A stretch of DNA of 64,000 nt from positions 12,498-76,497 of the forward strand of contig JAOASE010000011.1 of NCBI GenBank assembly GCA_025210155.1, given 5' to 3'. The notes under the pieces were generated by a model. It did not search any database. It was not told where the DNA came from and saw only the letters and a list, made by a program, of their open reading frames with translations. Below are positions 1 to 64,000 of this stretch, in pieces (position 1 is the first letter of the stretch; each line of letters starts with the position of its first letter). The stretch comes from Alphaproteobacteria bacterium (lineage in GTDB: Bacteria > Pseudomonadota > Alphaproteobacteria > Rs-D84 > CASDRH01). A program made the position numbers and the translations under genes.

Positions 1-1500
1 TATGAAGAAAATGGTGATATAAATTTTTATTTAACATTGTTTGCCGATAAAAAAAATAGAAATCGTATGAATTATATAAGAAAAGAAATTAGGGCTGGAT
101 TTGATGCTAATATTTCATTAGATTTAGATGTTAGAGAAAGAATATATTCAACATATTTAAAACCATTAAGAGATGCAGAAGAAGAATTATCTTCAGGAAG
201 ATATTCTAGACTATCTCATATTTTAAATAATTTTTTAAAGGATGATTCAAAATCTACCTTAAATGAGGATATTAAAAAATTCAATAATACTATTGAAGAA
301 TCACAAAAATCTGAAAAATATTTAGAAATTATAAGATCTCATTTAGAAAATCTTATTTTTGAGAAAGAAGAAAATTTAACATCTAAAGTTTCTTTATCCC
401 AAGGTAGAGAAGAAATTTTATATAAGGGATTATTGGAAAAGTTAAATTTAGAATTTTCTAGTATGGATAAACAAGGTTTAGGTTATCAAAATGCTTTGTA
501 TATAGCTGCAGAATTGCTTTTATTAAATCAAGAAGAAGATATTTCTTCATTTTTAATTATTGAAGAACCTGAGGCTCATTTACATCCTCAGCTTCAAATG
601 AAATTTCTATCATATATAATGAAAATGTTAAATTCTGAATTTAAAAATAAAATTCAAATATTTATAACTACACATTCTCCTAATATAGCATCTAAAGTAA
701 ATCCTGGAAAAATTATTTTATCAACTCATAAAAATAATAAAATAGAAATGTATTCGTTAAGAAAAGAAGAAACTAAACTAAATGAAGAAGATTATATTTA
801 TTTGCAAAAATTTCTAGATATTACTAAATCTAATATGTTTTTTGCTAAAGGTATTTTAATGGTTGAAGGACCTAGTGAGGAAATACTGATTCCGTCAATA
901 GCTAAGGCTATAGGTTATAATTTAGAAGACTATGGCGTTGCAATTGTTAATGTTAACGGAGTTGGATTTTCTAGATTTTCAGATATTTTTATTAGATCAA
1001 ATGAAGATAGTGAAAAGATAAAAATACCTATATCTGTAGTAACGGATTTAGATTTACATAGATATTTTTGTGATGAAGATTCCAATTTAACTTCAGTAAG
1101 AGCTAAAAAGAAGCATGATGGAACTTATAAAACTTATGATTTGAAAGAGTATAGAGCAGAAAGGGAAAAATCTGAAGGAAATGTTAAAAATTTTATTTCA
1201 GCTTATAGATCTTTAGAAATTGATATATTTCACTCTTCTTTGAAGGATGAATTTTTAAAAATAGTAGAAGATTTCGATTATTCTTCTCATGATACAATGA
1301 AAGAAAGTTATAAAAATATAAAAAATAAAACAGATATTGCATATTTCTTATCAAAACAATTAGAGTCTAAAATAGATGCTTGTTTAAAATGTAAAGAATG
1401 TGATATTTCAGCTTTAAATTCTTGTATGTTGTCTGGTTTACCTAAATATATTACGGAGGCTATAAAATATTCTTGTAGAAAAGATTTAAATGAAGAGTAA
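1..1500 (+). CDS. gajA: OLD-family ABC-ATPase/TOPRIM nuclease, GajA-like. The 5' end is cut by the window edge.
   Basis: Frame 1 is open from nt 1, so the TTG at 37 is not the true start. Motifs seen: Walker B/D-loop FLIIEEPEAHLHPQLQ, H-loop ITTHSP, TOPRIM Glu in MVEGPSEE, and DxD in VVTDLD. An overlapping UvrD-like helicase follows. Confidence 0.75.
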   Translation, partial: YEENGDINFYLTLFADKKNRNRMNYIRKEIRAGFDANISLDLDVRERIYSTYLKPLRDAEEELSSGRYSRLSHILNNFLKDDSKSTLNEDIKKFNNTIEESQKSEKYLEIIRSHLENLIFEKEENLTSKVSLSQGREEILYKGLLEKLNLEFSSMDKQGLGYQNALYIAAELLLLNQEEDISSFLIIEEPEAHLHPQLQMKFLSYIMKMLNSEFKNKIQIFITTHSPNIASKVNPGKIILSTHKNNKIEMYSLRKEETKLNEEDYIYLQKFLDITKSNMFFAKGILMVEGPSEEILIPSIAKAIGYNLEDYGVAIVNVNGVGFSRFSDIFIRSNEDSEKIKIPISVVTDLDLHRYFCDEDSNLTSVRAKKKHDGTYKTYDLKEYRAEREKSEGNVKNFISAYRSLEIDIFHSSLKDEFLKIVEDFDYSSHDTMKESYKNIKNKTDIAYFLSKQLESKIDACLKCKECDISALNSCMLSGLPKYITEAIKYSCRKDLNEE

Positions 1501-3496
1501 TATAATGAAAGATATTTTAGAGATTAATGAAGAACAAATTATGGGCTATTTAAGTAGATTAAATCTAGTAGCTGATGAAAAACAAATAGAATTTATAAAA
1601 AATCTTGATACATTGGATATACATGCGGTTCCTGGAGCTGGTAAAACAACTATGCTTGGAATAAAAATAGCATGCCTTTTAGATAATTGGAAAAAATTAC
1701 CTAACCAAAATCATGGTATGTGTATTCTCTCCCATACAAATACAGCAAAAGATGAAATATTAAAAATATTAAAAAAATTAGATCATATAGAGAAAATTAA
1801 AAATTTTCCTCATTTTGTTGGAACTATACAAGAATTTGTAAATAAATTTGGAGGAATACCATATATTAAATCTCAACATTGGAAGTTATCAAGAATTGTT
1901 GAAGAATCTAATTTAGAACTATTGAATAAAAATGTAATTAAATATAAAAATTTTGATATAAATGCTTTTTTTAAAGAAGTACATAACAAAAAATCTAAAA
2001 AGAAATTAAATAAAAATATATATCCAATATCATATTTTTTAGAAACATTTAATAGAAAGGGGAAAATAAAAGAGTCTGATTTTTGTTATACATTTAATAA
2101 TGGAAAATTAACTCTTTTAAAATTTGAGGAAATATTTTCTCATATAGATGATTTGTATAATTATAAAAATGAATGCTGTAAAAGAGGTTTATTTTATTAT
2201 AAAGATTTTTATGCTTTCTTTAATGAAATTATTTATAATCATCCTAATTTAGTAAGAGCTATATCCTTAAGATTTCCAATTTGTTTTATTGATGAATATC
2301 AAGATAATACTAAAACTCAAGATGAATTATTAGAAAAACTATTTTCCAAACATTCTATATTTCAACGAATTGGGGATCCAAATCAATCAATATATGATAT
2401 TGAAAATGATAATGAAGAAAATTCTTTTAATCAAAATTCTCGTCATTATTTAGCTGGAGGGCTTCTTCCAAATTTAGACATGTTATCTTCTTATCGTTTT
2501 AAAGGTTCAAATATAGAAAATTTACTTCAAATATTTTCAAAAAATAATATTGAAAGCAATGCTGTAGGTGTAATGGGAAAAGATACTGTTATTAAAATAA
2601 TACCTATTAATATATCCTATGAAAAGCAAAACGATAGAGCGGATAACTATGGAAATGAATTAATAGATATTAAAAATAAATATATTAAAATAATTAAAGA
2701 AACCTTTTCAGATAAAGTTCAAGATTTTAATTTTGATAAAGATGGTCAAATAAAATATTTTTCTATTGGAGCATCAGGTAAAGATAAAGATAAAATTCAT
2801 ATACAAAAATATTTGGATACTTATGATAAAAAGAAATCAGAAAAAAATTTTCGTCCTAAGTATTGGATAGATTGTTTTTATTTAATTGAGAAAAAAATAA
2901 AAGAAAAAAATGATTTCAAAGAATATTATGATCTTATAATAGATACGTTAGCTAAAAATTCTTTGTTGGAGAATATTAAAACAACATCTCAATTAAAGAA
3001 TTTTTTAAAATCAGAAGATAAATTGTTTAAATTTAATAAAATTTTATTTGAATTAATTAGTCTTGAAAAAAGTGAAAAATTATGGAAAGAAAAATTAAAT
3101 ATAATTAAAGATTTTATTAATATAGATATTAATAAAGAGTATTTTAAATTTAAAGATTCAGATATTGATGATAATGATCATATAAATAATATTTATGAAG
3201 AAGATAATATTAAAATTAAGTTTGATACAATTCATGGAATTAAAGGACAAACTCATAATGCTACATTAGTTTTAACGACTGAAAATGATGGATTTGATAT
3301 AGAGAAAATTATTGAAAAAAGAAATTATAAAAATGATGATAAAAAGTTTGGGAAAAATAATTTTAAAAGAATAAAAAATTGGTATGTAGCGGCTTCTCGT
3401 CCTAAATATTTATTGTGTTTAGCAATACCTAAATCAGTTATAGAAAATAAAAACTTTCCAGAAAATTGGAAAAATTTTATATATGAGGAAAATTAA
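1490..3496 (+). CDS. gajB: UvrD/PcrA-like SF1 helicase, GajB-like
   Basis: Motifs seen: Walker A AVPGAGKTT, motif II CFIDEYQD, and late motif IHGIKGQTHNATLV. ATG 1490 overlaps the gajA TAA (1498-1500). An alternative ATG lies at 1505. Confidence 0.75.
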   Translation: MKSNIMKDILEINEEQIMGYLSRLNLVADEKQIEFIKNLDTLDIHAVPGAGKTTMLGIKIACLLDNWKKLPNQNHGMCILSHTNTAKDEILKILKKLDHIEKIKNFPHFVGTIQEFVNKFGGIPYIKSQHWKLSRIVEESNLELLNKNVIKYKNFDINAFFKEVHNKKSKKKLNKNIYPISYFLETFNRKGKIKESDFCYTFNNGKLTLLKFEEIFSHIDDLYNYKNECCKRGLFYYKDFYAFFNEIIYNHPNLVRAISLRFPICFIDEYQDNTKTQDELLEKLFSKHSIFQRIGDPNQSIYDIENDNEENSFNQNSRHYLAGGLLPNLDMLSSYRFKGSNIENLLQIFSKNNIESNAVGVMGKDTVIKIIPINISYEKQNDRADNYGNELIDIKNKYIKIIKETFSDKVQDFNFDKDGQIKYFSIGASGKDKDKIHIQKYLDTYDKKKSEKNFRPKYWIDCFYLIEKKIKEKNDFKEYYDLIIDTLAKNSLLENIKTTSQLKNFLKSEDKLFKFNKILFELISLEKSEKLWKEKLNIIKDFINIDINKEYFKFKDSDIDDNDHINNIYEEDNIKIKFDTIHGIKGQTHNATLVLTTENDGFDIEKIIEKRNYKNDDKKFGKNNFKRIKNWYVAASRPKYLLCLAIPKSVIENKNFPENWKNFIYEEN

Positions 3497-3497
3497 T

Positions 3498-3938
3498 ATG
3501 ATAAATAATAAATATTTAAATGATATTTTAAGTGAATTGCCTCTTAATTTAAAAACTAATATAGATGGATATATGAGATCCATAGAAAATAGTTTAGATG
3601 AAATCTTTCTACCATTCATTAATAATTCAAAAAAAAATATAAATAAAGAAATTGTTGATAAATTTTTATTTTTAATATTACTTAGAAAAATAAAAGCAAC
3701 TATAAAGACTCAAATTTTAATTTTAAGTAATAGCTTATCTATATCTAATAAAGATATAAAAAATAATTTTGGCTTTCAAACAGGAAAAAAGATCTATAGT
3801 AAATCATCTAAGGAATTTAAAGAGTTATCTAAATTAGAAATGGAATTTGACTCTTTAATTTTAAAGTTAGATTTAAATCATTATATTTATTCGTCTTCAC
3901 CTTCCAACCTTTTAGAAATACTTTATGAGGAATTATAA
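3498..3938 (+). CDS. Hypothetical helical protein (146 aa), coupled to the helicase
   Basis: ATG 3498 lies 1 nt after the helicase TAA and downstream of GAGGA. The track start at 3483 would overlap the helicase. No motif was recognised. Confidence 0.5.
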   Translation: MINNKYLNDILSELPLNLKTNIDGYMRSIENSLDEIFLPFINNSKKNINKEIVDKFLFLILLRKIKATIKTQILILSNSLSISNKDIKNNFGFQTGKKIYSKSSKEFKELSKLEMEFDSLILKLDLNHYIYSSSPSNLLEILYEEL

Positions 3939-3939
3939 C

Positions 3940-4665
3940 ATGGATTTAAATAAAATAACTAAAGAATTAAAAAAATTTATAAGAAAGCATAAATCTAAAT
4001 TTGAAGAAATTCCTAAAAGAGAAACTGCTATATTAGAAATAGGTGCTTTAGCTACAACCGCAGAATATTATAAAAATAATGGATATTTAGTATCTACAAA
4101 AAATTTAAAAAATGGTAATTTTAAAGTCAAAATGGGAGCAAGAGGTAATCCTTATAATTTTTCTTGGTTTACATGTGAAAAAGATAATATTAAATTTGAA
4201 ATTCATTCTAATTTATCAGTTTATGATGGATATAATGAAAATGGAGTTTATGTTGTTGACGTTGGAATTTGTAATTCAAAAAAAGTAGAAGAGCTTTCTT
4301 CTTTGGATAAAGGTGTTATTAAAGCAATAAAAAATAAAGATTTAATAACATTTATAGAGGTTAAAAAATTAGTAGTTTATCCTATGTTATTAGCTCAGTT
4401 TGTTGGTATAGTTCATGAACTACAACCATTTTTCTTAAAGGGAAAACTGCCAGATAATTTTGAGAAAAAAAAGCATTTCTACCCAACTTTAATAGCAACT
4501 CAATATCTTAGTGGGACAACGAGTAAAATAATAGATGATTTTAAAAAAAGAAATTATAAAATTAGTATTATATGGAATTTTGAAAATAGAATTTTTGATT
4601 TAAATCTAACAGGAAGAAATTTATTTTCTAATGAAAGGTCGGATCTAGAAATTGATATTTCTTAA
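3940..4665 (+). CDS. Putative PD-(D/E)xK nuclease-fold protein (241 aa)
   Basis: ATG 3940 lies 1 nt after the upstream TAA, with a GAGGA RBS (track start 3925). The order E (ILEIGA), D (YVVDVGI), ExK (FIEVKK) fits a restriction-endonuclease-like core. Confidence 0.45.
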   Translation: MDLNKITKELKKFIRKHKSKFEEIPKRETAILEIGALATTAEYYKNNGYLVSTKNLKNGNFKVKMGARGNPYNFSWFTCEKDNIKFEIHSNLSVYDGYNENGVYVVDVGICNSKKVEELSSLDKGVIKAIKNKDLITFIEVKKLVVYPMLLAQFVGIVHELQPFFLKGKLPDNFEKKKHFYPTLIATQYLSGTTSKIIDDFKKRNYKISIIWNFENRIFDLNLTGRNLFSNERSDLEIDIS

Positions 4666-5118
4666 ATTATAAAAAATTTTTTTAACAACTTTAGCATATT
4701 TATTAAAATTTCTATGAAGGTCAGTTATTTCTTTGAACTGACCTTCTGAATTAATTATATAAATAGTTTGTCGTCTAAGGAGAATATCTAATTCATTTAT
4801 AATCTTAGTTTTACCTTGTTTATCTGAAGGTTTATTTTTATTTAAGATATAGTAAGTGGATTTTAATTTATACTTAGTTCTCACTAAGCTCTCAATGTTT
4901 TTTAAACTATCTTCAGTTTTGATTAAAGATATTGATGTATTCTCAAGTTTTCTCGTTAATTTTAAGAATACATCATTTTCTATCTTTAACCAAGTTGAAG
5001 CAATATTTTTAGAAATCAATTTTTTCTCGGAAGGGGACAAGTCTTTTAACCTTAAATCGTTAATATTCTTTTTCCAATCTAAACTATCTCTACCTAAAAA
5101 CAATCTTATTATCCCCAT
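4645..5118 (-). CDS. Hypothetical protein (157 aa)
   Basis: Long ORF whose start overlaps the stop of the upstream membrane-protein gene (5109-5118), so the two form a two-gene operon. No motif was recognised. Confidence 0.5.
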   Translation of the reverse strand: MGIIRLFLGRDSLDWKKNINDLRLKDLSPSEKKLISKNIASTWLKIENDVFLKLTRKLENTSISLIKTEDSLKNIESLVRTKYKLKSTYYILNKNKPSDKQGKTKIINELDILLRRQTIYIINSEGQFKEITDLHRNFNKYAKVVKKIFYNLRNINF

Positions 5119-5453
5119 CTTCTATTAATAATCCATAAAATTATAAGTGCCGACAATAATATCACTATAGGACTAATTACTACAAAAAATATTACTTTAA
5201 ATATATTAAATTTATTTCTATAATCAATAGCATCTTCTGCTTTAATAGCTGAATAAAAACCAAATAAAAGATATAAAATTATTTCATAAAAAGCAAAGTT
5301 TACATATCCTTCAATCTGCAAAATAAATCCTATTACTGACAGTAAAGTAAATAAACATAACATAGTATTTGCTATAAACAATTCTCCATAACCTGAAAAA
5401 TACATAGGTTGAAATATAAATGCCTTTAAGTTAAATTTTTTTATATTGTCCAT
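5109..5453 (-). CDS. Small three-TM membrane protein (114 aa)
   Basis: ATG 5453 is preceded by AAAGGAG. The track start at 5486 is a GTG inside the leader terminator hairpin. Three hydrophobic helices are present. The N-terminus FNLKAFIFQPMYF loosely resembles DUF2628-type proteins. Confidence 0.6.
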   Translation of the reverse strand: MDNIKKFNLKAFIFQPMYFSGYGELFIANTMLCLFTLLSVIGFILQIEGYVNFAFYEIILYLLFGFYSAIKAEDAIDYRNKFNIFKVIFFVVISPIVILLSALIILWIINRRWG

Positions 5454-5472
5454 AATTTTACTCCTTTTATAT

Positions 5473-5503
5473 AAAAAAAAATCCACGAGTAAAATACTAG
5501 TGG
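5473..5503 (-). terminator. Intrinsic terminator/attenuator at the 3' end of leader RNA copy A
   Basis: The minus strand reads CCACTAGTattttACTCGTGG followed by a run of 9 T, then AAAGGAG and the ATG of 5109..5453. Confidence 0.55.
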
Positions 5504-5672
5504 ACTGGGAGTTCGTAACTGAAATACAACAGTGCGGGCTTTTAGCTTACGCCTGGACATAACCCTGCCTCCCAGTCCCTAAGAACAAAGAAGGCAGTTT
5601 TTTGATTTCGGTCTTCATCTTTTCAGACACTGCTCATGACCGTGTATTTAGAGGTTACGACACCCCAATCGA
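5473..5672 (-). ncRNA. Unclassified structured leader RNA, copy A (paralog of 45502..45696)
   Basis: Blocks shared with copy B (minus strand): TCGATTGGGGT, TCGTARCCTCT, GACCGAAATCAAAAA, CTGCCTT, GACTGGGAGG, ATGTCCAGG, GCACTGT, CAGTTACGAACTCCCAGTC. Helices with compensatory changes are present. A TATAAT (5675-5680) lies just upstream. Confidence 0.55.
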
Positions 5673-5826
5673 GTATTATACTCAATCTGAATAAATTATA
5701 ATATATTTTCAAAACAAATTCAAATAAAAAGTATATTTAAGAAGGTTTTCTTAAATGCATTAAACTCTTGCAATTACTATTCTTAGTTGATACAACATAT
5801 TTATAAAAAATTGGGAAAGATATAAA

Positions 5827-6753
5827 ATGAAAGAACCTATGCATATAAAAGATGAACCTATAACTTCATCAGAAAATGATTTACTAAATTATAAAAGGTA
5901 TTTAAAACCTTTAAAAAAAGCTATTTTAAAGTATTCTGAAGCTGGTGGTGGTTTTTTACAAATAGATGGAAAGTGGGGAATAGGAAAATCATCAGTAAAA
6001 AAACTATTTATTGATGACATTGAAAATAAAAAAATATCTAAAAATTATAATATATTAGATATCGATGCATCTAAATACGGAAATTCTAAAGAATTAAATT
6101 TAGGGATTTTAAAAAAAATTATATATAAAAATAAAAAAAGTTCCTATATCTTTACATTAAATTTAATTTATCTTTTCACATTATCAATACTCATAAAAAT
6201 CTTTCTTTTCCCTTCATCTGCATATAAAACAACATGTAATTTTTTAAATATAATTTTTAACGGACAGCTGTGTTTTAACAGTATTTATTTCAATATTATT
6301 TATATTACATCTCTTATAATTTTAATATACTTTACTAGTATTAAAAGTTTTAAATTAACTACCTTAACAGCACTATATTATAATTCAAAATCCCCATATA
6401 AAATTTTCGAAGGATTTATCAAAATATCACCTTCAGATTTAATAGATGAAACTAAAAAAAATATAATTTTTATAGATGATGTTGATAGAATTACAAATCA
6501 CAAATATTTAATGGATTTATTTAAAGTTTGTAGAGAAAATTTTAATAAGAACTTCATTATAATATATTTATTTGATACTCAAAAAATGACAGAATTATTA
6601 TCTTATAAAGAAAATGAGAAATATTCACAAGATTTCTTTGAAAAATATATAAATTATAAATTATATATAAAAATGGAGCATAAGGATAAATATAATTTAA
6701 TAACAACTTTAGTAAAAAATAATAATCTTAATTTGACAAAAAGAGGAAGTTAA
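5827..6753 (+). CDS. KAP-family P-loop NTPase, N-terminal part (Walker A, TM insert, Walker B)
   Basis: Motifs seen: Walker A DGKWGIGKSS, two to three hydrophobic helices inserted in the NTPase domain (the KAP hallmark), and Walker B IIFIDDVDR. The ORF ends 1 nt before the next ORF, which is in another frame. Confidence 0.6.
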   Translation: MKEPMHIKDEPITSSENDLLNYKRYLKPLKKAILKYSEAGGGFLQIDGKWGIGKSSVKKLFIDDIENKKISKNYNILDIDASKYGNSKELNLGILKKIIYKNKKSSYIFTLNLIYLFTLSILIKIFLFPSSAYKTTCNFLNIIFNGQLCFNSIYFNIIYITSLIILIYFTSIKSFKLTTLTALYYNSKSPYKIFEGFIKISPSDLIDETKKNIIFIDDVDRITNHKYLMDLFKVCRENFNKNFIIIYLFDTQKMTELLSYKENEKYSQDFFEKYINYKLYIKMEHKDKYNLITTLVKNNNLNLTKRGS

Positions 6754-6754
6754 C

Positions 6755-8356
6755 ATGACTAATAAAAATGAAGATGTTCTTAAAGATATTTTACTAGCCT
6801 TTGTTAAAGACAATCCAAGAGATATAAAAAACATAATAAACAACATTGAAATAAATTTAGAATTAATTCCTTTTCATTTATACTACAATGAAGAAATAAA
6901 CTATCAAAATATATTTTTATCTGAAATCCTTCATTACTATAATCCAGAAATATATAATTTAATATTTATTGGTGATAATGGAGATGAATTTTTTAAATTA
7001 CTTAATGAACTATATGATATAGTAATTTCAAAATCTAAGAGATTTCTTTTATTAATAAGGGGAAAAGATAAAAAAAATATAATAACAGATCATAAAAAAA
7101 ATCCAATAATAGAAACTAGTATTTCTAATTTAGAAAAAATTCAAAATATACTTAAAAAACAAAATATATTTATAAGCTCTGATAATGGAATAGATTTTAC
7201 AATTGAAACCAATAATAATTTAAAATTATTAGAACTAATAAATAAAATTTATAGAAGTGAATTAATAAATTCTTTTTCAACTTATCATTTAATAAAAAAT
7301 ATTAATAGTGAAAACTATGTAACAAGTTTAATGTTTCATGATATAAAATATAAAAATAAAATTGAAAATTTTATAAAAATAAATACATATAGATTATATG
7401 AAGAATTTATTGAAAAATTTTTAGTTTTCAATCTACTTTTTGATAAAAAATATAATAAAAATTACTTAAAAAAATATTCTCAGCTTATAATTAATAATTT
7501 AAAGAATTATAAAAGTGAAAATTTCGAAGAATTTAATTTGATAGATAAATTTATTTATAAAATTAGCACCATACCTTTTCATATATCTAATAAAATTATA
7601 GAAAAGAAAAAGCTACAATCAGAAGGTCACCTAAGAGAATATATTTTTAATAAATTTAAAAATAAAAAAGAATTTTTTGAAATAATAGAAAATTTAAGAG
7701 AAGTTTTTAAAGACAAAGATTATGAATATTTAAAATATAAATTTTCTGGACAGAAAATTAAAGATTTCAACTCGAATCAAAGTACAATTTCTAAAAAAAT
7801 ATTAAATAAATCATTTAAAATAATGGAAGTTGATTCCTCTATAGATTTAATACAAATGAATTTATATTTATTAACATCATTTCTTAAAGAGCCAATAAAA
7901 ATAAATATTTATAGAGCTTCTTTATTAAGAGAAGATTTTTTCAAGGAAAATAATGAAACTTTAATCTCTTCTATAAAAAATAAATTAGCTAAATTTTATA
8001 ATGATGATTCAAAATCAGATAAAACATTAATTAAACTAAATAAAAATGCTCCAAAATGGCTACGCCTATTCAATTCTACCATAACTGAATTTTATAAAGT
8101 CACAAACTTAGAAAAAATTAAAGATATTAAAAATTATTTTAATCAATTATTAAATCATCCTCTAAACAAAAAAACATATTTAAGCGAAGAAGATTTAACT
8201 ATTAAATTAAAAACTTATCAAGAAATGATGAATGATAAATTTCACTTAAAAGAAATATCTAGAGTATCAATAGGTGAATATGCTGAACTTTGGATTAAAT
8301 ACTTAGATATAATAAATAAATTTTATATAGAAGTAGAAGAAACTCCTATAGTTTAA
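6755..8356 (+). CDS. KAP-family NTPase, C-terminal continuation (533 aa)
   Basis: It begins with DNPRDIKNIINNI, matching the conserved NPRxIKR motif that follows Walker B in KAP NTPases. A long helical tail follows. Confidence 0.5.
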   Translation: MTNKNEDVLKDILLAFVKDNPRDIKNIINNIEINLELIPFHLYYNEEINYQNIFLSEILHYYNPEIYNLIFIGDNGDEFFKLLNELYDIVISKSKRFLLLIRGKDKKNIITDHKKNPIIETSISNLEKIQNILKKQNIFISSDNGIDFTIETNNNLKLLELINKIYRSELINSFSTYHLIKNINSENYVTSLMFHDIKYKNKIENFIKINTYRLYEEFIEKFLVFNLLFDKKYNKNYLKKYSQLIINNLKNYKSENFEEFNLIDKFIYKISTIPFHISNKIIEKKKLQSEGHLREYIFNKFKNKKEFFEIIENLREVFKDKDYEYLKYKFSGQKIKDFNSNQSTISKKILNKSFKIMEVDSSIDLIQMNLYLLTSFLKEPIKINIYRASLLREDFFKENNETLISSIKNKLAKFYNDDSKSDKTLIKLNKNAPKWLRLFNSTITEFYKVTNLEKIKDIKNYFNQLLNHPLNKKTYLSEEDLTIKLKTYQEMMNDKFHLKEISRVSIGEYAELWIKYLDIINKFYIEVEETPIV

Positions 8357-8396
8357 ATATATAAAAATATCTATATAAGTGATTTTAATTTCAAAA

Positions 8397-8954
8397 CTAC
8401 TTCAATGACTTCAGAAATTCATCTGGAGTCATATTCCATACATTATCTTCATTCTTATAAAGTTTGTCTAATTTCTTTGCCTTTTTATCATCTACAATTG
8501 CTTTTTCAATTACATTCATTAATTCTGGAGCTGAAGATTCAATAATACCTTCATTAGTCTTAAATCTAACGACCCTAATTTTACTTCCACCCCTAGAAAA
8601 TAAACTCTTATAAATTCTATTTACTGTTTTATCATAAAATTTTAAAAAATCAGAAGTAACCTTGTCTAATTTAACACGTTTATCTATTTTTCTATCTTCT
8701 AAAACTATTATAACATTTTTAGGGTTTACTAAATTAATTCGTTTCCTAGCCTCTTTTAATACTTCTAACGTTGTAAATTTTTTTGTTATAATTAGAAAAA
8801 AAAGCTTCTCTTGATTATCATTACCATATAAATTTAATAAATTTTTATGCTTATCTCCCGTTTCAGAAATATAAGCCACAAGAGTATCTCTATTTCTAAA
8901 ATTTCTAACTAAAGCTTTTAACGTAATTTTTAATGTATCTCTTTTAATTTTCAT
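8397..8954 (-). CDS. Hypothetical protein (185 aa)
   Basis: Long ORF immediately downstream of the integrase on the same strand. No motif was recognised. Confidence 0.45.
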   Translation of the reverse strand: MKIKRDTLKITLKALVRNFRNRDTLVAYISETGDKHKNLLNLYGNDNQEKLFFLIITKKFTTLEVLKEARKRINLVNPKNVIIVLEDRKIDKRVKLDKVTSDFLKFYDKTVNRIYKSLFSRGGSKIRVVRFKTNEGIIESSAPELMNVIEKAIVDDKKAKKLDKLYKNEDNVWNMTPDEFLKSLK

Positions 8955-9008
8955 TATTATCTCCTGTATAAATACCTTACCATATATTAATATAAATTTA
9001 CATACCTT

Positions 9009-10154
9009 TTATATATTAAAACAACTCACTGTATTTAATATATCATCTTTAATATCACTATTACTCAAATGAGCATATTTCAAAGTCATAGAAATAGTCT
9101 TATGACCTAATGCCTTTTGAACTTTAGATAAAGGAATATCATTCTTAACTAAATAAGTAGCAAAGGTATGTCTTAAATCATGCATTCTAAAACCACTAAT
9201 ACCAGCGTCATCCATAAGTATTCCCCAAGACCTTTTAGGATCTGTGATATATCCATTATACCATCTATTATAAAATAGATACTTACAAGGCTTTTTACAA
9301 GAAGCCTGATATTCTCTTATCAATTCCATAATTTCATTTGATATAGGAACTGTTATACCTTCTCCATTCTTAGTATCTTCAATAAATATATTACCCTTTT
9401 CAAAGTCAATATTTTCATTTAATATACTTAATATATTAGTCTTTCTTAAACCTGTATTTAAAGCTATTAAAGTAAATAACTTAATATAATGTCCATTATA
9501 CTTCTCACTATTTAAAACTCTTTTTAAAGATGCTAACTCTGCATCACTTAAATATCTTGTTATTCCCTTAACTGGATATTTAGATATCCCTTTAACATAA
9601 TTTTCGCTCATCAAATTATTCTCTATCAAAACATTAAATACCTTACTTAATAAAGAAATTATATGATTAAAAACACTCTTAGTCTTTCTAACATTATCCA
9701 AAACTCTTAATACTAAATCCTTATCAATTTTATCCGCCTTCTTCTTTCCCATAAAAGGTCTTACATATGCATTATAAAGTTGCTTGTCATGTTCACAACT
9801 TTTCTTATTAGGTTTTGCATGTTTCTCATAATAAAAATTAAATAAATCATCAAATCTCATTACAACCTTATTACCCAAATCATTTCTTTTATATTTTCCA
9901 TTTAATATATCTGCTAAAATCTTAGCAGAATCATCTTTAGCCTGACTTATAGAGATATAAGGGTAATGCCCTATGTCTTTTCTATAATCAATTCCTTTAA
10001 ATCTTTTATCTACAAAGAATAATACATCTCTCTTTCCAATTCTAACATAAAGACTAGAAGCATTAGAACATGAGTAAGTCACATTCTTTCCACTTTCTTT
10101 AACTTTATTAATTACCTTTTCTAAATTACTTTTATTCAACACAATTGAAGCCAT
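9009..10154 (-). CDS. int: Tyrosine recombinase, P4-like integrase
   Basis: C-terminal catalytic signatures HDLRHTFATYL and LGHKTISMTLKYAH are present. ATG 10154 (MASIVL) follows AAAGGAG. The track start at 10187 is less likely. Confidence 0.85.
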   Translation of the reverse strand: MASIVLNKSNLEKVINKVKESGKNVTYSCSNASSLYVRIGKRDVLFFVDKRFKGIDYRKDIGHYPYISISQAKDDSAKILADILNGKYKRNDLGNKVVMRFDDLFNFYYEKHAKPNKKSCEHDKQLYNAYVRPFMGKKKADKIDKDLVLRVLDNVRKTKSVFNHIISLLSKVFNVLIENNLMSENYVKGISKYPVKGITRYLSDAELASLKRVLNSEKYNGHYIKLFTLIALNTGLRKTNILSILNENIDFEKGNIFIEDTKNGEGITVPISNEIMELIREYQASCKKPCKYLFYNRWYNGYITDPKRSWGILMDDAGISGFRMHDLRHTFATYLVKNDIPLSKVQKALGHKTISMTLKYAHLSNSDIKDDILNTVSCFNI

Positions 10155-10459
10155 TTCTAATTCTCCTTTAATACTTAAATTCATCACATATGCGACATTA
10201 AAAGTATTTATAAAAAATTAGTTTTAGTTCGTAATCTCACCACATAAAAGGCATATAATAAAGAAGTCATTACATAAGTAATAACTTTTAAGAAACTTTT
10301 AAGAATTATTGTTATATTTATATAGATTTATATATACTCATATATACTTTAGATAAAAATACAGAAAACAAAACAATCTTAAAAACACAATAAAATCAAA
10401 GATTTACAAAAGTTCAAGGTTAGAGACTAACTCTCATCAATATTTTCTTTTAATCAATC

Positions 10460-10491
10460 GGTCACAGGTTCGAATCCTGTAGCACCCACCA
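10460..10491 (+). other. tRNA/tmRNA 3'-end fragment (T-arm, acceptor strand, CCA), a putative att site
   Basis: The sequence reads ACAGG-TTCGAAT-CCTGT, then AGCACCC-A-CCA. No matching 5' acceptor strand (GGGTGCT) or anticodon arm lies upstream, so this is a fragment and not a gene. Confidence 0.6.
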
Positions 10492-10597
10492 TTTAATTTC
10501 CTAGAGAAAACAAAGAGTTAGACAGTTTCCGAAAGGAAGCTTTTTTTGTATCAAATTTCAACTTTTAAAGATTTTTTAAAACTAGTGAAAATATTTT

Positions 10598-10655
10598 AAA
10601 TTTTATTACCAATTCACTTAACTATAGAAACTTCCTCTTAAAAACTCCAATAAAT
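10598..10655. repeat. 58-bp direct repeat, copy 1 (partner at 13235..13292)
   Basis: The sequence AAATTTTATTAcCAATTCACTTAACTATAGAAACTTCC..TTAAAA.CT.CAATAAAT is nearly identical to copy 2. Confidence 0.85.
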
Positions 10656-10714
10656 AAGAAAATTAACAATATATTCCTAAAGATGCTAAAAATATGCTAT
10701 ACTCCTGAACCTTC

Positions 10715-11194
10715 TTAACCAAACAGATTTATATCACATGTAGTCGCAAAATTCTTATCTAAAACTTTATTCCTACCCATAACAGTTAATGTTATAGGAA
10801 TTTGTTCCTTATCAATTTCGTTCATAACATACTCTAAAGATGTTGTTTCTTTTTTAATCTTAAATTCCCAAACATCATCTCCAATATTTTTACCTTCTTT
10901 AAAACTTATAGAATGATCTGCATTTTCTATTATTAAAGTAATATCCCTATATTCTTTATAGTTTGTAATTGTAACTAACAGCGAACTATTTTCCTTTGAG
11001 TTCTTTATAGAAACTGTTGGAGCTATAATAACCTTATTATCTGCCTTATAAATATTGCAATAAACAAATTTATCATCATTTATAAATGACGCAGAAAAAC
11101 AGTTAGAAAAAAAATCAATTTTAGAAATATTTTCCTCTATATCTTGAAGAACTTCTATATTATCAGGAATTGTTATATTTATATTATCTTTCAT
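10715..11194 (-). CDS. Hypothetical protein (159 aa) downstream of luxI
   Basis: Long ORF on the same strand as luxR-luxI. The composition is beta-rich. No motif was recognised. Confidence 0.45.
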   Translation of the reverse strand: MKDNINITIPDNIEVLQDIEENISKIDFFSNCFSASFINDDKFVYCNIYKADNKVIIAPTVSIKNSKENSSLLVTITNYKEYRDITLIIENADHSISFKEGKNIGDDVWEFKIKKETTSLEYVMNEIDKEQIPITLTVMGRNKVLDKNFATTCDINLFG

Positions 11195-11301
11195 ATTATT
11201 TCCCCTTCTATTAAATTAAGAATTAATTACTATCCTTACTTTTAATTTTAAAACTTAGGCTTGGTGATTGAATTAATATCAACCACCAAGTTACTAAGAG
11301 A

Positions 11302-12045
11302 TTATTTTCCTCCTTTGATACTTTGCCAAATTTCTTTAAAAGAAAGAAATTTAACACTTTCATCCATAAAAAATTCAAATTTAAAACTGTTGATGTCTTT
11401 TAAAGATTTGGGATTTTTAGATTTAATATTTTCTAAATTATCTTCTGACATTGAAAAACTAACAATTTCAACAGGTAAATTGTTAATCCCTCCTTTTCCT
11501 AATGTATGCAATACTGGTAAACCTTTCCTATAAGCGGTCAACCTAACTATACTTTCCAATAATGTTGTTATAGAAACAACTCCATTCATTACACACACCG
11601 TGATTAATCCAACAAGTATCCTTGAAAAGGATGTTAATCGATCCGCTTTTGAAGAAATACAAAATCTAGTACTCTCCATTTCCCTTTTTTGAGGAATATG
11701 CTTTATTGACTTTATTATCTTATTAAAAGATGAAATCTCGTTAATCATATACCTATGCTTTAATAGCCTTATATAACCAACAGCTTCATTACCTTCAAAT
11801 AAACCTAAATGAATTATATCATCCTGAGAATCAAATTCATCTACCTCTATCTCAAAGTTAGAAAATTTGTTTTTTTCTACCCAGCTCAACTCTTCAATAT
11901 AAATTTTATATCTCAAGCTTAACATTTCTTTTAAAACTTCTTCTTTTTCAGTCAACTCACATTCGCAAACTAATTTTTGTAAAAAATTTTCAACATCCTT
12001 AGATTTTGTTGCAATTACCTTAAATAATACTTCCTTCTCGTTCAT
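11302..12045 (-). CDS. luxI: LuxI-family acyl-homoserine-lactone synthase
   Basis: Family signature residues are in order: RYKIYIEELSW, EIEVDEFD (ExDxxD), GYIRLL, ESTRFCIS. A LuxR gene is adjacent. Confidence 0.75.
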   Translation of the reverse strand: MNEKEVLFKVIATKSKDVENFLQKLVCECELTEKEEVLKEMLSLRYKIYIEELSWVEKNKFSNFEIEVDEFDSQDDIIHLGLFEGNEAVGYIRLLKHRYMINEISSFNKIIKSIKHIPQKREMESTRFCISSKADRLTSFSRILVGLITVCVMNGVVSITTLLESIVRLTAYRKGLPVLHTLGKGGINNLPVEIVSFSMSEDNLENIKSKNPKSLKDINSFKFEFFMDESVKFLSFKEIWQSIKGGK

Positions 12046-12103
12046 AATTTAAAAAATTTAACTTAGTTATAAAATAAGAATATATTATCCTTTTTTAAAA
12101 AGT

Positions 12104-12123
12104 AACTGACACTTCTTACAGGT
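12104..12123 (-). promoter_or_regulatory. lux-box-like imperfect palindrome upstream of luxI
   Basis: The minus strand reads ACCTGTAAGAAGTGTCAGTT, against the canonical ACCTGTAGGATCGTACAGGT. It sits 16 nt upstream of a TAATAT -10 candidate. Confidence 0.5.
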
Positions 12124-12137
12124 ATAATTGAAATTTA

Positions 12138-12854
12138 TTATAGAATATTCTCCAATAAAGCCTTAGCAACTGCATGAGTATTTGAATAAACTCCAAGCTT
12201 AGACTTAACATTATTCATATGAAAGGAAACTGTTCTTTCTTTAATATCTAAAATTTTTGATATTTCCCAATAAGTTTTTCCAATAGAAATCCACTTTAAG
12301 CACTCTTTTTCTCTCTGAGTTAATTTAACCTTAGATATTGAAGTCTTAAAATTTATAAAGTTTGAAGCTATTTGATGAAAATATATTGACATAATCTGAA
12401 GATCATAAAGAACATCAAAAGAAACTTTTCCCCACTCTTCTTCAGACAAATAAGAATAAATGCTTATCAACCCTTTTCTTTTTTTATCAGAAATAACTGG
12501 TATAGACATACCTGTTAAAGATATACCAAACTTAGAAGAAATATCAAAGAATTCTCTATCCTCTTTAGTCTTAACTGTCTTTTCCCATAAGAATGGCTCC
12601 CATTCTTTTACTCCCATTTTAACAACAGGATCTGTTGAGAATAAATTCTTTCCCAAGTAATATTCAATCCACTCTTTAGGATAATTTGACTTATAAATTG
12701 GTTGAAAATCTGATGTATCAGAATCATCAAAATTTAGATATGCGACATAACATCTTCCTATATATTTATCAAGATACTGAAAAAATAATTTAGACATACT
12801 ATCTATGTCATTTAAATCTTTTAACTCTTCTACAAAGTTTTTAACGATTATCAT
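12138..12854 (-). CDS. luxR: LuxR-family autoinducer-binding transcriptional regulator
   Basis: The N-terminal domain carries W..YY...DP...PFLW. The C-terminal HTH reads LTQREKECLKWISIGKTYWEISKILDIKERTVSFHMNNVKSKL. Confidence 0.85.
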   Translation of the reverse strand: MIIVKNFVEELKDLNDIDSMSKLFFQYLDKYIGRCYVAYLNFDDSDTSDFQPIYKSNYPKEWIEYYLGKNLFSTDPVVKMGVKEWEPFLWEKTVKTKEDREFFDISSKFGISLTGMSIPVISDKKRKGLISIYSYLSEEEWGKVSFDVLYDLQIMSIYFHQIASNFINFKTSISKVKLTQREKECLKWISIGKTYWEISKILDIKERTVSFHMNNVKSKLGVYSNTHAVAKALLENIL

Positions 12855-12994
12855 ATATTACACTTCCCCTTATAATAATAAAAAAGTCTAATATAAATTT
12901 ATATTAAAAGTCAATCACTTTATGTACAATATAATAAAATTACAACTTTAAGGAATTATTTCCTAACAATATTTTACCCGTCATATAAATCAAA

Positions 12995-13025
12995 CAAGGG
13001 ACCGAGATAGATATGGAGTCCCTTG
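12995..13025 (-). terminator. Candidate hairpin terminator
   Basis: A CAAGGGAC(15 nt)GTCCCTTG stem is followed on the minus strand by TTTGATTT. It lies between the hsdR operon and luxR. Confidence 0.3.
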
Positions 13026-13234
13026 CAAAATCATTTATAATTTAAATTATTAAATGATCAAAATATTATTGATTTAAAACATAAAAAAGTCAAAGAAAAT
13101 ATTTTTCAATTATTTTGTAAAGTTTAGTAGACTAACCAGATTTCCCTTGATAAACTTCAATTCCACCGATGCAAAACATAAATAAAACAACTAGTAAAAG
13201 AGAGAAAATAATGGAAAATTATAAAAAGCTATTC

Positions 13235-13292
13235 AAATTTTATTATCAATTCACTTAACTATAGAAACTTCCCTTTAAAACTTCCAATAAAT
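13235..13292. repeat. 58-bp direct repeat, copy 2
   Basis: See 10598..10655. This copy overlaps the 3' end of an unlisted 45-aa minus-strand ORF (13255..13392). Confidence 0.85.
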
Positions 13293-13482
13293 TATAATTT
13301 TCATCAATCTTATCATAAATTTCTTGAAGATTTTCATAATCTGCTTTTATAAAAACATCTTCCTCAAACAAAATATTTCTATCTACATTCATTACACTTC
13401 TATTTGATATGTCTAGTAAAAACCACTATGAATATTTTCAAAAACTTAAAACTTATTTGATTTATTAATTTTTTCCACAACA

Positions 13483-16400
13483 TTATCCAACTATATTCAT
13501 ACCAATAAGCATACTTTGTTTTACAACATTATCTATTGCTAATTTTTCCATATTAGGTGGATAACCAAACTCTTTCAAAAGCTTCTTAACTTCCACCCTT
13601 AATCTAGCTTGAACATCACTTCTTTCTAAGAAATTAAAGTTAACCCTTCTCTTACATCTAAATACAAGAGCTTTTGTTAATTCCTTAAGCTTATTATCAC
13701 CCATAACTTCAACTGCAGACTTATTATCTGCTAGTGCTGTATAAAACTGTATTTCTTCGTCTGTTAAACCCAGTTCTTTCTTTTTTTCATCAGATAAAGC
13801 AATATGCTTACTCAAATTAATAAGCTCTTCTATCATCTGAGTAGAATCTATTTGATTATTATGATATCTAGAAACAAGCTCCTTCAACATCTCACCAAAA
13901 TTTCTAGCTTCAATGACACTATGTCTAGCTCTTTCTTTTACATCATCACTAATAAGTTTCTTCAGCATCTCTAAAGCTAAGTTTTTATTATTAAACTTCT
14001 TTATCTCATTTAAAAAGTCTTCTGAAAAGATATCTATCTGATTTTTGTTAATACTAGCCAAATCAAGAAGATCAAATATCTTAACCCCCTCAACTGCTTG
14101 AGAAGCAAGATTTCCTATCTTCGTGTTAATATCCTCAAGCTTCAGCTTTCTTTCGTTACAAATATTGGTATTTTTCAAAATCAACTCTTTAACTGCACAG
14201 AAAAATACTAACTCATACCTAATACTTTCAGCTTTATCAGTAGTAGCACACAAACTATAAGACTTTTGAAAATCAGTAGTCCATTTAACAAACTGCTTAC
14301 TCTTTTCCTTATCATCCGAACCAACAATAAAATTAAACAAGTCCTTTTTCAACTTAAAAAGTATCTTGCTATCATTGTTCTTATAAGCCCTTAACAACTC
14401 ATCCTTATAATCAAATCCAAACAATAAATCAGAAATATTAGAATACTTAGCCATCATAGTATCAACAGCCTTCTCTCTAATATTTTCACCTACAACTCCT
14501 TTATCTCTAGGAGAATATATAGCCAATGCATCTTTAAGATTTCCAAGAATACCAATATAATCTACAATCAAGCCATCTGGTTTTTCTTTATAAACCCTAT
14601 TAGCCCTAGCAATAGCCTGAATAAGATTATGTTCTTTTATAAGCTTATCAAAATACATTGTATTAATTGGAGGAGCATCAAATCCTGTCAACCACATATC
14701 ACAAACTATGATAAAGTCTAATTCATCATTCTCATCTTCAAGTCTCTTAGCAATCACCTCTTTATCTGCAGAAGATGTTTTATATTTCAGCAAATCTTCA
14801 CTATCAGAAGCCGATGAAGAATAAACCATCTTTATTTTACCCTTATCAACATCATCACTATGCCATTCTGGATTTTGAGAAACTAACATTTCATATAGTT
14901 TAACAGCAACATTTCTAGTAGAACAAACAATCATCGCCTTAGAAAACGGCAAAACCTCTTTTCTTAATCCAAAATGCTTACTAATGTCCTTCGCTAACAA
15001 CTTCAATCTTTCAGGACTTCCTAAAATAGCTTCCAACTTAGCATTCTTACTTTTTAAACTCTCACTATAACTTAAATCAGTAATGCCTTCTATCTCATCA
15101 AATAACTTATTTATTTCAGATATCTTATCATCATTCAACTTCACCTGAGCTAAACGAGCCTCATATCTAATTGGAACCGTAGCTCCATCAATTACAGACT
15201 GAGCCATATCATAAACATCATTATCATCACCAAAAATAGCTCTAGTATCATTATTCCCTTTCTCTATTGGAGTTCCTGTAAACCCAATAAATGTAGCATT
15301 AGGAAAAGCATCTCTTAAATATCTTGCAGAACCATCATCTATACCATTATGAGATCTATGAGCCTCATCAACCATAACAATAATATTATCTCTTTCTGAA
15401 AGTGTTTTAAACACCAACTCTGATCTACCCTTCTTATCAATACCAAACTTTTGCAATGTAGAAAAATAAACACCACCTGCTTTAATACCCTCAAGCTTAG
15501 TCTTCAACTCACCTGAACTTTGAATATTAACAGGCTTAGAACCTAAAATCATCTCTCCAGAACTAAATGTCTTAAACAATTGGGAATCCAAAGCAACTCT
15601 ATCAGTAACAACAAGTATCGTAGGATTTTCCAATTTCAAATCCTTCTCAATCATCCCAGCTAAAAACATCATAGAAAAAGACTTCCCTGAACCTGTAGAA
15701 TGCCAAACCAAACCACCTCGTTTATCACCATCTACAGCCTTTTTAATAGCTTCTAACGAACTATTAACACATCTCACCTGATGATACCCTGCGCAGATTT
15801 TAACATCCTTACCTTTAGAATTTATAAACGTCACAAAATTCTTAATATAATGTAACAATTTCTTCTTATCAAATAAATCCCTAATCAATCCTTCAATTTC
15901 AAATTCAAGTTTATCATCATCTTCACTTCTCCATGGATTAAATCTATCATAACCCGCAGACAAAGAACCTACCCTACTATGAAATCCATCTGAAATAATA
16001 TTAAACTGGTTAAAATAAAAAGCTTGAGGAAACTCCCTCTTATAAGTTTCCAACTGATTAAAAGCATTCTTCAAAGTAGCATTCTTATCAGCTGGATTTT
16101 TAAACTCAATCATAGAAATAGGCAAACCATTTAAATAAATCATAACATCAGGTCTTCTATGCTTATTATGCTCTTTTAAAATTAACTGATTAGAAACTAC
16201 AAATGAATTATTCTCAACATTTTCAAAATCCACTAACCTAACAGTCAAAGTTCTATCTTTATGATTTATCTTAACCCCACCAGTTAATAACTGGAAAATC
16301 CTCTTATTCTCTTGAACAAGATTAGTATGCTTACTTCTTATAACCTCATTAATAGCTTCTTCAATAACTTCACTAGACAAATCAGAATTTATTTTAAAAA

Positions 16401-16587
16401 CAACATCTCTAAAAATAGATAGATAATATGCAATATCAAAATCACTTCTCAAACAACTTCCATTTTCATCTAAAGGATTAATCTCTTCTCCTGATAAATA
16501 TTGGTATCCCTTATCTTGAAAAATACCAATAGCATAATCCTCTACCATCTGCTCATTAAACGGATTTTTAAAATTATCTTTTTGCAT
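13483..16587 (-). CDS. hsdR: Type I restriction enzyme R subunit
   Basis: Motifs seen: Walker A HSTGSGKS, the DEAH box VMVDEAHRS, and helicase motif QAIARANR. The protein is 1034 aa. Confidence 0.9.
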   Translation of the reverse strand: MQKDNFKNPFNEQMVEDYAIGIFQDKGYQYLSGEEINPLDENGSCLRSDFDIAYYLSIFRDVVFKINSDLSSEVIEEAINEVIRSKHTNLVQENKRIFQLLTGGVKINHKDRTLTVRLVDFENVENNSFVVSNQLILKEHNKHRRPDVMIYLNGLPISMIEFKNPADKNATLKNAFNQLETYKREFPQAFYFNQFNIISDGFHSRVGSLSAGYDRFNPWRSEDDDKLEFEIEGLIRDLFDKKKLLHYIKNFVTFINSKGKDVKICAGYHQVRCVNSSLEAIKKAVDGDKRGGLVWHSTGSGKSFSMMFLAGMIEKDLKLENPTILVVTDRVALDSQLFKTFSSGEMILGSKPVNIQSSGELKTKLEGIKAGGVYFSTLQKFGIDKKGRSELVFKTLSERDNIIVMVDEAHRSHNGIDDGSARYLRDAFPNATFIGFTGTPIEKGNNDTRAIFGDDNDVYDMAQSVIDGATVPIRYEARLAQVKLNDDKISEINKLFDEIEGITDLSYSESLKSKNAKLEAILGSPERLKLLAKDISKHFGLRKEVLPFSKAMIVCSTRNVAVKLYEMLVSQNPEWHSDDVDKGKIKMVYSSSASDSEDLLKYKTSSADKEVIAKRLEDENDELDFIIVCDMWLTGFDAPPINTMYFDKLIKEHNLIQAIARANRVYKEKPDGLIVDYIGILGNLKDALAIYSPRDKGVVGENIREKAVDTMMAKYSNISDLLFGFDYKDELLRAYKNNDSKILFKLKKDLFNFIVGSDDKEKSKQFVKWTTDFQKSYSLCATTDKAESIRYELVFFCAVKELILKNTNICNERKLKLEDINTKIGNLASQAVEGVKIFDLLDLASINKNQIDIFSEDFLNEIKKFNNKNLALEMLKKLISDDVKERARHSVIEARNFGEMLKELVSRYHNNQIDSTQMIEELINLSKHIALSDEKKKELGLTDEEIQFYTALADNKSAVEVMGDNKLKELTKALVFRCKRRVNFNFLERSDVQARLRVEVKKLLKEFGYPPNMEKLAIDNVVKQSMLIGMNIVG

Positions 16588-17047
16588 TTTTACTTTCCTT
16601 CTTCCTAAGTATTAGTTTTATCATCTTTAACTCTTTTTTTATATTTTTATTAAAGTCAGATGAAAGAGACAGTATAGCATTTTTATCAAAATTATCATTA
16701 AGAACATAATCATTTATAGCATTTAAATGAAATTGAAAATCCTGATAAACACCTACAACACTTGGAACTTTCACATCATATAAAACCCTAACATCTTCTA
16801 TCAAGAAAGATGGTTTAATAACATCTAATAAATTATTAATATTTCCATCTCTTTCTATAACATCATGGGATGTATTCATAAACATAACCATATTCTCCAA
16901 ATCAAAAGATATTTGTTCTAATAGTTTGATTTTATTTATTTTCTCTTTCCTATAATTTATAAACTCTCTTAAAATTTCATTTAAAAAACCTGTTAGAACA
17001 GCAAATAAAGCTCCAAAAAACATAGTCCAAATAGTTGCCCAATCCAT
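16574..17047 (-). CDS. Hypothetical N-terminally anchored membrane protein (157 aa) embedded in the hsd operon
   Basis: N-terminal TM helix WATIWTMFFGALFAVLTGFL. The stop overlaps the hsdR start by 14 nt. Confidence 0.55.
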   Translation of the reverse strand: MDWATIWTMFFGALFAVLTGFLNEILREFINYRKEKINKIKLLEQISFDLENMVMFMNTSHDVIERDGNINNLLDVIKPSFLIEDVRVLYDVKVPSVVGVYQDFQFHLNAINDYVLNDNFDKNAILSLSSDFNKNIKKELKMIKLILRKKESKNAKR

Positions 17048-17156
17048 TATTTAAAATCCTTTCAAAAATTTCCTAAACTCTTTAGTATTATCTTTAATCT
17101 TCATTAAAATTTTCTCATCCTTTAGACTTCTATTTTTCAACTCAAGATAACCATTA

Positions 17157-17378
17157 TTAAGTTAAAAGATATTTATTTCCTCTAATCCAAAACCAAACAA
17201 CATTAGCTGTAACACCTCTATACATCCTCACTACAGGATCTCTTTCAGAAAACTTCAAAACTAATTCTTTTATATCATCAATAACAAAATCTTCTAAAAC
17301 TCCATGATCATAATTTCGAAATTTAACACCTTCTATATAATCTTCTATAGCAAATTTATTATCTAAAACCTTAACCAT
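17157..17378 (-). CDS. Hypothetical small protein (73 aa) embedded in the hsd operon
   Basis: The ATG lies 2 nt after the hsdS TAG. No motif was recognised. Confidence 0.45.
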   Translation of the reverse strand: MVKVLDNKFAIEDYIEGVKFRNYDHGVLEDFVIDDIKELVLKFSERDPVVRMYRGVTANVVWFWIRGNKYLLT

Positions 17379-17380
17379 CT

Positions 17381-18619
17381 CTACATTCCTTTTAGTTTTA
17401 CTTTACCACTTATTAGTTTTGGTAAAAGTGTATCTCTAGTTTCTTTAAGAGTTGCTATTTGCTTAATATTAGCAGAAATCTTTTCAAACATAGGTTCAAC
17501 CTTTTCATTAAACCTTTTCATACTCCCCTCATCAGGTATTAAAATTTTAGAATTTTTTATTTCAAAAGTTGATAAATTAACTTGAACACCACTATTTGAG
17601 CGCCCCCTCAAATTTTCTATAAATTCTGACGTATTAGTTAATATACTTAAAAAATAATTATAACCATTTTTAGGTCTAATAATTCCAACACGTTGATTTA
17701 CTAAATATTTTTTATCTTCAAACATAATACCTGTATGTCCTAGTAAGTTCATTGAAGATTTCATATCTGTCATACACATTAATATATCATATTTTTCAGC
17801 AAAATTACTCGAAATTTTATTAGAAACATCTCCAGCAAAATAAGAAACAAATTTTTCTAAAGTTAAACCACCACCCTTTAAAATATTTCCCATTTTTAAA
17901 ACTGGTATTCCAACTTTATCCTTAGATAGTTCTTTACTAGAAAATGGATAACCATTTTTAAAATCTGACACATCATCCAACACTCCTTCTTTCCAATCTG
18001 AATTTGGGTTAGTAATGAAGGTTTCAGTGAAGATAGTTTGAGCTAATTCTTCTAGAGTTTTATTTTGCTCTTGCAACAATTCAATCTTATCATCTAGCGA
18101 TGACAAAACCCCTGCAATCTCCCTCTGGATCTCCACATCCTCAGGGATAAAAGTAGAAAACTGTAATATACGAGAAGGACTAGTATGCTTCACTGTACTA
18201 CCTGTAGCTCCATTAGCAATATATCGCTGATAAAAAGAAGTTCTCATTAACCAATAAAGAAATTCTTTATCAATTTTTTCACAATTAAGATTTTCCACCA
18301 AACCAAGTCTTTGATTATGTAAATAAACAAACTCATTACTATTAGGAACTTTTAAAGGATACCCCAATGTATCAGCCTTTTTACTTAGATCTGTCATCGA
18401 AACAAGTAAATCACCTTCTTTTAAAATATAAGACTTAGGAAAATCATCAGAAGAATAATACTTAAATTTTTTAGAATTAAACCCTCCACCTATAGAAAAA
18501 TTACCAGGAGTTAAAAGTATATTTTTAAACTTTTCTGAAGTAATAAAGTCTCCTTTAAAAGCATAACCATGCTTTATATCACAAACATCACCTAGTGTTG
18601 TCTCAATCCACTTAATCAT
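17381..18619 (-). CDS. hsdS: Type I R-M specificity subunit
   Basis: Two target-recognition halves are separated by the conserved helix LDDKIELLQEQNKTLEELAQTIF. The C-terminal helix reads LKETRDTLLPKLISGKV. Confidence 0.9.
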   Translation of the reverse strand: MIKWIETTLGDVCDIKHGYAFKGDFITSEKFKNILLTPGNFSIGGGFNSKKFKYYSSDDFPKSYILKEGDLLVSMTDLSKKADTLGYPLKVPNSNEFVYLHNQRLGLVENLNCEKIDKEFLYWLMRTSFYQRYIANGATGSTVKHTSPSRILQFSTFIPEDVEIQREIAGVLSSLDDKIELLQEQNKTLEELAQTIFTETFITNPNSDWKEGVLDDVSDFKNGYPFSSKELSKDKVGIPVLKMGNILKGGGLTLEKFVSYFAGDVSNKISSNFAEKYDILMCMTDMKSSMNLLGHTGIMFEDKKYLVNQRVGIIRPKNGYNYFLSILTNTSEFIENLRGRSNSGVQVNLSTFEIKNSKILIPDEGSMKRFNEKVEPMFEKISANIKQIATLKETRDTLLPKLISGKVKLKGM

Positions 18620-18795
18620 TATTTTTCCTCTTCAACTAAAAATGTATTTACAACACCTGATGTTCTTATAGTTCCCATCTTATAACCACACTTAGCACAC
18701 AACACTAATTCATTCTCTGTAGACCCCATTCCATCACCCCAAGAATCTTCTTTAACTAAATTTTTAGCACTACACTTTTTACAAACTTGTATCAT
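18619..18795 (-). CDS. Unlisted 58-aa zinc-ribbon protein (CKKC...CAKC) embedded in the hsd operon
   Basis: The minus strand reads MIQVCKKCSAKNLVKEDSWGDGMGSTENELVLCAKCGYKMGTIRTSGVVNTFLVEEEK. Its ATG overlaps the upstream TAA and its TAA overlaps the hsdS ATG (TAATG junctions at both ends). Confidence 0.55.
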   Translation of the reverse strand: MIQVCKKCSAKNLVKEDSWGDGMGSTENELVLCAKCGYKMGTIRTSGVVNTFLVEEEK

Positions 18796-19748
18796 TACTT
18801 GCTTCTCCCTTTAAATTTATTAAATAATACATAAAACAAATATATAAATAGTAAAATAACAAAAAGATAAACAAGTGGACTAATAGTAATTCCAAATTTA
18901 CTATATTTTTTATACTCTGTAATAAGTAACAAGTAAGTCAAGCTTTCAGCTATCGCTAATAAAATTAGAAGCATAAACAAAAATTTATAAATACCTCCTT
19001 TTTCTATTTGAAAAGATCCATACCTTTTTACAAAAGTATTTACATAGTTGATAAGTAAAATTGAAAAGATCAATATGAAAATATAAACACCTTTTCCAAA
19101 AAGATGAATTTCTACTATAAAAATATTTAAAAATTTCTTCCAAATAGAAGTATTTTTCTCTTCAAAACTTTTAACACAACTATCTATATTTTCAAAATAT
19201 TCTATATCAAAATTTTTAATAAGTCCCTTAACGGATATATCAAGTTCTTTTCCATCTAGTTTTTTATACAAAATAGATGTACAAAAATCCTTACCAGCCT
19301 TTAAATAAAAAGGTTCTAGCATCCAATTTTTTTTCTTTTTCCATACGATATTATCTCTTGTTAAATCATCTGGTTTTTTATTCTTAAAATAAACATCAGA
19401 ACAAGCTTCTACATTTATTATTCTATTATCTTTATCATAAAGAGTTATAGAGTTAATAAAATCATCTTTAGCTATATCTAAAGCAGAAATATTCCTTATA
19501 TAAATAATCTTTGAAGAAACATCTTTTACATTAAAAAATTTCTTATTTGATAACAACTTCAAAGAATCTGAAGATATAAAATCATCTAACTTATAACTAT
19601 AAGAACTACCAATAATCAATTTATTTGGCTTTATTTTTTCTTTAGGATAAAAACTTATAACCATTGTTAATACAGTCAATAATATACTTATAATTCCTAT
19701 ATGATTTTTTCTTAAATAATGGTAAATATTTGTTTTAAGATCTCTCAT
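18795..19748 (-). CDS. Hypothetical multi-pass membrane protein (317 aa) embedded in the hsd operon
   Basis: It has an N-terminal TM helix, a roughly 170-aa soluble beta-rich segment, and three to four C-terminal TM helices. The ATG lies 2 nt after the hsdM TAG. Confidence 0.6.
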   Translation of the reverse strand: MRDLKTNIYHYLRKNHIGIISILLTVLTMVISFYPKEKIKPNKLIIGSSYSYKLDDFISSDSLKLLSNKKFFNVKDVSSKIIYIRNISALDIAKDDFINSITLYDKDNRIINVEACSDVYFKNKKPDDLTRDNIVWKKKKNWMLEPFYLKAGKDFCTSILYKKLDGKELDISVKGLIKNFDIEYFENIDSCVKSFEEKNTSIWKKFLNIFIVEIHLFGKGVYIFILIFSILLINYVNTFVKRYGSFQIEKGGIYKFLFMLLILLAIAESLTYLLLITEYKKYSKFGITISPLVYLFVILLFIYLFYVLFNKFKGRSK

Positions 19749-19750
19749 AA

Positions 19751-21343
19751 CTACACCTCAACCTTACTCATTTGTTTTAAAATCTCTTCATTCAAATCAG
19801 TTTCTTTTTTAATCTGAACTTTCAACTCACTTAAAAGTCGTGGAAACTTCTCTTCAAAAGGTTCTGAGTCCTCTTCACTCTCAGCAATACCTACATATCT
19901 ACCTGGAGTCAAAACCCAATCATTCTTTTCAATTTCTTCTAAACTAGCAGACTTACAAAAACCAGCAATGTCTTTATAATCATCTTTAACCAAAACATGT
20001 CCTTTTACCCTTGTTGTTTTAGCATCATAAAAAAGACCTGAACCTGTAGACAATCCTGCACTAACAGATTTAGATTTCCACTTATCATAAGTAGTAGAAA
20101 TATTAGCTATATCCTCATCAGTAAATTCTTTATGAACTCTATCAGCCATAAACCCAATTTCTCTAGCATCTATAAACAAAGTCTTTTTCTTCTCTTCAGC
20201 ACTTCTACCTTTTCTCAAAATCCATAAACAAGCTGGAATTTGAGTAGAGAAAAACATCTGCCCAGGCAAAGCAACTATAGCTTCAACAACCCCATCTTTA
20301 ATCATATTCTTTCTAACTTCCAATTCACCATTAGTAGCCGTAGACATTGAACCATTTGCAAGAACTACACCTGCCACTCCATTGTGATTAAGGTGATGTA
20401 TCATATGTTGCAACCAAGCATAATTAGCATTTCCTTTAGGAGGTAAACCATAAGACCATCTAACATCATTCGCCAATATATCATGCCCCCACTCACTTTG
20501 ATTAAATGGTGGATTAGCCAAAATATAATCCGCTTTTAAAGTCTTATGTAAATCATTCCTAAGAGTGTCATCCGAACTCTCTCCAATATTTCCATTAATC
20601 CCTCTAATAGCCAAATTCATCAAACAAAGTCTTCTTGTAGACTCATTATACTCTTGACCATGTATCCAAATATCTTGAACTCTATGACCATGAGCAACAG
20701 TAAATTTCTCAGATTGAATAAACATCCCACCAGAACCACAACAAGGGTCATAAACCTTTCCCTTGTAAGGCTTAATAATTTCCACAAGTGTTTTAACTAT
20801 TGATTTGGGTGTATAAAACTCCCCACCTCTTTTACCTTCCGTAGAAGCAAAATTAGAAATAAAATATTCATAAACCCTTCCAAGCACATCTTTTTCTTCA
20901 TTCAAATCTCCAAAAGAAATATTATTGGTAAAAAGATCTATCAAACCACCCAAGTTATTTTTATTCAACGAGGCTCTATTATAATTTTTAGGAAGAACTC
21001 CTTTCAAATTAGAATTCTCTTTTTCTATAGCAATCATAGCATTGTCTATTATCTCACCAATGTCATCTGACTTAGCATATTTAGATATATAACTCCAACG
21101 AGCAATCTCAGGACAAAAGAAAATACCATCTGCTAAATATTCATCTCTATCTTCTTCTGAACCATAACCTTCTTCCACAAGAGTATTATACTTAATCTCA
21201 AATGAATCTGATATATATTTCAAAAATATAAGCCCTAAAACAACATACTTATACTCAGATGGATCAATAGCTCCTCTTAACTTATCAGCTCCCGCAAACA
21301 ATACTTTTTCAATAGATAAATCCGATGATGAATTCTTAGCCAT
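19751..21343 (-). CDS. hsdM: Type I R-M N6-adenine DNA methyltransferase subunit
   Basis: Motif I is YDPCCGSGGMF and motif IV is ILANPPFN. Confidence 0.9.
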   Translation of the reverse strand: MAKNSSSDLSIEKVLFAGADKLRGAIDPSEYKYVVLGLIFLKYISDSFEIKYNTLVEEGYGSEEDRDEYLADGIFFCPEIARWSYISKYAKSDDIGEIIDNAMIAIEKENSNLKGVLPKNYNRASLNKNNLGGLIDLFTNNISFGDLNEEKDVLGRVYEYFISNFASTEGKRGGEFYTPKSIVKTLVEIIKPYKGKVYDPCCGSGGMFIQSEKFTVAHGHRVQDIWIHGQEYNESTRRLCLMNLAIRGINGNIGESSDDTLRNDLHKTLKADYILANPPFNQSEWGHDILANDVRWSYGLPPKGNANYAWLQHMIHHLNHNGVAGVVLANGSMSTATNGELEVRKNMIKDGVVEAIVALPGQMFFSTQIPACLWILRKGRSAEEKKKTLFIDAREIGFMADRVHKEFTDEDIANISTTYDKWKSKSVSAGLSTGSGLFYDAKTTRVKGHVLVKDDYKDIAGFCKSASLEEIEKNDWVLTPGRYVGIAESEEDSEPFEEKFPRLLSELKVQIKKETDLNEEILKQMSKVEV

Positions 21344-21538
21344 AACAACACGTTCCTTTTCCTAATTTTCTTTGAAAAAAGTATACTCCTCAGCACTCAA
21401 ATAATCAAGAATTGATTTAAAAAAATTACATTAAATTAATATAAAAATTTAAACTAAGTTTTTATTCACAATAAATCGATCCAAAAACAAAAAAAGCGAC
21501 CCATAAAAGCCGCCTTTCTTTTCACAAAACAACTGAAT

Positions 21539-22621
21539 CTATGAACCCAATTGATCAGCTGTAACAATAGCCGCATAAACTAATTCCGGAGTAACTGGGA
21601 ACGACATATTATGAATAGTCTCACCTTCCGCAGTAGCCGCTTTAGCAACAGCCATCAAATCCTTCTTCGAAGCATCAGCGATATTCAAATCACTCAAACT
21701 AGTTGGCAACCCAACACTCTTACAGAAATCAATAACTGTTCTAATTTCTTCCATAGGTGCATTTTCCAACACCAACTGAACAATAGTTCCAAAAGCAACT
21801 TTTTCACCATGATAGAATTCATGAGTTCCTTTCAATGCAGTTAAACCATTATGAACAGCATGAGCAGCACACAAGCCACCACTTTCAAAACCAACTCCAC
21901 TTAAATAAGTATTAGCTTCGACAATATTTTCCACAGCTAAATTACTAACTTTTTTATTAACAGCCAACTTAGCTTTCAAACCATCAGATAATAATGTTTC
22001 ATAACACAACTTAGCCAAATCCATAGCACCCAAAGTAGGAGTACCGCCAGCCATCGCCTTACCATTAGAACGATAAGTAGCTCTAGCTTCAAAATAAGTT
22101 GCCAAAGCATCTCCCATACCAGAAACTAACAATCTAACAGGAGCCTTAGCAATAATAGTAGTATCAACTAAAACAATATTAGGATTATTAGGTAATAATA
22201 AATATTTACTGAACACACCCTTCTCTGTGTATAAAACAGCCAACGCACTACAAGGTGCATCCGTAGAAGCAATAGTCGGAACAATAACAACAGGAACTTT
22301 CATATAAAAAGAAATAGCCTTTGCAGTATCAAGAGTTTTACCTCCACCAATACCAACAATACAATCACATTTCTTATCCAAAGCAATCTTCTTTAATCTA
22401 TCAATTTCCTTTTTAGAACACTCTCCATTAAAAGTTTCATAAACAAAATCTGACTTCTTCGCAAAACCAGATGACACAGTATTTTCTGTCATCCCTTTAA
22501 CAAATTCATCAGCAATAACGAAAATCTTTTTCCCTAAATCTTTCGTATATTTTTTTAGATTTTTTAATTCATTAGGTCCTTGAATATATTTCCCTGGACC
22601 AATTATAATTTTAGTAGCCAT
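21539..22621 (-). CDS. gldA: Glycerol dehydrogenase (iron-containing alcohol dehydrogenase family)
   Basis: Motifs seen: GIGGGKTLDTAKA, a metal-binding His cluster (AAHAVHNG, HGEKVAFG), and the GldA-like N-terminus IIGPGKYIQG. Confidence 0.8.
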   Translation of the reverse strand: MATKIIIGPGKYIQGPNELKNLKKYTKDLGKKIFVIADEFVKGMTENTVSSGFAKKSDFVYETFNGECSKKEIDRLKKIALDKKCDCIVGIGGGKTLDTAKAISFYMKVPVVIVPTIASTDAPCSALAVLYTEKGVFSKYLLLPNNPNIVLVDTTIIAKAPVRLLVSGMGDALATYFEARATYRSNGKAMAGGTPTLGAMDLAKLCYETLLSDGLKAKLAVNKKVSNLAVENIVEANTYLSGVGFESGGLCAAHAVHNGLTALKGTHEFYHGEKVAFGTIVQLVLENAPMEEIRTVIDFCKSVGLPTSLSDLNIADASKKDLMAVAKAATAEGETIHNMSFPVTPELVYAAIVTADQLGS

Positions 22622-22710
22622 AATTCTCCTCCTTTTTCCACATATAAATATATTACTAAAAATTCAACCAAAAGTCAATCTAGTGAAAAAAGCAAAAAAC
22701 TAACTCCTAT

Positions 22711-23298
22711 CTATTCTACCCCATCATAAACTCTTTTAATTTCTTTCATATCCTCAAACATCAACCATCTAGGACTACCTTCAACGACCCTATGATTTCG
22801 CAACAAATAAGAAGGATGAAATATAGGCATCATTTTAGCTCCACCAGGACCATCAAACCATTGTCCCCTAACTTTACTTATAGCTAATTTACCTTCCATC
22901 AACGACTTCATAGCAACAGCACCACAAAGCAAAATTATATCAGGTTTTATAATATCCAACTGCTTATCAAAAAACTTTCTACAAGCTACCTTTTCAGAAG
23001 GTAAAGGATCTCTATTTTGCGGGGGTCTACACTTCAACGTATTCATGATATAAATATCGTTCTCTCTAGTAATTCCAACTGAGTTCAAAAATTCATCCAA
23101 CAACTTCCCAGCTCTCCCAACAAAAGGAAAGCCTGTCTTATCTTCTTCTGCTCCAGGAGCTTCTCCAATAAGAACAATTCTAGCATCAGAATTTCCATCA
23201 GAAAATACTAATTTATTGCGCAGCCCACCCAACTCACAATCTCTACACTTCTCAGCTTCTTGTTTTAAAATCTCTAATTGCTCTTTCTTAGAACTCAT
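22711..23298 (-). CDS. Uracil-DNA glycosylase, family 4
   Basis: Motifs seen: GEAPGAEED, HPSYLLRN, and an N-terminal Cys cluster (CRDCEL). Confidence 0.8.
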   Translation of the reverse strand: MSSKKEQLEILKQEAEKCRDCELGGLRNKLVFSDGNSDARIVLIGEAPGAEEDKTGFPFVGRAGKLLDEFLNSVGITRENDIYIMNTLKCRPPQNRDPLPSEKVACRKFFDKQLDIIKPDIILLCGAVAMKSLMEGKLAISKVRGQWFDGPGGAKMMPIFHPSYLLRNHRVVEGSPRWLMFEDMKEIKRVYDGVE

Positions 23299-23427
23299 AT
23301 CTTACCTCCATAAATTACAAAACAAATTATACTAACAACTGCATTAAAAATCCATAATTTATTTTCCCATAAACACAAAAAAAGACCCACATAAAATGCA
23401 GATCTTCTTCTATAAGAATAGAAATCT

Positions 23428-24204
23428 TTAACTTCTACTTTCCAACTCTTTTATAGTTGAAGCAGCTACAGTCCGAATGGTATCTACCCAAACGGTTCCA
23501 TCAGCCAAAGTTTTAATACCGTCAATTTTTTCAGATAAATACCCTTCTCTTTCCATAAAAGTGGTTATAAGACGACAAGCACATATAACAAATAATTTAC
23601 CTGAAGTCTTAGACAGCGAATCCATGACTGAAAGAAACTTGTATGAATCTATTTCTTTACCCGGCACCAATGAGTCATAAATAAAACTATTTATGTTTTC
23701 TTTCTGATCATCGGTGAAATTCACTAATGAATCTATGCCATCTTCAAAGTATCCTAAAAATCCTGAAGCATTCATAAAATTTCTAGTGGCAACTATTGCC
23801 AGTGAAGCTTCAAACGAAGGCTCTACCCTTTCAAGATAGTCTGTTATTGATTGCTTCAATGAAATAAGATTTGCCGTATCCTGTTCAATAATCAAGTCTT
23901 CCAACAAGCCCAAATCATTAGAACAAAGAACAATAGGCGCATCCAACGCTTCTCCTTCAAGTTTATGTAAAGAATATTTTATTAAAGGGTAAACAACCTC
24001 TGGCCATTTCTCCAAAGGCGCTTTCTTCGCCTCCTTAATTTCACTGGGAAGATAAACTGGCAAAGGCTTAACCAAGCCAGGAGCCATCTCCTTAAAAATT
24101 TTAACATATGTATCAAAAGCAGCTTCATTCTCTGCTAAAAATACAACTGTCTTTGTTTTAACATCTAATGTCTCAACATTGTTTTCTTTTTCAATTGTTT
24201 CCAT
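23428..24204 (-). CDS. Hypothetical protein (258 aa)
   Basis: Long ORF with noticeably less AT-rich codon usage than its neighbours. No motif was recognised. Confidence 0.5.
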   Translation of the reverse strand: METIEKENNVETLDVKTKTVVFLAENEAAFDTYVKIFKEMAPGLVKPLPVYLPSEIKEAKKAPLEKWPEVVYPLIKYSLHKLEGEALDAPIVLCSNDLGLLEDLIIEQDTANLISLKQSITDYLERVEPSFEASLAIVATRNFMNASGFLGYFEDGIDSLVNFTDDQKENINSFIYDSLVPGKEIDSYKFLSVMDSLSKTSGKLFVICACRLITTFMEREGYLSEKIDGIKTLADGTVWVDTIRTVAASTIKELESRS

Positions 24205-24296
24205 TTAATTAGGTTTAAATAATTAATATTCAAATTAGTAATTTCATCCTAATACAAAACACAACACTATCACTTTGTCAACAAAAAAGCAGTGAG

Positions 24297-24755
24297 TTAT
24301 GTATCACTGCTATTTTCTTTTTTATTTAATTTCTTTGGTTTCCAGAATGTAGTATTCTGCTCAGAGAAAATTACTACTTCCTTCTCCTTAACAAAAATTT
24401 TAGAATTTTTCGGAACATTAATCTTCCAAAACTTTTCACTCCGACAGGATTTCACTGTTAATATAACATTGTTTACAAGAACACCATTCTGCAAAACTTT
24501 ATTAACATCTCCCGAAATAACCATCTTATAGCCATTTAAATTTTCCCAAATATTAAACTTATCAAAGGTTTGAAAGTATCTCTTAGTAAGATACATAGTT
24601 TGTTTCTTACCAAATTCATTTACTCTTTCTATGTTAAAAGCTGAGGAAGAAACCAAACTATCAGCTTCTAAAAAATCAACTTTCTTTTTTTGCCCCAAAA
24701 CCAATAAGTTATTAAACAAAAATGCAATAAATAAAAATACAATTAACTTTTTCAT
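24297..24755 (-). CDS. Hypothetical secreted protein (152 aa)
   Basis: N-terminal signal-like sequence MKKLIVFLFIAFLFNNLLVLG. Confidence 0.5.
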   Translation of the reverse strand: MKKLIVFLFIAFLFNNLLVLGQKKKVDFLEADSLVSSSAFNIERVNEFGKKQTMYLTKRYFQTFDKFNIWENLNGYKMVISGDVNKVLQNGVLVNNVILTVKSCRSEKFWKINVPKNSKIFVKEKEVVIFSEQNTTFWKPKKLNKKENSSDT

Positions 24756-24817
24756 TTTAAACAGGTTTAAATTAATATTTAGATAAAAGCATATTAATAA
24801 TCAGTTTATTTGTCAAG

Positions 24818-25282
24818 TTAATTAAGCTTTATCCCTTCTAAATCAAGCAATCTCTTTTTAACCTCAACACCACCTTTCATAGAAAAGCCAGTCAACTTTC
24901 CAGACATTCCAACAACTCTATGACAAGGAATTATCAAAGGAATAGGATTTTTACCACACGCCATTCCAACAGCCCTAGGATGAGACTTAATCTTATCAGA
25001 AATATCTTTATAAGTAATAACCTGCCCATAAGGTATCTTAGCAATTTCACTAACAACCTTATTAACATAAGGCGTCTTATCATAAAAAGTCTTAATAGAA
25101 AATTTCTCCAACTTCCCATCAAGATAATCCGAAACCTCTTCTTCAACCTTCTTAGCTAATCCATTAGGACAAGAGCCTGATATTTTTTTATCAGTTCCCG
25201 TTAGCAAATAAATTTTATCATCATCCACTTCTATTCTAATATTTCCAATATTACTAGAAAATATATATTCGTATTTATTCAT
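24818..25282 (-). CDS. ogt: Methylated-DNA--protein-cysteine methyltransferase
   Basis: The active-site motif IPCHRVV is present with a YGQV..YKDIS helix-turn-helix region. Confidence 0.85.
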   Translation of the reverse strand: MNKYEYIFSSNIGNIRIEVDDDKIYLLTGTDKKISGSCPNGLAKKVEEEVSDYLDGKLEKFSIKTFYDKTPYVNKVVSEIAKIPYGQVITYKDISDKIKSHPRAVGMACGKNPIPLIIPCHRVVGMSGKLTGFSMKGGVEVKKRLLDLEGIKLN

Positions 25283-25399
25283 TAAATCACCTCAACAATT
25301 TCACTCTCAATAATAAATATAAATGCTAACTAAAAACAAAACAAGCAATAAAAAAATCCCCAGTAAAATACTGAGGACTTTTTCTCAAGAAGCTCTTAA

Positions 25400-26953
25400 T
25401 TAAAATGCATCCTTAGTTGCTTGATAAGACAAACATGCAGAATTATTTCCTTCTTCACAAGCAATTCTACATAACTCTGTATTAGCAGAATATCCACAAG
25501 CCCATGCAACTTCAGCAGAAGTTGTTGGAGACTCTCCAGACAAGTATTTTTCTGCCATAGCGTTACAAACTGCATCTTCACCTACAGTAGCATCTTTACA
25601 ATGCCATTTAATAGTATAAGGAGATTGCTCAAACGCTTCATCACAAACAGCATCATTATCTGAATATCTACATACGTGATAAATCATATCCACATGAGCT
25701 ACATCAGAATCTGGATTTTGATCTACATAATCTGCATAAGCCTGACAAACTGCATCATTAGTACCTCTACCATATCTACAAGCAGAATATAAATCCTCCC
25801 CTGTAGGGTTTTGAGCTAATAATTCATTACACAAAGCGGCATTACCAGATTTACATCCATTACTTAAATCTTCTGAAGTTAAAATACCTGTTCCAATATA
25901 CTCTTCCAATTTAGAACACATCTCTTGAGATATTGGAGAACATGATTGTGATATCAAATCTGTACTTGGGTCTGTAGCCATAAAAGCATCACAGGCCGAA
26001 GCAATACCACCTCTACAACCTTGTGCCAACTGAGCTTGATCTGTTGGATTTGTAGCCAACCACGCATCACAGACAGCCTTAGAATAACCCATATCACAAG
26101 CGTCTAATAATTCTTCTGGTTTTGTATTAGGATGAGTTATTAAAGCATCACAGGCCTCAGTAACAGCTCTTTCACACAACCAAGCTAAACCTCCAAAACT
26201 ACCATGAGTTTCATTAGTTTGAGATATATAGGCATTACAAACTGCAGTATCATATCTTTTTTCATTTACATAAGGCGTTGGACCCGTAGCACAAGCATTT
26301 TTCAATTCAGCAAGAGAAGGATTTGTCTTTAACCACTCATCACAAATAGCTGGGTTTGAAGTTGTTCTACAAGCACTATATAATTCAGCTTCTGTAGCAT
26401 TATCAATAGCTTCCTGTAAATCATCTGAAACTATATATCCATTATAAGGATCTTTAATATCATCTAAAATAGAATTTCCATCACTTGTATCAACATATTT
26501 ATTAGCTAACTGAGTATCACCTTCTTTATCACCACAAGCAACTTCAACTTCAGGATATTCATCCAAAAAATTCATATTGTTCATAAGTAAATTACAATCT
26601 TCTGTTTCTATACCAGTTATAGCTAATTGAAATTTATCCTTCGTAATAGCCGACAACTCATAAACACCACCAAAAGGAGTTGTAGAGTTTTTTCTAATAC
26701 CGCTATCTACAAATAAAGTTTGGAACGTTTCATCTTCTCCTAAAACATAACCATCTGCAGTATAACCATTCTTAACATAAATCTTTCTAAGATGACTAGC
26801 AATCATAGATATATCATTTTTTGTTTCCGTAGCCTTATTACTTTTGAAAACACTTTGTGAAGCTATAACTCCAATCACAACTATAACAGTCATAATACCT
26901 AGAACACCAAGCATCTCAATCATAGAACGACCTTTTTCATTTCTTTTAATCAT
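25400..26953 (-). CDS. Type IV pilin/pseudopilin-like protein with a Cys-pair repeat C-terminal region
   Basis: A prepilin-type leader KG/RSMIEMLGVLGIMTVIVVIGV has Glu at +5. About ten repeats of the A.C(8-11 aa)A.CD.WL.TNP type follow. The RBS is AAAGGAG. Confidence 0.65.
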   Translation of the reverse strand: MIKRNEKGRSMIEMLGVLGIMTVIVVIGVIASQSVFKSNKATETKNDISMIASHLRKIYVKNGYTADGYVLGEDETFQTLFVDSGIRKNSTTPFGGVYELSAITKDKFQLAITGIETEDCNLLMNNMNFLDEYPEVEVACGDKEGDTQLANKYVDTSDGNSILDDIKDPYNGYIVSDDLQEAIDNATEAELYSACRTTSNPAICDEWLKTNPSLAELKNACATGPTPYVNEKRYDTAVCNAYISQTNETHGSFGGLAWLCERAVTEACDALITHPNTKPEELLDACDMGYSKAVCDAWLATNPTDQAQLAQGCRGGIASACDAFMATDPSTDLISQSCSPISQEMCSKLEEYIGTGILTSEDLSNGCKSGNAALCNELLAQNPTGEDLYSACRYGRGTNDAVCQAYADYVDQNPDSDVAHVDMIYHVCRYSDNDAVCDEAFEQSPYTIKWHCKDATVGEDAVCNAMAEKYLSGESPTTSAEVAWACGYSANTELCRIACEEGNNSACLSYQATKDAF

Positions 26954-27036
26954 AAGAATCTCCTTTTAACTTAACTCGGAGTAATAATAACACAATTACA
27001 CATTTTTATCAATTTCAAAAATATACACCTTATTTA

Positions 27037-27065
27037 TTGACAAGTAAATAAATACAGTATAAAAT
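27037..27065 (+). promoter_or_regulatory. Sigma70-like promoter candidate
   Basis: TTGACA, a 17-nt spacer, then TAAAAT. It faces the terminator at 27309..27338. Confidence 0.4.
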
Positions 27066-27308
27066 ACAAGCTCAACCTATTTTTAAACCACAAAACAAAC
27101 ATTATTGAAATTAAACCTTTCGATAAAAATTTAAAACTACTATCTATTTATGACATACTTTCAGATGCGTCTTATAACTGGTCAGATATTTTTGGAAAAA
27201 CCTTTCAATTCAAAAAAGGAATGAATGAAGAAGAAGCTAAAGAGCTGAAAAATAAAATTTCTTCGGCAATGAAAGAAATTAATTTAATCTAATTAAATTT
27301 TACTAATA

Positions 27309-27338
27309 AGACTACTGCAAAAACAGTAGTCTTTTTTT
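27309..27338 (+). terminator. Rho-independent terminator
   Basis: AGACTACTG-caaaaa-CAGTAGTCT followed by a T7 run. Confidence 0.6.
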
Positions 27339-27394
27339 ATATAAATTCAACTAAAAATAATTGAAATTTTTAAATAAACATTTTAAAAATTCCA

Positions 27395-27423
27395 TTGACT
27401 AGCAACCTTCCATATTATATAGT
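27395..27423 (+). promoter_or_regulatory. Promoter candidate for tetR
   Basis: TTGACT, a 17-nt spacer, then TATAGT. It lies about 20 nt upstream of the AAGGAG RBS and ATG 27442. Confidence 0.5.
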
Positions 27424-27441
27424 TATACCAAGGAGCAAAAT

Positions 27442-28062
27442 ATGACTAATAATAATATAAAAACTAAAGATAAAATTATCCAAATAGCAAAAAAATTATT
27501 TGCTGAAAAAGGATTTCACGGAACATCTGTAAAAGATATTTGTGAACTTGCCGATGCAAATATAAGTGCTGTAAATTACCACTTCACATCAAAATTAAAT
27601 TTATTCCAAGAGATTATCGATAACGTTAGTGAAAAATGCCTAGCAAACATATTAAGTGTTATAGAAGACCCAGCCGATGACTTTGAAGAATTTAAAATAA
27701 AAATGAAAATTCTTTTTGAAACATTTTTCAAAATAGCTGAAAAAGACTGGGATTCTCTTGTAGTTATATTCAGCAACATATATTTCCTAAGAGAAGAATT
27801 ACAAAAAGATACTTGTGAATTCTTTGATAAATTCATACATATCCTTGGAAACTTTATTAAAGAAGGTCAAAAAAGAAAATATATAAGAAATGATGTTGAC
27901 CCAGAAGTTATCTCAAAAATAATATTACATATTCCACAAGGTGAAATTGAAGATAGATATTTAATCTATGGAGAAAAGCCTGAGCAATTCAACAAGGCTT
28001 ATCAAAAAAAATATATAAATAATATTTTGATAACTCTAATAGCTGGATTAGAAAATAAATAA
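27442..28062 (+). CDS. TetR/AcrR-family transcriptional regulator
   Basis: The N-terminal HTH is IIQIAKKLFAEKGFHGTSVKDICELADANISAVNYHF. Confidence 0.85.
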   Translation: MTNNNIKTKDKIIQIAKKLFAEKGFHGTSVKDICELADANISAVNYHFTSKLNLFQEIIDNVSEKCLANILSVIEDPADDFEEFKIKMKILFETFFKIAEKDWDSLVVIFSNIYFLREELQKDTCEFFDKFIHILGNFIKEGQKRKYIRNDVDPEVISKIILHIPQGEIEDRYLIYGEKPEQFNKAYQKKYINNILITLIAGLENK

Positions 28063-28068
28063 ATTAAA

Positions 28069-28095
28069 AGCTCCCAATCGGGAGCTCTTTTTTTT
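28069..28095. terminator. Bidirectional hairpin terminator between tetR and autotransporter 1
   Basis: AGCTCCC-aatc-GGGAGCT is flanked by an A-run upstream and a T-run downstream. Confidence 0.7.
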
Positions 28096-28117
28096 AAGAT
28101 AATATTTCTTTTTTAAT

Positions 28118-31102
28118 TTAGAACATATATTTACCTTTTAAGTATAAAGTATTTGAATCAAAGTTATCTCTACTTTCATTTTCATAATCGAAAGATACTT
28201 CATGACCTTTTTCATTTAAATAAGTTACACCAGCACCCATTCTTAAAATACTTCTACCCATATCTGGAGATGTATAGCTTGCTCCTGCTAAACCAGTTCC
28301 TCTAACCGTAGAATCTATAGCAAATGCATTATCACCCATTTCCCTAGCTAATTCAATTTTAGCAGTAGGCATTATAGTTCCATAATTATCAAGTTGGAAT
28401 ACATAACCAAAATCCATACCTAATGAAGCTTGGAAACTATCAAAACTAACACTTTCAACTGACAAATTGGCAGTACTTCCAGTTTCATCATAGGCATCTT
28501 GTTTTACATTGATATAAGAACCTTTAACAAATGGAGTTAATAACATTCTATCTTTATGAAGATAAACTTTGCCGACTGTCGCAGCAAGTGATATTTGAGT
28601 ACTATCATAATCTGCCGAAGCTATATCAGAACCAGTGTTTCTCTTTTGATCATAAGATCCAATACCATAACCAACAATAGCATCTAAGAACATTCTATCA
28701 TCCATTAAATAAGAACCATAAAGAGATAACTGTACTGAATCCATATCAGTCTCAAACGAGTTAAATTTACCTTCTGCATCACCCTTTGAATAAGTTAAAG
28801 ATACACCAGCTAACAATTCATTAGATAGCTTTTGATCATAACCAACGGTAATACCAAAACTATCTGAATCATAACCTGTAGAACTCAAACCATTGCTACC
28901 AGATTTTACAGCACCATCATAAGAATCTTTCTTAGAAGTTAGCTGCATCCAAACTCCATGTTTTTTATCTTTATCAATACCAAAAATATTTCCAGCATCA
29001 GACATAACAATAGCATCTAAAGAAGCAAATTGAGAATTTTCACTTAAAATATCATCATATTTTCTAGCCATTTGTCTTCCTTGAACAACATCAAGCACAG
29101 CAGCAGAGGCTGAAGCTGCAGAACTAACTGAAGATTGAAAAACACCACTTGAAGCTAAATCAACTTGAGCACCTTGGCCAGGATTAATAGCACCTGACTC
29201 TGTATCAAAAGTTGGAATTTCCGAGAATGTATAAATCAATTGATCCCCAGATCCATCATTATAAATAGACAAAGTACCATCAGCATTATAATTATTTATA
29301 TTCAATGTTAATTGTGTAAGATCATTTGAAATAGTATCTGCCTCAGCAACAACAAAAGTATCACCTATATTATAACTAGTTATAGCATCATAATCAGGAT
29401 TAATATTCAAAGTAACATTTGTAAAATTAAGAGCTGTTGTTCCAGAAGTTTGCATCAAAGCTCCGCTCTTATTATCCACTGTAAGAGATAAATTCATTGT
29501 AGAATCTGTAATATTCAAAGTCTCTGCTGAATTAACATTAATATTTTCAATAGTTGCATTAACAATATCTAAAGTATCAACACCTTCACCCATATCAATT
29601 TGATGAACTGATGATTTTAATTCTCCATTACCTGAATAAGTAAATGCATTATCAGAACCATAATACTCTATGGCAGAACCTAAAGTAGATTTAATTGAAC
29701 CATTATTAGTAAATAATCCTGTTATAAAAGATGTATCATCAACATAAACTGCTGTTTCAGCATTCATAGCACCAGAACTATAAGTGACATCACCTACAAC
29801 ACTTGAAGTTTCTTCAACTGCAAAAGCCTTAGAAACGATATTATCTGAAGCTGCAAGAGCTTTAATATTTCCAGATAATTGAACATTTCCACCAACACTA
29901 GACGTTTCTGTAATTTTAATAGCATCTGAATTAAGTTCTGCATCATCAGAGTTAGACTTAGAATATAAATCTGCATCAATAAAAAGACTTCCAGCCATAT
30001 TTGTATTTTTCATAATATAACCAAAAGAATCTCCTCCTGCAACCGAATATATAGATCCATCAAAATTAAGATCCCCATTTATAGTTGACCCAGAAAAATA
30101 AAATGATCTCGAATTCTCACCTGAAATAACTTCCATATCAGAATTTACATTAACATTATCAACCGTTAAACCATTTAATATAAAACCTGCTCCAGCCCCT
30201 GTCGCTTTAATATCAAAATCTCCAGTAAAATTTAAATCTCCAGTAACTGCCAAAGTAGGATGTGTCATAAATCCATAAGCACTACCACCAACAGATTTTA
30301 TATTAGAATTAAAAACTATATCTTCACCAATAGAACCTCTGTACATCCAAACTCCAGTAGCCAAACCTCCAGATCTAACTTCTATATTTCCATCATACAT
30401 AAATGAACCTAAAACATTTGTATCTCTAAGCATAATAGTATTTGCCTGATTTGAAACATTTTCAGTATAATAATTCCCAGAAAGTTTTAAATCTCCTTCA
30501 ATCCTAGTTCTATAAAAATAACTATTAACTATCCAATCTGTCCCCTTATAATCTAGATATGAATCTCCAACTAAAGTAACATCTCCTAAAATAGTAGCAC
30601 TAGAAAGAACTCTATTAAAATGACTCGCAGTAGAATCTTTTTTAGCACGAGCATTCATTTCACCTTCATAATAAATATTTCCATCTATATTAGTATTAAG
30701 AAATCTTATAAATGTATTACTTGCTAATATCGTTCCATCAGCATCAAAATCTTTATAAATATTTATATCTACATTTTCTCCATCTGTATCATTATTAAAT
30801 GTTCCTGATATAACTACTTCAGATAAAAAATCTCCAACACTAGAATCATCTTTTGAAAAAAGATTAATTGTATTAATATTTAATACTGCTTCATCTCCAT
30901 CCAAATGTACTTCTTCTACAAGACGACCTTTTTTTGTCTTTATTAAATTACAAACTCCATCAACACACTCTGCACTCATAACAACTTCAGAATTACTATT
31001 TTGTAAATCTCCTGAAGTCCCTAAGATCCATTCAATATCAGCTCTAGCATGACTAGAAAAAGCAAGTGATAAAAACACTGTATAAGTAGATATTTTTCTC
31101 AT
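28118..31102 (-). CDS. Type Va autotransporter, paralog 1 (994 aa)
   Basis: It has a signal peptide, a Gly/Asn/Asp-rich repetitive passenger (GD.N rungs), and a C-terminal beta-barrel with alternating hydrophobic strands ending YLKGKYMF. Confidence 0.8.
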   Translation of the reverse strand: MRKISTYTVFLSLAFSSHARADIEWILGTSGDLQNSNSEVVMSAECVDGVCNLIKTKKGRLVEEVHLDGDEAVLNINTINLFSKDDSSVGDFLSEVVISGTFNNDTDGENVDINIYKDFDADGTILASNTFIRFLNTNIDGNIYYEGEMNARAKKDSTASHFNRVLSSATILGDVTLVGDSYLDYKGTDWIVNSYFYRTRIEGDLKLSGNYYTENVSNQANTIMLRDTNVLGSFMYDGNIEVRSGGLATGVWMYRGSIGEDIVFNSNIKSVGGSAYGFMTHPTLAVTGDLNFTGDFDIKATGAGAGFILNGLTVDNVNVNSDMEVISGENSRSFYFSGSTINGDLNFDGSIYSVAGGDSFGYIMKNTNMAGSLFIDADLYSKSNSDDAELNSDAIKITETSSVGGNVQLSGNIKALAASDNIVSKAFAVEETSSVVGDVTYSSGAMNAETAVYVDDTSFITGLFTNNGSIKSTLGSAIEYYGSDNAFTYSGNGELKSSVHQIDMGEGVDTLDIVNATIENINVNSAETLNITDSTMNLSLTVDNKSGALMQTSGTTALNFTNVTLNINPDYDAITSYNIGDTFVVAEADTISNDLTQLTLNINNYNADGTLSIYNDGSGDQLIYTFSEIPTFDTESGAINPGQGAQVDLASSGVFQSSVSSAASASAAVLDVVQGRQMARKYDDILSENSQFASLDAIVMSDAGNIFGIDKDKKHGVWMQLTSKKDSYDGAVKSGSNGLSSTGYDSDSFGITVGYDQKLSNELLAGVSLTYSKGDAEGKFNSFETDMDSVQLSLYGSYLMDDRMFLDAIVGYGIGSYDQKRNTGSDIASADYDSTQISLAATVGKVYLHKDRMLLTPFVKGSYINVKQDAYDETGSTANLSVESVSFDSFQASLGMDFGYVFQLDNYGTIMPTAKIELAREMGDNAFAIDSTVRGTGLAGASYTSPDMGRSILRMGAGVTYLNEKGHEVSFDYENESRDNFDSNTLYLKGKYMF

Positions 31103-31180
31103 AAAATCTCTCCAATTTTATTAAAATATAAAACTATGTTAACATAATTTTATAGTAAAAACAACTATTAAGATATATTA

Positions 31181-31211
31181 GAAAAATAAATAAGCTCTCA
31201 ACAGAGAGCTT
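31181..31211 (-). terminator. Terminator after autotransporter 2
   Basis: AAGCTCTC-tgtt-GAGAGCTT is followed by ATTTATTTTT on the minus strand. Confidence 0.55.
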
Positions 31212-31238
31212 ATCTACTAATTCAAAACCTTTTAAAAA

Positions 31239-34145
31239 TTAGAACATATATTTACCTTTTAAGTATAAAGTATTTGAATCAAAATTATCTCTACTTTCAT
31301 TTTCATAATCGAAAGATATTTCATGACCTTTTTCATTTAGATAAGTTACACCAGCTCCCATTCTCAAAATACTTCTACCCATATCTGGAGATGTATAATT
31401 AGCACCTGCCAAACCAGTACCTCTAACTGTTGAATCTATAGCAAATGCATTGTCCGCCATTTCTCTAGCCAACTCAATCTTAGCTGTAGGCATTATAGTT
31501 CCATAATTATCAAGTTGGAACACATAACCAAAATCCATACCTAATGAAGCTTGAAAACTATCAAAACTTACACTTTCAACTGACAAGTTGGCAGTACTTC
31601 CAGTTTCATCATAAGCATCTTGTTTCACATTAATATAAGAACCTTTAACAAATGGCGTTAATAACATTCTATCACCATGAACATAAACTTTACCAACTGT
31701 TGCGGCTAAAGATAACTGAGTACTATCATAGTCAGCTTTCGCAATATCAGAACCAGTATTTCTCTTTTGATCGTAAGATCCAATACCATATCCAACAATA
31801 GCATCTACAAAAGTTCTATCATCCATAAGATAAGAACCATAAAATGAAAGTTGTAATGAATCCATATCAGTCTCAAACGAATTGGAACTTCCTTCAGCTT
31901 CTCCTATCGAATAAGTTAAAGACACACCAGCCAACAACTCTTTAGATAATTTTTGATCATAACCAACCGTAATACCAAAACTATCTGAATCATACCCTGT
32001 AGAACTTAAACCATTATTACCAGATTTAACGGCTCCATCATAAGAATCTTTCTTAGAAGTTAACTGCATCCAAACTCCATTCTTTTTCTCTTCATCTATA
32101 CCTAAAATATTTCCGGCATCAGACATAATTACTGCATCCAATGAAGCTAATTGAGAATTTTCACTTAAAATGTCATCATACTTTCTAGCCATTTGCCTTC
32201 CTTGAACAACATCAAGAACTGCCGCTGATACAGCCGCTGCTGAAGTAACTGAAGATTGGAAAACTCCACTTGAAGTTAAATCAACTTGAGCTCCTTGCCC
32301 TGGATTTATAGCACCAGAGTCATCATCAAAAACTGGAGCTTCTGCAAATGTATAAATCAACTGATCTCCAGAACCATCATTATAAATAGAAATTGTTCCA
32401 TCAGCATCATAATTATTAATATTTAAAGTCAATTCTGAAAGATCACTTGAAATTGTATCTGCCTCAGCAATCACAAAATATTCGCCACCTTCATAAGAAG
32501 TTATAGTAGCATAATCAGCATTAATATTTAAAGTAGTATTAGTAAAGTTCAGCGATGTTGTTCCAGTAATTTGCATTAAAGAACTATCTTTAGTATCAGC
32601 ATTTAATGTTAAATTCATAGTAGAATCTGTAATATTCAAAGTCTCTGCAGAGTTAACACTAATGTTATCAATCTTAGCATTAATAATATTTAAAGTATCA
32701 TCACCATCTGCCATCTCAAATTGATAAGTAGAAGAAATCAATTCACCATCACCAGTATAAGTTAATTCATTATCAGAACCGTAATAATCAATTGCAGGTC
32801 CATCTAACCCTTCAATAATACCTGCATTATTTATTTTACCTGTCATGCTAGCTGTAGGAGCAACTGTAATTCCCTTATCTGCATAAATTTCACCTGTTAC
32901 ATTAATATCTCCATTTAGGGAAGCTGTATTTGCAACATAAACACCTGCAGAAGAAACTGTTTCAGACGGTTTAAAAGATTCGATAACAGAAGCTATATTT
33001 AAATCTCCATTTAACACTGAAGCCCCTCTTAAATATATAGCATTAGAATATCCAGAATCTCCTTCTGATATTAAATACATATCAGATCCTATATTAATAT
33101 CTCCATTAATAGTCGCATCTCTTACCACAACACCAGATACATAAGGAGCATACAAATCCATAGTTCCATCAATATTTAAATCACCAGTCATAGTTGAATT
33201 TCTCATATGAAATCCAAAACCTCCTAGAACCCCTTTTCCAACTATATTTGTATCAAAGTTCATTCCTTGTGTATTTGCATCATCAAAATTTATTCCAACA
33301 AAACCACCTTTTTCAGAATAAAGATTCATATCACCTGTATAATTATAAGAACCATTAAAATTAATTTTTGTCCAATAATAAAGGCCATAAGAAAGGCTTT
33401 TATTTGATTGAATATCAAAATCAACATTAATATTATGATCGCCATTAACTGTTAAAGTATGTCCAAATATACCAAAAGCAGAATTTCCACTTGCTGGATT
33501 ATGCCCAATAGTTTTAATATCACCTTCAATATTAATATTGTTATCAATAATACTATTATATAATAAAATACCAATATCTCTATCATCATAAGCTACTACT
33601 TCAAAGCTACCTTTTATAGATAAATCCTCCCCTATATTAGAATCTTCTAAATAAAAAGCATAAACTTCGTTTCTCTCATGATCCGTAACTATACTACCTT
33701 CATAACTTAAGCTTCCATCCAAAATAAAATCATTAAAAGTTAAAACACCTGTACCATCTGTATAATCTCCTGAATTATTAATATCTCCATAAATATTCAT
33801 ATCAAGATTGATACCATCTGTTACATTAGTATAAGAACCTGTAACATAAACAGGACTTTTTATTGCATCCGTATCAGATAAATATTTACCCTTATAACCA
33901 TACAAATTAACTTCCGTAATATCTGTTACAGCTACATCACCTGTCAAGGTAAGTTTCTCATCGATAGCTTCATCAATAACTTTTGTTAAATCACAAACAC
34001 CATCTGCACAATTTGCAGTAATAACTGTCTTACCTGTACTATCCTGTAATTCACCAGAAGTACCTAAAGTCCAATTTACATCTGCATAAACATTTCCTAC
34101 TGAAATTAACGACAAAACAATCGTATACAACGATATTTTTTTCAT
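31239..34145 (-). CDS. Type Va autotransporter, paralog 2 (968 aa)
   Basis: The architecture matches paralog 1. The C-terminal ~470 aa are nearly identical to paralog 1 and the N-terminal passenger is divergent. Confidence 0.8.
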   Translation of the reverse strand: MKKISLYTIVLSLISVGNVYADVNWTLGTSGELQDSTGKTVITANCADGVCDLTKVIDEAIDEKLTLTGDVAVTDITEVNLYGYKGKYLSDTDAIKSPVYVTGSYTNVTDGINLDMNIYGDINNSGDYTDGTGVLTFNDFILDGSLSYEGSIVTDHERNEVYAFYLEDSNIGEDLSIKGSFEVVAYDDRDIGILLYNSIIDNNINIEGDIKTIGHNPASGNSAFGIFGHTLTVNGDHNINVDFDIQSNKSLSYGLYYWTKINFNGSYNYTGDMNLYSEKGGFVGINFDDANTQGMNFDTNIVGKGVLGGFGFHMRNSTMTGDLNIDGTMDLYAPYVSGVVVRDATINGDINIGSDMYLISEGDSGYSNAIYLRGASVLNGDLNIASVIESFKPSETVSSAGVYVANTASLNGDINVTGEIYADKGITVAPTASMTGKINNAGIIEGLDGPAIDYYGSDNELTYTGDGELISSTYQFEMADGDDTLNIINAKIDNISVNSAETLNITDSTMNLTLNADTKDSSLMQITGTTSLNFTNTTLNINADYATITSYEGGEYFVIAEADTISSDLSELTLNINNYDADGTISIYNDGSGDQLIYTFAEAPVFDDDSGAINPGQGAQVDLTSSGVFQSSVTSAAAVSAAVLDVVQGRQMARKYDDILSENSQLASLDAVIMSDAGNILGIDEEKKNGVWMQLTSKKDSYDGAVKSGNNGLSSTGYDSDSFGITVGYDQKLSKELLAGVSLTYSIGEAEGSSNSFETDMDSLQLSFYGSYLMDDRTFVDAIVGYGIGSYDQKRNTGSDIAKADYDSTQLSLAATVGKVYVHGDRMLLTPFVKGSYINVKQDAYDETGSTANLSVESVSFDSFQASLGMDFGYVFQLDNYGTIMPTAKIELAREMADNAFAIDSTVRGTGLAGANYTSPDMGRSILRMGAGVTYLNEKGHEISFDYENESRDNFDSNTLYLKGKYMF

Positions 34146-34245
34146 AAAAACTCTCCAATTCCCTTGATAATATAAAATTAATATATCACAAAAACAAATT
34201 TAAAACAAGAATTTAAAACTCTAAAATACAAGCTGACATTTAAAA

Positions 34246-34271
34246 AGCCCCCTATCGGGAGCTCTTTTTTT
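34246..34271. terminator. Hairpin terminator after autotransporter 3
   Basis: AGCCCCC-tatc-GGGAGCT with flanking A and T runs. It is a near copy of the 28069 hairpin. Confidence 0.6.
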
Positions 34272-34293
34272 AAGATAATATCTTCTTTTAAAT

Positions 34294-37200
34294 TTAGAAC
34301 ATATATTTACCTTTTATATAAATACTATTTGAGTCAAAATTCTCTCTAATTTCTTTTTCAAAATCGAAAGACATTTGATGACCTTCTTTATTTATATAAC
34401 TCATACCTAATCCAGTTCTTAAAATATTTCTACCCATATCTGGAGAGGTAAATGAAGTTCCCGCTAAACCTGTACTTAAAATAGTAGTATCAATCGGCAA
34501 AGCATTATCACCCATTTCATTAGCATATTCTAAATTAATATGAGGTATTAATTGTTCACCTTGTTCTGTTTCAAACAAATAAGAGAATTCAACACCTGCA
34601 CCTAATTGGAATGACTCCATATTAACAGACTCTACATGCAAATTATTAGCACTTCCTTTTTCATCATAACTATCTTGATTAACAGTTATATAAGTACTCT
34701 TAACAAATGGCATCCAAAACATATTATCCCCATCTTGATAAATAGTTCCATAATTCAATTGTAAAGATAATTGATCAGAATCATAATCTGCACTAGCAAT
34801 ATCTGTACCAGTATTTCTCTTTTGATCATAAGAACCAAAACCATAAGATAAAATACCATCTAAGAAACTATCATCTTCCATCTTATAAGTTCCATATAAA
34901 GCTAATTGAACCGATGTCATATCTGTAACAAAAGAATTATTGTTTCCATCAACATCGCCAGATGCATAACTTAATGCAAAACCAGCTAAAATATCTTCAT
35001 CTATCTTAGTATCATAACCAACAGTAACACCAGTTGAAGATGAATCATATCCAGCTGAAGTAATATTATTTTTAGCAGCATTCAAAGCTCCATCATAATT
35101 ATCACTTTGAGACATAATTTGTAACCAAACACCACTATCTTTTTCATCATCAAAATCAATCATTGATGCTACGTCAGAAGTAACATGAAATGCCATAGCA
35201 AATTGATTTTCTTCATAGAACTCTTTCTTCTTCTGAGCAACTTGTCTGTCTTGAACAATTCCCATAGTAACTGAAGAATTAGACACTGCCGAACTTAAAG
35301 AGGAAGCAGCACCACTAACAGCCGTAGCAACGTCAACTTGAACAGCTTGAACAGGACTTATAGCTTCAGTAGATTCAAAGAAAGGAGTTTCATCAAAAGT
35401 GAAAACAAGTTCGTTTCCAACTAATTGTAAAGTCCCATCAATATTATAATTTTCAATATCAAATGTTAAAGAAGATAAATCAGAACCCGATGCATCTGCT
35501 GTTGAAATAACAAGATTATCACCTTTTTCAAAAGAAGTAATCGCACTATACTCAGCAGTAGTGTCCATATTTGTATCTCTCATAGTCAAAGTAGTAGTAC
35601 CATCTAAGTTCATAAGAGAAGTATCTTTATTATCCATTGTTAAATATAAATCCAAATCAGACGCAGATATATTAACCGTTTCAGCAGATAATGTTGATGG
35701 CATATCAGCATGAACATTAGTCATATTTAAAACATCATCACCTTCCCCCATATCTATATCATAAGTAGCACTACTTAATTTACCATTACCGGAATAATCA
35801 AAAACATTATCTGAACCATAATATTCTATAGCCGAAGATTTAGATGCTGTAACAATTCCATTATTATTAAATTTACCTGTTAAATAAGCTGTATCATCAA
35901 ATACAATACCTTTTTCAGCACTAATTTCCCCTGTTAAATTTATATCGCCATCTATAAAAGATCCACTTTGTACAAACATACCTCTAGTTAAAGTGTCTGA
36001 AGCATCTTCAATTATAATATCTCCACTTATATTTAAGTCATCCAAAACCTTAGCATTAGAATAAAGATAAATACCATATATATAACCTGTCGGTTCTGTT
36101 TTTACAGAATTTAATTTAATATTACCTGAAAGATTAATCCCTTTATCAAAAGTAAAAGATTCCGCAATAACACCAAAGCTATAATCACCTCTAGCAGTTA
36201 TATCAGCATCACCTAAAATATTCACATCTCCAGTAGCAGAACCTCTTCTAAAATAATATGCATAAGCATTAACACCATTACCATTAAAATCACCTGCCAA
36301 TGTAAAATTCGTAAAATTAGAATTATAAATATATAAACCCATAACAGCACTATTTCTAGCTTCATAATTAACTGTACCATCGAAATAAAAATCTCCATTA
36401 AAAGTACTAGTTTGTAACATCAAAGGATAAGCATATTTATTTTCAGAAAAGATATCCATATTCATATGTAGATTTACATCTCCATTAAATGTAGTATTTG
36501 CCGGATAAAATCCAGCGCCTGTTAATTCTGACTTCATTTTCACATCAGCTACTACATTAACATCTCCATCGATAACACTATTATTGTTTAAATGAATTCC
36601 ATTTGCATTATTTGCAGTAGAAGTCAAATCCATATTTGACTTAATATCTATATCTCCAGCTAAATCAAGAGTTGAAAAGAAAATTCCTGTAGCGTGCATA
36701 GAAGCTTCAGCAACTATATCAGATTTAACATTAACATTCCCATTCACAGTAGAATCTTCAAGTAAAAAACCTGCAGCTCTATTATTACTAGATGCTATAT
36801 CAAAATTTCCATAACTATTTACATCCCCTTCAACAGTAGATTGATAAATAGCAAAACCATAATGTTTATTACCAGTAGCATTATATCCAACATCACCATA
36901 CATAGAAACATTTCCATCTACTATAGCATTTTCAAAAGAAACTCCTTGTCTTTCCCCTCCAGTAAAATCTCCATCAAAAAATAAATCAGCATAAATATTT
37001 ATATCAACATTCTCACCGACAGTATCATTCGTAAATTCACCAGTTAGAAACAAAGTTTTTTTAAGATCTGTGGTTTCAACTAAATTCTTTCCATCAACAC
37101 CGTTAATATTAATTACTTTAACATCTTTAACAACTGCATCTCCATTTAATGTCAATTGCTCCGTAATCAAAGTATCACCAACTTTATTTAAATTACATAC

Positions 37201-37347
37201 TCCATCAGTGCATTCCATATTAGCAACTACCGTGGCTTCACTGTTCTGCAAATCACCTGTAGTTCCCAACGTCCAAGAAACTTCCGCATTAGAATTTCCA
37301 GTAAATGCCATAGATAATAAAATAGTATAGAATGATACTTTTCTCAT
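34294..37347 (-). CDS. Type Va autotransporter, paralog 3 (1017 aa)
   Basis: The architecture matches the other two paralogs and the barrel ends YIKGKYMF. It is more divergent than the paralog 1/2 pair. Confidence 0.8.
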   Translation of the reverse strand: MRKVSFYTILLSMAFTGNSNAEVSWTLGTTGDLQNSEATVVANMECTDGVCNLNKVGDTLITEQLTLNGDAVVKDVKVININGVDGKNLVETTDLKKTLFLTGEFTNDTVGENVDINIYADLFFDGDFTGGERQGVSFENAIVDGNVSMYGDVGYNATGNKHYGFAIYQSTVEGDVNSYGNFDIASSNNRAAGFLLEDSTVNGNVNVKSDIVAEASMHATGIFFSTLDLAGDIDIKSNMDLTSTANNANGIHLNNNSVIDGDVNVVADVKMKSELTGAGFYPANTTFNGDVNLHMNMDIFSENKYAYPLMLQTSTFNGDFYFDGTVNYEARNSAVMGLYIYNSNFTNFTLAGDFNGNGVNAYAYYFRRGSATGDVNILGDADITARGDYSFGVIAESFTFDKGINLSGNIKLNSVKTEPTGYIYGIYLYSNAKVLDDLNISGDIIIEDASDTLTRGMFVQSGSFIDGDINLTGEISAEKGIVFDDTAYLTGKFNNNGIVTASKSSAIEYYGSDNVFDYSGNGKLSSATYDIDMGEGDDVLNMTNVHADMPSTLSAETVNISASDLDLYLTMDNKDTSLMNLDGTTTLTMRDTNMDTTAEYSAITSFEKGDNLVISTADASGSDLSSLTFDIENYNIDGTLQLVGNELVFTFDETPFFESTEAISPVQAVQVDVATAVSGAASSLSSAVSNSSVTMGIVQDRQVAQKKKEFYEENQFAMAFHVTSDVASMIDFDDEKDSGVWLQIMSQSDNYDGALNAAKNNITSAGYDSSSTGVTVGYDTKIDEDILAGFALSYASGDVDGNNNSFVTDMTSVQLALYGTYKMEDDSFLDGILSYGFGSYDQKRNTGTDIASADYDSDQLSLQLNYGTIYQDGDNMFWMPFVKSTYITVNQDSYDEKGSANNLHVESVNMESFQLGAGVEFSYLFETEQGEQLIPHINLEYANEMGDNALPIDTTILSTGLAGTSFTSPDMGRNILRTGLGMSYINKEGHQMSFDFEKEIRENFDSNSIYIKGKYMF

Positions 37348-37414
37348 AAAACCTCTCCGAATGTATTGATAATTTCAAAAGATAATATCATAAATCAGAG
37401 ACTAAAACAAGAAT

Positions 37415-38641
37415 TTAAAGTTGCGAAACCCCACTTTTTATAGCCGCGTCAGAAACTGCCACCGCTATTCTTGGCAACAACCTATCATCAAAAGGTTTCG
37501 GCAAAATATAATTTCTACCAAATTCCATACCTTCCCAACTATAAAGTTCTTTAATCTTTTCAGACACTTCCTCTCTTGCCAACTCAGCCAAAGCATATAC
37601 CGCAGCCTTCTTCATAGGCAAATTAATTTCACTCGCTCTCACATCAAGAGCCCCTCTAAATATATAAGGGATACACAAAACATTATTTATCTGATTATTA
37701 TAATCTGACCTACCAGTAGCAATAATTACATCATCTCTAGTCTCTAAAGCAATTTCCGGAAGAATCTCAGGATCAGGATTTGCACAAGCAAACACAATAG
37801 GATCTTTTGCCATAGTTTTCAACATACTAGGTTTTAAAACTCCACCTCTAGAAAGTCCTAAAAACACATCAGCATTTTTAACAGCATCTTCCAAGGTTCT
37901 ATCATCTGTTTTAACTACATATTTTTTCTTATACTTATTCATCCCCTCTTCTCTTCCAGAATAAATAACCCCTTTAGAATCTACAACTTTAATATTTTTC
38001 TTTTTAACTCCCAACTCTACCATCAAATCAATACATGCCAAAGCTGCTGCACCTGCTCCAGAAACCACAATTTTTACTTTACCAATATCCTTTTCAACTA
38101 ATTTCAAAGAATTAATTAAAGCAGCAGAAGTAACTATAGCCGTCCCATGTTGGTCATCATGAAAAACAGGAATATTCATTTCCTTTTGCAATTTCTTTTC
38201 TATTTCAAAACATTCAGGAGATTTTATATCTTCCAAATTTATACCAGAAAAAGTAGGCTCCATAACTTTCACAGCATTCACAAATTCTTTAACATTATTT
38301 GTATCCAACTCTAAATCAACAGCATCAACATTTCCAAACTTCTTAAAAAGAATAGCCTTACCTTCCATAACAGGTTTAGATGCCAAAGCACCAATATTTC
38401 CTAAACCTAAAACAGCTGTACCATTACTTATTACAGCAACAAGATTTCCCTTACCAGTATATTCATAAGCATTCTTAGGATCTTTCTTAATTTCTAAACA
38501 AGGAGCTGCAACTCCTGGAGAATAAGCTAAAGACAAATCATTAGTAACCTCAAGAGACTTAGTCAAACAAATCTCCAACTTACCTGGCTTACCAGCTCTG
38601 TGCATCTTTAAAGAATCTTTGTATATTTTGCTACTATTCAT
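37415..38641 (-). CDS. NAD(P)-dependent malic enzyme (short form, no PTA domain)
   Basis: Motifs seen: LSLAYSPGVA, FHDDQHGTAIV, and the Rossmann motif VSGAGAAA. Confidence 0.85.
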   Translation of the reverse strand: MNSSKIYKDSLKMHRAGKPGKLEICLTKSLEVTNDLSLAYSPGVAAPCLEIKKDPKNAYEYTGKGNLVAVISNGTAVLGLGNIGALASKPVMEGKAILFKKFGNVDAVDLELDTNNVKEFVNAVKVMEPTFSGINLEDIKSPECFEIEKKLQKEMNIPVFHDDQHGTAIVTSAALINSLKLVEKDIGKVKIVVSGAGAAALACIDLMVELGVKKKNIKVVDSKGVIYSGREEGMNKYKKKYVVKTDDRTLEDAVKNADVFLGLSRGGVLKPSMLKTMAKDPIVFACANPDPEILPEIALETRDDVIIATGRSDYNNQINNVLCIPYIFRGALDVRASEINLPMKKAAVYALAELAREEVSEKIKELYSWEGMEFGRNYILPKPFDDRLLPRIAVAVSDAAIKSGVSQL

Positions 38642-38836
38642 ATTGCCTCCAAACTTTTCTTAACAAGAAAATTATAAGCCTATAAAAATAACAATCAATT
38701 CAATCAATATTTCAATTCCCCGTATAAAAAGTGAACTCAATTTTACTAACAAACAACCTTTTTATATAGACACATTAAAAATAAACTTTTATAAAATATA
38801 TATACCCTAATTCAATAATAAAAATAAGGTATTAAT

Positions 38837-39766
38837 ATGGAATACGGATTATGTTGTTTATTTTATAAAGAACCAATAAAATTCAAAAGCTACACCTACG
38901 CTAACATTAAAAAAATAGAAAAAGAAAATGGAATTAAATCAGCTAGAAAAAAAGTTACAGAAATATGGAAACATAATATTAAAACATTACAACAGGCAAT
39001 CAACTATTGTAAAAATAACGACATAAAAAGTTATAGAGTAAGCAGTGATCTATTCCCTCAATTTGATAAAGTCATAAAAGATGGAATAATAGAAAAAAGC
39101 TTTTTAAAAACTATAACAAAAGAATTATCCAAAATTAATAGTTACGATATTATTTTATCAATGCACCCAGGACAACATGTTAACATCGGGAGTCCTAATA
39201 AAGATGTTGTTAAAAATAGCATACAAGATTTAAAATATCATTTCTTCGTAGCAAAGCCACTTAACTGCAAAGAAATCAACATCCATATTGGAGGAAGTTA
39301 TGGAGATAAAAAAGCTTCATTAAAAAGATTTATATCTAACATAAAAAAGTACCTAACAAAAAAAGAATTAAATTTGATAACAATTGAAAATGACGAACTA
39401 AATTATAGCATAAAAGATACTTATGAAACTGCTAAAAAATTAGGTATCAGATGTATATACGATATACATCACCAAAGATGTTTTGAACTAAAATATCCAA
39501 AAGATGGTAATGAAAAAGAATACTTTAAATGGGCAAAAGAAACTTGGAAAAATTATGACTATCAAAGAATTCATATTTCAACACCAAGAGATGGATACAC
39601 TACCCAATCAAAATCCAGACCGCACCACGATTTCATAAATAAAAATGAGTTTCCTGATTGGATATTAAAAATAAAAAATCTACACGTAGACATAGAAGCT
39701 AAGGCAAAAGAAATCGCAATCAAAAAATTACAAAAAGATAATTTAAAAAAAACAGAATTTAAGTAA
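38837..39766 (+). CDS. uvdE: UV damage endonuclease
   Basis: Motifs seen: INIHIGGSYGDK, ENDE, YDIHH, SRPHHDFI, and DIEAKAKE. These match the UvdE/UvsE pattern recalled from Bacillus UvsE. Confidence 0.8.
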   Translation: MEYGLCCLFYKEPIKFKSYTYANIKKIEKENGIKSARKKVTEIWKHNIKTLQQAINYCKNNDIKSYRVSSDLFPQFDKVIKDGIIEKSFLKTITKELSKINSYDIILSMHPGQHVNIGSPNKDVVKNSIQDLKYHFFVAKPLNCKEINIHIGGSYGDKKASLKRFISNIKKYLTKKELNLITIENDELNYSIKDTYETAKKLGIRCIYDIHHQRCFELKYPKDGNEKEYFKWAKETWKNYDYQRIHISTPRDGYTTQSKSRPHHDFINKNEFPDWILKIKNLHVDIEAKAKEIAIKKLQKDNLKKTEFK

Positions 39767-39819
39767 TAAAAAAAGAAGTATCTTTTTTAAAACACTTCCC
39801 TTTAAATTTATTTAATTAA

Positions 39820-40332
39820 TTATCTTTTATTCCAAGGCATAACTTTCAACAAACTTGCCATTCCACACCAACCGGTAAGTCCAGCAAAGAATAATCCAAA
39901 TCCAACAAACACAGATAATCCAATCCAAGCAGCATCATTATAAATAGACATAACCACACCTAAAACAACTAAAGAACCAGCTATCATTTGAACTTGCCTC
40001 ATAACTGGAAGTCCTGCAGAAACTCTCTTTTCAATTTCTCCACCAGCTTCAACCCAAGAATTAAAACCTTCTTCTAACTCAAAAATTTCTTTACCAAATT
40101 TCTTCTCAATTTTTTCCATAGCCTGAGCAGAACGTCCACCACCTTGGCAATGAAAAACTACTTTTTTATCTGATAATTTTTCCAACACTTTATCTTCAAA
40201 AGAATCCAACGGAATATTTATAGCGCCAGGAATAGCACCAACAAAAAATTCAGATGCATCTCTAACATCAATTATCACTACACCTTTTTTATTATAGATT
40301 TTTTTCAACTCAACGGCAGTTATCATCTTCAT
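39820..40332 (-). CDS. Rhodanese-domain protein with a C-terminal two-TM module (YgaP-like)
   Basis: A rhodanese active-site loop HCQGGGRS is followed by two hydrophobic helices, as in the DUF2892/YgaP arrangement. Confidence 0.7.
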   Translation of the reverse strand: MKMITAVELKKIYNKKGVVIIDVRDASEFFVGAIPGAINIPLDSFEDKVLEKLSDKKVVFHCQGGGRSAQAMEKIEKKFGKEIFELEEGFNSWVEAGGEIEKRVSAGLPVMRQVQMIAGSLVVLGVVMSIYNDAAWIGLSVFVGFGLFFAGLTGWCGMASLLKVMPWNKR

Positions 40333-40525
40333 AACAATTCCCCCTTTTTATAATTTTAACACAATATAATTTATCAAAATACAGTAACAAGTCAACCACA
40401 AGTCCATTCAAAATAAATTACAAAATTAAAATTCTAAACTTTTAAAGTTTATAAAATAATTATCTATTATTTCCTTGAATTAAATCTTTACATAATATAT
40501 TTTATAAAAAAATAGAGGATTTAAA

Positions 40526-41980
40526 ATGTTAGAAAAAATTAAAAATGACAAGTATCTAAAAAATGCTGTTATACTACTATCAGCATTAACAATAATAAGA
40601 CTTATAATCTCAGCATTTGTAGGATTAGACGGTGGACCGGCTTACTACGCAATGTGGTCGACAAGGCTAGAATTATCATATTTCGACCATCCTCTAATGA
40701 GTTCAACCTTAGTTAGATTATCCACTGAAATCTTCGGCTGGAATAGCTTCGCAATTAAATTCCCTGGAATTATGTGTTACCTAATAACATCTATATTCCT
40801 GTATAAAACAGTTAAAGAATTAAATGGATCATCTAAAGGTGCTTTCTATGCAACTGCAATCTTTAACTTCATTCCATGGATTGCAAGTTCATTTGGAATA
40901 AAAGCGCTTACTCCAGATATACCATTCCTAATGTTCTATCTAATGTCATTCTACTATTTTGTTAAACTACACAAAACATTAAATCCTAAATATTTCTACA
41001 TAATAGGTGTTATAGCTGCACTTGGTATTATGTCAAAATACAAAATGGTATTCGTATACCCAGCCTTATTATTAGCAATGATATTTGAGAAAAAATTACA
41101 CCCTCTATGGAAAAGAAAAGAATTATATATCAGTGCATTCATTGGTCTGTTAGGAACTATTCCTATTTTAATTTACAACTTCAACCATGATTTTGCTTCA
41201 TTCCAATATCACCTAGTACAAAGACAAGGTCACATAACTTTCGTACCAATGGACTTTATAGAATTTCTTGGAAACCAAATAGCTATTATGGGAATATTCG
41301 TTCCAATAATGTTATTCGCATACTTTTTCAAACAAAGAAAAACTGAAACTGGAAAATTAATATTTTATTTCATAGCTCCAGCAGTATTCATATTCTCATT
41401 CACAAATATATTCTTTGGTAAATCAATGCAAAACTGGTGGGCATCAGTTTACCTAATATTACTATGTCTTTACGGTACTAAAGAACAATTCGGAAAATTC
41501 GATAAGTTTGTATTAAGATTTACAGTGTTTGTAACAATAGTAGGTACTACTTTCTACCTACATCCATTTGGAGTAAAACTAAAACAATCTTCAAACTTCT
41601 TAGATCACCACTTATTCGATAACGCTGCAGAAGACTTATCAGATATAATAAAATCATATGAAGAACAAAACAAACCTGTATATATTGGAACTCCAAGATA
41701 CAGAACAACTGCTATGTTGAACGTTTATATGCCAGAACAAAAAATCTACTCTATGGATTATAGAAAAGGTGATCAATTCCAACTATGGTATCCATCACAA
41801 GAACTAATTGGTAAAAACGTAATTTACTTCAGAGGAGGATCTCAATTAAAACAAACTCCTGAGAAAATATTTAAATATGATAACGTAAAATTAATAAAGA
41901 AAACTACTCATGTTTATAACTCAAAATTCCAAAGAGATTTCTACTTTTACGAAATAGAAAACTACCAAGGTCTAAAATAA
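40526..41980 (+). CDS. ArnT/PMT-like (GT39/GT83-type) integral membrane glycosyltransferase
   Basis: It has more than 10 TM helices and an early periplasmic loop with YFDHPLM. It neighbours GtrA and a polyprenol-phosphate GT2. Confidence 0.65.
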   Translation: MLEKIKNDKYLKNAVILLSALTIIRLIISAFVGLDGGPAYYAMWSTRLELSYFDHPLMSSTLVRLSTEIFGWNSFAIKFPGIMCYLITSIFLYKTVKELNGSSKGAFYATAIFNFIPWIASSFGIKALTPDIPFLMFYLMSFYYFVKLHKTLNPKYFYIIGVIAALGIMSKYKMVFVYPALLLAMIFEKKLHPLWKRKELYISAFIGLLGTIPILIYNFNHDFASFQYHLVQRQGHITFVPMDFIEFLGNQIAIMGIFVPIMLFAYFFKQRKTETGKLIFYFIAPAVFIFSFTNIFFGKSMQNWWASVYLILLCLYGTKEQFGKFDKFVLRFTVFVTIVGTTFYLHPFGVKLKQSSNFLDHHLFDNAAEDLSDIIKSYEEQNKPVYIGTPRYRTTAMLNVYMPEQKIYSMDYRKGDQFQLWYPSQELIGKNVIYFRGGSQLKQTPEKIFKYDNVKLIKKTTHVYNSKFQRDFYFYEIENYQGLK

Positions 41981-41981
41981 A

Positions 41982-42446
41982 ATGAAAAGATTTTTAAAAT
42001 TCATGATTGTCGGTGGAACTGGCACAATAATAAACCTAATTATATTTATAATCTTCAATAATTATATAGGTCTACATTATATGCTAAGCTCCACTCTATC
42101 ATTTATAGTAGCAGCAACATCAAACTATATCTTCAACAAACTATGGGTATTCTCTGATCGTGGATACGAGCATTCAAAAAAACTTTACCTAAAATTCATG
42201 GCTATATCAACAGCCTCTCTAAGTATAAACTTACTAGCACTATTTATAGCAAACCACTATATAATACCTAGCCTAATACATATTAAAATTGTAGATTTTA
42301 TAATTTTATTTACAGCCGATATACTTAACGTAAAAACTATCTCTAAAATAGTAGAGTTATACGCTCAAGTATTCGGAATAGGAGTTGCTATGTTATTCAA
42401 CTTCTTCGGAAATAATTTAATAACGTTTAAGGAAAAATTAAGTTAG
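41982..42446 (+). CDS. GtrA-family membrane protein
   Basis: It starts FLKFMIVGGTGTIINL and has four TM helices. The start lies 1 nt after the upstream stop. Confidence 0.75.
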   Translation: MKRFLKFMIVGGTGTIINLIIFIIFNNYIGLHYMLSSTLSFIVAATSNYIFNKLWVFSDRGYEHSKKLYLKFMAISTASLSINLLALFIANHYIIPSLIHIKIVDFIILFTADILNVKTISKIVELYAQVFGIGVAMLFNFFGNNLITFKEKLS

Positions 42447-43180
42447 TTACCTAACATACTTCTAAATTTCTTTCTAGAAAAACCCATAACGAAAACTTTT
42501 AATAAAGCTTCTATAAAGATCTTCTTACTCATCTTAGATTGACCAACACGTCTATCTTCAAAAACAATAGGAGTTTCTTTTATCTTAAGCTTACCTAAAG
42601 CACAACGCCATTTCATTTCTATTTGAAAACAATATCCATTAGAAACAATAGATTTTAAATTAATCTTACCAAGAGCTTTTTTAGAATAACAGTTATATCC
42701 ACCTGTCAAATCTCTAACTCTAGTTAGCAATAAAGTTCTAGCATATATAGAACCTCCAAGAGAAATCATACGTCTAATCAAACCCCAATTTTTAACAGCA
42801 CCACCTTTTACATATCTACTGCCAATAACTAAGTCATTAGTTTTAATATCTTCTAACATAGTCTTAATATATTTAGGATCATGAGAAAAGTCAGCATCTT
42901 GAGAAATAAACACTTCATATCCTTTTTCTAATCCCCATTCGAAACCTTGAATATAAGCAGTACCTAAACCAAGCTTCCCTGCTCTATGCATAACATGAAG
43001 CCTACCATTATATTTATTAGATGCGATAAGTTCATCAACAACTTCACCAGTTCCATCTTTTGAATTATCATCAACGATTAAAATATCAATATCCAAACCT
43101 AAATCAAAATCAGCTTGAATAATTTCTCTAATATTTCCTAATTCATTATAAGTAGGTATTACAACTAAATTCTTTCCCAT
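42443..43180 (-). CDS. GT2 polyprenol-phosphate glycosyltransferase (Dpm1/ArnC-like)
   Basis: Motifs seen: VVIPTYNE, VDDNSKDGT, and the QDADFSHDP (DxD) motif. Confidence 0.8.
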   Translation of the reverse strand: MGKNLVVIPTYNELGNIREIIQADFDLGLDIDILIVDDNSKDGTGEVVDELIASNKYNGRLHVMHRAGKLGLGTAYIQGFEWGLEKGYEVFISQDADFSHDPKYIKTMLEDIKTNDLVIGSRYVKGGAVKNWGLIRRMISLGGSIYARTLLLTRVRDLTGGYNCYSKKALGKINLKSIVSNGYCFQIEMKWRCALGKLKIKETPIVFEDRRVGQSKMSKKIFIEALLKVFVMGFSRKKFRSMLGN

Positions 43181-43322
43181 GAACTTTCTCCAATAATAAT
43201 TTCTTTATACAGCTGATAGTAAAACCAACTCCAAACAATGTCAATCTATTTTTAATAGAAATTATTAATTAAAATCCCAAGAAAATAAAAAAAATCCCCG
43301 AAAAAATCCGAGAACATAAGAA

Positions 43323-43378
<56 letters not shown>

Positions 43379-43497
43379 TCCCATGGAAATAAAAAACTTA
43401 CAACAAACAAGAACAAACAATAATAATAAAATCAAAGACTTACAAAATTATTATTTATTCTCCATATTTACTATTTTTTCTCATTTATTAGCTCTAC

Positions 43498-43515
43498 TGT
43501 CCCACCAGTGTCCCA
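43498..43515 (+). promoter_or_regulatory. Arm-type repeat pair TGTCCCA-n4-TGTCCCA
   Basis: TGTCCCAccagTGTCCCA. The same dyad recurs at 55062..55079, and inverted at 54962..54979. Confidence 0.45.
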
Positions 43516-43527
43516 TTAAATTATATT

Positions 43528-43728
43528 TTATTTTTTAGAACCAATCTTTTCTTCATTGAATTTCTTTTCAATTTTCACTTCAATATCTCTCAAAACTCCA
43601 AATATAAGAAATAGTAGACCAACAATCATTGGTAAAAAATTATCAATAATTAATGAATTTGGCACAAATAAATTTAACATACCTATTCCCAAAAATATTA
43701 TTCCTAATATATAACTAATCATTTTCAT
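43528..43728 (-). CDS. Small two-TM membrane protein (66 aa)
   Basis: It has two hydrophobic helices and a charged tail. The start lies 4 nt after the stop of the HEPN gene. Confidence 0.5.
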   Translation of the reverse strand: MKMISYILGIIFLGIGMLNLFVPNSLIIDNFLPMIVGLLFLIFGVLRDIEVKIEKKFNEEKIGSKK

Positions 43729-43732
43729 CTCC

Positions 43733-44566
43733 TTATCTTATTATATTATCCCAATTATCTTTTATTAAGCTTGATAACTTATATAAATTTAATATTGATA
43801 AATAAGCCTCACTTTCAGATATTATTGTTTCTTCTCCATGAGCTGCATTATCTCTAAACTTTTTTATATAAAATGATAATGCCTCATACATATCTTGAAT
43901 ATTCTTATCAGTTCTTCCTAATGTACAGTCTCTTATTTCTTTTAATTTCCCAGTGTTGGAATATATTTCAATAGCACGATTTAACTTTTCAGTTTTAGTT
44001 TTTTTACTAGCTATTGCCAACAATATAGCTTCAGATGCGGAACCTGTCATTACACAACTTGCTGTATAAAAATTTTGTTCATAAGTATTTATAGCCTCTA
44101 AAGATCTTTGATAAAATGCATTACCAAATAATTCCTTAAATTCACCAAATATTTTAGAAAATTTTGAAGTAGTTATAAATAAAATATCATCTTTATTTTC
44201 AAACCACTTTTTACCCATAGATGTTAACGAATATCCATGATTTAATGTATTTGAATTAACACTCTGATAACTTGAAACTATAGATGTCTCATTAGGTCTT
44301 AAAATACCCTTATTTGTTAATAACCATAATGCGTCTAAAAATTGAGGATATAAAAATTTTAATTCCCTATATTGGGTAGCTGGTGATTGTGATAATGTAA
44401 TCCCATTATTATTACAGTACCATTTAACTAAATATGGCAACCATAAATCAAATCCACAATTCCTATTTGTAGATATATTTATTACACCACTTTGTATCAT
44501 CTCTATAATAAAATCAACACACTCATCTATAGATAATTTTTCTTTTACGTCATGCACATTTACCAT
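43733..44566 (-). CDS. HEPN-domain protein (277 aa), putative RNase
   Basis: The C-terminal helical domain carries an Rx4H motif, FRDNAAHGEE, of the DUF4145/AbiU2-like type. Confidence 0.5.
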   Translation of the reverse strand: MVNVHDVKEKLSIDECVDFIIEMIQSGVINISTNRNCGFDLWLPYLVKWYCNNNGITLSQSPATQYRELKFLYPQFLDALWLLTNKGILRPNETSIVSSYQSVNSNTLNHGYSLTSMGKKWFENKDDILFITTSKFSKIFGEFKELFGNAFYQRSLEAINTYEQNFYTASCVMTGSASEAILLAIASKKTKTEKLNRAIEIYSNTGKLKEIRDCTLGRTDKNIQDMYEALSFYIKKFRDNAAHGEETIISESEAYLSILNLYKLSSLIKDNWDNIIR

Positions 44567-44680
44567 AATCTAAACCCTTATTAGTTAATATAAAAAGACT
44601 ACTCTTGTATTCTTAAAAAAACAAGGAGATTATTTTCTTCTTTAGAATTTTTATTAAAAAATCATAACACTTGATAAATA

Positions 44681-45145
44681 CTAAAATTCATCTGGATCCA
44701 AATTGGTTAATAAATTAAATCTCGTTACTATACCAGATTTATACCTCAATTTATTAGAACTCAGTACAGCATATCTTACTTTATTAGAATTCAACATTCC
44801 CAAAATAAAATCACAAGCTTCTTTAGGAAGAAATAAGTTAATTCTAATACAATCCTTCATATCATCTATAAGACCTATAAAACTCCTCTCTTTATCTTCG
44901 TTTAAATCATACCTTGAATAAATCTTAAGTTCTATATCCTTAGCTTCTGAAATTTTCAATCTATCTGGTAATTCTCCAATCTTCCCTTTCAAAATTATTG
45001 AAAGTCTTTGGTAATAAGATATAAACTCCCAATCATTATTACGATAAATTCCTTGATTAGTTCCAAATCCATAATAAGCTTCCCAATCATCTACCTCGAA
45101 AAACCAACTAAACCATTCATCTTTTATTTTTCTCTCTTTAGGCAT
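44681..45145 (-). CDS. Hypothetical protein (154 aa)
   Basis: Long ORF. No motif was recognised. Confidence 0.45.
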   Translation of the reverse strand: MPKERKIKDEWFSWFFEVDDWEAYYGFGTNQGIYRNNDWEFISYYQRLSIILKGKIGELPDRLKISEAKDIELKIYSRYDLNEDKERSFIGLIDDMKDCIRINLFLPKEACDFILGMLNSNKVRYAVLSSNKLRYKSGIVTRFNLLTNLDPDEF

Positions 45146-45233
45146 ATCTACAACCCCTTAATATTAAAGAGAAACAAATCTCAAATACTAAAAAGAAGAA
45201 AGAGTTTTCCATAAGAAAAACTCAGATTCAAAT

Positions 45234-45482
45234 TTAATGACAAGTAATATACATTTCTTCTATAATATCATTACCCATAATATCTTGCATACCTCTAACA
45301 TCGTCAGTTCTATAACCTTTAGGACAAAGTATTTCAGCCTGTTGTTTGCAAGCATTTGCATTACTAGACATTTCACAATTTATCTTATACTGAGCTGGAG
45401 TACCACTGTTCAATTTCAAAACAGTAGGTGCACAAGCCGTCAAAGATAAAATTAAAGATATCATTAATATATTTTTATTCAT
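45234..45482 (-). CDS. Small lipoprotein (82 aa)
   Basis: The lipobox LSLTAC follows a signal sequence, and the mature part has four further Cys. An AAAGGAG RBS lies directly after the leader terminator. Confidence 0.65.
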   Translation of the reverse strand: MNKNILMISLILSLTACAPTVLKLNSGTPAQYKINCEMSSNANACKQQAEILCPKGYRTDDVRGMQDIMGNDIIEEMYITCH

Positions 45483-45501
45483 AATTAAACTCCTTTCTAT
45501 T

Positions 45502-45528
45502 AAAAAAGTCTACTAAGTAATAGTAGAC
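45502..45528 (-). terminator. Intrinsic terminator/attenuator at the 3' end of leader RNA copy B
   Basis: The minus strand reads GTCTACTAttactTAGTAGAC followed by TTTTTT, then AAAGGAG and an ATG. The 5' arm shares GTC with the upstream CTCCCAGTC helix strand. Confidence 0.6.
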
Positions 45529-45696
45529 TGGGAGTTCGTAACTGCGTAAAGACAGTGCCGGTATTTAGTGCAAGCACCTGGACATTCCCTAACCTCCCAG
45601 TCTGATAAAGACTAGAAAGGCAGGTTTTTGATTTCGGTCTGACCCTAAGGTTCTGCATTCAGACCGCTTTACGAGAGGCTACGAAACCCCAATCGA
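45502..45696 (-). ncRNA. Unclassified structured leader RNA, copy B
   Basis: It is a paralog of 5473..5672 with the same conserved blocks. Helix CGGTCTGA...TCAGACCG and the GGT/ACC pair (GGC/GCC in copy A) are present. A TATTAT -10 candidate lies at 45698-45703. Confidence 0.55.
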
Positions 45697-45712
45697 ATAA
45701 TACTACTCGACA

Positions 45713-45739
45713 TAAAAATAGTGTACCATCGGTACACTA
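45713..45739 (-). terminator. Terminator of the ABC-3C-like operon
   Basis: The minus strand reads TAGTGTACCgatGGTACACTA followed by TTTTTAT. Confidence 0.6.
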
Positions 45740-45765
45740 TTTAATCAAGCGTTTTATTTCTTTTA

Positions 45766-47550
45766 TTACCATTCAGGAAGATTGAACAATCTTCCACTAT
45801 CTCCACTTTCATCCAAAGTCTTTACAATATGAAAAATAGATGACAAATCTTCTATTTCATCCCCATTTAATTTTTTATTAGGAATATCTGAAGATATTGA
45901 TGATATTATTATTTGTATATTATATTCATTACAATACCTAATTATTAAATCTAATATTTTTTCCTTTTTTCTAGGTTCCAAAGTTTCAAACAAACCATCT
46001 AAATAAGTAAAATGTAAAAACTTATAATCTTTATAGTGTCTTAAAATGGATAAAACAAAAGCTATACATAAAATTTTTCCATAAGTATTACCATCATCTT
46101 CAGATGTATTTTTACCATCTTTTGTTATAAACTTTGCAGAAAAACTAGGATTACCCGTATCTGCAGGCTTCATAGAAATAATAGCATTCTTATCCAAAAC
46201 CTCAGAAACAATTTCTGAAAAAATCGTTCTAATTTTTGTATACTCTTCATTATTAGTATCTCTTTTTATATCTTCAATAAGAGAGTTTCTTACTGATATT
46301 AAACCATCTTTTTCCCTTTCCAAAATTCCAAGCTTTATAATATTTTCCTTTAATTCATTTAAGCTTATTAATTCCATTTTTTTATCAGATAAAAAGCCTT
46401 GTAATTTTTTATACTTATTTATAATATCCTTAGAATTTAAAATATTTATATATCTAGTTTTTTCATCATCTAATTCTTTTAACTTGTTTTCAACGACCCC
46501 CAACTCCTCTTCTGAATTTTTTAATTCGATCTTAAGCTGTTTATTTCTTTCCATCGTAATAGATTTATTAAAAGCTAATAATTCTTCATATGATTTTCTA
46601 ATCTGACTACTAAAACAAATACCACTCTCCATAAAAAGACTCTCAGCATTTTTTAATGAAAACTTTGTTTTTGAGCTAGAGATAGATTTTTTTAAATCAT
46701 AAATTTTATTTGTTATAACATATCTCTTTCTAGAAAATTCTAAAATATTTTTTTCTATATTTTCTATAAGATCTGTATTAACTTCTTTTTCCAAATTATA
46801 AAACTTAAGATTATCAAGTTCTTCTTCCTTTTTAGATATATCCTTTTCTAAATATAAAATTTTTCCCTGCACTACATCAATATCATCCTCATTTATTAAT
46901 GTTTTTAATCCCCTTATTTTACTATTAATATTTTCTATATTCTCATTTTCATCATAAATATTTAATAAAATATTATGGTTAAATCCTAACAAAGATAATA
47001 AATGAGGCTTCCATTCTTTATCTAAAATATTAGTATCCATTTTAAATGGGTTTTCAAAATTATTTTGAAGCCTTATAAGATAACCTAATGTTTTCCTATA
47101 AGAAAAATCATTTAATGATTGAACATTCAAAAAGCCTCTAATTATACTCTTAGCATTATCAATTGATATTTTATAATGATCAAACTCTCTTTCTTCCAAG
47201 TTTATAAAATATTGATGTTTAGTATCTGATCTTTTTATACTTATTTTAGACTGATTTTCTACTCCTCTTATTATTGTAACATACTCACCATCACCTACCT
47301 TCAATTCTAATGCAAATATAAGCTCCTCAAATACATCTTTATGCTCTATAAGAAAAATATTATTTTTATTAAGTTTTTTCAAAAAACAAAAATCTAAAAG
47401 TTTTGCAAAAGTTGTCTTTCCTAAATTATGGCTATCTCTTTCTTTATTTAAAAAATCTTTAATATTAGCTAAAACAAGATTTAACCCATCTTCAAAAAAA
47501 AGATCTTCAAAAACATCTGGTTTATTACAATATAATTTTGATAATCTCAT
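45766..47550 (-). CDS. ABC-type ATPase with coiled-coil insert (DUF2326/ABC-3C type)
   Basis: The N-terminus reads MRLSKLYCNKP..F..GLNLVLA....DSHNLGKTTF (Walker A). A long coiled-coil middle is followed by the Walker B-like FLHFTYLDGLFETL. Confidence 0.65.
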   Translation of the reverse strand: MRLSKLYCNKPDVFEDLFFEDGLNLVLANIKDFLNKERDSHNLGKTTFAKLLDFCFLKKLNKNNIFLIEHKDVFEELIFALELKVGDGEYVTIIRGVENQSKISIKRSDTKHQYFINLEEREFDHYKISIDNAKSIIRGFLNVQSLNDFSYRKTLGYLIRLQNNFENPFKMDTNILDKEWKPHLLSLLGFNHNILLNIYDENENIENINSKIRGLKTLINEDDIDVVQGKILYLEKDISKKEEELDNLKFYNLEKEVNTDLIENIEKNILEFSRKRYVITNKIYDLKKSISSSKTKFSLKNAESLFMESGICFSSQIRKSYEELLAFNKSITMERNKQLKIELKNSEEELGVVENKLKELDDEKTRYINILNSKDIINKYKKLQGFLSDKKMELISLNELKENIIKLGILEREKDGLISVRNSLIEDIKRDTNNEEYTKIRTIFSEIVSEVLDKNAIISMKPADTGNPSFSAKFITKDGKNTSEDDGNTYGKILCIAFVLSILRHYKDYKFLHFTYLDGLFETLEPRKKEKILDLIIRYCNEYNIQIIISSISSDIPNKKLNGDEIEDLSSIFHIVKTLDESGDSGRLFNLPEW

Positions 47551-47789
47551 TATTCCCCCACATACTCAATATTATCACCATTCACTCTATATTCAATTAG
47601 ACCTAATAAAAATAAAAAGCCCAAACTCTCTATAAAAAGAATCTCACCAACAGTTCCATATTCTTTTTTAATTTTTTCTTTTATTTCATCCAATTCTAAA
47701 ATCCTAACTTGTCTCAACTTCTTTAATATAAACAAGCTAATTGATAATAAATTTTTATCTGGATTCATATGTTTATTAGGTAAAAGCAT
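47550..47789 (-). CDS. Small wHTH-like middle component (79 aa) of the ABC-3C-like system
   Basis: Its stop overlaps the ATPase ATG (ATGA-type junction at 47550). Its size and position match the ABC-3C middle component. Confidence 0.5.
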   Translation of the reverse strand: MLLPNKHMNPDKNLLSISLFILKKLRQVRILELDEIKEKIKKEYGTVGEILFIESLGFLFLLGLIEYRVNGDNIEYVGE

Positions 47790-47794
47790 TTTCT

Positions 47795-48718
47795 TTATTT
47801 TTTCCCTATATCACAATGATAATACATATAATATACAAAAGTTTTTGTTAATAATTTATTACTACTAAAAACATTATCTCTTTCAAAGAAGTAATCTAAA
47901 ATAGCTTCAAAAACCAAATCAAAAGATTTAGAAGAGGATAACATAGCCACTTTAGTATCTATACCATCAATAACATCATTATATAATTTTTGTTCCTCAG
48001 GACCTTCTAAAAAATTTTTTATTTTATAAAAATTATGAAGATATTTCTCTTTTATTTTATCTGAATAATATTCAGATAAATTATTTATTTTATTTTTTTC
48101 ATCAAATTTAATTCTTTCCCCAATTACAGGTATCAATTTATCAGAACTAAATTCTTTTTTAAAACCTATTAAAAGATCTTTTAAATCAGAAAAATCTATC
48201 TTTAAATTATCAAACGGTCTAATAAATTCAATTTTATCTTGAATTTTAGGAAATTCAAAAAGCCAATCATCCATCTCTTCCGTTCCAAATAAATGAATAT
48301 TAGACTCACTAATACCAACTTTATTTGAAATATATTTTTTAATATCCATTTCAGATATACTAGATAAGCGCCTATTTGCAAATAAAAAGTAATGATCTAA
48401 TTTTTTAGCATCATATAATTTTTTAATACGAATTATTTCTTTATTTATAATTGATGAATTATTCTTAAAAAAGTCATTATCTGAAAAAGTAGAATTTTTA
48501 TTAATAGTATGCTTAGCCTGAATTACCATCTTTCCACTCATTGTACTCTTACTACTAGGATATAATTCAGAAACACCTTCAAAAAAAGCATCTCTACCAC
48601 CATCTTTTCCTTTTGAGAATTTTTTAACACCAGGACCTAAAAGGTTATAACATATGTTATATACAATATCTTCAAAAACACCATCATCATATTCAGAATA
48701 CAATATCTTCTGACTCAT
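47795..48718 (-). CDS. Mrr-like restriction-endonuclease-fold effector with a C-terminal helical domain (307 aa)
   Basis: GKDGGRDAFFEG followed by MVIQAKHT gives a D...QxK nuclease core. It is the first gene of the three-gene operon. Confidence 0.55.
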   Translation of the reverse strand: MSQKILYSEYDDGVFEDIVYNICYNLLGPGVKKFSKGKDGGRDAFFEGVSELYPSSKSTMSGKMVIQAKHTINKNSTFSDNDFFKNNSSIINKEIIRIKKLYDAKKLDHYFLFANRRLSSISEMDIKKYISNKVGISESNIHLFGTEEMDDWLFEFPKIQDKIEFIRPFDNLKIDFSDLKDLLIGFKKEFSSDKLIPVIGERIKFDEKNKINNLSEYYSDKIKEKYLHNFYKIKNFLEGPEEQKLYNDVIDGIDTKVAMLSSSKSFDLVFEAILDYFFERDNVFSSNKLLTKTFVYYMYYHCDIGKK

Positions 48719-48799
48719 AAGTCCCTCCTACACTAAAAACTAAACCTTCTATTTTTCATAAAAATAATATAACATATATAAACATCCTTTTAAAGAATT

Positions 48800-49261
48800 T
48801 TATGAACCTTTTTTTAACCTAAAATCTCCCAAAATGCTCGCATGTCCATCTCTTTCAACAAAAACCTTTTTAAATATCTCAATTTGATCCTCTATTCCAA
48901 AATATGTCTTATTCTCATAACATACTTCACCAATATACATTTCCCATTCTTCCCAACCAATTTTATGCTGATTATCAAACACTAATCTAGCTAAGTCTAA
49001 CTCTGCTTTCGAAGCCTTTATTAAATTATCCCACTTCAAAAATCCAACCATACAAGCTATAATATGTTGAGCCTTCATCAAAGTAAAATTCTCTTCATCT
49101 ATATCATAAGATAAAACAACTGTATCTATATCAAAATATTTTGGAGTGTATTCATACAAAACTCCACTAGCAACCTCATCAAAATAAGGTTTTTTGGTTT
49201 CAAAATCTTTGTAAAGTTTCTTAGCTTGAAGTTTGAAATATTGAATATTTGCATTTGTCAT
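48800..49261 (-). CDS. Hypothetical protein (153 aa)
   Basis: Long ORF. No motif was recognised. Confidence 0.45.
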   Translation of the reverse strand: MTNANIQYFKLQAKKLYKDFETKKPYFDEVASGVLYEYTPKYFDIDTVVLSYDIDEENFTLMKAQHIIACMVGFLKWDNLIKASKAELDLARLVFDNQHKIGWEEWEMYIGEVCYENKTYFGIEDQIEIFKKVFVERDGHASILGDFRLKKGS

Positions 49262-49564
49262 AATAACATAATCCTTATAATTTATTTAAGCTTATTATCC
49301 ATATATTTTGCGTTCGTAACCTATTTTTAGATAATAATCTTAAATCAGGTTATATTATTTTATGTTGGTTGATAAAAGTATCTTTACACGAACGAGTAAG
49401 CTAACCAACTAGCGATGAAAATATTATATTACATAGCATATTTTTAAGCAAGGTTAAAGTTGTATCATCGTCCCGACTCAAGCTTTTTTATTTTTCTAAA
49501 AAGTAGTACTGCTATATAAAAAACCAACTACTTTTTTATCGAAAAACTAAAAAAGAAAATTAAC

Positions 49565-50086
49565 TTAATGATAAATTTCATTACAAGTTACAAGTCTGGA
49601 AAAATCAACTTTTTTTCCTTTAAAATCAAGCTCTTTCATTAGATAAATAATCAATTTATCTGAGTAAACTTCCTTAGCAAAAATCTCGCGCGCGTACATA
49701 CGCCTGCGTATATGTGTCGGAAAACTATCTATTTTTTTACATCCAAAAAAAGAATTATACCTAATAATATCTTGAATATCCTTTAGCTTTTTATCAAACA
49801 TCTCAAGAGAAATATCTCTTATATTTAAAATAATATGAGTATGATACATATCATATCTTCCCTTTTCTATAACTATAAAAAATCGTAAAGAATTTTTTAT
49901 CCAATGCCTTCCAAGTACTCTACGATTTAAAACCCTCATTATCCATCTTACTTCTTCTTTTAAAAATTCCTCACTCTTAACTTCATTATAATACCTAATT
50001 GTTAAAAATACTATTTTACCATTATCAAAATCTATAATATCCTTTAACCAACGATTAATCACTGCATAATTATTACTAACTTGCAT
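49565..50086 (-). CDS. Possible HUH-type replication initiator (inovirus Gp2-like)
   Basis: FFIVIEKGRYDMYHTHIILN resembles the HUH motif context of small rolling-circle Rep proteins. It sits where a satellite replication gene would be expected. Confidence 0.35.
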   Translation of the reverse strand: MQVSNNYAVINRWLKDIIDFDNGKIVFLTIRYYNEVKSEEFLKEEVRWIMRVLNRRVLGRHWIKNSLRFFIVIEKGRYDMYHTHIILNIRDISLEMFDKKLKDIQDIIRYNSFFGCKKIDSFPTHIRRRMYAREIFAKEVYSDKLIIYLMKELDFKGKKVDFSRLVTCNEIYH

Positions 50087-50219
50087 AACACATATCCTTC
50101 TAATTTTAGATTAAACAACTTATATAAAAACCAAGCCAATCCTTTTCTAAGCTAATATATAAATCTATGTAATAAGATCACCGGTGATAAATATGTTTAA
50201 ATTTTATTTCCATTCGGAA

Positions 50220-50432
50220 TTATTTCGATAAATTTTTAGAGAACTGTTCTCTAAGTACCCTTTTAGCACTTTCAGTTAAATTCTTTTTTTGATAGGGATT
50301 TTTACCGAAACGAAATTCATGCAATGAACAACCTTTAACAGGACAAAGTTGCACTTCTTTAGAGCTATTAAAACAACAGTCTAAGCACTTCACTCTAATT
50401 GCTTTAAGAGGCGTATTTTTTTTCTTCTTCAT
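50220..50432 (-). CDS. Small zinc-finger protein (70 aa)
   Basis: A CLDCC...CPVKGCSLH Cys cluster is present. The start lies 2 nt after the stop of the Xis-like gene. Confidence 0.5.
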   Translation of the reverse strand: MKKKKNTPLKAIRVKCLDCCFNSSKEVQLCPVKGCSLHEFRFGKNPYQKKNLTESAKRVLREQFSKNLSK

Positions 50433-50434
50433 AA

Positions 50435-50653
50435 TTACACCTCTAAGCTCTTTTTATCAATCCATTGAAAAAAAGCATCAACATCTATAAGAATCTTTTT
50501 ACCAATTCTTTTAAGAACTTTTTGTTCATCCATACCATTTAATTTAGAATTAAAAATATAACCTCTTATTGATCCATGTGAAAAAGCCGGAAAACTTTCC
50601 ACAAATTGTTTTACAGTCATCAGACTTGATACTGTGATTTGATTATTTTTCAT
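50435..50653 (-). CDS. Excisionase/AlpA-like HTH DNA-binding protein (72 aa)
   Basis: MTVKQFVESFPAFSHGSIRGYI...ILIDVDAFFQWI fits the Xis/MerR-type winged helix. Confidence 0.55.
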   Translation of the reverse strand: MKNNQITVSSLMTVKQFVESFPAFSHGSIRGYIFNSKLNGMDEQKVLKRIGKKILIDVDAFFQWIDKKSLEV

Positions 50654-50734
50654 AACAATCCTCTCTTTTTTTTAAATAAGAATTAATTTTCCTATTTACT
50701 AAAAAGAGTAAAACACGAATTAATGTTTAATTCA

Positions 50735-51457
50735 TTAACTCTCTTTCCCTAAATTTTGGGAAAATCTAGCATAATTTTTTTTATAATAATTATATGCATT
50801 TAAAAATAATTTAGAATTACGATCTAATCTAAAAAATTTATGCATTAAAAATATATATTCTTTAAAGAATACTTCATTATTCTTAGACTCTCTTAAATTA
50901 GGTTTTCTATCAGATAATAAAATATAAATAGAAATAAGAATATCCAAAAAACCTTCTTTAGAAACTCTATTAATCTTAATCTTTGACGGGTATTTCTTTT
51001 CAGCCCTTCTACAAACCTCTTCCCAATACTTAATATCATTCTCAATTTTAGTTGATATAAACTGCATTCTATCTTTCCTTAAACGGAAATGAGAATTCCT
51101 AATTAAATCTATATCCATAGAATTCAAATTAGAAATTTTATCATTAAGATTTTTAAAAGCATTTTCTAACTGTTTTATTTTTCTAGCAGGTTCCTTTTCT
51201 TCAAAGTCTTCCTGATTATAATAATCTCTAAAGACATAAGAATTCAAACCTCTCAAAATATTCAAATATGCTAAATTAATATCTATTTTACCCTCATTTA
51301 AAGTTATTTTCTTAAGTAAATTTAAACATTCCCCTTCTATACTTTTCAACTCTACATTTGGTAAAGAATTCTTTAATTCATAAACTTCATATTCCAAATC
51401 TTCTTTAGAAAAATTCTTATATTTTAAATGAGTAAAACAAAACTGCTGTAGATCCAT
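50735..51457 (-). CDS. Hypothetical protein (240 aa)
   Basis: Its ATG overlaps the integrase stop at 51457. No motif was recognised. Confidence 0.45.
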   Translation of the reverse strand: MDLQQFCFTHLKYKNFSKEDLEYEVYELKNSLPNVELKSIEGECLNLLKKITLNEGKIDINLAYLNILRGLNSYVFRDYYNQEDFEEKEPARKIKQLENAFKNLNDKISNLNSMDIDLIRNSHFRLRKDRMQFISTKIENDIKYWEEVCRRAEKKYPSKIKINRVSKEGFLDILISIYILLSDRKPNLRESKNNEVFFKEYIFLMHKFFRLDRNSKLFLNAYNYYKKNYARFSQNLGKES

Positions 51458-52524
51458 TATCTATCCCCAAACATTTTTTGATTCATTCTTTCAACAACAG
51501 AGCTTGTATGACTTTCAGATAAATGAGAATATCTCTTAACCATTTGCAATGTCTTATGACCTAATATCTCTGCAATTTCAGATGGAGTAGCTCCATTCAT
51601 AGCCAAATAACTTGCTGCAGTATGCCTTAAATCATGAAATCTAAAATTCTTAATATCAGCTTTCTTTAAAGAAGTTTCCCAACTATCCCTAATTTGAATA
51701 GGAACCTTTTTATCTTTAATAGATGGAAAAACTAAATTACTCTCATAATCTCGCTTATTATAAAGATCTTTTACCATCTCTAAAGCCTTACCCTTTAAAG
51801 GAAGAACTCTTTTCTCTCCATTCTTTGTCTCAAATAAAACAATCTTATTCCCCTTAATATCTACATTACTCCATTCTAAATTCAATATCTCACCTTGCCT
51901 AGCCCCAGTAGATAGAGCAATCATAACAATTACTTCTAAATAGGGACTCTTACTCTGAGAAACAACTTCTAATAGTCTTACCCTCTCATCATCTGAAAGA
52001 TATCTGACAACACCTTTAGGCTCTTCTAAATTAGATATTTTATTAAATGGATTACTCTCCAATAAATTCCACTCATTAACAGCTATACTAAAACAATGAC
52101 TCAAAGCTGAAGTATATCTATTAACCGTTGAAAAAGATCTCTTCTCTCCATTCTTTTTAGGTATATCCAACAGCTTTTGTCTAGCTTTAACAAGAGCTGA
52201 AGAATTCAGTTCTAACAACAACACATAACCTATAGTCTTTTTCCACCATTCTAACTTAGCTTTAACATCTTCCAACCTCTTAGGTTTATTAACAAGATAT
52301 TCATCAATATACTTATCTATAAGCTGAGATAGATTAAACTTTTTAGCATTAGAATGAGAAAAATATTTTCCCCTTCTTATATCAGCCTCTGTTTGCTGAG
52401 CCCATAACCTAGCATCTGTAAGTCTTTCAAAACTAGCCGTTTCTTGAGGCTTCCCTTTTATTCTTATACGAACTCTATATGAAAACTTATTATTTCCCAA
52501 TGGTCTCTTTTCTATCGTCGCCAT
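51457..52524 (-). CDS. int: Tyrosine recombinase (phage integrase family)
   Basis: Motifs seen: ALSTGARQGEIL, HDLRHTAASYL, and LGHKTLQMVKRYSH. Confidence 0.9.
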   Translation of the reverse strand: MATIEKRPLGNNKFSYRVRIRIKGKPQETASFERLTDARLWAQQTEADIRRGKYFSHSNAKKFNLSQLIDKYIDEYLVNKPKRLEDVKAKLEWWKKTIGYVLLLELNSSALVKARQKLLDIPKKNGEKRSFSTVNRYTSALSHCFSIAVNEWNLLESNPFNKISNLEEPKGVVRYLSDDERVRLLEVVSQSKSPYLEVIVMIALSTGARQGEILNLEWSNVDIKGNKIVLFETKNGEKRVLPLKGKALEMVKDLYNKRDYESNLVFPSIKDKKVPIQIRDSWETSLKKADIKNFRFHDLRHTAASYLAMNGATPSEIAEILGHKTLQMVKRYSHLSESHTSSVVERMNQKMFGDR

Positions 52525-52527
52525 AAT

Positions 52528-53205
52528 CTACTCCCAAATTTTCTTATGTGTTATTTCTAAAATTTCATATTTTTTTATCTTTAAACCATTTTTAATATCA
52601 TCAAAAAAAACTACATTAAAATTAGACTCTAACTCATTTAATTTAGTATCATAAATTTTTGAAACATAATATTTATCTCCAAAGTAAACCAATATTTCTT
52701 TTTTATCACCAATCTCCTCTAATACAGAATATTTTTTTTGAAGATAAGTAGGTTGAAGAATAAATATGATTAAAGAAAAGAATATAAATTTTGAAAACTT
52801 TTCTTCTTTTATATTTTCTAAAAATGAATTTAAATAAATTGCTATTGTATAACCTATACTAAGATTTCCTAAAATTTCATTTTTCAAAAAAACTCCTAAC
52901 AAAATAATAAAAATAGGACTTAATAAAATTAAATAACTCCAAAAAACACTTTTAAACATATTTGAGAGTTTTAAAGAAAATAAATATAAGAAATAAACTA
53001 AAAAAATTATTATAAAACTTTTTCCCAATATAAGTAAACAATCATTATATGTTATTTTTATTAAATAAAAAGGTATATCAAATTTAACAATAATATTTTG
53101 CCTATAATGAATATATGTCTTTAAATAGACTATTCCTAAAATAAATAAAGGTAAAATAACACCTAGATAATTAGAATTTAGTATTCTTTTCATCTTTTCT
53201 TCCAT
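52528..53205 (-). CDS. Multi-pass membrane protein (225 aa), partner of the RT
   Basis: About five TM helices are followed by a ~70-aa soluble C-terminus. It starts 18 nt after the RT stop and ends 3 nt before the int start. Confidence 0.55.
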   Translation of the reverse strand: MEEKMKRILNSNYLGVILPLFILGIVYLKTYIHYRQNIIVKFDIPFYLIKITYNDCLLILGKSFIIIFLVYFLYLFSLKLSNMFKSVFWSYLILLSPIFIILLGVFLKNEILGNLSIGYTIAIYLNSFLENIKEEKFSKFIFFSLIIFILQPTYLQKKYSVLEEIGDKKEILVYFGDKYYVSKIYDTKLNELESNFNVVFFDDIKNGLKIKKYEILEITHKKIWE

Positions 53206-53223
53206 AACGACTCCTAAATATTT

Positions 53224-54843
53224 TTAAAAAGGGATTTCCTCAATATCATCATCAATAGACTCAACTTCAATAAATTTCATAAAGTTAATATTATTATCTT
53301 TCATAAACTTAAATTCCTTACCCATAACTCCCTTGTATGGATTTCCAATAATTCCATTAAAAAACAACTCATATTCCAACAACCAATAAGAATTTTCAAA
53401 GTTCATATATTCTATAACATCATCATCATTCTTATTTTGAATAGAAGATCTATAATATTTTTTTAATACATCTATATCCCGACTCTTATTATCGGATTTA
53501 AAATAATAAAATATCATCAATAATGATAAACAGTCCTTCATTTTAAATTTATTATTTTTATAAAAATTATCTGAGTTAATCCAAAAATCATATTTAATAG
53601 ATAAATATAAACACCAAACAAAAACATCTATCTGTTGTTTCTCAACACTAGAAATAATAAGCTTATCTATATATAAATTCATAGATATATCATGAACCCC
53701 AAATTTTTCAAAAAAAACATCTAACAAGGATATCAAATATGGATACTTAAATATCATTTGTATTAAGCTTTTTAATATAAAATTATATTTTTGATCATCC
53801 ATATCTTCTACAGTATTTAAAAGAGTTTTCATTCCAAACTTATATACTTTACCAAAATTTAAAACGGAATGTTTATGTAATAAATCTATAAATAACTTTA
53901 TAGATGTCTCCTCATCTTTCAAATCAAAATTTTTAATATCATAAATCCAATTTTCATAAAAAGTATTAGGAATACTTTCTACAGAGAATTTAAAGTCATT
54001 TAAAGATAATTTATATTTATATAATTCTCTCCTTAAAATATTTCTAAATTTTTCAACTTCCAAATCATCTTTAGCATAAAAAACATAATCATCAATAAAC
54101 CTATAATAATTTTCAAATTCATCTCTTAGAACACTATCTATCTTGGAGAGTAAAATATCTGCTATCACATAAGAAGTATCTGGTCCTATAGGAATTCCGT
54201 AACTTTCTCTACTATCTAAATTCATAATAGTATTTTCTAACTTATTATTAAATAATTCAGTATTATTTCTATGTTTTTTAGCTTCACTTTTTCCTAAAAT
54301 AGCCCAGGATATAGAGTGTGAATAAATTGAATCATAAAATTTAGTTATATCAAATTTAACTTTATATTTAGAAAATAATTTATAATCTAAATCAAAATCT
54401 TCTTCAAAATATTTATAAGAAGACATATCAAACAATCTACCATCTTTTTTCATAGACACTAAATTAGGATTAACTTCACCAGTCCCCATATATTCCCAAT
54501 TCTTTTTAAAATACTCATACAAGTCACTTTCCCAATAAAAAGATATACAATTCACCAAATCAAAATATGCTAAAAAATTAGGTATTTTAAGACCTCTAAC
54601 TTCATTTTTATCTCTAGTTAAAGGAAAATAAAGAGATAAAGTAGAGTTATTTTTCAATAAAGATATATAATTTTCAAAATCTATTTTCCTATAGTAAACA
54701 TTTCCAAAATTCTCAGAGTTGAAACAAGGAGGTAAATGTTCTGGAAATAAACCATATTTCAATAGTCTTGAAGCTAAATCATGTCTATTAGAAACATATC
54801 TAATATTATTATTATAAGAACTCATAAAAACCAACCTTTCCAT
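53224..54843 (-). CDS. AbiK/Abi-P2-like (class 1 UG/Abi) reverse transcriptase
   Basis: RT motifs A (FDITKFYDSIYSHSISW), B' (YGIPIGPDTSYVIADILLSKID) and C (YRFIDDYVFY) are present. The spacing and the GKSEAKKHR segment parallel AbiK as I recall it. A ~250-aa helical C-terminus follows. Confidence 0.7.
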   Translation of the reverse strand: MERLVFMSSYNNNIRYVSNRHDLASRLLKYGLFPEHLPPCFNSENFGNVYYRKIDFENYISLLKNNSTLSLYFPLTRDKNEVRGLKIPNFLAYFDLVNCISFYWESDLYEYFKKNWEYMGTGEVNPNLVSMKKDGRLFDMSSYKYFEEDFDLDYKLFSKYKVKFDITKFYDSIYSHSISWAILGKSEAKKHRNNTELFNNKLENTIMNLDSRESYGIPIGPDTSYVIADILLSKIDSVLRDEFENYYRFIDDYVFYAKDDLEVEKFRNILRRELYKYKLSLNDFKFSVESIPNTFYENWIYDIKNFDLKDEETSIKLFIDLLHKHSVLNFGKVYKFGMKTLLNTVEDMDDQKYNFILKSLIQMIFKYPYLISLLDVFFEKFGVHDISMNLYIDKLIISSVEKQQIDVFVWCLYLSIKYDFWINSDNFYKNNKFKMKDCLSLLMIFYYFKSDNKSRDIDVLKKYYRSSIQNKNDDDVIEYMNFENSYWLLEYELFFNGIIGNPYKGVMGKEFKFMKDNNINFMKFIEVESIDDDIEEIPF

Positions 54844-54961
54844 TTTCTTAATTAAACTCTATAACTATCCTCCACAAAAGTCAACACTGGAGAAAAAACC
54901 GATGAATAAAACCCTAAAACATTATACTATTCAAGACATTCATAAACAAATATGAAATTCA

Positions 54962-54979
54962 TGGGACAATTACGGGACA
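54962..54979 (-). promoter_or_regulatory. Arm-type repeat pair, inverted orientation
   Basis: TGGGACAattacGGGACA is the reverse complement of TGTCCC-n5-TGTCCCA. Confidence 0.4.
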
Positions 54980-55061
54980 AATATCTTAACAAACACCAGA
55001 GACAAACAAGGAGTTTATTACTACTCATTCTTCTTATTTATTGCAGTTTTTTATTTTCAAC

Positions 55062-55079
55062 TGTCCCACGAGTGTCCCA
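55062..55079 (+). promoter_or_regulatory. Arm-type repeat pair TGTCCCA-n4-TGTCCCA
   Basis: TGTCCCAcgagTGTCCCA lies 60 nt from the tRNA 3' end. Confidence 0.45.
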
Positions 55080-55139
55080 GAGACATAAAAAAAGAGCTTA
55101 AAGAAAATTCTCAATCTTCCTTAAACCCTTGTAAAATAA

Positions 55140-55227
<88 letters not shown>

Positions 55228-55352
55228 ATTCCAACAATGTAATCAAAACTAAACTCATTAATTTTGATAAGACTGATAATACATATAAAAAAATTAAAAT
55301 CAAGTTTTTTTTTAACAATTTTTCAAAAAAACAAAAAATAGCTAATAAAAGA

Positions 55353-55871
55353 CTAATCACACCAATTTTTCAACTTCCTACCTCCATTATAAGAAACTGC
55401 TAAATCAGTCTTCAGCATCTCTCCAGCAACATTCACAACATCATTTCCTAAAAACTCTCCATCAGAAAAATAAACATTAGCATCAATCCTATTGCCATAC
55501 TTATCCTTCTTTACCCCATTTATAAAAAATTTCTTACCCTGCTTCTCCGCAGATAATAAAATCCCCTTCATAAATTTAGTAGCCTCTCTTGCCAACACCT
55601 TTTCATCATCGCACCTAGCGTTACCACCCTTCTCAGGAGTATCAATCCCAATAAGCCTAATATTAATTTTCTCAGACAAAGTATTAGTATAATAAATCTC
55701 CACAAACAAAGTATCACCATCCACCACATCAAGCACATCTATATGATAAACATTTTTAGATACATCATTATACTTCCCCTTCTTAGCAACAGCCTCAAAA
55801 GAGAATAAACAAAAACAAATAAATAGAACTAAACAATTTCTACCCATAATAAACCTCTCCCACAACAACAC
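55353..55871 (-). CDS. Secreted staphylococcal-nuclease-like (SNase) thermonuclease
   Basis: A signal sequence is followed by VVDGDTLFV and IRLIGIDTPE. The true start is possibly MGRNCLV at 55847. Confidence 0.75.
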   Translation of the reverse strand: MLLWERFIMGRNCLVLFICFCLFSFEAVAKKGKYNDVSKNVYHIDVLDVVDGDTLFVEIYYTNTLSEKINIRLIGIDTPEKGGNARCDDEKVLAREATKFMKGILLSAEKQGKKFFINGVKKDKYGNRIDANVYFSDGEFLGNDVVNVAGEMLKTDLAVSYNGGRKLKNWCD

Positions 55872-55986
55872 AACCTCAGATAAACCAAAATTATAATAAC
55901 ACTACTTTTGATTGCATTCAAGACGAAACTATTCTTAAAGAAAAAGCTTTGACATTATCGTATTAAAAAGCTAAACTCACAACATT

Positions 55987-56979
55987 ATGGAGAAAAAATA
56001 TTTAACATTAATAGACGGTTCTGGATATATATTCCGCGCCTATTTCGCAATCAAAAGACTAGAAGGCGTAAACGCAATTTTCGGCTTCTGCTCTATGCTA
56101 CTAAAAGTACTTGAAGAAAAAGTAAATCACAACGATACTGGCCACATAGAAAACGAAAAAATCATAATAGTTTTCGATGCCGCTAGAAAAAACTGGCGTA
56201 ACGAAGTATATGATCAATACAAAGCAAATCGTACTGATTTACCAGATGATCTAAAACCTCAATTCAAACCAATCAAAGAGTGTGCTGAAGCCTTCGGTCT
56301 ACCAACAATAGAAATGGAAGGATACGAAGCTGACGACATCATAGCAACATACGCTGAGCAAGCTAAAAACAATGGTTACATAACAAGAATTATCTCATCA
56401 GATAAAGACCTTATGCAATTAGTAGAAGATAATAGCGTCTACATGTACGACTCTATGAAAGATAAAAAAGTTGATGAAGCAGCTGTTTTTGAAAAATTCG
56501 GAGTATCACCTAAGCAAGTTCCTGACGCACAAGCTCTTATAGGAGATAGCTCAGATAATATTCCAGGAGTTCCAAACATTGGTCCCAAAAAAGCTGCAAA
56601 GCTTATACAAGAATTCGGCTCTATAGAAAATATGATTTCTAACATAGAAGGTATAGATAATGCCAAAACAAAAGAAACTGTAAAGGACAATATAGATAAT
56701 GCTGAAGTTTCTAAAAAGCTTGCAACACTTATAAGAGACATAGATCTAGAAACTCACATCAACGATGTTCCTCACGCAGTTATAAACGCAACAGGACTAA
56801 AGAAAATCATTGAAACTTTTAACTTCAGAGAACTTGAAAGAAGATTTGAAAACACTATTAAAAAGTTCCAAGACACTTACGGAAACGAAGGTTTCGATAA
56901 TAAAGATGTTGAACTAAACGTTCCTGAAGAAATAACAATCTTCAAAAAAGAAAAACCTCAACAAGGTGATTTATTTTAA
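55987..56979 (+). CDS. Stand-alone 5'-3' exonuclease (Pol I N-terminal/FEN-like)
   Basis: Motifs seen: LIDGSGYIFRAYFA, EADDIIAT, SSDKDLMQL, and the H3TH motif GDSSDNIPGVPNIGPKKA. Confidence 0.85.
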   Translation: MEKKYLTLIDGSGYIFRAYFAIKRLEGVNAIFGFCSMLLKVLEEKVNHNDTGHIENEKIIIVFDAARKNWRNEVYDQYKANRTDLPDDLKPQFKPIKECAEAFGLPTIEMEGYEADDIIATYAEQAKNNGYITRIISSDKDLMQLVEDNSVYMYDSMKDKKVDEAAVFEKFGVSPKQVPDAQALIGDSSDNIPGVPNIGPKKAAKLIQEFGSIENMISNIEGIDNAKTKETVKDNIDNAEVSKKLATLIRDIDLETHINDVPHAVINATGLKKIIETFNFRELERRFENTIKKFQDTYGNEGFDNKDVELNVPEEITIFKKEKPQQGDLF

Positions 56980-57022
56980 AAAGAAAGGAGTTAATTAAAA
57001 CTCCTTTTTTATTTTACACTGA

Positions 57023-58057
57023 TTATTTTTTACAAGATTTTTTAACAGCTCTTTTACATTGTCTCTTTTCTTTTCCAGACATGCTATTACAACCTTTTTC
57101 AGCATAACCATCAGCAATACATTTCTTCTTCAACTCTCTCTTATAAGAACCTCTAGGATTTCCTGCTTTATCAAATTTCTTAACAGCATCAACTTCACCA
57201 TCCTTATAAGTAGTAACTGTTTTTCCTTTTGAATTATTCTCTGTTTTTTCAATATAATCTTTACAATCTACATCCCCAATTTCACAATCATAAGAAGATA
57301 ATCTATCACCTTTATGTCTAATAGACTCAACAACTTCACCTTCTTCTGTTATAACTCTAATAAGCCCTTCTTTATCTTCCTCTTTCTCAAAAGAAATACC
57401 ATCACCATAAGTACCTTTAGTATCTATAAGCTCTTTACCACCTGATAATTTTTCTTTATAAAAATAATCACCATCAGAATCTCTTAAATAATGTTTAGTC
57501 TTATCTTTATATTCAACTTCTCTAACATTTTCAGATTTAAATTCTTCACCTGAGTAATTCTTTTGATATTTAACTTTCTTTTGCCACTTATTATCTTTAC
57601 CTCTGATAATTCTAGTAACTTCACCATCTTCAGAAATAGTTTCTTTTGAAAACCCACCTTTTTCTAAATTTTCAAATCTAACCTTACTACCATTTCTCTT
57701 ATCATACTCAGACTCAATTAATTTATTATCAGAATCTGTAGTTCTATAACCTCTTGTACCTGTTTTAGTAACAGTCTCAACATTACCATCTTCATCTTTT
57801 TTAACTTTAGTATTTCTATGACTACCGTCTTTAGAATATCTATTTTCAGATTCAATAGTTCCCTCTAGTTTTTCACCAGAATAAACAGCCTTTTTAATAT
57901 CAAGACCGTCATGAGTTTTCCCATCAACTTCCTCTAAAACTTGAATTGCAACTTTTTCATTCTTATTAGTCTTTTTCTTTTCATCATCATTTCCATCTGC
58001 ATAAGCATTTGAAGTAACTAAAAAACCTGCCAATAATAATAAAGATATTTTATTCAT
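57023..58057 (-). CDS. Lys/Glu-rich secreted protein (344 aa)
   Basis: The start MNKISLLLLAGFLVTSNAYA follows GGAGAAGG (track start 58120 is less likely). The sequence is low-complexity and K/E/D-rich with a Cys-rich basic tail. Confidence 0.55.
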   Translation of the reverse strand: MNKISLLLLAGFLVTSNAYADGNDDEKKKTNKNEKVAIQVLEEVDGKTHDGLDIKKAVYSGEKLEGTIESENRYSKDGSHRNTKVKKDEDGNVETVTKTGTRGYRTTDSDNKLIESEYDKRNGSKVRFENLEKGGFSKETISEDGEVTRIIRGKDNKWQKKVKYQKNYSGEEFKSENVREVEYKDKTKHYLRDSDGDYFYKEKLSGGKELIDTKGTYGDGISFEKEEDKEGLIRVITEEGEVVESIRHKGDRLSSYDCEIGDVDCKDYIEKTENNSKGKTVTTYKDGEVDAVKKFDKAGNPRGSYKRELKKKCIADGYAEKGCNSMSGKEKRQCKRAVKKSCKK

Positions 58058-58177
58058 AATCCTTCTCCATAAAATAATTACGTATGAAAATATGATACCA
58101 CAAAAATATAACCAATACAAACAAATAAAAAAGAGGTTAAATTAAAACCTCTCTTTCATAAATATCTTTGATAAAGC

Positions 58178-58627
58178 TTATTTTTTCATTGGAACTTTCA
58201 TAGCAGACAATTCACAAGAAACACAAAGTTCTCCGTCCACTTCACCCCAACATTTAAACTTACTCATAGGACCTTTTTCTGTTATGATTTCAACATGTAA
58301 TTTCAACACATCACCAGGAACAACTTGTCTTTTAAACTTAGCTTTGTCAGTTCCTGCTAGTAAAATTAATGTATCATCTGGATTTTCCATAACATCTTTT
58401 CCAACACAAACTGCAGTTTGAGCCAAGGCTTCTAACATAAGAAAGCCAGGAAAAGTAGCTCTACCAGGAAAATGTCCATTAAAAACTTCTTCATTAGCTG
58501 TAACACATTTAGTACCAGTAGCACTCACACCTCTTTCTGTAATTTCCACTTTATCTATTAATAAAAATGGATATCTGTGAGGTACTAGCTTTTTAATTCC
58601 TTCAATATCATATTTTACAGTAGTCAT
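58178..58627 (-). CDS. fabZ: 3-hydroxyacyl-ACP dehydratase
   Basis: Motifs seen: LPHRYPFLLID, FNGHFPG, PGFLMLEALAQ. Confidence 0.9.
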   Translation of the reverse strand: MTTVKYDIEGIKKLVPHRYPFLLIDKVEITERGVSATGTKCVTANEEVFNGHFPGRATFPGFLMLEALAQTAVCVGKDVMENPDDTLILLAGTDKAKFKRQVVPGDVLKLHVEIITEKGPMSKFKCWGEVDGELCVSCELSAMKVPMKK

Positions 58628-58701
58628 AATAAACCCTTTTTCTACTTTTTTGTATTCTTAACTATGCATTATTATATATTTTAAAAAGCATATTGCAAGA
58701 A

Positions 58702-59754
58702 TTATTTTTTTCTTTTAATTAAACCTCTCAAAGCGGCTGTTTGTCTCAAATAATCTCTTTTATTTGTCGCAGGAAGCCCCCAAACACTAGAGCCTGAAGA
58801 AACGTTTCCTATCACACCAGACATACCACCAATATTAGCACCATCTTCTATCTTAAGATGCCCAGATATAGCCGTATTTCCACCGACAAGAACAAATGAA
58901 CCCATCTCAACAGAACCTGCAATACAACAACCTCCAGCTAAAATAGAATGTTTTCCAATATTAACATTATGAGCAATCTGACATAAATTATCTATTTTAA
59001 CACCATCTGAAATCTTACTATCTTCAAACACACCTCTATCAATACATGTATTAGCACCAATTTCAACAAAATCACCTAAAATAACAGATCCTGTATGAAT
59101 AACTCTAACATGCCCTCTAGCATCAGACGCCCAACCAAAACCAACAGTACCTAATCTAGCACCTTCATCTATAACACAATAATTACCTAATATAGAATAT
59201 CTAATAGTTGCGCCATCTCTAATAATAGATCCATCGCCTATTTCAACACCAGCACCAATAACAACGTTATTTCCTATAACGACGTTCTTACCTATCTTAA
59301 CATTCTTTTCTATAACTGAAAAATGACCTATAGCAACACTATCTTTTTCAACGAATTCAACAGAAGAATCTACAAAAGATCTTTCTGATATTGATTTTTC
59401 AACTAAAGATAAATCTTGAACAAAATGTTCTTGTAACTTAATAAATGATTTTTTAGGACTTTCCGAAATAAATACAGCTATATTTGTATCTTTAAATAAA
59501 TCTTTATTAGAATCTCTTACAATAATAGCTGAAGCCTTTAATTCCGAAATATAAGCCATATATTTATCTCTAGAAAGCTCTGAAGAAGCTCCCACACCAT
59601 CAAGATAAACTATATCACCCTCTTTATTATTTCTTAAATCACCTAAAGAAAAAATCTCTACAGAATCACATTTTTGATAAGCTTCAACCGAAGCAATTCT
59701 TTTGATATCATCAGAAAACAACTTGTACTTGCCAAGCCCAAAAAATTTATTCAT
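58702..59754 (-). CDS. lpxD: UDP-3-O-acylglucosamine N-acyltransferase
   Basis: It has a long left-handed beta-helix of hexapeptide repeats (IGKNVVIGNNVVIGAGVEIGDG...) and sits between skp and fabZ. Confidence 0.85.
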   Translation of the reverse strand: MNKFFGLGKYKLFSDDIKRIASVEAYQKCDSVEIFSLGDLRNNKEGDIVYLDGVGASSELSRDKYMAYISELKASAIIVRDSNKDLFKDTNIAVFISESPKKSFIKLQEHFVQDLSLVEKSISERSFVDSSVEFVEKDSVAIGHFSVIEKNVKIGKNVVIGNNVVIGAGVEIGDGSIIRDGATIRYSILGNYCVIDEGARLGTVGFGWASDARGHVRVIHTGSVILGDFVEIGANTCIDRGVFEDSKISDGVKIDNLCQIAHNVNIGKHSILAGGCCIAGSVEMGSFVLVGGNTAISGHLKIEDGANIGGMSGVIGNVSSGSSVWGLPATNKRDYLRQTAALRGLIKRKK

Positions 59755-59792
59755 AACTAAAACCTTTCTTGTAAAAAGTTATCTAAATACAA

Positions 59793-60941
59793 CTAATAGC
59801 AATATTCTAAACTTTTTTCAAGGTTTTTAATATGAGAGATCATATTTATATCGTATCTTCTACCTAATATATTATCATATCTGTATACAACTTCAAAATC
59901 ATCTTCACCTATAACAGAAAAAAGCTTTCTAAATATTTCTAATTCAGAATTTATATAGTCTTGATTTTTACAAACGCAACCATCTTTTGAATTAAAGATA
60001 ATTCTTTCTTCATCTTCAGATCTATAATACTTAGAAATATCTTCCATATCATAAAACATACAGAAGCCTTGAACTTCTTCACCTTTAATATCATTAACTA
60101 AATAATCATATCTTGAAGAATAAGAGGCACCATCTCTTCTAAATTCATTAGACAAAGAAGACTCACAACAAGCTTTAGAAACTTCTAAAAGATTTGTATA
60201 GCTTTCATTAACTGGTTCTAAAATATCATTTATTAATTCTTCTTTAGACGATAAATCAACCTTTTTATTAGAAGATTTTTCTTCATCTAGAATTTTTTTT
60301 AATTCATTCAAATCCTTAACAAATTTACTATCCTTAGAAGCATCAACTGACATAGAAGATCTTCTAGAAACTTTAAATATTGGCTTGTATTTCTTCAAAA
60401 CTGTTTTAAATTTACTAGTATCAACTTCTTCATAAACTTCTTCTTCAACCTCAGAATTCTTAGAAACTTCAGCATCAGTTACTTCTTCATCTGCTTCAAT
60501 CTTTCCAGGATTAGCTAATTTATCTAGCTCATCCTCAAGCTGATCCATTCTTTCCAAAGCCATATCCATAGCAGCATCTTTTTCTTCTGCCATATCATCA
60601 CAATCTTTTTCTTTAATAATAGGAGTCTTTTCAACAGATAGAACTTCCATTCTTTCTTCAACTACAACATTAGCAGTTTCATCAGAAGATTTACCTTCAA
60701 AGAACTTATCCATAGCATCACTATCTTCTTCAGACACCTCTTCTATATCATCAGAAATTTCATTAACTTCCACAGCTTCAGTATCTGTCTTTTCTGGAAC
60801 TTCAGCAACATCTACAGTCTCAACTTCTTCAACCTCAGTTTCTGTTACAGGTTCGTCGAAATCAACACCTGAGTAAGATATACTTACAGGAAAAGTGAAC
60901 GAAAATAACGCTAAAAATAAAATGTTTCTACTAGTCTTCAT
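59793..60941 (-). CDS. Acidic secreted protein with a Cys-containing C-terminal domain (382 aa)
   Basis: The start MKTSRNILFLALFSF follows GGGGGAG. A long E/D-rich region is present. No motif was recognised. Confidence 0.5.
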   Translation of the reverse strand: MKTSRNILFLALFSFTFPVSISYSGVDFDEPVTETEVEEVETVDVAEVPEKTDTEAVEVNEISDDIEEVSEEDSDAMDKFFEGKSSDETANVVVEERMEVLSVEKTPIIKEKDCDDMAEEKDAAMDMALERMDQLEDELDKLANPGKIEADEEVTDAEVSKNSEVEEEVYEEVDTSKFKTVLKKYKPIFKVSRRSSMSVDASKDSKFVKDLNELKKILDEEKSSNKKVDLSSKEELINDILEPVNESYTNLLEVSKACCESSLSNEFRRDGASYSSRYDYLVNDIKGEEVQGFCMFYDMEDISKYYRSEDEERIIFNSKDGCVCKNQDYINSELEIFRKLFSVIGEDDFEVVYRYDNILGRRYDINMISHIKNLEKSLEYCY

Positions 60942-61013
60942 AACAAAAAACTCCCCCATTTTTACTAAATTATAGCAAATTCAGAGGGAGCTTTCAACTA
61001 AATAAAGTATTTT

Positions 61014-61649
61014 TTATTTTGTAGCTTTTTTAATTTTAGCTTCTAATTTTGATGGATCTTCCATTTTCAATGTTGAAACTTTTTTATTTAAAGCATCAAC
61101 AACTTCTTTTGTAAGATCAAAGTCAGAATTAATAACAACGCTATCACTACTTTGAGTTAATACATCAAAACCTTTTTCTTTAGCTAAAGAAACTAAAATT
61201 GTATTTAAGTGATCCATTTGAACTTTTTGAATTTCTTGAGAGAAAGAAAGTTGAACAGCTTTAACTTTAACTGCAGTTTCTCTTTCAAATTCCATAACTT
61301 CATTTTGGAACGCAAGAACTTTTTCTTTTAAAGCTTCTTGAGATAAAGTTTTAGCTTGAGCTTTTAACTTTTCTTCTTCTTTCTTTAATTCAGCTTTTTT
61401 ATCTTCAGTTCTTTTTTGTAATTTTTTAAGATACTTATCTTTTTGTTCATTTAAAGCTTTAGTAACTTTAGCATTTTCTTGAACATATTTGATGTTAACA
61501 ACACCCACTTTAGTACCACTTTCAACAACTCTTTCTTCTAATTTTTTGCTAGGGCTAGTAACTATAGCAAATGTAGAAAGAACTATTGCAAAAGCAGATA
61601 AAGATACTGCGATAAGATTTCCGTCCATTAATTTAGATTTTTTCAACAT
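61014..61649 (-). CDS. skp: Periplasmic chaperone Skp/OmpH
   Basis: It has a signal anchor, a coiled-coil K/E-rich body, and sits directly downstream of bamA. Confidence 0.75.
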   Translation of the reverse strand: MLKKSKLMDGNLIAVSLSAFAIVLSTFAIVTSPSKKLEERVVESGTKVGVVNIKYVQENAKVTKALNEQKDKYLKKLQKRTEDKKAELKKEEEKLKAQAKTLSQEALKEKVLAFQNEVMEFERETAVKVKAVQLSFSQEIQKVQMDHLNTILVSLAKEKGFDVLTQSSDSVVINSDFDLTKEVVDALNKKVSTLKMEDPSKLEAKIKKATK

Positions 61650-61709
61650 TATTTTCCTCCTAAGTTTTTTGTAATTATAGTCTTTTTATACAAACTTTTC
61701 AATCAAAAA

Positions 61710-63992
61710 TTAAAAATTATTTCCGATAGAAAGTCTAAACGTTTCTCTTTCATCATACTCTTCATAATTTTGAGCCCACGCCCAAGTAAGAGCAATAGAT
61801 CCCATTGGTGAATCCCAGTTAATACCAAGTCCAGCAGCAGTTCTAATTGAATCATCATATTGAGTAGTAGCAGGATCAAATCCAGAAGGCTTACCAATAG
61901 CACCATAATCAAAGAACGCCAAACCATTAACTTTATATTCACTTGGAATTCCGATTGGGAATTTAGTTTCTAACGAACCATAAACTCTCCATTCACCACC
62001 TTCAGTATAACTACTACCATTTTGTCTAGCACCAACACCTGAAATAGCAAAACCTCTTAAATTAGAACCACCTAAGAAATATCTATAAGATCTTCTTAAA
62101 TAATTATCTTCTAAAGCCTCTATATAGCCACCATTAATTGATGCCGAAGTTGAAACCCTACCTTTCAAGAAAGTTTTATAATAAGTAGCAGAAACATCTG
62201 TCTTAAAATAATTCTCAGTAGACTCTTTTAATGTATAAGAATTAGCTACGCTCAATATATAACCACTTCTATTTCTATACAATAAATCATAATCAGTATC
62301 TCTATAAGATAACTTTTGAGAAACAATATATAATTTAGCTTCACCAACATCTTCTGGTTTTAAAGTTGAATCATCAGACAAATCAGATACATCATCCATT
62401 TGATATCTAACACTAACACTTTGAGACAAGTGTTTATTATATTTCCAACCTGTATTCAAAGCTAAACCATAAGAATCTTTATCATAACCATAATCTTCTT
62501 TATATTTATAGTTATTCATAAACACTGTAAATCCACCAGACATATTCTTATTAAAGAAATATGGATCCGTATAACTAAAACTATAATTATCAGTTAAGCT
62601 AGATCTAGATGCAATAGCTGAAACCTTATGACCTTTACCCATAAAATTACTTTCCTTATAAGCCAAATCTATTACCAATCCTTTTAATGAGCTCCAACCT
62701 AATGCAAAAGAAATCTCACCAGTATTTCTTTCAACAACTGCAACATCCAAATTAACTTTCTCTGGATTCAAAGTCGGACTAGGAGTTATTGATAAATTAT
62801 CAAAATATCCTGTTTTAGATAAAGACGATTTAGACATTCTCAATTTAGTTTGAGTTAAAACGTCTTGCTCTCCAATATAAAGTTCATTTCTAATAACAGA
62901 ATCTCTAGTAACCGTATTACCAAGTATATTAATTTTATCCACAAATATCTTCTTAGCATTTTCTATGTTATAGATAATATCCATAATTGGTTCATCTGCA
63001 AATTCAACTTTCTTAACATCTACATTAATTTCTTTAAATATAAACCCTTTTTCTTCCAATGCTAAAGAAAGATTTTTTTCAGTTTTATTTCTATTAGATA
63101 AAGAGAACCAAGATCCTTTAGGATTTAAATTTTCTTCTTTAAGTAAACTATATAAATCATAATCTATAACATCAGATGCAATCTTCACATCACCAACTTT
63201 ATATCTATCACCTTCTTCAATTTCAAAAGTAAGAATAAAAGAACCTTTATCTTCAGAAACATTAACATTTGAAGGAATTACTGTAGCATCCATAAAACCA
63301 TTATCTCTATAATATTTCTTAATCAAAGCTACGTCTGATTTTGCCCTATCTTCATCAAACACATCATTTCTAGAAAAGAATTTCCACCATTTATATTCTT
63401 TAGTTTTTATAGCCGATAAAATATCTTCATCTTTTAAGAACTTATTACCTTTAATAATAATTTTTTCAATCTTTGCTTTTTTACCTTCATCAACTTCAAA
63501 AACAACATTATAAAAATTATCTGAAAGCTTAATTTGAACAGGAACTACTTTTGCAGAGAAATACCCCATAGAACTATAAATCTTCAACATAAGATCTACA
63601 GCATTAGAAATTTCACTTTTAGAAAATGGTGTCATATCTTTTATTGTTAAATTTTCAAAAAAGATATCATCAGAAACTCCATCATTACCTTCTATATAAT
63701 ATTTTTTAACAATGATAGCTTCTTCAACTTTAACTTTAACTTTTCCAGATTTTTCATTTAAAGAAACATTTTTAAAAAAACCTGTTTTATATAAAATCTT
63801 CAAACCTTTATTAAGATCTTTTTTAGAAATATTATCTCCAACTTGGAAAGGTAAAGAAGCTACAATCATACCAGAATTATATTTCTCATTTCCTTCAACT
63901 GAAATAGATTTAACAACAACAGCTTTCGCAACAAATGAAATATTCATAGCTACAAATAATAGCGCCACAAATAATAAGTTTTTTTTATTCAT
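61710..63992 (-). CDS. bamA: Outer membrane protein assembly factor BamA
   Basis: It has a signal peptide, repeated POTRA-like modules (I..I.VEGN, I.I.GN), and a C-terminal barrel ending FRLSIGNNF. Confidence 0.9.
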   Translation of the reverse strand: MNKKNLLFVALLFVAMNISFVAKAVVVKSISVEGNEKYNSGMIVASLPFQVGDNISKKDLNKGLKILYKTGFFKNVSLNEKSGKVKVKVEEAIIVKKYYIEGNDGVSDDIFFENLTIKDMTPFSKSEISNAVDLMLKIYSSMGYFSAKVVPVQIKLSDNFYNVVFEVDEGKKAKIEKIIIKGNKFLKDEDILSAIKTKEYKWWKFFSRNDVFDEDRAKSDVALIKKYYRDNGFMDATVIPSNVNVSEDKGSFILTFEIEEGDRYKVGDVKIASDVIDYDLYSLLKEENLNPKGSWFSLSNRNKTEKNLSLALEEKGFIFKEINVDVKKVEFADEPIMDIIYNIENAKKIFVDKINILGNTVTRDSVIRNELYIGEQDVLTQTKLRMSKSSLSKTGYFDNLSITPSPTLNPEKVNLDVAVVERNTGEISFALGWSSLKGLVIDLAYKESNFMGKGHKVSAIASRSSLTDNYSFSYTDPYFFNKNMSGGFTVFMNNYKYKEDYGYDKDSYGLALNTGWKYNKHLSQSVSVRYQMDDVSDLSDDSTLKPEDVGEAKLYIVSQKLSYRDTDYDLLYRNRSGYILSVANSYTLKESTENYFKTDVSATYYKTFLKGRVSTSASINGGYIEALEDNYLRRSYRYFLGGSNLRGFAISGVGARQNGSSYTEGGEWRVYGSLETKFPIGIPSEYKVNGLAFFDYGAIGKPSGFDPATTQYDDSIRTAAGLGINWDSPMGSIALTWAWAQNYEEYDERETFRLSIGNNF

Positions 63993-64000
63993 AAATATAC

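What the first reader, a model, noticed from the sequence alone, without database searches (positions are those of the whole stretch)
52528..54843. AbiK-like reverse transcriptase paired with a multi-TM protein, inserted between integrase and tRNA
The 539-aa protein has RT motifs A, B' and C with the spacing and flanking residues of AbiK/Abi-P2-type RTs, plus a helical C-terminal extension. Those are normally described as single-gene systems. Here a 225-aa protein with about five TM helices and a soluble C-terminal domain follows 18 nt later and ends 3 nt before int. The RT, TM and int genes thus form one tight co-directional block. The location between int and the att site is the kind of cargo hotspot seen in P2 and P4-type elements. 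A membrane effector coupled to an Abi-class RT would be a new combination.
Basis: partly seen in the sequence, partly recalled or inferred. Interest (0 to 1): 0.7.

Follow-up and report, generated by a model that had tools for sequence, protein, structure and literature searches.

The report
Divergent DRT4 defence RT with orphan membrane-protein neighbour
The reverse transcriptase is a divergent member of the known stand-alone anti-phage enzyme DRT4, carried as cargo on a small tRNA-inserted mobile island, and nothing beyond adjacency at this one locus links it to the membrane protein next to it.

Summary
They sit at one end of an 11.8-kb integrative island bounded by a 64-nt repeat of the tRNA-Ser 3' end.

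The RT is not AbiK proper. It is a full-length, divergent DRT4/UG15 enzyme:
- PADLOC Drt4 scores 7e-95, against 5e-34 for AbiK.
- The best solved-structure matches are DRT4/UG15, with TM-scores of 0.79-0.86.
- The catalytic FIDD motif and the equivalent of the priming Tyr125 (Y143 here) are conserved.

DRT4 is an experimentally proven single-gene defence.

The 225-aa protein is a real gene with about five TM helices and a small beta-rich C-terminal domain. An exhaustive search of 1.84 billion representative proteins found one true homolog. That homolog lies inside a type I R-M operon after a KilA-N gene, with no RT nearby.

Among 97 full-length DRT4-like loci, none has a TM-protein homolog. 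None has a tightly linked downstream ORF with three or more TM segments.

Tight spacing is uninformative, because the island is densely packed on one strand and DRT4 homologs elsewhere abut hsdR or hsdS just as closely. Membrane (SLATT) partners of other UG/Abi RTs are already known. The pairing is most likely two independent cargo genes.

The parts
53224..54843 (-). Divergent DRT4/UG15-class defence reverse transcriptase (539 aa; probable real start at 54825, giving 533 aa). Catalytic FIDD is at residues 249-252. Y143 is the putative priming tyrosine. The alpha-helical C-terminal domain spans about residues 312-516.
   Evidence: PADLOC Drt4 7e-95, full length. PDB DRT4/UG15 chains at E about 1e-36. 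AF2 model pLDDT 83; Foldseek best match 9vdo DRT4, TM 0.79/0.86. D251 and D252 are invariant and Y143 at least 90% conserved in alignment A1. Y143 aligns to E. coli DRT4 Tyr125 (alignment; PMC12783706).
52528..53205 (-). Orphan 225-aa membrane protein with 4-5 TM helices and a roughly 70-aa strand-rich C-terminal domain. It has its own Shine-Dalgarno sequence. Probably an independent cargo gene.
   Evidence: ORF; SD; hydropathy. No Pfam, PADLOC, PHROG, NCBIfam or PDB match. One true homolog, P0101, among 1.84e9 representatives, located in a type I R-M operon.
51457..52524 (-). Tyrosine integrase of the island.
   Evidence: PF00589 4.8e-35; phrog_1 integrase 2e-70. Relatives at 38-51% identity lie next to tRNA genes.
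55140..55227 (-). tRNA-Ser(TGA), the integration target. Its 3' part is the attL core.
   Evidence: ARAGORN; Rfam tRNA 61.4 bits; repeat D1.
55135..55198 (.). attL copy of the 64-nt direct repeat.
   Evidence: the repeat finder D1, 97% identical to 43318-43381, spacing 11817.
43318..43381 (.). attR copy of the 64-nt direct repeat (a tRNA-Ser 3' remnant). This is the far end of the island.
   Evidence: the repeat finder D1; sequence read.
54963..55078 (.). Candidate arm-type recombinase binding sites. Two GGGACA pairs 11 nt apart, in inverted orientation, lie between the tRNA and the RT gene. A third pair sits at 43498-43514 near attR.
   Evidence: 6 of the 10 GGGACA matches in the window lie within about 200 nt of the island ends. 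The region folds with z = -3.4. The function is inferred.
54856..54884 (-). Candidate sigma-70-type promoter (TTGACT-17-TAGAGT) upstream of the RT. It could drive RT, TM and int together.
   Evidence: Consensus scan only. Promoter-like sites are not enriched over shuffles, so this is weak.

Best explanation
The 539-aa protein is a divergent DRT4 (UG15) defence reverse transcriptase.

Mechanism, inferred by homology to the characterised E. coli enzyme: it should form a hexamer. It should use a tyrosine in the palm (Y143 here) to prime template-independent synthesis of random single-stranded DNA. Host 3'-5' exonuclease normally removes that DNA. When a phage DNA-binding protein protects it, the DNA accumulates and the infected cell dies (abortive infection). 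No partner protein is required for this.

The gene is cargo on an 11.8-kb tyrosine-integrase island inserted in tRNA-Ser, in the slot between the att arm sites and int. The same island carries an ABC-3C system.

The adjacent 225-aa membrane protein is most likely a separate cargo gene of defence hotspots. A plausible role is a membrane-acting abortive-infection or exclusion protein of its own. It is probably co-transcribed with the RT and int only because the island is compact.

Shown here: gene identities, island borders, conserved catalytic and priming residues, and the absence of the neighbour elsewhere. Inferred: the enzymology, the trigger and the role of the TM protein.
For: RT class:
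- PADLOC Drt4 7e-95 over residues 9-523.
- PDB DRT4/UG15 chains at about 1e-36, full length.
- Foldseek ranks DRT4 (0.79/0.86) above DRT6 (0.75/0.81), AbiK (0.70/0.65) and Abi-P2.
- FIDD and Y143 are conserved.

DRT4 works alone: Tyr125 priming, YIDD catalysis and single-gene sufficiency are reported in PMC12783706. UG15 is described as stand-alone in PMC9226505.

Island: the 64-nt repeat, int, and the ABC-3C genes.

No coupling between RT and TM:
- 87 DRT4-like loci have at least 800 nt of downstream sequence. Only 21 of them have a co-directional ORF of at least 80 aa within 50 nt, and none of those has three or more TM segments.
- tblastn with the TM protein against all RT loci finds nothing.
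- The four closest relatives looked up stand alone or follow SIR2-HerA.
- DRT4 homologs abut hsdR or hsdS with gaps from -49 to +15 nt, most between -4 and +15 (L014, L030, L041, L053, L076, L072). Tight spacing therefore does not imply a shared system.
- The only TM homolog, P0101, lies in the order hsdM, KilA-N, TM, hsdS, Fic.
Against: - The RT and TM genes are 18 nt apart with no predicted terminator between them.
- They are two of the most AT-rich genes of the island (GC 0.23 and 0.18, against 0.32 for int). They may therefore have arrived together.
- In both known contexts the TM family gene directly follows another gene (1 nt after KilA-N, 18 nt after the RT). It could be a portable effector module.
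- Sporadic membrane accessories (SLATT) of other DRTs set a precedent.
- The RT scores below the NCBIfam Drt4 equivalog cut-off (279 against 450 bits) and is only about 25% identical to E. coli DRT4. Its biochemistry could therefore differ.
Confidence: 0.72

Rival explanations
1. RT and TM form a two-gene defence system. The DRT4-like RT makes ssDNA on infection. The membrane protein is its effector or accessory and turns ssDNA accumulation into membrane permeabilisation. This would be analogous to SLATT in DRT10/UG17 or in the AbiA and UG23 variants.
For: - An 18-nt gap on the same strand with no terminator.
- Similar extreme AT content in both genes.
- Precedent for RT plus membrane effector in the UG/Abi family (PMC9226505; bioRxiv 10.64898/2026.04.29.721553).
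- The DRT4 paper leaves the link between ssDNA and cell death open and mentions ion-channel activation in other systems.
Against: - There is only one such locus. None of 97 DRT4-like loci has a homolog, or a tightly linked ORF with three or more TM segments.
- The only TM homolog has no RT nearby.
- DRT4 is sufficient alone in E. coli (PMC12783706).
- The TM protein is not SLATT by Pfam or PADLOC.
- The island is densely packed throughout.
Confidence: 0.12
2. The TM protein serves the mobile element itself rather than defence. Examples would be a membrane 'moron' affecting host physiology, or a factor tied to int expression. The RT is unrelated cargo.
For: - The TM stop codon lies 3 nt before the int start, so int is probably translated from the same transcript.
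- Four int relatives have int next to the tRNA with nothing in between.
Against: - The homolog P0101 lies in a type I R-M operon with no integrase in the 4.7-kb contig.
- No int relative carries a TM homolog (the A2 scans were negative).
Confidence: 0.1
3. The 225-aa ORF is a compositional artefact of very AT-rich DNA (Phe, Ile, Leu, Lys and Asn codons) and is not a gene. Alternatively, only the 119-aa C-terminal part annotated in one public record is real.
For: - The gene has GC 0.18.
- One source annotates only a 119-aa product from an internal TTG (P0100).
Against: - P(no stop in 225 codons) is about 1.6e-11.
- There is a strong SD before the ATG.
- The homolog aligns from residue 3 to 219 with many identities in the N-terminal half.
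Confidence: 0.03

Closest known systems
DRT4 / UG15 (Class 1 UG/Abi defence reverse transcriptase; E. coli 12-c8-a enzyme, PDB 9vdo/9ltm/9l9s)
   Same: - Full-length collinear match, RT domain plus alpha-helical C-terminal domain.
- [Y/F]IDD catalytic motif.
- A palm tyrosine aligned to the priming Tyr125.
- Best sequence and fold match.
- Carried in defence islands and on mobile elements.
   Different: - Only about 25% identical to the solved enzyme, and 33-36% to the nearest database relatives.
- Below the NCBIfam equivalog cut-off.
- FIDD instead of YIDD.
- An orphan membrane-protein gene follows 18 nt downstream.
- The host has a roughly 1-Mb, 28% GC genome.
AbiK / Abi-P2
   Same: - Same Class 1 UG/Abi superfamily and the same RT plus alpha-repeat architecture.
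- The family chemistry is protein-primed and template-independent.
   Different: - Much weaker matches: PADLOC 5e-34, PDB 1.5e-07, TM-score 0.70/0.65.
- AbiK primes from Tyr44 and Abi-P2 from Tyr61, in the fingers loop. Here the conserved tyrosine is at the DRT4 palm position.
DRT6 / UG12
   Same: Second-best profile match (7.7e-78) and fold match (TM 0.75/0.81). It is also stand-alone and triggered by the same phage protein as DRT4.
   Different: It scores consistently below DRT4 in every comparison.
RT + SLATT membrane-effector systems (DRT10/UG17, AbiA-small + SLATT, UG23 + SLATT, DRT3 accessory SLATT)
   Same: Gene order is an RT followed by a small membrane protein. This is the functional model the two-gene reading would follow.
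   Different: - The membrane protein here has no SLATT signature.
- It has 4-5 TM helices rather than 2-3.
- It is not conserved with the RT clade.
- No ncRNA was detected.
tRNA-targeting tyrosine-integrase islands that carry defence cargo (satellite-like or genomic-island hotspots)
   Same: - A direct repeat of the tRNA 3' end, int near attL, and several defence systems on 11.8 kb.
- Variable content between the tRNA and int among integrase relatives.
   Different: - No capsid or packaging genes, so it is not shown to be a phage satellite.
- The replication gene has only a weak Rep ORF2/G2P match.

Membership tests
DRT4 / UG15 | Full-length similarity to DRT4 profiles, better than to any other UG/Abi group | tested here: met
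   PADLOC Drt4 7e-95 (residues 9-523 against profile positions 4-501 of 506). Next are Drt6 at 7.7e-78, UG30 at 1e-51 and AbiK at 5e-34.
DRT4 / UG15 | Score above the NCBIfam NF041749 Drt4 equivalog cut-off. This is a naming threshold, not a structural feature. | tested here: not met
   279 bits against a 450-bit cut-off. I therefore file it as a divergent DRT4-clade member, not as an equivalog of the E. coli enzyme.
DRT4 / UG15 | Catalytic YxDD-type motif C, essential in DRT4 (D240/D241) | tested here: met
   R248-F-I-D251-D252. D251 and D252 are invariant in 21 relatives and align to the YIDD of 9vdo.
DRT4 / UG15 | Priming tyrosine in the palm (Tyr125 of E. coli DRT4) | tested here: met
   Y143 aligns to Y134 of 9vdo, which is native Y125 after the 9-residue tag offset. 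It is at least 90% conserved in A1. Priming activity itself was not tested.
DRT4 / UG15 | C-terminal alpha-repeat domain and a DRT4-like overall fold | tested here: met
   The AF2 model (pLDDT 83) has helices at 312-516. Foldseek: 9vdo TM 0.79/0.86 over 532 columns; UG15 crystal 9l9s 0.78.
DRT4 / UG15 | Hexamer; template-independent, protein-primed ssDNA synthesis; abortive infection | not testable with these tools
   Needs biochemistry and phage assays. Known for E. coli DRT4 (PMC12783706).
DRT4 / UG15 | Stand-alone architecture, with no conserved partner gene | tested here: met
   Downstream genes in 87 loci are heterogeneous. The largest recurrent neighbour family is HsdR, in 4 loci.
AbiK | Closest similarity to AbiK profiles and structures | tested here: not met
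   PADLOC AbiK 5e-34 against Drt4 7e-95. PDB AbiK 1.5e-07. Foldseek TM 0.70/0.65 at ranks 6-10.
SLATT membrane effectors (for the 225-aa protein) | Match to SLATT domain models | tested here: not met
   No Pfam hit to any SLATT family even at E<=10. No PADLOC hit.
SLATT membrane effectors (for the 225-aa protein) | Architecture of 2-3 TM helices | tested here: not met
   4-5 hydrophobic helices, conserved in position in the homolog.
Two-gene RT + membrane-effector system | Co-occurrence of the two gene families across independent genomes | tested here: not met
   An exhaustive phmmer search of 1.84e9 representatives found one true homolog of the TM protein, and it has no RT neighbour. No TM homolog lies in the RT loci (133 loci with an RT match, 97 of them full length).
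tRNA-integrated tyrosine-recombinase island | Integrase plus a direct repeat of the tRNA 3' end bounding the element | tested here: met
   64-nt repeat, 97% identical, spacing 11817. PF00589 4.8e-35. The relative island L093 has a 46-nt tRNA-Trp repeat with spacing 7222.

The most novel reading that the evidence does not exclude
The orphan 5-TM protein is a new, non-SLATT membrane effector or accessory recruited by a DRT4-clade RT, linking accumulation of RT-made ssDNA to membrane damage. More broadly, it could be a portable effector that plugs in behind different sensors: behind the RT here, and behind a KilA-N protein in the type I R-M locus.
Probability: 0.1. Interest if true: 0.6.

Novelty: new member of a known kind. 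Interest (0 to 1): 0.25.

Why it matters
If the best explanation holds, this is one more divergent DRT4. It extends the family into a very AT-rich, roughly 1-Mb genome. It also illustrates a compact mobile island stacking DRT4 and ABC-3C at a tRNA. That helps annotation but is not surprising.

The one open point is the membrane protein. It belongs to a two-member family, and both members lie among defence-type genes, so it is a cheap candidate for a new stand-alone Abi or exclusion gene.

If it did cooperate with DRT4, it would bear on a question the DRT4 paper leaves open: how ssDNA accumulation kills the cell.

Tried and rejected
Searches for TM homologs that found nothing, apart from the exhaustive search:
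- Word-indexed search, single sequence and two-sequence profile. The profile search returned only the already known P0101.
- Metagenome scan with the two-sequence alignment A2.
- IMG/VR viral contig scan.
- Phage and plasmid tblastn.
- Pfam and PDB at E<=10.
Only the exhaustive representative search found P0101.

Other steps that led nowhere or were set aside:
- The AF2 model of the TM protein had pLDDT 43. I judged it unusable and did not run a fold search on it.
- The first genome scan with the single RT sequence found nothing. It was repeated successfully with alignment A1.
- I considered that the 11,819-nt Logan contig L001 might be an excised circle. I rejected this: its ends fall exactly where a k=31 de Bruijn unitig would break at the 58-nt exact repeat (my own calculation).
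- I considered a ncRNA upstream of the RT. Rfam finds only the tRNA. The upstream region does fold well (z = -3.4), but a terminator hairpin and inverted GGGACA pairs explain that better.
- P0100 looked like a truncated allele. It is the same sequence annotated from an internal TTG start.
- L091 as an example of cargo between tRNA and int is only suggestive, because the other att end is not within the 17-kb locus.
- Host taxonomy could not be determined; names are masked for window-encoded proteins.
Full report
**Observation.** The three - strand ORFs are exactly as described. The RT is at 53224..54843 (539 aa), the membrane protein at 52528..53205 (225 aa) and the integrase at 51457..52524 (355 aa). 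The gaps are 18 nt and 3 nt. tRNA-Ser(TGA) lies at 55140..55227 on the same strand. The RT passes Pfam RVT_1, and int matches PF00589 at 4.8e-35.

The 225-aa ORF is a real gene. A stop-free run of 225 codons has a probability of about 1.6e-11 at this composition. An AGGAG sequence sits 6 nt before its ATG. A homolog aligns over residues 3-219. Hydropathy and the predicted secondary structure give 4-5 TM helices and a strand-rich C-terminal domain of about 70 aa.

**Setting.** A 64-nt direct repeat of the tRNA-Ser 3' part (55135-55198 and 43318-43381, 97% identical) bounds an 11.8-kb island. All of the island's listed genes are on the - strand, and most junctions are short or overlapping. From the tRNA end the order is:
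- RT, TM and int
- ORFs of 240, 72 and 70 aa
- a 173-aa protein with a weak Rep ORF2/G2P match
- a 153-aa ORF
- a three-gene ABC-3C system: CTD12 effector (7e-29), MC8 middle component, and DUF2326 ABC ATPase (4.8e-17)
- several small ORFs

Island GC is 0.255, against 0.284 for the rest of the window. The RT (0.23) and TM (0.18) genes are among the most AT-rich, but so are the ABC-3C genes at 0.23-0.25. Pairs of GGGACA spaced 11 nt apart occur near both island ends and account for 6 of the 10 matches in the window. They are plausible arm-type recombinase sites. If so, RT-TM lies between the att arm and int.

**The RT.**
- PADLOC gives Drt4 at 7e-95 over essentially the whole protein, then Drt6 at 7.7e-78, UG30 at 1e-51 and AbiK at only 5e-34.
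- Against PDB sequences, the best hits are the DRT4/UG15 chains 9vdo, 9ltm and 21ou at about 1e-36, full length. AbiK scores 1.5e-07.
- An AF2 model built on 21 relatives has pLDDT 83. Its best Foldseek matches are DRT4 9vdo (TM 0.79/0.86), UG15 9l9s, DRT6 9wy8 (0.75/0.81), AbiK (0.70/0.65) and Abi-P2 (about 0.58).
- The catalytic motif is FIDD at 249-252, and both aspartates are invariant.
- Using the 9-residue tag offset of 9vdo, verified on D240/D241, the priming Tyr125 of E. coli DRT4 aligns with Y143. Y143 is at least 90% conserved among relatives.
- The protein is divergent. Its nearest database relatives are 33-36% identical. It scores 279 bits against the 450-bit NCBIfam Drt4 equivalog cut-off.

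I therefore call it a divergent DRT4-clade RT, not AbiK.

**What DRT4 does (literature).** E. coli DRT4 is a single-gene system. It forms a dimer of trimers. It constitutively makes random ssDNA without a template, primed by Tyr125. ExoI degrades the product. [quoted passage not shown] Mestre et al. list UG15 among stand-alone multi-domain proteins (PMC9226505).

**Is the membrane protein a partner?**
- The word-indexed search found no homolog.
- An exhaustive phmmer search of 1.84 billion representatives returned two proteins. One is the same gene annotated from an internal TTG (P0100). The other is one true homolog, P0101 (248 aa, 34% identity, E 2e-21).
- A profile of the two sequences found nothing more. 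Neither did scans of metagenome, viral, phage and plasmid collections.
- P0101 sits in the order hsdM (N6_Mtase 1.7e-69), KilA-N protein, P0101, hsdS, Fic. There is no RT.
- I collected 80 DRT4-like loci from GTDB genomes, 48 from viral contigs and four of the closest metagenomic relatives.
- tblastn with the TM protein hits none of them.
- Of 97 full-length loci, 87 have at least 800 nt of downstream sequence. Only 21 of those have a co-directional ORF of at least 80 aa within 50 nt. None of the 21 has three or more TM segments.
- The recurrent tight neighbours are HsdR (four loci clustered, plus L076 by Pfam) and HsdS (L072), with gaps from -49 to +15 nt. A Bro-N protein recurs in three related betaproteobacteria.
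- Two of the closest relatives directly follow SIR2-HerA.

DRT4 genes are therefore habitual hitch-hikers that abut unrelated defence genes. Tight spacing carries little weight.

**The cargo-slot idea is supported.**
- Integrase relatives at 38-51% identity sit 240-400 nt from a tRNA in L093 (Trp), L094/L095 (Leu), L096 (Arg) and L102 (Met).
- L093 is a clean 7.2-kb island with a 46-nt repeat.
- In L091, 4 kb between tRNA-Met and int carries HEPN/RES-NTD1+RES, Abi_2 and DUF4145 genes. Its far end was not captured.

**Novelty of the combination.** Membrane (SLATT) partners are already described for AbiA, UG23, UG3+UG8, UG28 and UG17/DRT10. In DRT10, cDNA accumulation is proposed to activate the SLATT effector. 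An RT plus a membrane effector is thus not new for the UG/Abi family. It would be new only for DRT4 and for a non-SLATT protein. The 225-aa protein shows no SLATT signature.

**Verdict.**
- Most likely (about 0.7), this is a stand-alone divergent DRT4 and an unrelated orphan membrane cargo gene, side by side in the att-int slot of a compact defence island.
- A true RT-TM system remains possible (about 0.1), on adjacency and shared composition alone.
- The membrane protein family has two members, both among defence-type genes. It is the only mildly new item and is worth a simple expression test.
- Interest is low to moderate (0.25). Novelty: new member of a known kind.

Noticed in passing
window 45766-48718 (- strand): A complete three-gene ABC-3C system lies in the same island. 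It comprises a DUF2326 ABC ATPase (45766-47550), a 79-aa MC8 middle component (47550-47789) and an effector with CTD12 (47795-48718, 7e-29). PADLOC 2.0 has no model for the effector, the only one of the three scanned.
   Followed up: partly
window 55062-55078, 54963-54979 and 43498-43514: Pairs of GGGACA spaced 11 nt apart occur near both island ends, a direct pair and an inverted pair near attL and one pair near attR. They make up 6 of the 10 matches in 64 kb and are candidate arm-type Int/Xis binding sites.
   Followed up: partly
L088 1-4755 (ENA ERZ23491059 scaffold_66184): The only homolog of the membrane protein lies inside a type I R-M operon, in the order hsdM, KilA-N protein (275 aa), TM homolog (248 aa), hsdS, Fic. 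The junctions are 1 nt apart or overlapping. KilA-N plus TM may be a cassette of its own.
   Followed up: partly
L014, L030, L041, L053, L076 (hsdR) and L072 (hsdS), downstream of the RT: DRT4-like RT genes are repeatedly inserted directly upstream of type I restriction hsdR or hsdS genes, with gaps from -49 to +15 nt. In L086 and L087 the RT start abuts the stop of a SIR2-HerA pair.
   Followed up: partly
L091 3912-9086: A relative of the integrase (51% identity) has 4 kb between tRNA-Met and int. That stretch carries a HEPN/RES-NTD1+RES protein, an Abi_2 protein and a DUF4145 protein. The same slot holds different defence-type cargo, but the other att end was not in the locus.
   Followed up: partly
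window 52528-53205: One public source annotates only a 119-aa product starting at an internal TTG (L107). Two others call the 225-aa form. Conservation of the N-terminal half in the homolog supports the long form.
   Followed up: yes
window 43733-44566 and 43528-43728 (- strand): At the attR end of the island there is a 277-aa protein with a weak HEPN (MAE_28990-like) match (E 0.0094, below cut-off). A 66-aa hydrophobic ORF follows it. These may be another small defence or toxin module.
   Followed up: no
window 49565-50653 (- strand): This looks like the island backbone. It has a 173-aa protein with a sub-threshold Rep ORF2/G2P match (4.2e-05), a 70-aa cysteine-rich ORF and a 72-aa ORF. This suggests the island may replicate after excision, but no capsid or packaging genes were seen.
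   Followed up: no
whole window: The window's proteins occur on a contig of 1,048,500 bp, and the window GC is 0.28. This suggests a small, AT-rich Gram-negative genome (lpxD and fabZ are present). It still carries a multi-system mobile defence island.
   Followed up: no
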